DNA from: Thalia democratica
Lineage: Eukaryota
Assembly (NCBI GenBank): GCA_965202585.1
Contig: OZ241828.1
Span: 24,738,001-24,802,000 of the forward strand
Length of the DNA: 64,000 nucleotides
Reading direction: 5' to 3'
The notes beneath the pieces were generated by a model. It ran no database searches and was not told the DNA's origin. It saw nothing but the letters and a program-made list of their open reading frames with translations. Positions 1-64,000 of this stretch are shown here, in pieces (the first letter of the stretch is position 1; each line of letters begins with the position of its first letter). The translations under genes were made by a program, and so were the position numbers.

Positions 1-1065
1 AGTACAAATACTTTGTATTTAAGTTAGTTTGCTCTTTGAAACTTGTTTTTAACAAAAAAAAAACTAAGTTAGTATTGAAAAATAAAAATAATTTAGTTTA
101 GGTATTTCCAATATCAAATCGCTTTGAAAAAACTTTTTTCTGTGTAACTATTTTTATAATTGACTATAGTTAATGAACATGTATTTGTGGTCTATAAAAA
201 TAATCGGTGAATAGAAAAGAAAAAATTGTTAAAAAAATGTAGACTTTATTAGAATATCAAAACAACTTACCACTTAATTGTTTATACTACTTATCTTTTG
301 CAACATACTAAAATCTTAAATCAGTAGTTCTAAATACTGCCAATTGTTTCAAAAATAACTTTTTATGTATAAGAAAGTTGCTATTTGTTAATTATTTTTC
401 CAGAACTTTGATTAATGTTTACGCTTAATGTATTTCTTTTTTCAGTAAGGTAACACTAGTTTGTTATTCAATATATTCTGTTTGAGAAATTAAATAATAA
501 AAGGTTAAAGTTGTAATTAAAAAAGTTAAGTATATTTAATTCTATTCTGAACTTGAAACTTTTTATTAAATCGGATAGTAATACAACCTTTTCAAAAAAA
601 TTAAAAACTTCTCGATTATTTTGATTAGCTTGCACCATAACTGTTTAATTTAAAGCATGTTTGCAATTTTTGAAAAATTTAGTTTTTAAGAGAAAAAAAG
701 TTTAAAAACAAAAGTTTGTTACCCATCACTTATTATAAGATTTTTTTAATCGAAGTTTTAAGAGCAAAAAGGTGGGAGACGTAAGTGTTTTTGTTTTGTT
801 TAATAAACTTGACTTCAAGATTTTCAAAAATATAACTTGACTTATTTTGAAAAAAAAATCAGATAGAAAAACTAAAAAGGCTCGTTGTTTAATAGCTTTA
901 CCAACCAATCAAAACTAACTAATGACAATACAAAGGTTCGCCCATCAATTTAAAGTGTTCTTTCATAAATAAACAATACGTGTTAAAAGCACATAGCAGA
1001 AATGCAAATGTTAAGATTCGAAAAATATTGAAGAAATAAATACTTAAGAAGATGCATTTATATTA

Positions 1066-1420
1066 CAGGACTGCCAGGAATCCTAGAAAAACCTTGAGTT
1101 CGACAACTTAGTCTACAAACACTGGAATAGCCTTGAACTTAAGAAGTTTCGAAATAAATAATCTGGAAAAACTTAGAACTTTAATTAATTTTTACATTTT
1201 AGATAGTTGAGTTTCGATTTGAGACAAAAAATCTATCTGATAAGTAATAATTTTTTGTCATCTACAATTTTTTTTAAATTAAAAACAATTGTTAAAGAAG
1301 CTTTAAAATATCATTTCAATGTTGTTATACTGTTAACACAGTTTTTAATCTTAATCTTGACTTTAAACTAAAACTAGACCTAAAAACGTGTACATTCAAA
1401 AACCTGAAAGAAATGTCTCA
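1066..1420 (+). mobile_element. Decayed copy of the 36797-37199 MITE
   Basis: Collinear similarity: CAGGACTGCCAGGAATCCTAGAAAAACC vs CAGGGTTGCC...GGAATCCTGGAAAAGCC; GAACTTAAGAA; TTTTTGTCATC; TAACACAGTTT; TAGACCTAAAAA(C/T)GTG. The right TIR is not clearly retained. Confidence 0.75.
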
Positions 1421-3439
1421 AAAAACAGTATCTGATATTGACATTTTTTTATCGGTTAAGCTAAAAAAATCAGCACCAGTATTTTCATATTAACCCCTGG
1501 AAATAAATCCTGCTATTTCGGAATGTAAAACTTTATTCTTGATAGCGTAATATTGCTTTTTCGGAACATCAAAACTAGAAACTACGTAAATATTACTCAA
1601 GTCTTTGAAATAAATGACAGTGATAATAGCCGTAGACAATTAAGTTTTACTTTAACAACAATGATAAAGAAAACTTTTACGTGAATGATAACGAGCGTGT
1701 TACTTATTTTCAATTAAACCGGCTCACGTGTAATTTTGGACAACTTTCAACCAATTAGAGATAAAAAATGCGGTCTTTCTGAGCTATCATTAGCCAATAA
1801 AAACACGTAACGATCACGCCTTGAGTGTTTTGTAGACATTTACGTAACAATAGACTGTATGCGTAAATTGACGTTGAACTAAGATCTATGGGAATAAATA
1901 AAACCTAGAACAATATAAGCTATGAAATCTTCAGCTTAACACAATTAGCTCAACAACAATAGCATTCAGTTTTGAAATTCTATTTTTACTTTTGTTTACT
2001 AAAGCGGTGCTACATAATACTAATAAAATATTAGTTTTTAAACCATTAGAAAATAACGACTAATTTCATCAGTAACATAAAAAATGTTTTAGCAGTATAT
2101 AAAGAAAATCAGTATGAAGTTTACAAGCTCAACATTCGAAATATTTATTATAACAATAAAGTAATAATAAGTTTTATATACGTTTTTATACAGTGAATGT
2201 CTATCCAAAGACTATAGATAAATAATTACTTTATTAACTTTATTTTTTTAAATCACATTCAAAAGTAAAAATCGTGGTAAATGTTCTAAAAAGCCTTAAT
2301 GTTAATGTTTTCTTTAAATGATATAAATTTTATATTTGTACGTATTTATACGTCGCAATACGTTATAGTCAAATTACTAATAAAAAACAAAGACTAGTTG
2401 TTTTTTGTTACTTTTAATGCAAAATTTCTAAAAGAATTTTAACCTAGCTAAATTCATCGAATAAAACTATTTTGTTTTACATAGCTAAGTACCAAAATAT
2501 TTTTCTACTCCTTGATAATTACAGTACAAATTAAGAACTTAAACCATTTATGTCATTAAACAACATGTTATTAAACTATATTTATTTAAACTTTAGTTTG
2601 AGGTTTTATTTTTTAATAACTTTTGGTATAGTTCATGATTAAATTCTAAATAACAAACATAATAGATAGGTTTTTAAGTTTTGTTTTTAAAAGCAAATGA
2701 TTTAACGACATTTTAAACTTAATAGTTTCATAGTAATATCAAATTAAACAAATTTAACAAGCTTAAAACTTACTGCTAAACTAAAATCTAACAAAAATGT
2801 CAGAACTATATACTTATGAAGTCGCTAAATTAGTTAAACTTAGTACAAAAAAAAACATTTGAAATAAGTGTATTAAATAAAAGTGTTGAAGAACTCTTAA
2901 AGTTGCTTATATAGTATCAAAAAATTAGTAGAGTTGTTTCTCTGTTGTCAAAAACTAGTAATAAATAAATTCATTCCGTATTCAGTATTAGTTTTGTTAT
3001 TTACTACAGTAAATTTACTAATTTAAAGATATTAGAATTTGACGCTTTCTTTTCAACTGACTATCTTTGTTAATAAACTTGAATATATTTAGTATATTTG
3101 TGTTGTGTACCATCGCTTAAATAAACTATAAATGTTGTTTAATGTTGATAAGAAACTAAGCTTAAACAGTTTATTAAATTTTATATAGCTCAAAGTTTTT
3201 AGTATTGTAAAACATTTTCAAGAGCTATACATTTACCGTCAACTTTGGTAAAGTGTAAATTTGTCATCAAAACAAATACTTTGCAGTTAATAAAAAGCAG
3301 AAGTGTTTTTGCTTATCTATTAAGATAAAATAAAAAATGCATCTAATATCACGTTTAAAAAAACTGAACTACTAATTTAGTGCACTATTTTTTTTACGTA
3401 ACCAACAGTATTTGATACGTCATTGTGTTAGTTCAAGTT

Positions 3440-3830
3440 TTAAAAGTTTTAAGTATTACCGTATACAATGATTAATGTCTTTTTTTTACGTAACTTGCTT
3501 GCACAAAAAGTTTTATGTAAGCAACAATAAAAAAAACTTGTGATTTTATTAAAATTTCTTTGATTTCTCTGATAAAAATAGCTTTTATTTAAAATCACTT
3601 TTTTAAAAACTTGTGTTTATAAGTACTTACAAAAAATCCAAGTCTTAAACAACACAACAATACACACTATTTAGTATTAATGTTTATGATGATTAATCAT
3701 TTTTTTACGTAACTTGTTGGCACAAAAAGTTTTATGTAAGCAACGATAAAATAACATTTTGTACGATTTCTCGGATAAGTTTATTTAAAACGACCTTTCT
3801 AATAACCTAGGATAAAAATTGCTAAAAAAG
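3440..3830 (+). repeat. Short tandem duplication (~220 bp) carrying paired D-boxes
   Basis: GATTAAT...TTTTTACGTAACTTG.T.GCACAAAAAGTTTTATGTAAGCAAC at ~3470 and ~3690. Confidence 0.85.
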
Positions 3831-6800
3831 AGGCTAAACTTCAAACAACACAATAAAATACAATTTTCAGTGTTTACTTAGTTTGTACTATAATTGTTGC
3901 GTATAAACAAAATTATCTTTAATATAACTTTATTTAAAGTTAGTATTTTATTATGTTTTAAGAGCACACTAATGATAACTTTGAACGGCTTTTTTAACAA
4001 TAAAAATCAAAAACATCACTTTTTTTTAAACATATGTGTTTTTGGTCTACACACAACATCTGCAAAATTTTTTGCCAAACTTAATCTTTTGAACTAGCAG
4101 ATATGTAAAAAAACTTTACTTGCTCTACTTAACTATTTCCAATACTTATTCAACCAGTAGGTAAGTTACGTTAGAGTTAGACTAAACGGTTTTAGAATAA
4201 TAAAATCACACCAGACCTGCTCTTTTAATTTTAGAGTAAAAACTTTAAAAACTAACTAAATACATTTGCTATTAGAAAAGTTTTATTGTTTTTGAACTTT
4301 TTTATTTTACTTTTAATTCATACCTGAACATTTACATGTTTGCAATAATAAAGTTGCAACTGTGTAATGATGGCCTTTAAAAGTATAAAAATTAAGAAAA
4401 TATTATTTAGGTAAAAACAACCTTATCAGTAAAAAGTATTTCAATTTAAGCTATATTGAGCAAACTTAAACTTTGCTGTTTAGTTTATAGTACTACAAAT
4501 AAATATTTAAAACTAAAAAAATACACTTTTTTTTTCTCACAAAGTTTGATTTAAAACCTTACTATAGTTCAAAGCACTAATTTTCACAAAACATTCAAAA
4601 ACTTTATTCTAAAACTTAAAGATGGCCTATATATAGATAAGTATAAATATGGACATCATAACTAAAAATTTAGGTTTTATTAAGAGAAAAACTAGTAAGT
4701 AAGCAAAAACTTTTTAAGCGAGTTTAAAAACATGAAAGGACTTAAAAAACAGTTAGTTACAAACCAATTGTTAAATATCTTTTGTTGCTTCAGCTATAAA
4801 ACTGCTTACAGAAAATCTTATTAAACAGTCACAGTTAAACAGATGTTTTATTAAAAAACAACTTAACTAAAACGCAATAAAAATTTTAACTACGCTTTGT
4901 TTTTAATCATAAATTAATTTAGATGTAAACAGAGCAAGTATTGAAGTAAAATCATCGTTTATAAAAGAAAACATAACTTTACTCTAAAAGAAATTTAAAG
5001 AGTTAAAACATTATCACAAACACGTGAGCTTCGTCAAAAGTTTTATAGGTTTCAAACAGCTTTTTCTAGAAAACTTTTATAGTTTTAAATAAATTTATTA
5101 CTTTTAATCTTCATATTGCAAGAATAGCGTTTTTAAGTGTTTTGTGTTTTTACATACATTAATGCACATATGATTTCAACAAAATGTTGAAGTAACAAAT
5201 ATTTTAATTTATTATCATTATAGAAAAAATCTGTTCAAAATAAGCATGTACTTTTATATGAATCTTTTAAAATATTTTATCAAGACATAAGTTTTAAAGA
5301 AACAGTTAATACTTTTGTATATAGCTGCTACTTTTAAATCTGTATTGAAAGTGATTAACTAATTTTCTGAAAAACATTAGTTTATAACCTCAAAGAAACT
5401 TTTTATTTTAAATTTTTATTTTTATAAAAATATTTTTGTGATTTAATTTATTGTTAATACATTTAAATTTACGTATTTGTAGCAAAAATCTTAATAATGA
5501 AAAATTACAACTATTATAATTATTTTCCTGGGCAAGACGTTAAAAGGTACCGGTAGTGTATGACCCGAGAACCGTAAGTTTCTCCGCGCATCAGGTCCTA
5601 GGACCAAACTTTTTGAGCGCTTTTTTTTCGTTCAATAAACTAAAAACAAAATAACATTTGAGTTATAAAAGAAAAGTTAACTTGAAAAACTAAACATGAG
5701 CTGTTTTTTAATTTATTAAGTTATTTTGAATAACATTAAAAACAAAAGTTCTTTAGTTTTTATGTTCTAAAATAGGATTAGATAAGTATTTTATTTGTAT
5801 CATTTACTTTTTTCAGTATTTGAGTGGTTAGGTTTCTAACTAAACCGGCTCACGTTTTAAGTTTGGTCTGAATAAACTTTAAACTAATAAACGATGAAAG
5901 CCTTCCACATTTAATTTTTAATAGTCAATAAATACGCAGTGTCTGCACATAATATTTCTCAGCCAATTAAATCACGTAAGTTAACAATTTAACGTCAATA
6001 GTCATTAAATATCATCATTTGCTTCTGTAAAGGTAAAGGTGGTTTAACGGTTGCTGAAATAAAACTTTATTGTTAAGGTGTTTGTTACAAAACAATGTTA
6101 GAACAATTTTCATTACTAGTATAAAAAGTAGTTATACAAATAAAGTATTTATTTAACATTTTAAGCAGTTCGATACAGTATAGATGTTTTTCCTAGTCCT
6201 CAACATGTATTTTAACTGAAGACAGTATAAATTGTAATGTTTAAATTTATAAAAATATTATTTGTACATTCTTAACAAACTTAGTTGCTAAGTTATACTT
6301 TTTAGAAATCTAAGATTTCTATATAGATTGCTAATAACCAAAAGATTATATCTTAAAGCAGACTCTTAGAATTTAAAAGTACAAAATTATAACTAATTAA
6401 AGGAAACTATTGTTAGTATATTACACTAACTTTTAGCACGAAAATAACACCTTACATAAACAGATTAATTTTTATCGTTAACAGTTTTTAAAATGCTTTG
6501 TAAGAAATATCAAGAATTTGTAAAACGTATTTAACTTACATCAATGACCGGGTTCAATCTAATCCATATATTAAAGACAAGCCTTTCAACCGAATTAAAA
6601 CTAGGTTATAGCCAACGGGATTAAACAACAAAGCGAAAATAGAAAGTTTTTGTTGTGTAAGTTAACTCGTTTTACCTGATAAACCACAAGTGTTCAAATA
6701 AACTTTTGGACATTGCAGGAAAACGGTATACTATCAAAATCCACCCGTTTTTTTACGATTTCTTTATTTCCTAATTTATTTTATATATATTTTATATTTT

Positions 6801-9800
6801 TATTTATTTTTTTTTAATATCACTGTTACCCCTAACCCTTACCCTCGTTTAGTAAGCGGTTCTCAAATTTGACTGATTGGATTTTGAACGTGTTCTTAGA
6901 AAAACATTTTACGTAACTTGAACTAAACTGGTAGGCTAATAATTTATACGTGGTTTTTCGTGGTTGAAAGTATACATCTATTGTTTTTAAGTTAGTAGAA
7001 AACAGAGTTTTTATGACACGTAAGTATTTACCATCGTTTTCATAAACTTAGCTAAATACTTTATTCCTTTAATTATGTCGTATTAAGTTAGAATGTTTTT
7101 TGATACAAACATTAAAACTAAATGTAACAGATTACAAAAAAAAGGTTGAAGAAATAAAAGTGAAGATTTTTTAAATACCAGTAAATTTAATATATTTAAG
7201 TTAACATTTAATGAAAACAAATTATATATTTCAATGAACTTGTTTCGCTATGATCTTTTGTTAACAAACGCTTAAATTTATAATTTGAACAGTTATGTTA
7301 ACATTTAGTGGTTGTTGTTTAACAAACACATAACTTAAATTAGTAAGCTTGAACCATAAAACAAGTTGTAGTAGGTTTATATGTCAAAGTTATTTTGTTG
7401 TTTTTGTACGACATAATATTTATATAAAGTGTTATCAATTCCAAAGGTAGAAGTATTCGCAAAAAATATTTGTATTTAAATTTAACAACTGATGTTTAAC
7501 AGTTATATTATAGAAAACCCGTAACATTTAATCAGTAACAACTATTTTTGTAAAATTTAGTGTTATTTTGTTATAAATATAATACTCCATGGTTTAGTGA
7601 GTCTGTTTAGTTTTAAACTTTATTATTGATGATAGTTTCAAAAACTTTTTAGTTTTAATACAATACTCTTATGTTTTCCTAAATATTTTTTAAATAAAAT
7701 TTTAAACTCTATTAGCCGGTGAAATATTTATGCATATCGAAAACACGTGTATTAAGAACAACGTGTATAAAGTCAAGAAGATTATACCGTTGAATACCAA
7801 ACAAAGTTAGTATTTTGGAAGCATTTCAACTAGTTTGCGTAAAATGAAAAGGTGTTTTAAAATTTTAGAACACAATTTAGAGCCAATGAAAATCAACTTT
7901 AAATCCATGATTATTTTCTTATTTTCTAATTTTTTTAGTTTCATTGGAATGGAAATATTGGATGGAAGAATATAGCTGCCAAATTTCTGAACTAGTTAAG
8001 TTTAACATTTTACCAACACACTTTATTAAGATACCAAACCACAAAAAATAATTTAAAAATTAATGATTCAGTATTAGTTGTTATAAAAGTTAAGTCTTAT
8101 AAGTTTTACTTTTTAGTTGCTTACTTTGAAACTACCTAATAAGACGAATTGACTTGAACTACACAAAATAATGTTGTTTTAAAACTTTACTGAAAAATAA
8201 ATTACGTAAGTTTGAGAAATACATTTACGTAAGTATTAAGATAATTGTTTTTATATGTCAAGTAGTTTTTGTACTTTATAAGTAAGTACTTGGTTTTTAA
8301 AACTATAAAACTTTTTTTACGTAATTTTTTACAACAAAGAAACTAAATGTATAAAAATCATTTAAAAGTGTTGGTTATATATCAATGTTACTCAATAAAC
8401 TTAACTCAAGCTTTAAAAGTACTACAAGTGTTTTTTTTTTAATTCAGTTTTTAAATTTTAACTTATTTCTCTAGCAAGACAATAGATGGTAAATGATTCA
8501 GGTGTTGTTGTCTATCATAATATTGTAAAATACTGATAACAACCAAGTTTTGTGTTTTAATTTGAAGGAATACATACCTCTTAAAAAAAAGTAAAACTAG
8601 CCAATAAAATTAAGCTTAAAAGTAATTTACTGAGAAACGAAATTTCGCAATGATAAATACATACTTTGTAATTTAAAAACCACAAAAAGCAAAGTTTTTT
8701 TGTCTTAATCGCAAAAAATTGAAGTTTACAATAAGGAATTTTTATCATTATCCGATCTAGGAGATAAATACTTTTATATTATGTACACTATTTTAAAAAT
8801 TTTAGAAGAAAACACAACATTTTACTTAAGTTGAAAAAATTATAAACATTTTTTATTTCTCAACTGGTTTATTTTATTTATTAAGCTCTACTAGTTTTTC
8901 TATTGTTTTAAAACTGTTAAATTCAATTGTTGTGATGAAGACAAGTAAGTCATTATACTAAGTCAAAATACATCATACTTTTTGGTGTGTAGACTTTGAT
9001 AAAAAGCAAACATAAAACTTTAAAAAACTTTAACACTTTTTCTAAAATATATTTTTTTAAAATTAATCCAAAGTTGTTAATGAGGATTTGGTATAGTGAG
9101 TACTAAAATTTAGTACAATTAAAATACAAGAATTTATATACACAACTTACTTTAAAAAAACACTTTGCTGTTTTAGTTATTTTAGTGTGTAAACATTTTT
9201 AAACTAAATTTAATACACAAAAATTACAAAGTTTTATTATCAGATTTAGAGTCATTAACTTTTTTTTGTAAATATTATGTTGTATACAGTTGTGATAAAA
9301 TATAGAAATAAGTACTTATCAAATAGTGAAATAAGGCGTAATTCGTTTATCGTGTCTGTTTATAACTATTAATTTTGGATTTTTATAAGCAGTTGTAAAG
9401 CAGAATTTACATAAAACTCTTTATCTGTTGCATTTGACGTATACTTAGATTCTTTAGGACTTTCAGAAGTATTCAAACTTTTTTGAAATATTTACAACGA
9501 TAATTATTTTTACTTTTGTTATTCTAGTTCTTTAATAAAATCTAATAAATCTTTTTATTAACAGTTAAGTTGAACTTCATTGATATGTTAACTACAATTG
9601 AACAAACCTTCATTAACCAATAAAAACACAGAGTGTTCACGCCTTGCGTATTGGACACGATACGTAATTTTTTGCACTCGATATGATTTTTACGTAAGCA
9701 ACAGTAATTAATACGTTTATTGTATCAACCCTCGTTTTCAAAACTGAAGTGTTTTATGAAAACTTGATGATTAATTTCTTTCTTAACTTTAGATGTTGGA

Positions 9801-12351
9801 AAAAAATGTTATATGTAAGCAACAATAAAAAAATTGTGTTGTTTTATTGAACTTTGCCTCGATTTCTTTGACAAAATTATTTTTAATCCAAACGACCCGT
9901 TTTAGAAAGTTAAGTTTAAAATTATTTATAAAGAAACTTAATTTCAAGCAATATATTAAAATAAAATTTTCAGATTTTTATAAATTTATATTTTACTTTA
10001 CGGATACTATAAGTAATTTAATTTTAGAATTTGTATTCCATGTGTTTTTCAAACCACATTAGTACAGATTTCGACCAGTTTTTTATATAGTTCAAATGTA
10101 TTTCTTAACATTTATACACATACTTGTATCTTGGTATACACACAAAATATGACTTTACTACTCTCTAAAAGATCAACAAAGTAGCAGCTCAAAGAAGCTC
10201 ATTAAAAAGTATACATAAAAGCTGACTCATCACCTAATTTGTGACAGTCATGCTTTCAAATTATAAAAACTCTGCTGTAACTGACTGTGCAGATAATGAA
10301 AAAAATTATGACTATATCGAGCGAATTAAAGAAAAAGTTTTCTTACAGATATTCTAACTTGACAAAATAAGTTTTTTTCGGCCAATTAAGAATTACACAC
10401 CAAAATTTATCTTTTTGACATAAATACTTTACAGACGAACTAAGTTAGGTTATCTATTATACTTAGTTTATTTTCTATTATGCATTTAGTCTTTTTTACT
10501 TTATCCTCGATCATACATGTACTCATGATTTAAAAAAAATAAGATTGCAATATGTATAAGTTTTTCACACAAAAAAAGAGCAATTCAAAAACATTATAGG
10601 CTAGTTTTCAAACAATTAAATTTAAATTGTATCTTAAAGAGGATTTTTTCCCTTAATATACTATGACTGGTTAGTATGAGTATATTAAAACATTAATTAA
10701 AAAATGTTTAATACTTAATTATCACAAAATCTGATATAGGCATGCAACGCTTATTTAAAAATCTTACTTCACTTCCAAACATCAGTTTTGAAAAAAAAAT
10801 CACAAAGTTTTAATTTTTGCGTATTAATAAACTTAAATAAAACATAAAAATCTTTAAAAATGCTTTTAGAAGCAAAACTATATGCTTACGAATGACCTCA
10901 GCGTAATATTTCATCAATGTTTTATAACTACTTAATAAGTAGCAAGTTAGCAAAATTTTGTAGACTGTTGATATAGCTTTTCAACAAAAAAAATAAGCTA
11001 TAAAATTTTATAACACGATAAGGAGTTATAAAGATAAGAGTCAATAAAACCACATTTGAAAATAATTTGTTGTTTCAGTAATAAAACTGCTAACTTGTCT
11101 TTTTTGAAATACATTTCACAGTCACAGAATTATAATTGCTTGATATAAAGTAGTTACAACGCAAAACTATTTTCTTAAGTCTTTGTTTTTTTTTAGTAAA
11201 ATTTTATGTAAAGTAAACAGATCACATATATAAAGTAAATTCAGTGTCTATAAAGTAAATTAAAACTTTAGTCCTTGTATTTGGTATTTAAAAATTTAAA
11301 CATGTGTATAATATTCCAAACAAACAAGTTTCCTCAAAAAAAATCTAAAGGATTTTAATCAATATTCCGGAAAAAATTTGTTTCCAAAATTAAAAAAAAA
11401 ATTTTTGCTTTAAATCTTAATTAAATTAGAATTTTTATCAGTTTTTGTTTGTTTAGCTATATGAACATACGTAGTTGCAAAAAGGCGTTGAAATATCGAA
11501 AAATGCTACGTTTGTCCTTATAAAACAAGTAAAATTTTAAAAAATAAAACATTTATTTTTGTTTCAGCTAAAATTACTTTTTTTTTAAGTATCTTTAAAA
11601 GTTATATTTATTAAAACATAAGTTTTAAAAATTAATTAATGTTTTCAAATAATGTAGCTAATTTGTAATCTAAATTACTTGTGAAAGATTTTTAAACTAA
11701 ACCGGTTCACGTCTTAAGTCTGGTCTGGATAAACTTTAAACTAATAAACGATGAAAGCCTTTGACATTTAATTTTTATTAGTCAATAAAAACGCAATGTC
11801 TGCAATTTTCATTAAGCAATTAAATCACAGAAAGTTTTAATTTTGTACTCTAAAGTTTATTACAATCTGATGTAAATAAATACGCATCAGATTTACTATT
11901 AGCAAATATTTAGATAATATCTATAAGTATAGGTGGTTAACATAATTTTAATTGTTTGCATAAGAATATGAGAACAACTTTAATTTACAGCTCAGTTTAA
12001 AACAAGTTTAGCAGCTTTTAAAATAAAGTAAGTGAAATTTTTAAAATTTAAGATTATATTTTTCTTCTCGATAAAAAATACTTCAGTAAAAAAATAAATT
12101 AGTATTTTTAGGAAACAGAATATACTAAAGGTGTTTGTTTTCAAAAGTCTGAAATTTTGAGCCACATCTTTTTAGAAAATTAAAAACTATTCAATGGATA
12201 AAAGTAAAAATTTTTAAAAAGATTATTAGAGTTTGTTAGAGTTAAGTTTTAGCAAATAAAATGGATTATACTAACAACTAAACATCTTACAAAAACGTAC
12301 TAACTTTTAGAAATGACATTTGTTGTAGTGCTTTGTTAGACATATATATAT

Positions 12352-12543
12352 AAGTTTATTTCAAGATGAAAAAACATGCAGAACTCGAGTTTCGTGCCTA
12401 TGCACTCCTTAAATGCAAAAAAAAAGTTCAAAATAAAGCAAAAACCAAAACACTCCAATTGAAGTTAAAAATTTAAGTATAATTATGCTTAAATTAGGCA
12501 TGAAGTTTGAGTTCTGCAAATTTTTACTTCTTGAAATAAACTT
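12352..12543. repeat. Older homologous palindromic element with degenerate hammerhead arms
   Basis: Arms 12352-12400 and 12495-12543 are reverse-complementary at 41/49 positions. The minus-strand arm reads TGCAT-TTAAGGA-GTGC(ATAG)GCAC-GAAAC-TCGA-GTT-CTGCA...CATCTTGAAATAAAC-(TA)n. Confidence 0.75.
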
Positions 12544-15500
12544 TTTTTTTAACAAAGCCCTTTAGGTGAACTTTGTGTTGAAGAATTTAACTTATTTCTA
12601 TATATGTATATAATTAGAAGTATTTAACCTAATCTAACTACCAAGTAAAACTTCTTTTATAAACCAATTAAAAACCTGTTAAATTGACTGAAGCTAGATT
12701 TAAGCCAATGGAATTAGACAAAAAGCAAAGATTAAAAGTTTTCGTTACGTAAATAAACTCGTTGTACATAAGAAACCACAGTTGTTAAAATAAATTTTTA
12801 GAAAAACAATTTGCGTAACTTTAACGCCCGGGCATCAGACATGAAGTAATAAACCAAAGAATAATACGTATAATTACTGTTAAAGAAAATTGTTTGTTAA
12901 AATTCTACAATCATTAAAAGCTGAGTTTTTATTACTTGTAAGTTTCACTTTTGGTTTTATATACTTAGCTTAAAGCTATAATCCTTTAACTTTTATGTTA
13001 CACTCAAAATAACATTAAGTAAGAAAATATTGTGATATAAAAAGGCTTGTAAAAATTAACAGTTAAGTTTTAAAATATAGAAGTTAAGTTTTAAAAACTT
13101 TTGTTAAAGTTTAGCGATTGTTCCATAACTAAAATGTTATTAAGTTGTAAGCATTGCAACAAAAAACTACTTTTAGTAGGATTATGTGTCATAGTTTTTC
13201 TATAAAATAGAACAACTAATCAAATAAGGTGATACTACAATTGCTAGTTAGGTGATTTTACATCAGCAGGTAAAATTGTTTACTGTGAGAATAAAATTTT
13301 ATGTGACAAAGTTTTAAAACTATTTTATATAATTGATTTAGGTAAGAACAACCCAAGTTTGACTATTTTTTTTTAAATTAAGTTCAATTTTATAACTTTA
13401 ATAATTTATATTAAAAATTAAGTTAGTTTTTAAATCTGTAAGTTTATAAAAAAAAAGCCATTATATTTCCTTAAAACGTTCGACAAGTAGTTTCAAACTT
13501 ATTTAGCCGGTGAAATATTTTTGCATATCGAAAACACGTGTATTATCAGCAACGTTGTGTTAAACCAAATAGATTAATTAAGCTTTCAACACCCGGCAAA
13601 ATTAGTGTTTTGGAATTATATCAATTCGTTTGTGATAAATAAAAGTATCTTAGCAAAAGAACCAATGAAAATAAAATTTGACCTCATGGGTATTTTCTTT
13701 AATATTTTTTAATTTAATTGGTTTTAAATGAACTTTTATGTTAAAACCTAATAAAAGTCTTAGTCTAATAAAAATTTTGGCGTTAACTGATTAAATTTAG
13801 CTTTACAGAATTGTAATTTCAAACTTTTAAAACATTTTATAAATTATACTAGATAACCTATATTTTATAGTTTATTAGTTTAGTTTCGTTGCATAAATGA
13901 AATATGTTGTAATTTGAAGTAAAACCTAAATTATAGAGACGCACTTTTCACACCGTATAATAAAATACTAAATACAGTAGTATTAGGTGTTTTGTTGGTT
14001 ATTGAGCTTTTTTGTATAAAAAAGGAAACTTTCTGATTACTTATAAAATAAAATCAAATATTTAAACTTTTTATGTAAACATTATTTTTAACAGGTTACA
14101 TTTAACAGTTAGTATTATATAAAAGTCAAAATAAAATTTAAAGTAAACATAAAAGGCATGTTTTTAGTTTATCTAAATAGTTTATACATAGTGATAAAAT
14201 ATAGTTGTTAAATTTCTGAACAAAATTAGTTTAAATGTCTAACAAAAACTTTATTGAAATATCAAACCAAAAAAATTAAAGTTAAAATTAATATTTCAAA
14301 ATTGATTAATATAAAGTTTAAATGAAAAAAGTTTCACTTTTTGTTCAATAACCTTGAAGTTACCTAACAACGCAAATGGACTTAATTTATATAAAATAAA
14401 ATTCTTACAACACTTTTTACAAGAAAAAAAACATATTTACGTAGGTTTGAAATAATCAGTTTATGTAAGCGGTAAAAGTATTGTTTTTATATGTCAAGTA
14501 GTGTACTTCACGAGTTAGAAGTTATTTTTAAAGCTTTAAAATTGTTTTAAGTATATCAATCCTACTAAACGAAAATAGTTCAAACTTTAAAAACATTAAA
14601 AAAGATTTTATCCAAATTTAACTTTTGTCTATAAAGTAACTAACTTTTCTAGCAAAACAATAAGTAGTAAAACTATTTATATAATTTTGTCTATAATGAC
14701 TTTGTAACACAATGTTATAGTAAATCATCCAATTTTTGTGGCTCAGTTTGTAGGTATACATACGTCTTAAATGAAAGTAATATTAGCCAATAATAGTTAC
14801 ACATTTTAGTAATTTACTGAGAAACGAAGTTTTGCCATGAGAAAACTATACTTTACATTTTAAAAACCACAAAATAAAAAGTTTGTTAGTGTCTGTCGCA
14901 AAAAACTAAAGCTTAGCCGTTAAGATAAGTAAGAAGTATCATTAACCGATCTATGAGGTATATACTTGTATATATATATACACTATTTTGAAATGTTTAA
15001 AAGCAAACAAAAGTTTTTTACCTAAATTAAAGAAATCTTTTTCAGTATACATGTGTTTATTATCAAGTGGTTTACTTTATTTTTCCGTTTCTATTAGTTT
15101 TTTATTTATTTAAAACTGATTAGTTTAATTTTTGTGATGAAGACAACTTAGCCATTGTTTTAATGAAGAGTTTAATAAAAAAAACGAACACAAAACCTTA
15201 AGAAACGTTAACATTATTTCTCATTTAAAATTTTTAAACCTTTTTTTTATTAGTTGTTAATGAGGCTTTGGTATAGTTGTGTACTGATACTTAATATAGT
15301 AAAATTACAAAATAAAATATATAAAATTTACTTTAAAAAACTTTTCTGTAATTTTTTTTTCAAGTTTTTTTTTTAGCTTGTAAGCGTTTTATAACTAATT
15401 TAATTACAAAAATACAAAGCTTTATTATCAAATCTATAATCATTAACTTTTTTTTGTAAATATTATCTTATATACAGTTGTGATAAGATAAAGAAATAAG

Positions 15501-17329
15501 TACTTATCAAGTAATGGGAAAAGACATAATTCGTTTATGTTGTCTGTGTGAACGTATTAACTTTGGAGTTTTATAAACAACTGTCAAATAGAATTTACAT
15601 AAAACACATTATCTGTTTTACGTACATATCGTTACAATTGACGTAAATTTAGATTTTTAGGACTTTAAGAAACTTTCATTTTTTTTTAATAGATTTTCAA
15701 ACAACTTTTTTTATACTTTTAAAGTTCCAAATTTTTTAAGTGAAAACTAATTAGCATTTTTACTAACAGTTTAGTTATACTTCTTTAATTTGTAAATTAT
15801 AATTGAAGTGCCATTGCAGAACTTTATGTTTGTTGGAAACAACCATAGTTTACGAACGCAATTATTAACAATAGTACAATACAAGAGAAGTGAGATTTGA
15901 GAACTTTTTATATAAAAACGCTGTTTTTAAAGGCTACAACGTATTTTATTTTATTTAGTTCTGAACTATGACGTTAACAAACTGGTTTACGACTCGATAA
16001 CCAAAAGACTCCTTTGAAAGCAACAATGTTTTTTTTTCTAATATTCTCATTTTGAATCGGTTTAGATCAAAAAAATTATATGTTAGATAATATTCTATTA
16101 CAAAATTTTCTAATTTATTTTCAATAAAGTGTTGTCTAACTTTATTTTAACAGATATTAAAAACTTGTAGATTAATAAAAAAAGCCTTAAATTATCTTTT
16201 ATTTAAAGAACCAGTTAGACCTAACTAGCTTTCATAAGGTTAGGATAACGACAACTTACTTTGTATTAGGGTATATTTAAGTTATTAGTCAAAACTATAC
16301 CTTGTAAGTTTAAAACTTATAACATTTCTGAATTTTACTAAATTAAAATAGTTTATTACATCTATAACAAGTAACTAAACAGTTACTTAATTATAAATCA
16401 AATAACCACCTCTTTGCTTTTTATTTTTAGTAAAAAATAATCAACTTACTGCAGTATAACGTCTGTTGTTAGAAAACAGCAATACAAAGTTTTACAAATC
16501 AAAATTGCTAATTATTTTAATTTCAAGTTTAAATTTAAATTTATATTTATAGTTTCTAACTAATGAATTTCTGCTTAATAAAATATGGTTTATTATTAAA
16601 AACAGATTTTATAGTTTTCGTTAACCGCTTTTAAATACTTAATGTTTGTACAAACAATAAACTTACCTTGCAAACCCTATGTATAAACCAACCAGTTGTT
16701 TAAATGTAAATAAATTCAACTAAATTTTATTTAAATTAAGATGTTAAAGTCAAAAGAAAAACTGAACAAGGTTCTATAGGAAACAACGTTGTTACTTTTA
16801 ATACAAAATAATCAATTAATACAGTATAACTTTTCTTGTTAGTAAAAAGTAGCACAAAGTTTTTCAGTTTAAATTTGCAACTTATTTTGACTATAATTTT
16901 CAGAATTTTATAACTAAATTTTTTAAGTGTTTATAAAAAACAATAGAATTACTAAGCAAACCCTTTGTATTGACCAAAAAGGGTTCAAATTTAATCAGAT
17001 AAAGCTTAAAGTACTTTACTTGAAACTATTTACTGTGACCAATAAAATAAACCGAACAAACTTCGATAAAAAATATGTTACGTAAATGAACTCAAATATC
17101 TATCAGCTGTTTGTAGGGTATAAAACCGTTGAAAACAATTTACGTAACTTTAAAGGCCACGTCGGTTGTAATTTATAAATTTATCACACACCTTATTTAA
17201 GTTGAACACTAGACTATAAAACAGATCAAAAGTAAAATACATGTTCTTAGGTTCAATGACTAGCTTAAAAAACTCGGTTGCAACGTATTAAAAATTTTAT
17301 GTTTAATTTTAGATAAACAATTAATGTGT

Positions 17330-17690
17330 TTTTTACTCCCAGACTGACAAAGTATTTGAACCAATGAAAGACCTTAGTTCTTTTGATTGAGAACAATTAC
17401 TTAATTTATTCAATCTATAAAACCGCGTGTCCAATTAAGTCATAGATACACGTGTAGTAAGTTTCAATCCAAGAAGAATATACTTGCGCCCGGTACAAGT
17501 TACAACTTGGATTGAATTCAATTAGTTTACTCTTAGAGTACAGAGGTCTATATTGAACGCTTCAGCCAGTAGTAATGCCTACAAACCGGTTACTACTTTG
17601 CATATTCAATTAAAAAAAAAATTCATTGGCTAGACATGCGGCAAACTAACAGAGTAAGTCCAATTAGAATGTCTAGATAAAATTTTTGTC
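17330..17690. promoter_or_regulatory. Dense cis-regulatory-like module
   Basis: Several CCAAT/ATTGG boxes, an E-box CACGTG (~17449) and TTGCGCCC (~17484) in a locally GC-richer patch. Confidence 0.35.
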
Positions 17691-18639
17691 AAGTGATATT
17701 CAAACAGCAAAAATTACATATAAGTAAATTATAACTAATTTAAATATAGTGAGACAATAAAATTATTATAGAGAAGTATTGTTATTACATCTATTTAATA
17801 AGTTAGATCGTCTAAATAAAATCATATTTTTACCTTAAAAGCACACAACTATAAAGCCAGTACTAGCCTACCGGATTCAACGACAATGTAGCCAATAAGG
17901 AAAGACTTATTACTAGCAAATATATAACTTACATAAACTTATACGTTGTCACTATTTCAAACTGTTGCAACACTTTTACAGGAATATTAAAATTTTTACG
18001 TAAGTTTATGATTTTAGTTTATGTAAGTTGTAAATTGGTTGTTTTATTTATTAAGTGCTTTTTGAAAGTTTTTACAGCTATTTTTTAGTTTTAAATTTTT
18101 AACTCCTAAAACTTAAATTTTATATTTTAAGTTTAACTAACTTTTTTTTTCCATTTTTTGCTTTGAAAAGTTTAAGAAATAAGTTAGTATTATTATAAAA
18201 AAAATACATTCCACAATAGAAATTTTAAAATTCACAAAAAACTTTGATAAATAAGTAAATAATTACAAGTTTTGTTTTGCTTTATAAAAATTTTATCATA
18301 TATTCTTTACAAAAACATAAAATTAAAGGTTTTTAATAACTTAACAAAATATAAGTTTAACATTTATTAAACAACAAAGATGTTTTGGTTAGTTTGAATG
18401 CTTATGAAAAAAAAAAAAAACATAACTAATCAAGTAAGGAAAAGTTTAAAGATTTAAACCTTAAAAAAAAATCATGTCTTGTTATTACACATTTTTGGGG
18501 AAGTGTTAACGACAATAGAAATATTCAAAGATGGATTTGTTTTACCTTTCATACTAAAATAAACTTTAAGAACTTTTTTAAAACAAGCTCTAACAACGGT
18601 AAACAATTTAAACAATAAAACAGCCCTCTATTCTATAAC

Positions 18640-20372
18640 GTGTATTATTGCTTTGTTAATGTTTACTATTTAAGCTACACATTTTTAGCGGTATACTTCA
18701 TGTTTAAAGTGCTAATAGTCTATTGCCTCTATAAATGTAGTTGAACTTGAGCAATAGTCAAGAGATCATTGAAATAGTACAAATTTACGTAACTTAATAC
18801 ACCTCTCAAAATCTAATAGAGTTGGCCAATCAGAGCTAACCATTTCGGTACATCCACAAAGTTTGTAGAAGCACTACATTGGAGAAAGTTAAGCAGCTCT
18901 AAGATATATTTTTTGGCTCATATATTTTTAAATGAAAAAAAAACACCTTAGTTTTTCTCCATTTTTTTTATTTCATTTTTTAATTGTATAACTATTTAAA
19001 ACTAGAATATGTCTTTTTTCAATATAGAGGTGCAAAACAAAAATAAAGCTAATCAATGTTATGTTAGAAAATTCGTCTGTTTTTATAAAGACACTGTAAA
19101 TTTTTATTTTGTAGTTTAAAAACTTTTTTTATCATCTGTATAACTAAAACATCACATACGTATACTTTTCAACACATTTTTTTATGGATATTGTAAAAAC
19201 CAACACTTGTATTTAACTTCTTACACAAAACTGCTTTAATAAGAGCTCAAGAAGTTTAATATTTTTTTACTACTTACACAACTTAAAGTACTCGTTGGGG
19301 TTTTCATGTTTAACATTTATACAATACTTTTTTAACGATAAACTATCTTCTTTTTTTATAAAGTATACAATAAAAATCTTCAATTTTAAGTAGTTATTTT
19401 AGTGTGATAAATTATCATGTGTCTTATTCAATACGTTGCATGTAACTAAGTCCCTTCACATGCATAAATTCTGAATTAATTTAAACAGACAGGTATTTGC
19501 AATGTGTATTATTGTTTTGTTAATGTTTACTATTTAACCTACACATTTTTAGCGGTATACTTCATGTTTAAAGTGCTTATAGTCTATTGCCTCTATAATT
19601 GCAGTTGAACTTGAGCAATAGTTAAGAGATCATTGAAATAGTAAAAATTTTACGTAAGTAAATACACCTCTCAAAATCTAATAAAGTTAGCCAATCAAAG
19701 CTAACCATTTCGGTACATCTACAAAGTTTCTAGAAGCACTACATTCGAGAAAGTTAAGCAGCTCTATGATATATTTTTTTGCTCATATGTTTTTAAATGC
19801 AAAAAAAAAACCTAATTTTTCTCCATTTGACTACTTTTTTTTTTCAAATTGTGTTAATATTTAAAACTAGAATACGTCTTATTTAATTGTAGAAGTGCAA
19901 AAACAAAAACATAGCTAATCAATGTTATGTTAGAAAATTCGTCTGTTTTTATAAAGACACTGTAAATTTTTACTTTATATTTTAAAAATTGTTTATATTA
20001 TCTGTATAACTAAAACTTCTACATACGCATACTTTTCACCACATTTTTTTTTAATGGATATTGAAATAAATTAACACTTTATTTAACTTGTTACACAAAA
20101 CTATTTTAATAACACTTTAAAAAGTTTAATATTTTTTTACTAATTTATATAATTTAAAGTACTCGTTAGGGTTTTTATGTCGAACATTTATACAATATTT
20201 TTTTAATGATAAACTATTTTTTTAAAATAAAGTATACACTAAAAATCTTCAATTTTAAATAGTTGTTTCAGTGTGATAAATTATCACGTGTTTTTTCCAA
20301 TACGTTGCATGTAATTAATTATTTTCACATGCATTAATTCTAAATTAATTCAAACAGACAGGTATTTGCATG
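18640..20372 (+). repeat. Tandem duplication of a ~865-bp unit, with a partial third copy at 20915-21050
   Basis: Both copies start GTGTATTATTG(C/T)TTTGTTAATGTTTACTATTTAA (18640, 19504) and end AAACAGACAGGTATTTGC, with high identity throughout. Confidence 0.95.
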
Positions 20373-21899
20373 TTTTGAATACTTTTACTGTAAGAACCTA
20401 TCAAAAGCCATGTGAATTGATAAAGTTAAAGCTCATTGGATAGGCTATATGGGTAGCAATAGTTTTAAATACTTTTCAAAATATTTCAAACCTTTCTTTT
20501 AGTGTGTCTCAAGCTAAAATATTATTATGTCATTTTTGTAAACATTTATAGATGTTTTAGTTTTTATAGAATAAATTAAAATCAAATTTTTGGAAAGCTT
20601 ATTTTTGTATTATTTCCAAAAAGATAAATAAGTATTTATTTAAAGAGGACTGAGGTTAAATATCATACGTAAAATTCTAATATGTGTCGTTATCAAGTAC
20701 TTATCTAAAAATTTTAAAGGAAAAAACACAATAAAATTATCCTTAATTTAAATAGTTGTAAAGTTTAATAACGATTTACTCTTATAGAAGATATATTTTA
20801 CAATTCTATTCAAAACTTTTTCAATTGACATTTTGAAAGAATTTATAAACGACAACTGTTCAATTTCTACTTAATTATGTTTTAATAACACGTTCTTTTC
20901 AAAATGCTTCTAAATGCACTTGAACTTGAGCAATAAATAAGTGATCATTGAAATATTAAAGTGTGGTAGTAAAACTTTACGTAAGCACATACCTCTTGAA
21001 AGCTAATAAAAGTAGCCAATGGTAGCTAACTATTTCGGTGAAAGTTTGGAAAGCCGCCTATGTCAAAAATCTAAGCTAAAAACGTGTACTACAAAGCTAC
21101 AAATAGAAAAATTTCACTCAAAAAGATGATAATAGATTTGTGTATGTACAATGTTTAATAATAGAAAAAATAAAGTTAACCACTAAAAACTAACAAGTTT
21201 TTAATTATTTTTACTGAGTTTGCAGTTTAATGAGATTTTACTTTTGATTATTTGAAAACTACGGTAGGTCGTTTTATAGGTTTACTTTTCTACAACTAGG
21301 ACACCCATAAAAAGACCGACCATTCATTTTAAGTTTTATAAGTGTTACGTAATTTCAAAAAAAAAAACTATAAGCCTTAAGAGACCAATTATAATCTAAC
21401 CTAACTTAAAATAAATTGTAAAAAAGTTTACTAAAAATCTTCGCTATTATAAATAAAAATTATAAGTTACTAAAAAAAATTATTTTAAAACTTAATATTA
21501 AAAATTTAAAAAAGTACATATTTTAAAAAAAATAATTAAAATTTTTATTTACAGTAAAGCATCAGTAAAGTATAAAAACTATATTTAGTAATGCTATTAC
21601 CAGCAAAAAAATTTGTTTTCAATAACACTTTAAATACTTAGCACAACGTTTGAGGATTGTTTTAACAACAGTGTTACTAAAAATTTATGATATGTTTTAA
21701 AACAAACACTACATTTCTAGTAACACTATTGTTTAGTAAATAAGTATAATTTTAATTCCCACAGTTTTTAATTAGCTAAAGGTTTTTATGAAAAATTATT
21801 TAAAAAAAAAGTTTTTTTGTGTCAAAGTTTAGTATATACTTTCAACATGCAAACTGTAAATGTAGGAAATTTTACTAAAAACAATGATTATTTTTTTAT

Positions 21900-24800
21900 A
21901 GTCCCAACACTTGTGCCGTTTTATTTTAAATAAAACGTGATCATAAAGACAGCTTTAAAAAGCTAGTAACATTATAGTACTAAATAGCACAATTAACCGT
22001 ATTTTCAAGTGCTTTAGTGTCAAAAACATTGCTTGCGACTTGACAGAAACTGAACTTGACAGAAGTAGATTTCATTAGCTAAAATTTTGTAGGTGTAGAT
22101 CTGTCAAATTTAAACTGCTTATTAGATTATTTCTAACATCTTTTAAAAAAACATTTCTTAGCTTCCTTCCGTTTCAAAAAAATAATGCATTCAATTTTTT
22201 TTTAAATAATCTTAAAACAAGTAAACAAGTTATTTTGTATTCTGTAATGTAGATAACTAGAAGCATAATATATCTAACATTTGTGAATTTTTGCTTAAAT
22301 ATCAAAATTACTATAGCTAAATTCTTTTTTTATTTTTATATTGTTTAAATTTAAGCTTAATAGCTGTAAAAAATTTATTGTGAATTTTTTTTATTTAACT
22401 GATAACTGCTAAGCTTTAGCGTGAAAAAATTAAAACCAAAAGCGAATACACAAATGTTACATAAAATAAAACTTCAACTTATTGCACTTTATAGATCTTT
22501 TAGAAGCGTCTTTAACTACGTGATTGTATATGTAGCCAAAAATCTTACGTAAGTAAGAAATTATATTTAAAAAAATTTAAACACGGATTTTTTATACTGC
22601 TTTAACCGACTTGTAAAATTTAAATAGTATTACTAGTAGTATCTATATCAGAGATGTTAAAATGCTAAAAGTTACTATGGTAATTCAGCAATGAAGTGTT
22701 TTATTTTTGGTTTGTTTTAAGTTAGTAATTTCACGCTTGAGTAAACAAAGCAGAGCTTTTTAACATGTCTGATCTATATTATATGTCTCGTTTTTATAAA
22801 CAATTTTAATATTTCAAAATTTATTTGTGTCAAAGTTAACTTTTTTTTTGCACTATCTTTAAAATTGTATTTGTGTGTATATAGAACTTTGCTGATAATT
22901 TATTTTTGTTGCAACAAAGTTTTTAACATGTAGCTTTAAAATGTCGTATATGCTTGTTTTAATTAAATAAAAACTGTAAGTTTAAACAAACCTAAACTTA
23001 TTAGTTACATGTCTATTAGTTTAAATGTATTTAATAATTTTGAGTTCACAGTTTATATAGTACAGGTTTTATTTTTTACAGTAACATAACTTATATTTTG
23101 TAAAGCAACTTTTGCATAACGAAGTGTAAAGGTGAAGTACAATAAAGTGTTTAAAGCTTGTAAGACGTTTTTTCATTAGGTGTTAATAACTAAAATGGAA
23201 CTCATTCAGCTAATTTACATAAGTATAAAGGCGTATGCATGTGTGAAATACTACAGCTAATAACAACCATGTGACTATCTAAACTTTAACTTCATTGGCT
23301 AGACGTGTACTTTGGTTCAAGTGGGTGGTCCAATCGAAACGTTTTATTCAATTGTTTTGAACGTCTGTTAGCATTTATGAGTTTTAAGTTGTGGTTTAAA
23401 GCAAAGTTTAAGTCAATTATGTAAATTAAGCGCCATATAGGAATATAGTTTCGTCTTTGAGTATCTTTATACTGCTACACAGGGCTGTTTTTAAAAATAC
23501 TTTAAACGTTTGTGTAAAATTAAAGAAATTTTTTTAACATCAGTCTTATAAAACGTTGTACATACTTCTATTCCAAACAATAGACTTTTATTCTATAAAG
23601 TAGCATCGAGTTTTGTTTTGTTTATTTTTAAATAAAACATAGTCATAAAGACAATTTGAAAAGCTAGTAACATTTTATTACTACATAGCAGAACTAACAG
23701 TATTCTTAAGTGTTTTTGTGTCAAAAGTATCGCATACGACAAAATTCATTTTTACATTTATTTTAAGAATTACTGTTTCTAAAACATTGAAGAACTAAAT
23801 TCTTTAGAAGTAATAAGTTATAAGTTTTTTTATGATAAACTATTACGAACTTTAAGGTAATAATTCGCATTGACTTTTACACACGGCACAGGCATTAATA
23901 TAAAAATAATTCAGTTGATTTACAAGTGTTTGTAATTAGAATACTTTACTTTATGAGAAAGTTTTCACTGGCTAAAATTTTAGGCAGTCAATAGTCTAAT
24001 TAGAAATGCCAATTATAATTTTACAAAAATACTTTTAGAATTCATAACGTTTGAACTGATTGGTGTTTTTTTTCAGTAGCATTAATAATCTATAGTTGTG
24101 TTTCAAATGAATATTGTTTAGTTTCTGTTTTTGTAAAACACGTATTTATGAAAATTCTAACTAATATAAAATCAAGTCAAGAAGTTAAATTAAGTTAAAA
24201 ATATGTGTTTTAAAATATAGATAATATCTGGAAATCTATACCTAAGATTTAAAGATTTATAAAGTTGTTTCACAAAAACAGTTCTTTAAAGTAGTCCTGC
24301 CTTAATGTTTAATTTTTTAAAATCTAAGATAAATCCTATGGAAAGAGTTATTACACTAGAAAAGTTAAATCAAACAAGTTTTTGTGTAAGTTTGTTGTAC
24401 CATATAAGAAGTTTAATTTTTAATCAACTAAAAGCTAAGTACACATATGATGTATAAGTTAATGGTTTCTTGAAATTGAAGCAACACTTTATAGATCTAC
24501 TCGTCTAAAACTACGTGATTGCATGAGTAGCCAAAACTTCATATGTAAGAAGAGAATTAAATCAATAAAAAAGATCTATAGTATATGCGTAAAATGTATG
24601 ACTATAATACTTAAAGTTGCAGAAAGTATCTTATTTAAAATCTGTTTGTCAAAAATTTTTAAACTATAGTGTGTAAAAAACAAAACTTAAAAATGTATGT
24701 TTAAATCATTATGTCATAAGCTTTATTTTGTTTCTTAATGTAAATTAAACCTACAAGACTTATTGTAATTCTAACACAAAAGATAAGTTATTAAAAGAAA

Positions 24801-25500
24801 AAAAAGTCAACTTTAAAATGTCTCTTTAGTAAACATAAAAGTCTTGAGTAAATTTTATTTTCTAAACAAAACATTTTTGTATAATCCTTTTAAAAGTTAG
24901 GTATATTAAGTTTAAATTACCTGCAATAATTTCGTTTTAAACATAAAAAAATGTTTTTTCATATGTAAAAAAATATATAAAACTTAGCTTATTTAACGTT
25001 TTTTACAGTACATATATAAAAATATTTGTCAACTATAAAATAAAAGACGATAGAATTTAGAGGTTACCGCAAAAAATACTGTAACAGCCACAGAATACAA
25101 TCAATTTTTTGAACTAATAACTGAGTTGATTTAATAACAGATAAGTCTTATAGCATTTTGAAACATTCTTCATAAGTTTCTTTTATGTTTTCTACAGTAG
25201 TTTAAGTAATATTAAGAAACGTTTTTACACTCCAAGTATTAACATAAAATACTACACTATGCCCAAATTTTATAAGGCCTTTTACCACTCGGTATTAATT
25301 GCTAAACTGGAATAAATTAAGCTAATTTACATAATTATAAAGTTGTAAGCATGTTTAGAACAGTTCAGCTAATGAAAACCATGTGACTAACTAAACTAAA
25401 GCTTAATTGGCTAGACATTAACTTTACTTATAGCGAATGGTTCAATCAAAGTGTCGGAATTTATTGTTTTGAATGTCTGATAGTATTTACGAGTTAGCAC
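21900..25500 (+). repeat. Diverged tandem duplication of a ~1.7-2.1 kb unit
   Basis: Paired blocks 21920-22040/23625-23740, 22480-22570/24481-24565 and 23190-23390/25310-25500. Confidence 0.85.
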
Positions 25501-28500
25501 AAGCTATTAAGATACAGCACAGAAAACTGATATAAATCAACTTGTATATTCAAACTTAATTAACAAAAAAAGTAACATTAGTGGTTATAAACAACAAATA
25601 TTTTAAACTTTTATGTTATGATACATCTGTTAGTATTTTATATTTTTTGATGTAGAAAAACTGAACATATTTGAATAAAGTTATTCGAGAACCTTTTATT
25701 AAGAAAATATACTAAAAAACAGACACACTAAGTCATAATTGTTGTGCAACTAAAACTGAAAGATCAATTTGTATGAATTAAATTAAAAATCAAAATTTAT
25801 ATTACTATAACTTTGTATTGTATCCTGTTTCAGGACTTTTATACCCAAGCTAAAACCTGTTACTATCAGTTTAAAATTTACAACCAAAATTTAAATTAAT
25901 AGTAGACTCTTTTTTTTATGAATAACAACAATCTATCTACAAAGCTTACGTTTAAATAAAGGAAACAAATTTTAAAACTATTCATAAACGTAATGAAGCT
26001 ACAAAATACATTAAAATACGTCACTACTTACGTGCCCAAATTTATTATGTAAAAAAAATAAAATATCTTCTTAAAAATAGTTTTTTTAAAACCACAAATT
26101 AGTTATATGAGGTTTGACTTATAAAACGATATCTATTTGTTTTTTTTTAGTTAAATTGTAATCAGCTTCAAGTTTAAAAAATTTTAAATTAACAATTGAC
26201 TTATTAAACACTGAGTAAAACATAGTAAAAAGTAAATTTTATGTAGAAACAGTTGCTTATTTTGAAAAAAAAATTTCACAGGAAAATTTTCACAGTAGTT
26301 TATAATTTTCTATTTTAATTTAATAATTTTATGAATAGACCACAGTAATTATTCCCTAAATATATTTATAAAATTTTCTAACTTATTTTTACATAACAAA
26401 ATAAAAATACCTAGTTAGTTTATTTTGAGAAAAAAACTCAATAACTGAGACGTATAAATAAGTAACTTACCTTAATTGTAATGTTGTTACGTAAACAGTT
26501 GTGAAAATTTATGTTTGTTTTATGTGTTTGAGAAGTAACATGCCGGTAAAGAAATAGATAAGAGTTGATAAAATACCTAATACAACAACTTTATCTCTAC
26601 TTACAGATTTTTTTCTAAACATGCAGTATAGCTTTAGTCATAACTCCTAAACCTTCTTTTAAAAATTTGTAAAAACTACTAAAACTAATCAAAATTTTAT
26701 ACTTCAGCAAAAATTGATCAATTTTTTTTTTAAAATTACTTTACAAAACTAATATATTACATACTAAAATGAATGAATAGCTTTTAAAATTACATTTAGA
26801 TTTATATTTTGATGTAAAAATCACCCCTTGGTTATTCTTCAAACAAGTTGAGTAGTAATTGATGGAGTAAAAATTTAAAATGTAAAATGTTAGGAAAAAA
26901 AATAAACTAAGTTACTAATTAAAAATAGCGTCTAGCTTATTTTCATGGTGAAGTAAAATTTTACAAAAGATCTTCACGATTTTACTGACCAAAAAATGTT
27001 TTAAAAACTTAAACTTCAACAGACTATATATTAGTTAAAACTATAAACTGATAATGAGATCATTGTTATCTAAAAAGCCGCAGTTGTGACAGAAACACCC
27101 ATCATAAGCGAACTTCAGCAACCAATTAAAATCCATCAAACAGCTTTAATTGGTGTTTCTAGAAGCGGTGTTTATGAAACACGTTTTTCACAATACCTCG
27201 TGCTATTTGCGTTAATTTCGTTAAATGTTACACCCTTTAGATTTGTTACAATAAAGACATTTACCACTTTATCTTTTAAGACTCTAAACTAAATTTTTTT
27301 AACTACTAAATAGTTGTTACATAGAATACTTTTGTTTTTGTTTTTAAAAATTAGTTTTAAACCAAAAAAAAAAATTTTTTTTACAGATTACTACTTACAA
27401 CTAAAAAATAATTTTTATTAAATATAAAACTCTTTTTAGTTTTAAATAAATTTAAGGACATTAAATATTATAACAAATAGATTAACTAGTTTAATAAAAA
27501 TTATTTATTGTACTTAAATTTTATTCAAAATTGTTAGTACTGGTTTTAACTGATTAACATTTAAACGTAAATAACTATAGATAGACATAGCAAAGCTTAA
27601 TAATTAAAAAGAATATATCTTACAATACCGAATGGTAGCTATTATATAAGCTAAATAAGTTTTTAGATTTAAATATTGATATTATAAAGTATAAAGTGCT
27701 TAACAAAAATGTGTAATGTGTATACAAACTAATTAAAATGTTAAGCTGTAAAAAACGAAAGTTACATAAGTAAAACAAAGTATTAAAAATAAACTAAAAA
27801 TACAATTTGTAATATAACTGAATTTTGTAAAGTAATTTTAATTGTTTTATTATACTAATTTTAAAATGCATTCAATTTATGCTTAAACTACCAATGATAC
27901 TTGCACAAACGTTTTTTTTGTGTTGTTGTTTATTTAGTCTTCGCAACGTAAAGTTAGATTTTTTAAATAGTAAATATTTTAGCAAGAGGTTTAAAAATAT
28001 AGAATATTTTTTAAGAAAAAGACTATGATTTTCTTTTACTTATTATATCATCAACAAAAAAATACGAGTAGGTAGTTTTGTTTATTTCAATGACAATCAA
28101 AAGTCGCTTCTCACATGCAACAGTTAACTGAGACCAGCACAAAGCCCTTTAATAACAAAACAAAGTTTTAGTTGTTGTTTTATGTCTCAAGTTCAATAGT
28201 GTTTTACGTCATTACATGCTAGTGTGAAACAAGTTTTTCGACTTTTCCAGTAAACAACATTTTGCACCCGTCATTTTAGTTTCTAATAACTAAAATGTTT
28301 TTGAATCTGTTTTTTTTAAACTTAGAAATTTTTACAGAAAAGTTTTTACCACTAAGTGTAAGTTAAGTTAAAAAAAATGTAAACTGGTTTTATTACTTAA
28401 GTTGTTCTTTAAATTTTTACTAATGTATTAAACAAAGTCATTAAAAAAAAACAACATTAAAAACGTTTTTATTAAACAGAACAAATAAATGTACTTTAAA

Positions 28501-28799
28501 ATTTTCAAAAGCTTTTATGAATTGTAAATGCTGATGAAAAAAAGGTATATTTGTTAAAAATTATGTAGTTAAATGAAGTTAAAGCATTTAATTTTACAAA
28601 CAAAAATAGCATAATTTATTAAGCTTTGTTAATAAAAAAAATAGTCATACTATAAATTTAAATTTTTTCAATTATATATTTTGCTTATAAGCTTGCAATT
28701 AGATTAATTAAGTACTTTGTAAAGTTTTCTAGTTGATTTTATTGCGAAATTTGCTCAATGTTTTTGTTTTAAATAAGCAGATATGAAAACAAGTCAATT

Positions 28800-29050
28800 T
28801 CTTAGAACAGCTCACTCAATTAGCTTTGCTTTGCACTTTTTTTCTCTAGCTCGAGCGCAAATTGCGCAAGCTTTTCTCTCAAACAACCTTTTTTTCTTCC
28901 AATGAGAATTGAGCTGCTGAAGTGTTACGTAAAACGCGCATATTGAAAACAGTGAACGTTCATTCGCTTTATGCTCAAACGAGCTTTCAACAATGCTCAG
29001 TTGTTTATTGGCAAAAGCTAGTCATGAGCTTTTCCCTTAATTTGAATATT
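28800..29050 (+). promoter_or_regulatory. Probable HDHD5 promoter
   Basis: Locally CpG/GC-richer patch ~0.7-0.9 kb upstream of the ATG. It holds a C/EBP-like ATTGCGCAAG (28861), CCAAT (28899), D-box TTACGTAA (28925) and ATTGG (29007). The TSS itself is not visible. Confidence 0.5.
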
Positions 29051-29725
29051 CTACTTATTTATTACTCATACCACATTATAGTACTATTAAGTCAAGTTTA
29101 TTGACTGTGGTAGAATGTTGGTTTAAATACAGCACATTTTATTATTTCAGTTATTAGTTAGTTTGCAAGGCAGGGTGTAGTCTTGTTTATTAGGTTTTTT
29201 TTAAGTGTTTATAAATTTTATGAAGTGTAGTTTACTAAGTTGCTTCTTAGTATATTTTTTAATAACTTGAAGCTTTAATATGCAAAGCTTTATTTTTAAT
29301 GTTATCAGTCAAATTTCTATAATTCAATGTAAATTTCTGTTTACTATTTTTTAAACTTTTTATTATTTATCTAAAATATTATTTTTTCTCACATGAAATT
29401 GTATGTTTGTGTTTTTATTTAATTGTGAGACAGATGAAAGTCACATTTTATCAAAAAATTTTTAAGAAATTTTTTACAAAAAAATGCTGTTCTCTCATTT
29501 AGCCACAATCAATAATCTTTCAAAACTCAGTAAATATCACTTAATAGATTTTCTGTAAAAGATTTAATAGTTATGTTTTAAAATATACAACCAGTTATAT
29601 ATATGTTTTTTTCCTAATTAGAATATATTTTTTAGAAACTTGTATATACTAAGCTTTTTATCTGGCTCTAAGGCCAAGAAATTTGTGGAAATTTATCAAC
29701 TGTCTATTGTACATAATTGTTTGAC

Positions 29726-29824
29726 ATGAAACTGTTTCGTCAAGTTAAAGATTTAGGAAAAAACAAAGCATGGCTTCAAGCACAAATAAAGAAGTTTCAC
29801 TCTTCCAATCCAAATAAAATGCAG
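29726..29824 (+). CDS. HDHD5: HDHD5/CECR5 exon 1 (probable mitochondrial targeting peptide, MKLFRQVKDLGKNKAWLQAQIKKFHSSNPNKMQ)
   Basis: ATG at 29726, 33 open codons, CAG|GTATAA donor in phase 0 matching exon 2. The basic, acid-poor N-terminus fits a presequence. Too short for the ORF track. Confidence 0.7.
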
Positions 29825-30170
29825 GTATAATGATTTAATTGTTTTTATGCATATTGAATATATCAATAAATTGTTAAAGCTATTGGATTTTTTAATAATT
29901 ACTTAAATTAAAAATTATTTTGTTTAAAAAAAATTCCTGAATTTAAAATAATTAAAAAGTATAGTTTATTTATAGTTGATTAATTACAATTAAGCTATTA
30001 AACAGCCAAAATTTATTGAAAAACATATTTTAAGTTATAATTTTTGTAAACATTTTGCTACAATAAATATTTGCACATTGGTGCTAATCAGCTACACATA
30101 TATTTATTTGTCTTAATAATCTTATTTATGGACAATAGTTATGTTTAAATATAACATTGTATAGTTATAG

Positions 30171-30191
30171 TATATATATATATATATATAT
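30171..30191. repeat. (TA)n microsatellite in HDHD5 intron 1
   Basis: Direct reading. Confidence 0.95.
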
Positions 30192-30299
30192 TTACAGTTA
30201 CAATTGTAGAAAAACCATGTCACAAGTCATGAGTTTTGTGAACATGTTGCTATATTAGTTATATTCCACATGTTTGAAATTAGTTTCTCCTGTCAACAG

Positions 30300-30500
30300 G
30301 ACAATGGAATAGGGTTGTTGTTTGACATCGACGGTGTGATCATGAGAGGAAAGAAGCTGATCCCGGCAGCCAAGCATGCCATGGAGTGCCTCACTGATGA
30401 CAACGGAAAGTTTGTGGTGCCCACTGTGTTTGTCACCAATGCTGGAAATTCATTGTGCGAAACAAAAGCTGAAAAATTGTCCAGTGTACTCGATATGGAG
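30300..30500 (+). CDS. HDHD5: HDHD5 exon 2, HAD motif I (LLFDIDGV) and motif II (FVTNAG)
   Basis: CAG| acceptor at 30299, GAG|GTGAGA donor at 30501. Translation DNGIGLLFDIDGVIMRGKKLIPAAKHAMECL...VPTVFVTNAGNS matches the HAD-IIA CECR5/HDHD5 family from recall. Confidence 0.95.
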
Positions 30501-30932
30501 GTGAGAGTTTTTGAATGTTTATTTTTGAGTGAAAAGTTTTTGATTAAAAATATTAATTATCTGTTAAATGTCATTTAAAAAGAATATACCTTTATTCAAA
30601 TATCATGTTTTCAATTCAAAAATCATATAAGTTGTACATTTTTAAATTTTTTTTTATTATAATGTATAACATGTCTTTCAAATATTTGACATGCTCTTGC
30701 AACCATTTTAAGTCTAAGATAAGCAAGTCAACACTGTGTCAATAAAGAATAAGTATGCATATGTGTGTTTTTTATAATATAAATTTTTGTGAATTTTTAG
30801 CAATCAATATCATGCAAAGATTATTAAAAAATAATACAATCTTACTCCTTATATTTATACCCCTTACTTACAAAGCATTTAAACAAAAACAGCACCTTCT
30901 TTGTGTAATACTAATCTCAATTCCATCCCCAG

Positions 30933-31136
30933 ATCTCCAAAGAGCAAGTGATGCTTTCTCACTCCCCACTCAGAATGTTCACAGAGTACCATGACAAATG
31001 CGTGTTGTTATCAGGACAGGGACCCATTGAACAGATCGCAAAGAGAATCGGCTTCACCAACACTGTCACCATAAATGACATCAGATCAGCTTATCCGTTC
31101 CTTGATATGGTCAGCCACACACCCAAGCCTGCTGAG
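30933..31136 (+). CDS. HDHD5: HDHD5 exon 3
   Basis: CCCCAG| acceptor, GAG|GTGAGA donor, phase 0/0. Translation ISKEQVMLSHSPLRMFTEYHDKCVLLSGQGP...AYPFLDMV resembles HDHD5 QVILSHSP...SGQGP...FPLLDMV. Confidence 0.95.
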
Positions 31137-31531
31137 GTGAGAGTTTGGTTGTATTGTTTTAAATATTTTATTAACATTAATGGTTTAGTTTTTCATATAA
31201 ATTTTGACATGGTTCTGGATATCAACAGAAAAAAACCTACATTTCATTTAGTTAGTACATGTAAAAAAAGTAATTTTTATAATGTAATACTTATGTGCTG
31301 TTTGGAATTAAAAATACTGTAAAAGATAAATTTTAGTTAATATTATCAATTTGAAAATTATCAAATATTTTTGTGTATTTCAACTTTTACAGTATGTACA
31401 CAAATTTTATTCTGATAACCATCAAAATACAGATGAAACACTATTGTTTTAAAAATAGATAGTAAAATATTACCAGTGGTTTTTAAAAGTATATTACTGT
31501 TTTTTTAAAAATTATATTTTTACTTTCACAG

Positions 31532-31746
31532 CCATCAAAGTACACTGCTGAAACGCTTCCCATCATCGACGCAGTAGTGCTCATGGGTGAACCAACCAAC
31601 TGGGAGACAAACCTCCAACTCATAATCGACATCCTGATGACAAACGGTTCACTCAGTAACGACACCAGTGGTTACGGTGAACAGAGGGTTCCTGTTCTGG
31701 CTTGCAACATGGACTTACAGTGGATGTCCGAATTCAGTCAGCCCAG
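31532..31746 (+). CDS. HDHD5: HDHD5 exon 4
   Basis: TTTCACAG| acceptor, AG|GTAAAG donor (phase 2). Translation ...IDAVVLMGEPTNWETNLQLIIDILMTNG...VPVLACNMDLQWMSEFSQPR. Confidence 0.95.
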
Positions 31747-32960
31747 GTAAAGTTCAATAATATTTTATTAGTTTGTTTAAATTTAGTTAATTTTTGTTAA
31801 AAAGAAGTTTGAACTTGAAAACAAATAAGAAATGTTTAAATTGAATTCAGTCAGCCCAGTAGAAAACAAGTTTTGTGAACTGGTTAATAAATTTAGCCAA
31901 GTTTGAACCAGTGTGAAAAGTTGTATTGAATCTAAAAAAAAATTTCAACTTTAATGTATTTCAACCAAGGTTTTTTTACTGCTGTCTGAATTCAGCTAGC
32001 TTGGGTAAAAATTAAATAATTGTTTTATTAATTTTGTTGGGTTTAGTTGATTGGTTGTATTTTGTAAGTAAATTTTATGATGTTTTTAAAAAGTTAAGCA
32101 AAGTTTAAACTAGTTTGTATAAACTTTAAACATCACATTTAAATAACAAATTTTGTGTAAATTAAGGTTATCTGAGTTCATTCAACTGAGGTTTGTATTT
32201 TAATGATTGATAAAAAAAAAATTTGTAACTATTTATGACAATTTTGTTTGAAAAGAAATGATTTACATATTTTAAAATATATCAGTTTTAAGTCAACTGT
32301 CATATGGTTTGATTTATTGAATGTATAGTTAAAAATAAAAATTTTGAAGCAAGTTCAGCTAATTTAATTTAGCAACATAAAAGTATAGTCTGTTAAATTA
32401 TTTTAGTCATGAGTGTGAGTTACTTAATTGCCAAAAAAAAGATCATAAATGAATTCTATGTCACATGTTTTAGATATTAAAAATTTAAATCAGTAGAAGC
32501 TGGCAGATAGAATGGCATTTTTATTTATCAGAGTTATAACTCTTGCCAGTTTTTTGAAGATTACTAAAGTTCTTGTGCCAGCTTATATGCCTTGTTTAAA
32601 AAATTCAAGTATTTATATTTTGCCATTTTATACACACTTTACAAAATCGATTAGTTTAACTCATGCCACTGTGTAAGTCACATATTCAGTTTCAAGCCAT
32701 TTATCTGTAGTTTTCATTCTTTTTCAAAACTGTAAGTGTTTTACTAGCAAAGTTTAACTTTTTATAACCTATACCTTCACACAGATCTTTTAATATTTAG
32801 TTTTATGTATCTCATGAAAGATAATTCAATTACTATTTGTTGAAATATTTTGGTAGTTTATTATTTTTCACATGTTTAACATATAGCTTAGCGTGTGCTG
32901 AGCTTTTCATATAAAAGTATGTTTTACAAGTCTACTCAAATTAATAATTCCAACTTACAG

Positions 32961-33149
32961 ATTCGGCCACGGAATGTTCCTGCACTGCTTGGAATCGGTG
33001 TACATGAAACTGGTGGGCAGACCGCTGATGTACTCGGCACTCGTGGGCAAGCCGTCATCGTCAACATACCAGTACGCCCAACAGCTTGTGCTGAGGGAGG
33101 CGCAGAAAATCGGTTTGAAGACTCCGATACACACCTTGTATGCTATAGG
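32961..33149 (+). CDS. HDHD5: HDHD5 exon 5, HAD motif III (GKPS)
   Basis: TTACAG| acceptor, GG|GTGAGT donor, phase 2/2. Translation RFGHGMFLHCLESVYMKLVGRPLMYSALVGKPSSSTYQYAQQL...LYAIG; the ORF track shows a different frame. Confidence 0.95.
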
Positions 33150-33687
33150 GTGAGTGTTATTATTTTTTGAAGTAGTTAGAAGTAGTTAAGTATTTTTAAT
33201 GTAAATACAAAATACTAATACACACTATGTATGCTATCGGGTGAGTGTTAAAAATTCCTTCTATTTTAAAATATTTGTATGTGATCTTTAGTGTCTAAAA
33301 ATATATATCTGATATACTTGTTTTTTTTTTCTATCTTAATATTCTTTCACAATTTTTATGCTTTGTAAAAAAAAATTGTACACAACATACAACTAACACT
33401 TTAAATAAAGTTAATAACAACAAGTTTTCTTTTTCATCATGAAGATTTTGGCCATGTTGTTTTGGATTATGAATAGTTTGTGGCATAATAATTTAAGTCT
33501 ATTTTATTTTAGTTTGAAATAGTTTACAAACGAAAACTAGAACCTTTACATAAGTTTTTTTTTACTAGTCTATTTCTTTACAATTGATACATGTTTGCAT
33601 GATGATCACATGAAAATAAGCTATTTATATATTGACTTCTATAAACTTAAAATTTTCTGTTAATAAATCCACTTATTTTTCATACAG

Positions 33688-33766
33688 AGACAACCCAATG
33701 GCGGATATATACGGTGCAAATTTGTACAACAGAATATTACAAAGAAAAGCAGTTTGCCCTGATGAG
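33688..33766 (+). CDS. HDHD5: HDHD5 exon 6, HAD motif IV (GDNPMADIYGA)
   Basis: CATACAG| acceptor, GAG|GTATTT donor; phase 2 in, phase 0 out. Translation (G)DNPMADIYGANLYNRILQRKAVCPDE. Confidence 0.93.
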
Positions 33767-34125
33767 GTATTTATTAACATTATTTGTTTTAAATATATAG
33801 TTATAACTGTTTACATATAATTACAACTTTACATAAATAAATCTAGTTTTAAGTTAAAAAACTTTAATTTAAAAACTTGTACTTTTAAATTTGATTAATT
33901 TTAATATTATTACTTATTTTGTTGTTTGCCTAGTTTAGGTGTTTGTTTTACTAATAGTTTTATAAATAATTTTTGATTAGGTATATAACAAACATTTTAA
34001 TAAGTTTTTCAACAAATCAAAGATATTTGTAGTATTGATATTTATTTTATTTTTATTTCAGATGTACTTGTTATAATTAAATATTTACCCTAAAGGTAAA
34101 ATTACTTAAGTCTTAATTAGGTTAA

Positions 34126-34807
34126 GGGCATAGGGGGGGGTAAACACCCTTTTTTGGTTTTTGATCTTATTTTATATAGTTTTTACTAAGCTACAAGATG
34201 CTTTTTACAGATTTTGAAAATTCAAAATATTTTTTTAGATATAGCCGGTCAAATTCGGAGGCTACAATAGGATCCTTATGGGAGGCGCAAACTAAAACGG
34301 CAAATAACTAGAAATCACTAAAAATCTATCTCCTCCTACATTTTTTGAGCTAACTACGTCAAATTTTCAGGAAATGTTCCTTGCAATATTTAGAAAATTC
34401 TGTCGGAACAGAATTTAAAAAAATTAAAAAATAAAAATTTTATTATAAAAAAACTAAAAAAAAAATGTTTTTTTTGTTTATTTTTTTTATAAAATTTTTT
34501 TTTTTCAATTTTTTAAAAATTCCTTCCGACAGAATTTTCTAAATATATCAAGGAACGTTTCCTGAAAGTTTGAGGTAGTTATCTCAAAAAACAAAGGAGA
34601 AGATAGATTTTTAGTGAAATAGTCTATTTTTGCTGTTTTAGTTTGCGCCTCCCATAAGAAACCTATTGTTGCCTCCGACTTTGACCGGCTTTATCTCAAA
34701 AATTATTTTGATTTTTTTAAATCTGTAAAAAGCATCTTGTAACTTAGTAAAAACTATATAAAATAAGATCAAAAACCAAAAAAGGGTGTTTACCCCCCCC
34801 TATGCCC
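34126..34807. mobile_element. 682-bp fully palindromic foldback MITE with TTAA target duplication (Kolobok/T2-like termini) in HDHD5 intron 6
   Basis: TTAA|GGGCATAGGGGGGGGTAAACACCC...GGGTGTTTACCCCCCCCTATGCCC|TTAA. The arms are reverse-complementary along essentially the whole ~340 bp. The superfamily call is inferred from the TTAA TSD plus RR..YY ends. Confidence 0.9.
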
Positions 34808-36416
34808 TTAAGTACATATCTATTGTGGTTAGTGTATTTATAAGTAAAAATTTATGATGTATTCTTGCGTATATTGTATATTAATTTTAGTATTATACAA
34901 AAATAATCTTTTTTTACTTAGGGTGTTATTTATTGTTTACAAATGAATTTTTATACTAAAGTATTTAGCAGACTTAAAAAAATAAAAATAATTTATTGTT
35001 TTTTACAGTCGCGTCAAGTCATTACTGCATCATGTAACGAAAAGAAAAAAATTAAAAAGGTAAAATTTATTTATCTTAAAAATATTACTATAAAAATCAA
35101 CAGTATGGCTTTAGAAATTTTTATGTATTATTATAAATTAGACATATAATATATTAAAATTTAAAGTATAATTTAGCTGGTTTTGGTTTAAATAACTACA
35201 ATTTGTAAGTTTTTTTAAACTGGTCATTTAAAACTTAAACTTGTGATGTTTTAATTTTTATGACTAGTCAATTGTTGCTCATACATTTAGAAGTCTATGA
35301 GAAAGTTGCTAAGTATAAAAAATGTATTAAAAACAAAAATAAACAGTAAAACTTTGGTACAGTTTAAAATAATTAAGTAAAATGTTTCAATTGGTTTTTG
35401 TCACATATTATGTACAACTTTAGTAGGAGTGTTAAAATTATTACTTAAAATTCAAATACTGAAAACCAATTTAAAACACAAGTAAATAATGCTAATTGTT
35501 TATGAAGAAAGTAGCTTTTACCAAATGCCATTATGACGTATTTGTTATTTTCATTGTGACGCGTACCATGAATTATTTAAACATTTTCTCCTTCTACACA
35601 AAAAAAAACAATATTTTTCAAACTAATATTGTTTTTTTGAAGTTGAAGGACATAATTCTATAAATTTTTTCTTTCTTAGTTGGATTAAAAATAAATTAAT
35701 TTGTTTGTCCTAAAAAAATTTTCCTTCAGACAAAACTATCGCATTAGTAAAAATAAAGTCCGATTGATTTTTTTGCAGCCAAATTCAATTCTTAAAAAAG
35801 CACATTTGAAAATTTTAATCTTTGCTGCATTCAAATCATTTTAGTTTTTTCTGCTAAAACATTTGGTATATTGATTTTCCTTGCAGCTTTTTCAGTATTT
35901 CAAATGTCAAAGAAAATTCTATTGATTTTAGACTTAATGCAATGCTTTTAAACTTGGGGTTTGATGAAAATGTATTTAAAAAAATATTGTTTTATAGATT
36001 TTATAATTTTTTTTGGTGATTTTTCAGGCAATCTTTGTTTTTCTGTAGTTTAAAGCATTTAAATAAAGAACTTACAAGTATTTTAAGGTGTACAAAACAA
36101 TTTTCATATAACATACACTAAATAACAAAATGTATTGGTTTATTTCAGAAGTTGTGGAACTTTTTTGATAATCGTGTACAATATTTCGGATTTGTTTAAT
36201 TCTTTTTATGTTTGTTTATCAAATATTGACACGAATCAAGAGTTGTTAGAAAAAAAAGTAAAATAGATAAATGTTTAAATTGATAATCAAAATTCAACAT
36301 TTAAGAAAAAAAATCTCAATATTTAAGACACTTACAGGAACCAAAACTTATAACGCATCTTTAAAAAGATATAACTTTCTAATTATTTATCAAAATTAAT
36401 AAACTTATACTTACAG

Positions 36417-36506
36417 GAACCAAAACTGTTGGAACAAACAGTGAAAACTTGCCACTCAGTTTTGGTGTGCACTGGAGTTTACGCCAACACTTCTAATAAA
36501 TACGAG
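36417..36506 (+). CDS. HDHD5: HDHD5 exon 7
   Basis: CTTACAG| acceptor, GAG|GTTAGT donor, phase 0/0. Translation EPKLLEQTVKTCHSVLVCTGVYANTSNKYE contains the family-like SxLVCTGVY motif. Confidence 0.9.
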
Positions 36507-36796
36507 GTTAGTGTTAGTTTTAAACATATATTAAGTAAAATTTCATTTCAATAACAATAGAATTTAATTAACTAATGAAATCAACAACAAAAAAGTACAA
36601 ATTGTGTTTTATTAATTATAAAAGTAATTAGATCAATTGATATATTTAGTGCAAATAAACCTGTATGAACTTCAATAAACAATAGTTCACTGGACTTGTT
36701 TTCTTTTTCATAAAACAACTATTATGCCCATTAACAACTTTATTATTTATTAATTTAAACTTAAATGAACTTTCTTTTTTGATTATTTAATCATAA

Positions 36797-37199
36797 CAGG
36801 GTTGCCACTTTACCTGGAATCCTGGAAAAGCCTGGAATTTGATAATTTAAGCAAAAAAAAAACCTGGAAAAACCTGGAACTTAAGAAATTAAAAAAAAAG
36901 CCTGGAAAAACCTGGAATTTCTAAGAATTTTAACATGTTCAGTAGTAAAATTTCGGTTTGACTCAAAAATTCATCATATAGATAAAAATTTTTTGTCATC
37001 ACCAAAAATTTTTTTATTAAAAAACACATTTAAAGTAGCTTTACTGTATCTAATCAGTCTTTTTTATACTATTTAACACAGTTTCTTACCTTAAATTTAG
37101 CTTTAAACAAAAAATAGACCTAAAAATGTGAAATTTAAAAAACCTGGAAGAAATTTGAAAAACCTGGAAAAATTTTCGAATAAACGAGTGGCAACCCTG
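36797..37199. mobile_element. 403-bp MITE with CAGGGTTGCCAC TIRs in HDHD5 intron 7
   Basis: Perfect 12-bp TIR (CAGGGTTGCCAC / GTGGCAACCCTG), flanking direct repeat ATCATAA on both sides, and multiple internal CCTGGAA motifs. Confidence 0.9.
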
Positions 37200-37310
37200 A
37201 TCATAATTAAGCCCAATTATTTCCCTTAATATGTATTTAAAAGTACAACTAGATAACTGCTAATCTTAAAGTTACTACTTTACTTTTAACCCGGTGATTT
37301 CCCCAAACAG

Positions 37311-37490
37311 CAATCAGCGTACACCACACCGCCGGTTTTCCACGGACCTCGCGACATGGACTATGACAGGGACTTGTGCGAACCGGACCTGATATGCCAG
37401 GACGCCCACGAGGCAGTCAGGACCATACTTGACAGTCAAGCTGAAGTCGGTAGGAGGGCGTCAAGTGACAAGAGTCCCCAGAAGTTATGA
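37311..37490 (+). CDS. HDHD5: HDHD5 exon 8 (terminal, TGA stop)
   Basis: CCCCAAACAG| acceptor. Translation QSAYTTPPVFHGPRDMDYDRDLCEPDLICQDAHEAVRTILDSQ...KL* resembles the FHGHRD...EAV C-terminus. The eight exons sum to 1257 nt = 418 aa + stop. Confidence 0.9.
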   Translation, partial: QSAYTTPPVFHGPRDMDYDRDLCEPDLICQDAHEAVRTILDSQAEVGRRASSDKSPQKL

Positions 37491-38305
37491 GGGTAGCATC
37501 ATGGTTTGAAATTTGAACCTCTCGGGCCCCATTTTTGAGAAAAAGTTGAGTTTGACCTCTTGTTTGTGAGTGTTGGGAACGTGTTCCAAAAAAATCACAA
37601 AATTAGTATTGTTGGCTTGTATTTTTTAAAATATTTGATTTAAAGTTATTTGAAAAAGTATTTTGTAAGGTTGTTGATGATCCCAAAATTTGTTTGTGTT
37701 GTATAACTTTTTACAAAACTAAAAATAATAGGTTTTAAGGTATTTTTGGAAAATGTTTAATATTTTGTCAGATTTTTTAGTAAACAACTTATATTTTATG
37801 CACAATTGTTTTCGTTACAAACCAACTTGATTAAGTAAGTTTACAAGCAGTTTCTGTTTTACTGCTTAACCCGGAAATCTAATTAAACTTAACTTTCCTA
37901 TTTTCATAATATTTGTTCAACTCAAAAAAAAAATCACTATCCAATACAACTTCTTAAAATTTTTGAATCTTTTTTAATGCCCATTTATTGACTCCACAAA
38001 AAGTTATACAAAACAATTTCAAATCATTCCAAAATAATTAAAATATTGTTTTGTATGTTGTGCTTGGTGTTTAAATTATATGTTTTTGAAATTTTATTTG
38101 TTGTTCTTTTGTTTTTTTTTTTTGAATTTTTTGAATACGAAAGTCGTTATATATTGAAAGCATTTATACACACTCTGGCGGGATTAAAATTGCAAAAAAA
38201 AAATTTTTGTACATAATAATTGTACAAATATTCTTATTGTACTTTACAACTTTTTTAAACTGATATTTATACAGGTCTTATATATGCTTTCACTTACCAA
38301 GATTT

Positions 38306-38311
38306 GAATAA
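38306..38311 (+). terminator. Candidate HDHD5 polyadenylation signal (AATAAA)
   Basis: AATAAA ~0.8 kb after the stop codon. The hexamer is common in AT-rich DNA, so support is weak. Confidence 0.25.
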
Positions 38312-39499
38312 AAAACTTTTTAAAATTTTTATTAACTTATTAAGCTTTTTGCTGCCTTAAAGACAAAATTTGTTTTAAATTTTTGAATAACGTTATATTT
38401 ATTAATTTATTTTAAAGGACGTTTTTACAATATACAGTATGTTTTATAAATTATCCTGACAGTATAGATTTTTTGTCTACAAATCACATTTTGTTTTTGA
38501 TTTCTTTGTTTTTATTTTTATTTTTACAAGTGTATTCAAGTTTTTAAAAATAAAACATTGTGAAAATTAATAAACTAAACTTGGTTGAATATTTAAGAAA
38601 GTTGTTCTAGCTGAATTAAAAAATGACAGCTAACTCTTTATCTATGTGTAATGGTAATAAGATGTTATAAAATCAAAAAAAGTTTTAAAGCTGGAAATAG
38701 TAATAAGATTAGATGTTAAGTTTGAATTTTTTTGAAACATAAAAGATCTAAAAACAAACTTACATATTTGACAATCTGTATTTAGTTATTTTAAGTTTAA
38801 ATTAAATTATAATGTTTTAACTTTCAAAATGATTTTTTTCTGTTGCGATTTAAACCTGAACCCTGTAAGCTTTAAATTTAAATTTTTCTTTTTTTTTTGT
38901 CACCTGGAAGGTTACATTAATGCTTTATTCAAAGCTTCATGTAATCAATAACTTTAGTTAAAAGAGGTGGCAGAGTTCACATTTGGTTTAAAATAAAACT
39001 TGAAGAGTTTAACAAATCATGTAAATTCTATAACTTTTATTTAAACAAACAGTTTAGTTTCCATAAGCATAAATAACCTACTATCAAACTTATATGTTCA
39101 CTTGAAATTATCACAGTTTTTTGAACCAGTTCAAGTACTAATAGACTCGAAAGCCTTGAAATAAAAGCTTAAGATTGAGATGAATAATTATAAAGTGATG
39201 AATTAGTTTTTAGTTCGAAACAGTTCCATTGATAAAAGTTACAAAGTATTTCAAATTTTCAAAAGGATTTAACAACAAAAAGCTAAAAGCAAAACAATAA
39301 AGTTTGAACAACTTTCATGAATAGTTTTATAAAAAAACTATAGTTGAATATAACAAATAAGTAAATTAGTTTTTTCTCAAAATAAGTTCATTATTATTTT
39401 ATTGAATTTATAAAAGTAACAAATTTATGCATACTTATAAAAAGCAAAATTTGATTTTCATTGGCAAAAGTTTTAAAGCAATTCCAAAACAATTCAAGA

Positions 39500-39660
39500 A
39501 CTAAAAGCAAAGTTTCGAGCAAAACAACGAAACCATACAGTTTCAAGCTCGCACCAGTTTTATGACGTCACAGTGAGCAGTTAGGGCAGAAGTAATCGAT
39601 GCTGATTGGATGAGAGAAAATGGGCAGCAAAAAATTTGATTGTTATGTAACGCAAAATTT
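39500..39660. promoter_or_regulatory. Promoter/enhancer-like motif cluster downstream of HDHD5
   Basis: Full CRE TGACGTCA (39563), CTGATTGG (reverse CCAAT, ~39602) and GTTATGTAAC within a GC-richer patch. Confidence 0.4.
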
Positions 39661-40250
39661 TGCGCACCAAGTTTTTGTTTATAGTTATATTTATCAACCT
39701 AAAAATATTAATATGTAAAACTATTTTTGATTTTTTAGTATTAAAGTATGTGTTTACAGTTGAGTTTTAAAAATAATTTGCAACAAAATTTTTGTGTTAT
39801 GTAACACTGAAATTTGTGAACAAAGTTTATGTTTGCGTTTAAATTTACATTTTTTCGCTATAAATAGTTTTGTAAATAATTAGTTTTGATGTTTTTATGT
39901 TTGAAAAATGTTTATAATTAACCCTTAAAAATTTTTTTTTAAACAAAAAAAAATATGTTATGTAACATTGAAATTTGTGCACTAAGTTTTCTATTATCAA
40001 TACTTAAGTTTTACTATTTTTAGCTAAAAACTGTCTTATTTGTTTAAGTTTGTATTTTTTAGATAAAAAGTAAATCTATGCATGGTTAGTATATGTTTTA
40101 ATTGTTGAAAAAAGTGTTTATAACTGACTTTAAAAAACTAATTTAAAACAAAAAATTTATGTTATGTAACATTGAAATTTGTGCACTAAGTTCTCGTTTT
40201 TTATGTTTAAGTGTTATTATTTTTAGCTAAAACCTATTTTTATTTGTAAT
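39642..40250 (+). repeat. Degenerate minisatellite, 4 units of 155-205 bp, each with GTTATGTAAC
   Basis: TGTTATGTAAC(G/A)...AAATTT(T)G(C/T)G(C/A)AC(C/T/A)AAGTT at ~39641, 39796, 39956 and 40161. Confidence 0.75.
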
Positions 40251-43200
40251 GAATTTATATTATTGACATAATTTTGCAAGTTAATTAAAATAAAATACTA
40301 CAAAAGTTTTTGTGTTAAATAACATTAAAATATAACTAATTTAAAAGTCTTAATAAAAAATTCTGTTACATAAGATTTTCAGTCGCTTATATTTTAGAAC
40401 TCTACGAAGTTTTGCGACTGTTTAAACTAAATTTAAAATTGTTAAGCTAAACAAGTTTTGTGTACAACTAATTTTCATTTTTCAACCTTTTTAAACAATA
40501 TAAAAGGGTGTTTTAAATAATTGTTTTCCAAAAATTTCTGTCACAAAACATTGAAAATATTGTAAAAATTACAATAACATTTATTTGAAATAAAAAACAA
40601 TATTTTTTTGAACAACTAACTTTTTACAATAACTTATACTACTTACATTACACCCTTTTTTTGTAAAACAGAATTAACGCTCAAAATTCTGCTTACATAA
40701 CATCGAAATTTATACAGGAAATTTCGTAATAAATTTTTATTTTTGAAGGACATTTTAATGTAAATTTTTAAATAATTTCTAGTCAATGCTTGATTGCTAA
40801 TTGGAAAATTTTATTTCAAAGGTTTTTTACACAAGTTGATAAACAAACTCAAAATTTTAGTAAAAAAAACTACTTATTTGCTTCTTTTGTGAGTCTTAAA
40901 ACCATGTTTTTTGCTGCGATAAACTATTCTATAAGGTTGGTGGTTATAAATAACACTCTGTAAATTTTATTTGTAAAAAATCTTTTTTTTAATGATGCAA
41001 ATTGACGGTTATTATATCTTGTAGCTTTTTACTGTTATGTAAATTAAATTTCATGTTTGCCTAGTAATTTTGCAGTTGTTTGTTTTTTTTCAATATTTCG
41101 TAATTTTCAGATAAAAATAAAGCTTAAAAAAAAAAGTTAACCTTGTATACTATTAAGTTATGTAACTCTACAAAAATGAATGCTTTATTTTCAAATTACC
41201 GAAAAATTAATAATAGATAAAAGATAATTTTAGTTATTAAGAAAATAGTTCTAGAAACTGTTTTTTTAAACCTTATTTTAGTTAAAAATAAGCTCTATTT
41301 TTTAAAGCTTACCTTATATAGCTATTATTATTTTTTCAATTTGACCTAATTTTTTATTGTGGAATTTTAATTTTTGTGTGTACAAAGTAAATAAAAGTAA
41401 AATACAAAAATCCGCAAATAGATTTGATAAGCTTTTTGAAATAATATTTTAACTTTAGTAAATTATTTTTGTTTTTTACTTTTGCAAAACTTATTTTTTA
41501 TTTTTGTTTATTCACGCAAATTTTGTAAACAATACAATATTTGTTTAACTTATTTTTTCAGTTTGAATAGAAGGTTTTAGAAAGTTAACATTAAAGCCCT
41601 AATTGACTACTAATTCCTGTATAAAAGTTGATAAAACATAAACATTGCATATCTCTAAACCTGAGTTTTAAATATAATTCGAGTATAAAAGTTTTTAATT
41701 AAAAAGAATTACTTATAAATAGTTTTACACACGATTATTTAAGTCGAAAAAAACTCAACAACATTGTAAGTAGAGTTGGTTTTCAATTGTGTATTTTTAT
41801 ACTACAGCATACTAATAATCTTATTCTAAAATAAACATGTTGAGTATGATTTTATTTAAATAAAAATTTTGTGTTATAATGCATTTAATTGCTTTGTTAG
41901 TTTCTTTCTTTAACTTAAAAGACTGTTTGAAGAAACCCAAAAAACTTTACGTATCTAAGTATAAGTTTACAGTCATTAAAGTATAAGTAAGACTACATTG
42001 CTTCTGTTAAATGAAAGCTTGTTTAAAGAGCGATCTTAATATAGCATTAATATTTATTCTATTCTGTAAGTTTTATAATATAATAAAGATAACATAACTT
42101 TAACTCGTAAAATGTTATTTAAATTCTTATAATAAGCAATAATAAACTTTAATAGTAATAACTTTTGAGGTTAATAAAGCAAAATGAAAACGTTTTTAAT
42201 ATTGTTAGCTTTTTATTTTTGTTGAGAAATTGATGAGATATAATAATTAACATGATATGAACTTAAATACAACAATCTTATTAAATGTTCAATTTTTAAG
42301 ACTAATCTCAAAAAATATTACACTATATACTAAAAAATAAGGAGTTTAATAGTTTCATAAAAACCATTTTGTATCAATTGATTATTTCGCCCAATTAACT
42401 TAAAATTTTGTACATCTTTTTGTATCTAGCAAAAAAAAATAATATTGCAAATATTTGCAACTAAAAAAACCTTAAACTTTCTAAGTTTGTCTTAGAAAAT
42501 AAAATACCTGTAATAAATTTATACATAAAAAAAAAAACTACAAAATTTCATACTAACACAGCTACAATAAAACAGCCAAATGTAAAACGTAGTTTAAGAT
42601 TCTTATATTTGTTAATTCAAACTTTTATAAAGAAGTGATTAAAATTTTACTTTACTAGTATTTCCTTAAAGGCCAGAACAAAGTCATATTTTTTTTACAA
42701 ATGTTGGTCTTATTTTTCAGAACTTTAATTCAGTTTTAATTTTAAGTTGTTCAGAGTTTTTAAAGATGATTAATCAAATAAAAAACTCAATATGTTTCTT
42801 AAAAGCAAACAAAATTAGAAAAAGAAAGATATATCTATTACAGTTTTAAAACAATCATTAAGAATATTAACAGTTTAGAATTTATTTTATAAAACCAATT
42901 TGTTTTTATCAACTAAAAAAAACAGTATTTTTAAGGTAGGTTGCAGTTGAGTTTGAAATAACTTTATTTATTCACATTTATCATTTAATATAATCTAAAT
43001 GTCTTACCAGATATGGTTTAAACATTTGTTACCTTATTATATTTGAGCTTATAAAACTAAAAATTTAAAATAGAAATGATATAATACTATCTTAGTTTTG
43101 TGACAATACAAATTTGTTGTTATTTTACATAAAGTATTATTGATTAATATTAACTAGTATTCCTCGTGAAACATTTACCTTACAAATTTAAATAAAATAT

Positions 43201-46200
43201 TTAATCTTTGTTATATTTGAATAGCAACTAAAGTTTATTTATTATTATTTATTATAAAAGACAATTTTATAATACATAGTGTAAAATTCAAGTCTCCCAT
43301 AAAATGTACGTAATAATTTTTGTTTTGTTTTTAATTTTAATTTTAAACCCTGGAATACTTTATGTTTCTAAATTTTGTTTAAAGGTCCAGAAATACATAC
43401 TTGAATTTGCTTTCCATATTTACATGCTATCGGGCCGCAGTTTTACCTTTAGCGGACCGAATTTTACTTTTTTATAATATATATTTATTTATAAGGTTTT
43501 AAACTTTGGGGACTGTACGTGTAAACCTATTTTAAAAAGTAGGGTTGTATATTGTGTGTAGACCAAATCTTAAGTTAATCATAATTTAAATTGTTAAGAA
43601 AATTATTCAAAATTTGAGTTAATGTTGCTCTTAAAACTTTATGAAATGCAAACTGATTAATTGAATCAACTAAAGTTCTCTGCGATTAAAACAATCATTT
43701 AGCAATAACTAAAGATTTAATACTGTTGTATTGTTTATTAATTTTCATCCAGTTTTGTAGTTGTAGGTTCAACTTTTTTTTAAGTTCGCTTTATATGAAA
43801 TTAAATCTTGTCCTTACAACCAAAGCAACTTCTTATAAAATTTTTTTTATCGTTGCCTACATAAAATTTTAGTGCCAACAAGTTACGTGAAAATCAAATT
43901 AATCACTGCATGTGTTTGCGGAAACACTTAAAGTTTTTAAAACGGTAATGAATAAAATACACGTATGAAACACTTTTGGTTACGTAAAATAAAATAAATG
44001 TTTACAAAAAACTCTTGTCAGTTCATAAATATTTTTACATAAAAAATAATTTAAGATGTTGTTTTTTAAATGAACACGATACCTTTTTAACTATTTGTTA
44101 ACAGTTATGCTTCTATTTTATGTCAAAAAACTTTACTACCATTAATTTACACCATCATATTCAATGTGAATTTGTTTTATGATACTTTTCATCAGGCTTT
44201 AAAAACAGTAGATTTTAATTATCTAACTAACTTTTTTGTACAATAAGTTTGATACGTTTTAGTTTGAAAGCATTTGTAAGTTAAAAAACTTTTTGAACAC
44301 AGAATAAAACTACCTAAAATCACTTGTATCATTACAACTAAGTCTAGTGAATCCTTTATGATTAGTAACCAATACATTCTGTAAATTATAAAAATATTTT
44401 TCAAACTAGAAATTAAAAGAATGCAGTTATTTATTTGTTGACTATTGTTTTTAAAAATCAGGCAGTTCTAATAAATTTTAATCAAACAGTAAGGTTTATT
44501 CCAGCTAGTTTTTGTAATTTTCTACTTACATAACAAAAGTATAGTGACAAGCGATTTTGGTTAGCTTTTAAAATCTTAGCTTAAAAAGTGTTTACTCTTA
44601 TTAGATCAAAGATAATTCAAACCAAAGGCGCAGAGTTAGTTATAATTATCGGTAAACTTGCAAAGTCAAATCTAATTGAGAATAAAAATGAAAAAGTTAT
44701 AATTTTACAAAAATTTCAATGGTTTCTAGAGAATTATCAATTTGAATTATTTTTTCATAAAGTTTTTTTCTAGTATAGTCAATTAATAAACATTTTTGAG
44801 CTATAATTTAGAAAATACTGAATAAAAAAGTCGATTTTGTGTTTATTTTAAGGTTTTATTTTTAGTAATAAGGTTTCCTACAAATTAGCTTTATAAAACA
44901 ACTGTATAAAAATACTTAAAATTTTTCAAATCTGATAGTTTAAGACTAAACTTTAGCTTTTAATGTTTAAATTGATGTGTTTTAAAATATATTTTAAATT
45001 GTATTTGTGTTTATTCTCAAAAGTCAAAAGACATCTAACTCCATTTAATAATGGTGTTTAAGTTACTCAAGTATGACCTAATCTAATTATTCTAGCATGT
45101 TTAAAGTTATCCATACTGATATATTATTCAGTTAATCGAAAGTTACCGGGACTGATTCGTTAACCAGTTAATAAAAAAAAATTATACAGAAGTTTTAACA
45201 ATTTAAGCGTTTTTTCATGTCATGGTAGTTTGCGCAAATTTTAATTAAATGCATTTGCTGAATATATTATTTTGCTTTTAGACATTAAAAAACTTAAAAA
45301 AAATATTTAACTTACAGATTACTAACCAAAAGACTATTTTATAACTTTTAATGGGTCGATACTTTTTTTGAATTGTGTTGAAAACAGCAAATTATCGTAG
45401 AAACCACGTTATCGTAAAACGAAAATTATCGTTTTACGTTACCAGACATCATAATTGGATAATTAATTAAAACAAAAGTTTCTATTCAAAACGTGACTGA
45501 AAACATAATATGCATTCAGTGGTTAGTATTATTATGTAGAAAAGTTGTCTTTTTAGATTTAAATAGTTTAAATTCAAACGAATAAAGATTCAAACAAATT
45601 CTAAAGTAAAACGAGAAAACCAGTACTATAAGACCTTACTGCATATTGTTATTTTTTAACAATTAAAACATCAAGTGAGCCAGTTATTTTAATTTTTTTA
45701 TGTTTTGGTTGAGGCTGCTTGATTCTTATTGAATATAAAAATAATCTTACTAGTACAACATAAACTTTTGTGACAACAAATTAGTAAAGCTGTTTTAGGC
45801 TTTGATTTGAAAAATTTAGCAATTAGAATTAGGGTTTAAAAACATTTTGAACTTATTTGAAATTAAAACTTATTAACTTTTGTTTAATTAATACGTTAGT
45901 TTCAAAAGTCGACTGTATTGTTAAAATTAATGTTATATAAAAAAAACAATTTATGCTGAATTAATGTAAAATACTAAAAAACGGAAATTTAAAAGCTGAT
46001 CGGTATCTTCAAAAAAAAATAGCTTAAAACGTATACATCATCTCATTAATGACGTTTTTTTACTTTTTTTTTCTGAGTCATCGAAATCATTAAACTCTGA
46101 ATTTTATTACTTTCTGAGCTAATAGTCTAGGTTTACTTTTTTAGATAGTGTATCATATGTGGAAAAATTTAATCTTTGGCGAGCCAGAGCATTTAGATTT

Positions 46201-46289
46201 AATATATATCACAAAAGTTTCTCAGAAACTCTATTTATTTGAGCAAAACAAAAATTCTATTTGGCGCCTGTTTTGTTTTAAATTGTAGA

Positions 46290-46415
46290 GTACCTCCAGT
46301 AAGTGTTAAAGCTTGGTTTAAGGAGCCAGATTCACATGCTCTCGGATTAAAGTTTACCTTTCTCGGGCCGGACTTTACTTTAATTTTGTAAACAACGGCT
46401 GGCCGAATCCCTAGT
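46290..46415. mobile_element. Degenerate hAT-like MITE remnant, with a related fragment at 43430-43515
   Basis: Shared TTACCTTT..CGG(G/A)CCG(G/A)A.TTTAC between 46355 and 43442; GC-rich GGCCG motifs are typical of hAT MITE interiors. Confidence 0.3.
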
Positions 46416-46896
46416 TTAGAGAGCACTTTTTTACTTTGAATGTAATTTTTTACGTAATGTATCTAGTGTTATTCATTGAATAAAATAAATTATAAAGCTT
46501 GATCTAATTGGCTGTTAAATTGAATGAATTAAAGTACTCAGCGAGTAAGACAAACTGTTAATAAAAACCTAGGTTGTACATTATTGTACCATTTTAAATT
46601 TATGTTTGTTGCAAGTAAAAGATTAGAAAAACATCAGCGAAAATTCAAATAGAGCATAAAACTGGACTTGAGTATTGCGTGAGACAATCTCAAGTTGACA
46701 TAATACGTCGACGGTTGTGACTGAATGACGAGTTTCACGAAGATCAGTACCCAAGTTTCTACCGAAAGTTTGTGGTCTGTAACCGGTGTGATCAAAACTT
46801 TTATTTGTGTGTAAAAAAGATTGCTCGATTTAATGAAATGTAAAGAGCTTATTTAATTATTAGTAAAAATAATGTGCAAATTAAGTATTATGGTTA

Positions 46897-47049
46897 CTAC
46901 GTGGTTTCGGTGGCAAAAAAAACAACCTTTTCAAAAGTGATAAAATAGTAAACTGCTTTAAACATAACTTTCAATATTATTATAAAGAAGTTTACTATTC
47001 TCTTGTACATGAAAGGGTCGTAATTTTGTTTGCCACCGAAACCAGGTAG
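46897..47049. mobile_element. 153-bp TA-flanked MITE (Tc1/mariner-like by inference)
   Basis: TA|CTACGTGGTTTCGGTGGCAAA ... TTTGCCACCGAAACCAGGTAG|TA, 21-bp TIR with 1 mismatch, plus an inner inverted pair ATAGTAAACT / AGTTTACTAT. Confidence 0.8.
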
Positions 47050-47094
47050 TAAGAAAAATATTTAATTTTTACATTATTATGTGTAGTTACCAGT

Positions 47095-47145
47095 GGCGTA
47101 GCGTAATATTTTTGTTAAGGGTGCGCAAAGTTTACTAGTTTCAAA
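47095..47145 (+). mobile_element. Solo hAT-like terminus (CAGTGGCGTAGC)
   Basis: Resembles common hAT TIRs; no partner end was found in the window. Confidence 0.35.
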
Positions 47146-48523
47146 AAAAAAACTTTACTTATATCTTTAATTATTTCAAGAATTTACTTTTGTTTTAAGC
47201 GATATAAAAACCTTATTTTAAGTAGTACAATTAAAATGATTTAACTATATAAAAAAGTGTAAGTAACTGTTCAAAAAAAATATTTATTTCAAAATTAAAC
47301 ATTTTTTAAGCAACTATAGCTAACTGTTTTTTATTTAATATTCGATTATAGTTTTTTGTACTTGCACAAGTATAAAGTAACTAACATAAAATTAATACTT
47401 AACTAGCTATTAACAAACAACAAAATTTATATTAAAATAAAATAATTTGGAAGTTACCAAGAAAAAATTACCAAAGTTATTAGTATCTTACAAAACAACT
47501 AAGTATCTTTAACATAAATAGCATAATAAAAAATAAAGTTTTGTCAGGCTTAGCAAAAAAATTGTAAAACAAACTACAGTTAATGATACCTAATAAAAAA
47601 AATTATTTAAAACATGTAATGTTTTTTAAAAAACCAGAACTAAAACAAAGTAAAAGGCATAGTTAGTTAGATTTTGCTTTGAATAGACATAATTAACAAA
47701 TATAACAAAACATATTTGACAGTTCACTAATTGCAATCCAAGAAAATAAAAGGTGAAAAAAAAAGTTTATCTATTTAAGAAATCGAATTATTTATTTTTA
47801 TAATGTTTTTTAATTTAAAATATAAATAAATAAAAAATAAAGAAAAAAAAAACAAAAGAAAATTTAGTCAGATTTATTTTTCAATAAACAGAAAAAAAAC
47901 TAAATCAAAGTATAATATTAGTTTACTGTTTCTAAATTTACACAACTAGAATTTTTCAAAAACGTTATAAAAATTAAGACATATCAAAAACAGAAAAAAA
48001 CATCTAAAATCATTTTTAATCCAAAACTAAATGTTTAAAGTTGCAAAAAATTAAAGTGTTTATTAGAAGCAATAAATGAAAAATAGTTTTAAAAGACATT
48101 TTTTGTTTGTTTTGATATGTAATTTAAAGATCTGTTTTAAATACTGATTTAAAATCTATAGTTTTAATATCTTTGTTAAACTATATATCTGTAAAAACTT
48201 GTAGAAAAAAAGTTATATAATAAATAAAACTTAACTAAAAATAAAAGTACACATTTCATACCAGTTGACCTGCATTCTTTGGTAACAGAAGCATTTTGTG
48301 TTGGTGTGCTATTATTTGACTTGATCTTTTAAACCTTTGACAACTAGCTAATTTATTTTGTTTTTTAATTTTCAACGTTTTATACAGTATCACTTATACT
48401 ACTTTCCATATTGGTTTTATCAAAAATCTAAATGATAAAAACGATAACTTTTATATTGATTTTCATAAACTACAACATAATTTTTTTAAAACAAAAAAAA
48501 AAGTCAATTTAACTTGAATTTAT

Positions 48524-48940
48524 CAAGGTTGCCACTCTTAAAACCAAAAAAAAAGTGTTCTGAAGTAACATAAACCGTCCTGTGTGACCTTAAACAGTTA
48601 TAAGTCATTATGATGTCTTACATGTCCTTAAGAAGTATTTTTATTTTTTCAAAACTAAAAAATTGAGTTCTTTAATCAAAGTAGTCGTAGTATAACCAAA
48701 ATTGCAACCGAATTATCTAAATCTTATTCAAAATCTACAAAAAACTGTCTTGAAAATTTTCAAAGATTTTATAGTTATCCTGAGTTCTTTATATAAAGCA
48801 AAACTATCCTGAGTCAGACTGAGTTAAAAAAAACCTTTATAATATCATGAGTTATCGTGTGCTGTACTGAGTCATATTGAATTTTTCGAAAGCTTCTATA
48901 TATCCGGAGTGCCCTGAGAATCTTGTCTGTGGCAACCCTT
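48524..48940. mobile_element. MITE with related (A/G)GGTTGCCAC TIRs and a different interior
   Basis: CAAGGTTGCCAC ... GTGGCAACCCTT ends with internal TATCCTGAG-like repeats. No clean TSD. Confidence 0.65.
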
Positions 48941-51900
48941 AGATATAACAAGTTTAGTAAAAGTTTCTGATACAAAACAAGTGTATAAAAAACAAACTTT
49001 TACAGTTATTTTTTACAGAATTTCATAAAATGTAAAACAAAATTAATTTTCTCTTGACTTGAGATTTAAATAAGTTTTATTAAATAAATTCATATAAAAC
49101 TTTTAGACAACAGCTTTTTTAATATCAAAAACATTTTTAAAAATCAAACTTTTATAAACTACATTTTGAAAGTTTATGAACTAAAGTAAAATAAATCATT
49201 TCTAGATAAAAACTACTTAAAAAAATAAACTACAAGTTATTTAAAATTATATTATTACTAAACTTTAGTTTTCCTTAACTTAAATGTGTTTTTTATAAAA
49301 AAAATTCCGAGACCCTTCTATTGTAACAGTGGATTTTAGTAACCAAATACTTATTTAACTATGAAAAATATATTTTTAAAACTTTAGTTTAAACTTACTA
49401 AAATATTGGTGCTATAGTAACAAATAAAATGTTTGAACTTTAATAAAATTTTTAATACATAACCACAAAAATTAAAATAAATTAACTTATAGAAATAAAA
49501 CGTCTTAGGGAATATTTCTAATAAAACAAGTCAAAAAAAACTAATAAACTAATTTTCTACAAAATTATAAATAGTACTAATTTTTAATAATGAAAAATTG
49601 TTATAAAAGTGTTAAAAAAAAAAAAAAATAAAAGGTAAATAAAGTTTAAAGTTATAAAACAAAAACTTCAAATAACTAAAAGCTTATATATAAAAATAAA
49701 ATTTTAAAGTATATAAGAAAACCTTTAGCAAGGTTTCATAGTTTTCTTTACTCTATATTTATAGAACTTTACAAACCTACGTATGATCAAATAATCATGA
49801 ATACTTTAGCAACAGCTTTATAGTTTTTTATCAAATGTTTCTTAAAAATTCAGTTTAAATGAGACGAACTAAACATTTTAAATTTAAATAAAGTTTTGAA
49901 AAATAGCACTAATTTTAAGTAGTTATACTAGACTAGTACTTATCTATTATTTATTATTTATTCAAGCTGTTCACCCCGCTAACTTATATATATTCTACTT
50001 ATTATTTCTAAACTATATCAGTAGGCACTTCCCTCTACGTTACTGTAACGTTCTAAACATCATGTGTTAACACTACACAGGTCATCTATAAAATCATTGC
50101 AGTTTTCGAAATACTAATCGAACTAGGTTGGTTCGACATGTTTGTCGTATGCACTGTGTTGACATTTTGTCGTGTGCAAAGCAACAAACAGATCAAAAAA
50201 TTAAACAAGGGCGCTCTTAATTTCGCTTGACAAAGATACGGCGAACAAAGGTCCGGCAGACAAAGGTCTGGCAGAAAAAAAGAGGGTTTCTCAGGAGTGT
50301 GAAAACAAAACCGAGGAAGCTAGGAAAGTTCTTCATCCAATGAAAGAATGAAAGCCACTGAAGGTACTAATGGATCTTTGGACTGGTAACGCATCAATTG
50401 AACTTAAATAATGAACTTTCAGACAATTTTGAGGATTCATCTACCTCCGCTAGTGAAATACCTTTCACTGGCGGGAACTCAGCTGTTTTAGTTGAAACCG
50501 ATTAAAGTATCGGCGATTGAAAAGGCTGATGTTGATTAGAGTTGAAAGTTTCAGGTTGGCGACGTTTCTCAAACGGTACTGCCGAGTTTTACAGACTTGC
50601 CGATGAAGCGGAAGTTTCGTTGACTGGTGGATCCAACGATGGGAGGAAGAAAGGAGAAATGGAAGAACATTTCTCTGCGTTTTCAAAGTTGTTTGTCGTG
50701 AGTTTGTTGGAAATTGAAAAAATAGTTGAAAGACTCAATACCAACTTCAAATTGTTTCCAGTGAAGTTTTAGTGCTTGATGGTTGAAGAGCTGAAGAAAG
50801 TCATTGTTTTGTATTTTGAACATTAGTTAAATTTTGTTTTCTATTTTATAATTTTTGTAGTGTTGACAAATGCTTTTGTTTTTGAAATCTTTCCTATTGT
50901 TTGAATGTAAATTAATAGCATAATAAATAGTTTGTGTGAAAAAATATTTAGCAGTAATGTACATTGTAGTTTAGTATATTTTAGTTGAACCTGCTTTAAT
51001 ATAACAAAAAGCTAGTTTAAAAATTTAATCTTGGTTGACTAATAAGTTTGTTGAATGAAAACGCAAAAATATTTGTAACACTTATGTCAAAGTTCACTTA
51101 TATTTCTGAATTAGTATATTGATTTTCAACATAAATAGTAATTTTTTTTTCTAATATTTATATTTAATAAAAGATAGTATGTAAGTACATAGTTTAAGTG
51201 ATTACCAAGTTAACATAAATAAAGATTTTTTTTGAAAAATTAAACTACAACTTTAAAGCAAAACCTTAAATGAGATCCACACAGGTATCAATTTTATTAA
51301 AATATTTTATTATTTGTGCATATATTATAATATTATTCCCATTCTCAGTCTTAAACTGTTAAAACTATTTATTTTATTTTATTTTTTTTCAAGTCTGTTG
51401 ATTAGTTAAATATATTTTATTAAGATATAAGATAAATTGTGCATATATTATAATATACCCATTTCCAGTTGTAAATCATAATTATTGGAGAATTAGTATA
51501 CATATATATTTTTTCTTGAGTTGAATTATTAGTAGTTTATACTCTCTTTGATTATCTCTCAACTAAATATATTCAATTTTTTATCTTATTTTTTAAATTT
51601 AACATCTGAAATCTAACCCTCATTCTATTTTTCGCTTATCTAAAATTTTTCACAAAAAGCCATTTTATACTCTGTCATCATAATACAACTCTGTTAACAA
51701 TAACAACAACAATGCTTTCATAAAAATTTTTAATGCTTACTCCCTGGTTTTATTTTGAACATTATTACATTATTAATTTATTATTAGAACTGTGTGCTTA
51801 ATAATATGTATATACTACTCCATAACTTCTAACTCTGTAAAAGTTTTAATCTCTTTAAATCCATTAGATATCAATACCCCACAGTATACTATGGTTTAAT

Positions 51901-53856
51901 TGTATTGTTTGTAGACTATAATTTGATAGTTTTAAAATTAAAGGTTGTTCTACATTAACATAATTCTTAATTTATTTTATTTTTTTATATCAGCTTAACT
52001 CAAACCAATTTTCAAATATTTGTCATTTTTAATATTATTATTTTACCACAGATTTACAATTTGAAAATCCGCTCTGCGGTGAAACTGAGTAATTGTTTAT
52101 TCTCAAAAATAATAAATTATTAATTATTAGAGTTTTACCAAAAACATTGTTGTCATATTATAGTAAAAGCTTGTATTTAGTTTTACGTGTATGCTATCAG
52201 TTTTAAATTTTTAGAGATGTATTTTGTTTATATTTTTTAGTTTTGATAATAGTAGATATTGTTATTTTCAATTAGTTTAGTGTGAACGGTGATTTTATTA
52301 TCATTTATAAAATGAAATACTAAGCACAAATTCTATTTTTACATTACGGTACTTTACATTATGTCGTATAATTGTTTATACCAAGCAAAATTAATTAAAA
52401 CAATTATAAAAAAGTCAACTAAATAGTTAGAAAAATTATAGAAAAAAAGTAAATAACGTTACATTTAGACGATATGTTGTTTAATGCGTATGTAGATATG
52501 TAAAGTTATCTATAAACTTTATAACTGATCACAAATCCGACAAATGTGTAAACACTTAGTAATTTAAGTTTGAAGTACTTGACATTATTAAAAAAGTCAA
52601 ACAACTAAAGTTAGTCCACTACATTCAAGGTTGTTTAATATTTATCGCAGTAATTAGAAAAACAATTTTAAAGCTTAATTTAACGTTTTTAGAATAGATA
52701 ATTGTTTGTATACTTTTACTTAGCAAAGCAAACATATTGCAATACATCTTACTTTAGTTTGTACAATTTATATATCCGAACGAAGTAGTTTGATGTACTA
52801 CAATAACTTATTGTTTGAAAAAGTTTGCATGTTTTGTTTTAATTCAATTTCATGAAAAAAAAAGTTTGTGCTTGAACTTTAAGATTACGGTTTTTAAATA
52901 AACTTGTTTTTAATTTCATTTTCAAGTTGTATTTTGTTAATTTGTTCTGCGGAAAATCTCAAGACGGTAAGAAGTAAGTTTATAGAAAGTTGGCAGACAA
53001 AACGTATTTCAAGCAGCATTAAAAAAATTTTGATTTACAGTACGTGCCTTGTATATAAAGCTATAGTAAATTGGACTGTTCGCAGCAAAACAATAAAAAT
53101 AAAATGTTAATTAACATAAATAAAACAACTGATAAAACAATGTTATAGTTGAAACGAAACAAGATTCCTTTACTGATGCAAATACTATGGTTTGCCGATG
53201 AGCAATCGAAAAAAACTATTATTCTCATTTAAAAGGATATAAGTTTAGCGACATGAAGTAGTATTTTTTGGTGCTTAAAAAGAACATTTTTCAAGTATTG
53301 TTTTTGTCTAGCTTTGAAATGATAGTTTTTACAGTATACATTTATACAACGTCAAGCGTTTTATGAAAAAGATGGTTATTACCATATAATTATTTTATAT
53401 TTGGTTTAGACAACATGTAAATTTCGAATTTAAGCGTATTTAACCTGAAGTTTATAAAAAACATAGAAACTAAACCTTTAAAAACAAAGTATATTTTTAT
53501 ATTGCATAGTAAAAATGACTTTAGCTAATAAATTATAAAAATAAGTTTAGAAATAAAAATAAAGCACAGTTTGAAATAAACTATTAACTTTTAAATAAAA
53601 ATATTAGTTAATGTGACAATATATAGTTTATTTTATCTGCTTGAATAGTTGACTCTTATTACTAATCAATACTAAACAAAACAGTTAATGCCATGAATAA
53701 AATAACAACGAATTATTTCTAATGTATACACAAATGATCTAACATATATGTATATATATATATAGAATTAAGTTATTTAACTTAATAAATTAAATTTTTC
53801 ACACTGAGCCCACCTTGAGGGCTTTATTAATAAAAAGGTTTATTTAAAGATGCAAA

Positions 53857-53903
53857 ACTCAAAGGACTCGAGTTTCGTGACTATTCACTCATGAGCTTCA
53901 AAA
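53857..53903 (-). ncRNA. Minimal type-I hammerhead ribozyme motif, core-mutated (CUCAUGA in place of CUGAUGA)
   Basis: Minus strand: TTTTGAAG-CTCATGA-GTGA(ATAG)TCAC-GAAAC-TCGA-GTC-CTTTGAG. Stem II is perfect, the stem III loop TCGA is palindromic, the cleavage triplet is GUC, and stem I pairs with wobbles. Confidence 0.7.
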
Positions 53904-53914
53904 CAGAAGTTTTG

Positions 53915-53961
53915 TTTTGAAGCTCATGAGTAAATAGTCACGAAACTCGAGTCCTTTGAGT
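53915..53961 (+). ncRNA. Second hammerhead motif (mirror arm), core-mutated, with one stem II mismatch
   Basis: CTCATGA 53923-53929, GTAA(ATAG)TCAC, GAAAC 53942-53946, TCGA, GTC 53951-53953. Confidence 0.65.
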
Positions 53962-53987
53962 TTTGCATCTTTAAATAAACCTTTTTT

Positions 53988-54024
53988 ATATATATATTTA
54001 TATATATTTGTATATATATATATA
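53988..54024. repeat. Interrupted (TA)n microsatellite abutting the hammerhead palindrome; another (TA)n lies at 53743-53764
   Basis: Direct reading. Confidence 0.9.
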
Positions 54025-57000
54025 TTAAAACTTTGTTTTGACTAAAACTCACGAGTATTTCTTAGTTAAAACATACCAAATAATTGTAAACATACCTAGT
54101 TGAGAACAATAGTTTGGAATTGCAAGAAACTGAAAACCTAAAACTATTTGCATTCTATTTTACCTTAAAATAACTAGGAAAGGTTTAAAGAATTTAAGGA
54201 CCATAAAAATAGGAAAATTAAACCAAAACTTTTTTGGTTATACATGTTGTTTGCTTTATAAATTTTAAAAAGTCTGTAAAAAACATTTGTTAATACTTCT
54301 GGTTTTCTTTATTTTAGTTCATTTAACAAAGAAGACGTTTTGTAGTTTCTTGAATCACTTATTATACAAAGTTTGAGCTCTAATCCAAAAAACTGTAATT
54401 AGAAAAAAATAAGTTAGTCCTAGCTCTACTGTACGCTAAAGTATATGATTAATAAGTAATAAACTAGACTACTTTTTGATTTTTTTGTATCAAACTACTC
54501 AAAAATATAAATAGACAACTGTTAGTACAAATCTTTGCAGTTTTTCACTTATTTATACCTTAGTCCATTTTATATAGTTATAACTTTTGTAAATAGATAT
54601 TTTGCTGATTTTTATTAACATATTTGTAGTCTATATATTTTAAAACTAAAATTATTGTTTAAAAAAAAAGCAAATTACTCAGAAGTTATTGTTTGTATTG
54701 TTTTTGTTTCTAACAACTCACTTACAACGTATTTTACTTTTGTTTTACAAGATTAAACTAATAGAAGCTTGTACTAGTATTATTTAAATAAAAGTAATCT
54801 TTCAGTTGTAAAATACAATTTTACTTCAACTAAATAAAACCAAAAAAAAACATATTTTTACTGCAACACGTTAAATGTTTAATATATAGATGTAGTTTGG
54901 TCAAGTGTAAGTGTTCAAAGCACAGTCGTTATAAACCAAGTTATCTACAGTTTTGCGGTTTAAAAATTTATATTGTTTGCATCTAACTCGACAAGTTTTA
55001 GAAGCATAACTATCTGTGTTTGAACTTAAAAATATACAATAATTTTACTTTTGTACGGTTTATAAATGTTAACACAGCACTGATCGTTTCTTTTCATACT
55101 TCGGTTGTTTTTTGAAAATGTTAAACACTAAGTGATGATCTTGAGTTCCGCGTCGATCAAAATGGAATATAGTTTACGTTAAAACTTTATTTTAAAGTTT
55201 GTTGTATTTAATCTTTACAATAGTCGTTTAAACTTTAAACGAAGACTACAATGTAACTATTTTAGGCTACATATTTTGTGCAATTAAGAATTTTTAATAG
55301 TTAAAGCTTTAAATAACTATTTTTATTTTTTTGCTGAGCATTGTACAAATGTGCTTTTAAAGCCTTATAATTTCAAATTATTAACTTATAGATTTTTTAA
55401 GATAACTTTAAGAGAAAGTAATTGTGCAATCCACGATTTGTTATAGCTTTTGCTCCATTATGTGTGTAGTTTTTTAAAAAAAGTTAATAAGTTGAACAGT
55501 TTTTAGACAATCTTTGCTTTGTACTAGATATAAAAACTTTGTATAACAATTAATGTTTTTACCAATAAAGTTTAACATTTTAGTTAAGCTAACTTCTTAC
55601 TTAATAGTTAAAAAAAACTATTTTAAGACCTCTAAAATAATTACCGATAGTAACTTAATTATGTTGTACAAAGACGTATCTTACTAAATTAATGCTTTGC
55701 AAGATAATTTAATTTGAAAATAAACTATAAAGTAACTTTATTAGTAAATTTGCCTTTTTAATGATCTCATGATTTACTGGTTTTTCATTATCATTATTTA
55801 ACAAATTGAACTTTAATTCTATTAGTTAGATCATATTTATACACTAAATTATATTAGTCAAAACTTCTAGTATATTGAGTATATTAACTATTTGTAATAT
55901 GTTTTACGTCTATTCATACTTTCTTTTTGTAAAAATACTGTACTTAGTTTATGCATTTAACCATACAATGCATGCTAAAGTTTTAAATGTTGATGTCAAG
56001 TCATTTAAATGAAAAAAGTATTACGATTAATGTTTTTTACAAAATAATCAAAAGTATTAAATTTTGTTATATGTTTTCACTAAATTATTAACAGATTAAT
56101 TTTACATGACCAAAAGTATGTACTTAGTTTTTCACTAAAACATGATTAAGTTTATCAAATTAGTGTCGCTTAAATTATTTCAATGACAAATTTATCTTCA
56201 TAGGTGGTTCGAACTAAATTAAATTTCTAACAAGTTATTTTGATGTATTGAACTAAAAACAGATATAAAACTTTTATCTATACAAAATTATTAAAATTTT
56301 ACTAAAAAATCATTGTACATAATGTTTGGATAGTATAAGCTTGTGTTTAGTTTCACTTGTTGTCTATCAGTGTTAAATTTTTAGAGATGTATTTTGTTTT
56401 ATTTTCAAGTCTAGATAGTAGTAGATATTATTATTTTCAATTAATTTTAATGTAAAAGATGTTTTTGTACCTTATATCATTTATAAAACGAGATAATAAG
56501 AAAAAATTCATGTATATTTGTTTTTACACTATACTACTTTACATTATTTCGTATAATAGTTTTTTTCTATATACCTAGAAAAGTTGAAAACAACAATCAC
56601 AGAATCAATAACTTAATTGCAAAAATTAGAGAAAATAGTATACATAATTATACCTATACTATATGTTGTTTAATGTTAATGTGTATATGTAAAGTTTTTC
56701 TATATACTTATAAGTGTAGTTCATTAAAAATCCGACATATGTGTAAATACTTATCACTTAAATTAGAATTAAATAAAGTAATTGACATTATTAAGAAAGT
56801 CTAACAACTAAAGTTAGTCTACTACATTCAAGGCTGTTTAATATCTATCGCAGTAATTAGATGAAAAATTTAATGCCTAATTTTGCGTTTTTGAAATAGA
56901 TACTTTTTTGTATACTTTTACTTAGCAATGCAAACAGTTTTGCAATACATCTTACTTTAGTTTGTACACTTTATATATCAGACTGAACAAGTTTGATGTA

Positions 57001-57968
57001 TTACAAACAACTTATTGTTAAAAAAAATTGCATTTAATTTAATGTTACATAAAATAGCTAGAATTTTTCGCTTATGGTGTATTAAATAAACTTGTTTTAG
57101 ATTTTGTTTTCAAGAAGTATTTTGTTTATTTGTCAAGGAAGATCTCAGGACGGTAGGAAGAAAGTTTATAAAAAAGTTAGCAAACAATAAAAAATACTTC
57201 AAGCAGCATTAAAAAAACTTTAGTTTTCAGTACGTGCCTTATATATATATAAGTCTATAGTTAATTAAAGTGAAACTATAAACATAAAACATTAGTTAGG
57301 AAACACAAAACAACTGATAAAATGTTCAAATTGAAACGAAACAGTTATGTTTAACTGATGTAAATACTCCTGTTTACCGCTGAACAGTTGAAAAAAACTA
57401 GTATTCTTAATTAATAAATATAAAAATTAAAAAAAAAATAAGTTTAGCGACACGAAGTAGCATATTTTGGTGCTTAAAGTGAAAAATTTCTCAAATGTTG
57501 ATTTTGTTCATTTTTGAAATAATTGTTTTCACAGTATATATTTAAACGACGTCAACTTTTTTATGAAAAAAAGGCTGGTTTCTACTGTATGATTGTTTTA
57601 TATTCAGTTGATACTACATGTAAACTTTGAAATTAAACTTATTTCACCTGAAATTTATAAGCAACATAGAAACTTAATCTTTTGTAAAATATATTTTTTT
57701 ATTGCATGAGAAAAACAGCTTAAGCTAATAAATTTTAAAAATAAATTGCAATAAGATATTCTTTGATATACAATCTATTTTCTTAAAACAGTTGGTCGTT
57801 TCATCGAGTAAAAAGTTTATAATGAAAAAAATTATGTTGTAAAACTTTAGAGGAGTTTTTACTTTTATTAAGTTAAAATTTGTAAAAGTTTAAAAATAAG
57901 TGCTTTTCACATTTCGCCTATTTACGTGACACTTTAGAAACAACGTAAGAAGTTTCAAATCAATTACA

Positions 57969-58321
57969 ATTCAGACTGATTCGTTCAAATCAATTGATCG
58001 TTTTATTGTGTTACATACATATTTAATTTTTGTGTTTCAAAATCATTCTTTATTGTTTCGCTAAACCTCCTTTAAAAAAAATAACAAAAAATTAAGAATT
58101 AAAAACAAAACAGATCAATTAGAGTTTAGACTGATTCGTTCAAATCAATTGATCGTTTTATTGTGTTATATACAAATTTAATTTTTGTGTTTCAAAATCT
58201 TTCTTTATTGTTTCGCAAAACCTCCTTTAAAAAAAAAAAACAAAAAATTAAGAATTAAAAAACAAAACAGAACAATTATAATTCAGACTGATTCGTTCAA
58301 ATCAATTGATCGTTTTATTGA
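57969..58321 (+). repeat. Tandem repeat, ~156-bp unit, about 2.3 copies
   Basis: AGACTGATTCGTTCAAATCAATTGATCGTTTTATTG recurs at ~57973, ~58127 and ~58285. Confidence 0.9.
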
Positions 58322-61300
58322 GTTACACGTTCAGAGAGTCCATATGCTGTTAATCTCATATAAAAAAGATCATGCACTTTAAGTTGCACACAGTACTTGA
58401 GCATAGTAGCGGGCGCAAAAGAATGTTCAAGAAAGTTAAAAGCTGTTTTATTCTAACTGTTTCACTTTAGCAGAATGTTGTTTTAAAACAAACTTACTTT
58501 GTGTTATTTTTATATGTCATGTCAAGTTTTACAAAAACAAATTTTTTGTTTGTATCTTTTTGTTTTGCACAAAACAAAAAGAACATAAGTTACTGTAAGA
58601 AAATTTTTTAGTTGTTTTTTTTACTTTATTGTTTTCATAAGAACCCACTTTATAATATTTAAAGTTAGTTTACTTTTTGAAAAATACGTTTGTTTGTTTT
58701 ATTGTTTTTTTTTTGCAAAAAGTGTAGCAAATGAACTTTACAGTACTGTAAGTAGCTTTTTACTGATTAATTGATTACTTAAAAATTGTTTAATAACTTT
58801 TTAAGTTATTAAAATTATTTACGCACAAGTTACATAGTGTAAACTTCAATTTTTGTTGAAATACTTAAGGTTTTATGTTTTAAGTCTAGCTCACTACCGC
58901 AGTTTGAATATTTATAGGACAGTTTTTAAGTTATAATTTAGATGCTTGATAATTTGCTTTAAGGTACTTTTTTGTTTTAGAAGATTTGTACGTGTTTAGT
59001 TAACGAAACATTTAATTTACTACGATTAACAGTGGTTTTAACAGTTTAAGATTACACTATTTTTATAAACAGTATAAGCTTTTATCAAAGTTATATCATA
59101 CTTCAAGTTTTAACCTATAGAGTTTGATGAACTTGATGTTGCAACCTGAGTAATTGTTTAAGTATTTGTATACATTTGATAAAGTGATTCAAATTTTGTA
59201 GATTACTATCACTTTATGAGTAAATCCAAAGTTTTAAAAGTTTTAGTACCACGATTACAAAAAGTATAAATAAATAAATAAATCGTTTCTCTATTCAGCT
59301 AAGAAAATTTCAGTTTGTTAAAATGCCTAAGGCATTTAAGTTTATCTGATAGTTGACTGATTGTAGTCTTAGCTTATCAAACTAAAACTTTATAATTAAA
59401 AGACCCCTAATACTAATTACATTTTTATGAAAGTTATGATTTAACAACTATCATGAAAAAGAATTAAAAAATAACTATTCTTGAGGTTTAAACAAGGTTA
59501 AATAAATCATTGTTGCAGTTTTTTTAAATCTATAAAAACTAATGAGATGTAAAGATGTTTAACATTTTTGAGGCTTGGAACAAACTGATTGCACACATAG
59601 CCACAGTATTTTAATTTAAACTTTAATCAAAAGACCAAGTTTAAACAAAAAAATTATAAATGGCTTATTAAGTTAATAAAGTATATGGAAAAGTTTTACA
59701 ACGACATCAATTAACTTTAATTCATACGAAACTATGCCTGGTTTTGTTAAAACAATAAAGCTAAGTCAGATGTTTCATGAACTAAAGGAAAGAATATTTT
59801 TTCTTACTTTGAACACATACTTAATTTAGGTTTCAAAATATCTAGATTACAATTTTTGTCACGATAACTTAAAATTAAATAATTTTATCGAGCTAGTTTT
59901 TTTTCAAACTCTAAAAAATAATATTAAAGTTTATCAACTTCCATCTTGTAAAACAAACTTTGAAATTATTTTTTTTATTTCAACCTAGTTGTTTACCACA
60001 ATCGTTGAAAGAAAAACTTTATAACTACGTGGATTAAAACTTTATTCAAAAAAATGTTTTTAACTTCTTTAAAAACTAAAACATTTTTTCTAATAACAGT
60101 CCGTAAAATAAAACAAAATAATGAAAAAAAAAATTATATAAGGTTTAAAGTTTATAAATTTACAATTTATTCTTCCTATTTCATAAAATAAAAAAAAAAC
60201 TACAAAGATTGTAAACTTTCAAATATGTTTTATTAGTTTCCAGTGCAAAAATGTCTTCAATTTTAAGCAATTGCTACGCTAAGTAATTTTGATTTGAAAT
60301 TGTCTTTAAGGGCCATTAAGCTGAAGTTATGTCGTTTTGAAATTCCAATACTCAATGCAAATTCAATTCTTAAAAATATTCAATTATAAATACATCATAA
60401 ACTTCAATCGGTATTAAGACGTGGTTTATAATTTTTTCTTAGACAAAAAAGTTTTAAAATTAACTTATTTAAACTAGTCGGTAAAATTGAACAAAGTCAA
60501 AATTGAAAGTTTTGAAGAAAATTAAAAAATAAATAAAACTAATAATATTAAGCTTATAACTTTCTAATTTAAAAGTTTGCATAGCTGAAGCTATTGATTT
60601 TTTTAGTGTTGATATTTATAATCTTTACTTTTTTAATAGAGTATAAAAATGTGTAACAAAGTTTATACCGTTTTTAAGAAATTTTTAACTGTTTGAAGAT
60701 CTTCAAACAAATAAAATTTTGTTAACAAAAAGTTAAACTTTACGAAAATTATAATAATCTTCAGGTTTAGAATCTTAAGGAAAACATATCATATTTTTTA
60801 AATATTTTTGCCGCTATATGCTTTATAACTACTAGTTTAATATTGAAAAATTAGACAGTTTAAAATCTATTGCTTAAGTAAAACAACAAGTGTTCATAAA
60901 TTATTGCAGTATTATTATTCTGATATTCAAAAAAAGTTTTGGAAAAAAATTAAACTATGTAGGACTAATAGATAAATTATTATTTTTTTAATTTTTTTCA
61001 GCAATTTAAACGTTTTTTTACAAGTTTTTTTCACAATTAGTAGTAGTTAAAAACAAAACAACAAAGCAAATAAGTATTATTTTATTTAAACAAATTTCAA
61101 AAAATAAAAATGTTCTTATATAATTAAAAAAAAAAAAATTACCAGTTTGTCTGTCAAGTAAAGAAATAATATAGTTTTAAGACAAATTTTTTAAACCTTA
61201 TCAAGTTTTATGAGTTTTGGCTTAAAAAAATATACCAAAGTATGTATAAAAAGTCCAGTTTTTATTAATTTCGCTTGAACTTTCAAGTGTATCAAATTAA

Positions 61301-62690
61301 AACTATAATATATATTGATAAAATATACAAACATCTTAATTTAAATACATAATGATATAATTATAATACAAAATATTTTTTTTCGTATGTAGTTTTTAAT
61401 TTGTAACATTAAAAGAAAAAAAAGCTATACGTATTGCTTTATGTATTTAATGAATTAGTTAAACGTTAGTGGTTTACTATTTGAAATATTTAGCTATTTT
61501 TAGGACTTAAAAACTTAGTTTTTAGTTAAAAAAAGCGTTCATTTATAATTATAAGTAAATTTTATATACTTTATCAAGTGTTAATAACTAACTTATGTTT
61601 TACCCTGTAAAAAACCTTGATAGAACTTAAATGTTTTGCTATAGGAAGTTTTTGTTTAAATAAAACCGCTCAATTTTTTAAAACACACTCAAAACAAACC
61701 ATAGAGAAACTACTGAAACTAATTTAAATTGAATGCTCCAAATCTTTGTGGTGAAGTAAAGTTATGTATTCTATGGAAAACTTTATCCATACTACTTAAA
61801 CCTTTTTCTTATACAACCCAAACGTTTTCCATGCTTATCAAAATGTATATCATCTTTTATCAGAATTTTTAGATAAGAAGGCATATGTAGTTGTCAGATA
61901 GTTTTACCATATAATTAAGAAACTTAGTTTTAGTTTTATATAGAAAAGTTTAACAAAACTGTTATGATTTCTGATCACTTATGCTAATAAAAGCAAATTA
62001 TCATGATATATTTTCTCCTTGTGATTTGAGATTTGTAAAAATAAAGTTCATTTAGTTTGTGGTCGATTTGTCTAGAGCTACTTTTGATTTTTAAAAGTCA
62101 GTTTTGTAAGTAAATTTTAGGTACTATAAGGTTAAATTTATTTATTAAGAGCCTGGTTATTTATAGCCTTGATTTTTTAGAGCCTGATTATTATTATAAG
62201 GCCTGATTTATTAGATTTTGACTTTATAGTTCTTAAGTATGTGCAGTATTTAATTTATTTTAAAATAATTTTGAGATTGAACTTAAGTGTTTTGTTTAGA
62301 AGTTTTAACGAAAAGCTTTTTATGAGTAAACTTTTTTTTAGAGCTTTGTAAACTTTTTTTTAAAGCTTTTTTTTTTGCTTTTACTTTGATAATTTTTTTA
62401 GTGTTTGTTAAAGTTTTTACAAACTAAAAACACTTTAACTTGCTTTATAGATACGCTTAAAGGAATAATAATGATTTGGTGTAACTTTTTTAAACTTTAA
62501 ATATAAAACAGTATTGTATAAAAAATATTTATTTCCATAGTTTTATTAAAAAACAATTGAACACTTATTTCAACATAGAAAGTATATTCATTTAAACAAA
62601 AATAAAAACCCTTAAACATTATGTACAAATAAAAAACATTGAACATAAAACAGTAATTATCAAAATAAAATATTTTCTCAGTTTTAATTA

Positions 62691-62836
62691 ATGTTACTTG
62701 GGTTGCACTTTTTGAAAACAAAAGAAGAAGCCATGCAGAAAGCAGAGCAGATCCAGCAGTATGTCACTGAAAACATTATTAAAAAAAAGAAAAAGCGGGA
62801 AGAAAAAATAAAACTTCTGCAAAACGATGAATTAGC
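62691..62836 (+). CDS. Unidentified gene, exon A (MLLGLHFLKTKEEAMQKAEQIQQYVTENIIKKKKKREEKIKLLQNDEL)
   Basis: Open K/E-rich frame ending at a strong GC|GTAAGT donor (phase 2). The 5' boundary is uncertain: ATG at 62691 follows a CTCAG| acceptor, or an internal acceptor near 62724 may be used. Confidence 0.55.
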
Positions 62837-63315
62837 GTAAGTAATTAGAAGTATAAAGTGTTAATAAAATTACCTAGTTGGTTTTCCTCAGTTAAATTTA
62901 CCGTTAAAAATTTAAAAGTTTGATTTAAATTCGAAACTAAATATTTGCTTTTTAGGTAATCAATAAATTAACATGTTCAACTAAAACTCGTTTAATGTAT
63001 TTGTAGAAGTTAAAATAATTATGTTTTAGAAACACAAAAATTTAATATAAACAAGAAGCGAATTAAGAAAATTTATAAGTATGTGTTAAATATTTCTTAT
63101 CATAACAAACTAAACTGAGTCGAAAAACAAAAAGTTAACAGGTTAGCGCAGTTTTTATGAAAACTGTATGTGCTTATAAAAGTATGAAAAGAACTCTGAG
63201 AAACAACGCTTACTGTAATTTAAGTAATGTTTATGTTATTAATAAATTACTATAGTTTAACAGTAAACTCGTTGTTTATCACAAAAAGATTTTTTCACAA
63301 TACGTCACGATGCAG

Positions 63316-63508
63316 GTTGCGTCACAGCGAGACGAACTTCTCTTCCGACAACCGACCACGGTCAACAGCGACATCATGCGATAGCGCCCCAGAATATAAC
63401 AGACAGCCTGTCAGGAAGAAGAAAAAGTCCCCCACCCACAAAAAATCTCCTAAAACGAACGACGGTTACGGTTCGGTGACCACAAACGGAGATTTGAGCG
63501 ACCAGCAG
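63316..63508 (+). CDS. Unidentified gene, exon B (ALRHSETNFSSDNRPRSTATSCDSAPEYNRQPVRKKKKSPTHKKSPKTNDGYGSVTTNGDLSDQQ)
   Basis: GC-rich island bounded by GATGCAG| and CAG|GTAAGA. Phase 2 in matches exon A; phase 0 out. Confidence 0.7.
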
Positions 63509-63816
63509 GTAAGACAATTGTGACGTCATTGTGTGATGCTTCAAAATGGGCATGGTAAGCATTCTAATTACGTCACAATTTTACCGAATGCTCAGTACAC
63601 TTTTAATAACAAATATTTGTTCAATAATTTTAATTTTAAGTTTTAATGAATTACGAACAAATCGATTAAACAAGAATAATTTAAAAAACAACTCAAAATT
63701 GCAAGCTATTTGCGGTAAACTATTAGAGCCTTGGGCTAAAACCAACTTATTTACTTTTTATTTAACTCCGTGATTTATTTAAAGCAATATACTTAACAAT
63801 AAAATAAAATCAAAAG

Positions 63817-63933
63817 GTTGATTTGGATGGGGAGAGGGCTAGTTACCAGGGGTCGAGGGGTCCTGTTAAAGATGAAGATAAATCTCAGAGGTACACTTTG
63901 AAGGGAAGCGACCGGATAACCCATCACAGTTAG
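63817..63933 (+). CDS. Unidentified gene, terminal exon C (VDLDGERASYQGSRGPVKDEDKSQRYTLKGSDRITHHS*)
   Basis: GC-rich island after AAAAG|, open in phase 0 to TAG at 63931, followed by AATAAA near 63946. Confidence 0.6.
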   Translation, partial: VDLDGERASYQGSRGPVKDEDKSQRYTLKGSDRITHHS

Positions 63934-63963
63934 TTTTGTTTATAATAATAAAAAACTCAATCG

Positions 63964-63967
<4 letters not shown>

Positions 63968-64000
<33 letters not shown>
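63968..64000. repeat. (TA)n microsatellite running off the window end
   Basis: Direct reading. Confidence 0.95.

Follow-up and report, generated by a model that had tools for sequence, protein, structure and literature searches.

A hammerhead relic in two probable Penelope-type insertions at (TA)n microsatellites of Thalia democratica

The near-perfect palindrome at positions 53832-53986 of the window, by which we mean the whole 64-kb stretch of DNA that was analysed, is real but ordinary: it is one more decayed copy of an insertion class that has already been described for Penelope-like elements (PLEs). This locus, referred to as copy 1 throughout, was probably produced as a short non-coding insertion by a PLE reverse transcriptase (RT) and GIY-YIG endonuclease (EN), the template being a stretch of about 145 nt at the 3' end of either a hammerhead-bearing PLE or a non-autonomous element derived from one. 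The structural marks of a PLE insertion were found twice in the window, in copy 1 and in an older copy at 12353-12593 (copy 2), and both loci are best filed as PLE-type insertions that carry a hammerhead relic.

The hairpin of 155 bp that an earlier note had described from the letters of this DNA is present. It consists of two arms of 77 nt each (53832-53908 and 53910-53986), which are 97% complementary, are separated by a 1-nt spacer and are mismatched at two places, 53886/53932 and 53906/53912. Each arm reads outward as TTTGAAG, CTCATGA, stem II, GAAAC, TCGA, GTC and CTTTGAG, followed by AAATAAAC and then by a T-run. In the sense arm (53832-53908, - strand), the hammerhead-like motif occupies 53902-53858, with CTCATGA at 53895-53889 and the C of GTC at 53865; in the inverted twin arm (53910-53986, + strand), it occupies 53916-53960, with CTCATGA at 53923-53929 and the C of GTC at 53953. 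The two cleavage positions that had been proposed, 53953 (+) and 53865 (-), both fall on this C, the predicted cleavage site. Helix II of the arms is a 4-bp stem with the loop ATAG. The sequence GTGA(ATAG)TCAC had been reported for each arm, but it is intact in the - arm only; the + arm reads GTAA/TCAC, the A at 53932 forming an A.C mismatch, and this mismatch was gained later than the insertion. The 31-nt core string is confined to the two arms, with an expectation of zero in shuffled sequence, and the window is AT-rich throughout (21-31% GC).

The alignment of the two copies indicates that the element is larger than the 155-bp palindrome and that an adjoining tail belongs to it. The tail of copy 1 (53765-53831, - strand) is continuous with the sense arm as a 3' extension of the sense unit, is missing from the inverted arm and has its homologue in the tail of copy 2. 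The earlier note had placed a (TA)n repeat on the right of the palindrome, and this block was found at 53987-54027, where it abuts the inverted arm; however, there is a left block as well (53744-53764, with a perfect run at 53751-53764), which abuts the end of the tail, so that the 67 bp of the tail lie between this block and the palindrome. The inserted unit of copy 1 is thus 53765-53986, with the sense orientation on the - strand.

The earlier note had also called for a search for other head-to-head pairs, and within the window one such pair was found. BLASTN, nhmmer and a profile search with all four arms and the tails returned copy 2 as the sole further copy, lying in the opposite orientation at 12353-12593, with its sense unit on the + strand and an identity of about 80% to copy 1. 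It is made up of an inverted arm (about 12353-12435) with the hammerhead-like motif at 12418-12376 on the - strand, a decayed sense arm (about 12455-12543) and a tail (12544-12593), and the unit is bounded by (TA)n flanks at 12342-12352 and 12594-12607. When aligned in opposite orientation, both copies have the same layout of (TA)n, inverted arm, sense arm, one-sided tail and (TA)n. The tails, 50-67 bp long and present on the sense side only, are collinear and share 79.6% identity over 54 nt (E 1.4e-7), and the inversion junction of either copy is found about 10 nt or less from one and the same landmark. Perfect (TA)n runs of at least five units occur only eight times in the window and make up 0.2% of its bases; four of the eight abut the two copies. 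The hairpin of copy 2 has decayed to 84% over 49 nt, with indels. Its arms have decayed unequally, the sense arm having accumulated 18 private differences together with indels and the inverted arm three, and the sense arm holds about 18 extra nucleotides within helix II.

It was reported that PLE insertions often consist of an inverted, 5'-truncated copy adjoining a sense copy, that they often carry a short tail of 30-40 bp at one end only, and that they prefer microsatellites, with (TA)n as the target of the Naiads and of nearly all families of the Hydra clade; this clade universally carries canonical hammerheads, which lie near the 3' end, and in it they coincide with (TA)n targeting (Craig et al., 2021, PMC8557442). 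Both copies in the window share with Hydra-clade insertions the adjoining inverted and 5'-truncated copy, the extension at one end only, the (TA)n microsatellite target and the position of the hammerhead near the 3' end (PMC8557442). The link to a PLE terminus that the earlier note had drawn fits this layout, by the inverted twin, the one-sided tail and the (TA)n target. In PLE insertions and in copies 1 and 2 alike, the (TA)n target makes target duplications unreadable: both flanks of each copy are (TA)n, and no target-site duplication can be delimited. The copies differ from PLE insertions in having no RT/EN open reading frame (ORF) or longer body, as they represent no more than some 145 nt of the 3' end, in their longer tail (50-67 bp against 30-40 bp) and in their mutated hammerhead core.

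Adjacent Penelope ORFs for GIY-YIG or RT, which the earlier note had suggested looking for, are lacking within the 64-kb window. None of its ORFs exceeds 124 aa, and the 14 ORFs compared with Pfam, among them the four longest and those nearest to both copies, gave no RT or GIY-YIG match. We infer a parent PLE for copies 1 and 2. Exact patterns that were unbiased with respect to the core (helix II, GAAAC and helix III; GAAAC, helix III and the 3' flank) had zero matches in collections of metagenome, genome and viral contigs, and the motif string had no match in a full-text literature search.

Based on these features, an origin may be proposed in which a short RNA, with its hammerhead about 95 nt from the 3' end, would have served as the template for reverse transcription primed by the two nicked strands of a (TA)n target. 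Priming at the 3' end of the RNA would have given the sense copy with its tail, and a second, internal priming at a U-run/UAU with microhomology to (TA)n would have given the inverted arm without a tail. In copy 1 the inverted arm reaches only as far as the T-run, finishing with TAT, which has microhomology to (TA)n. Joining of the two cDNAs at the 5' end of the RNA would then have created the palindrome without a spacer, and the hammerhead would already have been inactive in the template RNA. It was also observed that the far end of the tail (53765-53790 in copy 1; 12575-12593 in copy 2) repeats the arm-end motif in direct orientation, TTAAATAAAC compared with TTAAATAAC. This repetition may mean that a short motif for recognition or microhomology is common to the two priming sites, as far as low-complexity sequence in only two copies can suggest.

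A comparison of all four arms bears directly on how the inversion arose. Among the 76 alignment columns with a base in all four arms, 11 are copy-specific, meaning that the base shared by the two arms of one copy is found in neither arm of the other copy, whereas no column is orientation-specific. Within each copy, the arms were therefore derived from a single template of their own, and the inversion was made, or homogenised, separately in each copy instead of being inherited as a mobile foldback.

The main alternative is that the foldback together with its tail is itself mobile, as a MITE-like or hairpin element of PLE-end origin that was spread by a TA-targeting DNA transposase or through a hairpin RNA. 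The overall layout common to the two copies, whose junctions fall about 10 nt or less from one landmark, and the TA-rich flanks, which resemble those of Tc1/mariner-type MITEs, both speak for it; the shared junction position is compatible with a template whose 5' end is defined, yet it leaves some room for mobility of the whole unit. The best raw Rfam scores of the whole palindrome also point in this direction, namely 62 bits for MIR4208 and 47.8 bits for MIR1435, two long-hairpin plant miRNA precursor families whose scores are both below their own thresholds. However, the ends of the element, once the tail is counted, are not inverted repeats: the unit starts with an arm end and finishes with a tail end, and terminal inverted repeats at both ends, as expected of a MITE, are absent. 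The 11 copy-specific and zero orientation-specific states would in addition require concerted evolution of the arms. The MITE-like foldback of the earlier note accordingly gives way for the unit 53765-53986, with its one-sided tail, non-inverted ends and copy-specific arms, and we consider mobility of the foldback unlikely. Compared with MITEs and foldback DNA elements, the two copies are likewise small and AT-rich, with a strong hairpin and TA-rich flanks, but they differ in their asymmetric termini and their copy-specific arms; a target duplication of fixed length is not readable in the (TA)n flanks.

A true symmetric foldback flanked by TTAA does occur in the window at 34122-34811 and looks different, which also weighs against a mobile foldback at copy 1. 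This element of about 690 bp is a near-complete palindrome with arms of 183 nt at 93% and of 150 nt at 85%, has G-rich terminal inverted repeats and carries TTAA at 34122-34125 and 34808-34811; it resembles a piggyBac-type MITE.

The assignment of the motif to the hammerheads was evaluated with the Rfam model Hammerhead_1 (RF00163), for which the gathering score is 34 bits. In scans limited to the arms, Hammerhead_1 ranked first among 4227 Rfam families for three arms, namely the two of copy 1 and the inverted one of copy 2. The + arm of copy 1 scored 16.5 bits (E 0.075) and the - arm 14.9 bits, both over the full-length model (1-45) and on the outward-reading strand, and the inverted arm of copy 2 scored 15.7 bits, also over the full length. 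Run on single arms, the model named in the earlier note was thus the best one for these three, but with all three scores (14.9-16.5 bits) at less than half of the gathering score. At gathering thresholds, no Rfam family, Hammerhead_1 included, is passed anywhere in the window.

Canonical metazoan type-I hammerheads have a helix I of about 6 bp (6-7), a 4-bp helix II with G10.1-C11.1 and a helix III that measures 1-2 bp and ends in a small palindromic loop of 4 nt (Cervera and de la Pena, 2014, PMC4209133). The motif of the arms has this architecture, with helices of 7 bp (I), 4 bp (II) and 2 bp (III) and the loop UCGA. With RF00163 and with the newt, Schistosoma and PLE/retrozyme hammerheads it shares the 7-bp helix I and the 4-bp helix II closed by G10.1-C11.1 (PMC4209133), and with canonical metazoan type-I hammerheads also the GAAA box, the 2-bp helix III with its palindromic loop UCGA and the GUC site. 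G12-A13-A14, the A15.1-U16.1 pair and H17 are present as GAAAC-TCGA-GTC in copy 1 and as GAAAC-TCGA-GTT in the inverted arm of copy 2. At helix III lies the 8-nt palindrome ACUCGAGU, which would suit the formation of dimers and for which a duplex of -10.7 kcal/mol was calculated. The earlier reading of the motif as a minimal type-I hammerhead with a short palindromic helix III is borne out by this architecture and by the top-ranking Rfam family.

The 5' core box, in contrast, departs from C3-U4-G5-A6-N7-G8-A9 in all arms: it reads CTCATGA in both arms of copy 1, whereas in copy 2 it is TTAAGGA (UUAAGGA in RNA) in the inverted arm and the further decayed TTAAAAA in the sense arm. With a descriptor of our own, no canonical CUGANGA hammerhead was found in the window. 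Relatives with an intact core, which the earlier note had thought worth seeking, are thus absent from it as far as CUGANGA is concerned, but copy 2 does keep GAAAC...GTH. When one mismatch in the core was tolerated, the sole match in the window was the - arm of copy 1. This loose descriptor produced 1.2 chance matches per shuffled window, and a strict descriptor with the observed stem lengths and one core mismatch, whose thresholds were chosen post hoc, matched in none of 400 dinucleotide shuffles of the window. The arms are accordingly regarded as hammerhead relics and not as members of RF00163, both the core box and the Rfam score falling outside that family, and they presumably descend from an intact CUGANGA hammerhead.

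In copy 1, the two arms have C in place of G5 (CUCAUGA). The earlier note had taken this change to be common to both arms, and CTCATGA is read in each. The template RNA would therefore already have carried C5. Ruffner, Stormo and Uhlenbeck are said to have shown in 1990 that G5 is essential for hammerhead catalysis. With an essential G5 and C5 in the template, the hammerhead motif of copy 1 is, judging from its sequence, very probably catalytically dead. Predicted folding supports the inactivity of the native arm: its minimum-energy fold, at -8.0 kcal/mol, is not a hammerhead, compared with -0.7 kcal/mol for the hammerhead fold. In the predicted minimum-energy fold the mutated core box is paired to the helix III region (ACTCGAG), a pairing that the change from G5 to C allows and through which the native arm is predicted to take a non-hammerhead fold. 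The earlier expectation that this copy is probably inactive is in line both with the loss of G5 and with this predicted fold. The same change makes the core box a perfect 8-nt palindrome, CTCATGAG (53921-53930 and 53888-53897).

Between the two copies, GAAAC, the 8-nt palindrome ACTCGAGT, GTH and the ends of helix II are kept. Helix II changes from GTGA/TCAC in copy 1 to GTGC/GCAC in copy 2, and in helix I one pair that is A-U in copy 1 is C-G in copy 2. When the hammerhead structure was mapped onto the alignment of three arms, 92% of the positions were paired and two double compensatory pairs were seen, compared with 22-44% in slid controls. With only two copies and three arms, the covariation tests were not significant (59 of 500 shuffles; p of about 0.065 in a substitution simulation), and covariation was dropped as structural proof for lack of power. 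At the level of sequence comparison, the stem covariation is suggestive of the hammerhead structure.

It could still be argued that the hammerhead likeness arose by chance in an AT-rich foldback repeat without ribozyme ancestry, given that the core box differs between the copies (CTCATGA against TTAAGGA and TTAAAAA), that the Rfam scores are far under the gathering score, that the loose descriptor gives 1.2 matches per shuffled window and that the native arm prefers a fold other than the hammerhead (-8.0 against -0.7 kcal/mol). Such a coincidence would nevertheless have to place Hammerhead_1 first among 4227 families for three arms, one of them in a copy that is only 80% identical, and to yield a strict descriptor match that none of 400 shuffles reproduced. 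It would also have to keep GAAAC, ACTCGAGT and GTH alongside compensatory changes in stems I and II, and to do so within an insertion pattern that is that of hammerhead-bearing PLEs (PMC8557442). We regard it as very improbable.

A transcript across both arms is predicted to form a hairpin of 77 bp at about -119 kcal/mol. The description of one ribozyme on each strand is formally true, but in such a two-arm transcript the predicted hairpin buries the motif. Extremely unlikely is an exaptation of the locus as a hairpin RNA gene, that is, as an endo-siRNA or miRNA-like source directed, for example, against the parent PLE family: transcripts from either strand would form this near-perfect hairpin, and the sub-threshold miRNA precursor matches reflect the hairpin shape, but the decay of the hairpin in the older copy (84% over 49 nt, with indels) indicates that the hairpin is not conserved, and no Rfam family is matched at threshold. 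Under the PLE insertion reading, the locus of copy 1 is today most likely without function and forms at most a long hairpin RNA or a DNA cruciform.

Two further identities were considered and ruled out. A small palindromic loop capping helix III permits an active dimer of two hammerhead copies (PMC4209133); the two arms of copy 1 do not qualify as such a dimer, since a single transcript holds one sense arm and one antisense arm, which pair with each other. In metazoan non-LTR retrozymes, hammerhead-bearing units of 150-450 bp are repeated directly in tandem (Cervera and de la Pena, 2020, PMC7229834). Copy 1 resembles them in being small, AT-rich and non-coding and in its type-I hammerhead, and retrozymes are thought to depend on PLE machinery (PMC7229834; Li et al., 2026, preprint, doi 10.64898/2026.07.22.740005). 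Retrozyme tandem repeats with active hammerheads, however, release circular RNAs, whereas here an inverted twin and a dead core are found; a retrozyme identity was excluded, there being one sense unit with an inverted arm and no direct tandem copy.

Two other features of the window may be mentioned. A foldback at 46868-47078 has arms of 55 nt at 85% with 101 nt between them, and its right arm holds CCACCGAAACCAGGTAG, which is slightly similar to the 3' half of the hammerhead; this foldback lacks both a corresponding core box and a palindromic helix III, and it does not pass the descriptor. At 30270-30578 (+ strand) lies an exon of a CECR5/HDHD5-like hydrolase of the HAD family (Pfam Hydrolase_6, E 3e-12), and the gene probably has further exons up to about 33170. 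The closest database fragments to this exon, with 83-86% identity, come from marine samples, namely JGI sample 3300018950 and the ENA marine metagenome PRJEB4352, which we take to be the Tara Oceans project.

Copy 1 provides a clean and small example of the PLE insertion signature, that is, an inverted twin, a one-sided tail and a (TA)n target, and this signature can be confused by annotators with MITEs or with miRNA hairpins. Taken together, the two copies also point to an inexpensive genome-wide test, which would ask whether the activity of the hammerhead restricts the set of RNAs that become inserted. The core-killing changes are common to both arms within each copy and differ between the copies (C5 in copy 1; U3 and A5 in copy 2). 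An active hammerhead would cut the 5' part of the RNA from the 3' end at which reverse transcription starts. It seems unlikely, though conceivable, that only ribozyme-dead RNAs can template insertions that retain the sequence 5' of the cleavage site. If it were true, a census of core mutations in head-to-head or otherwise 5'-retaining copies, as compared with tandem copies, would serve as a readout of hammerhead activity in vivo and would show the role of the ribozyme in the PLE life cycle.
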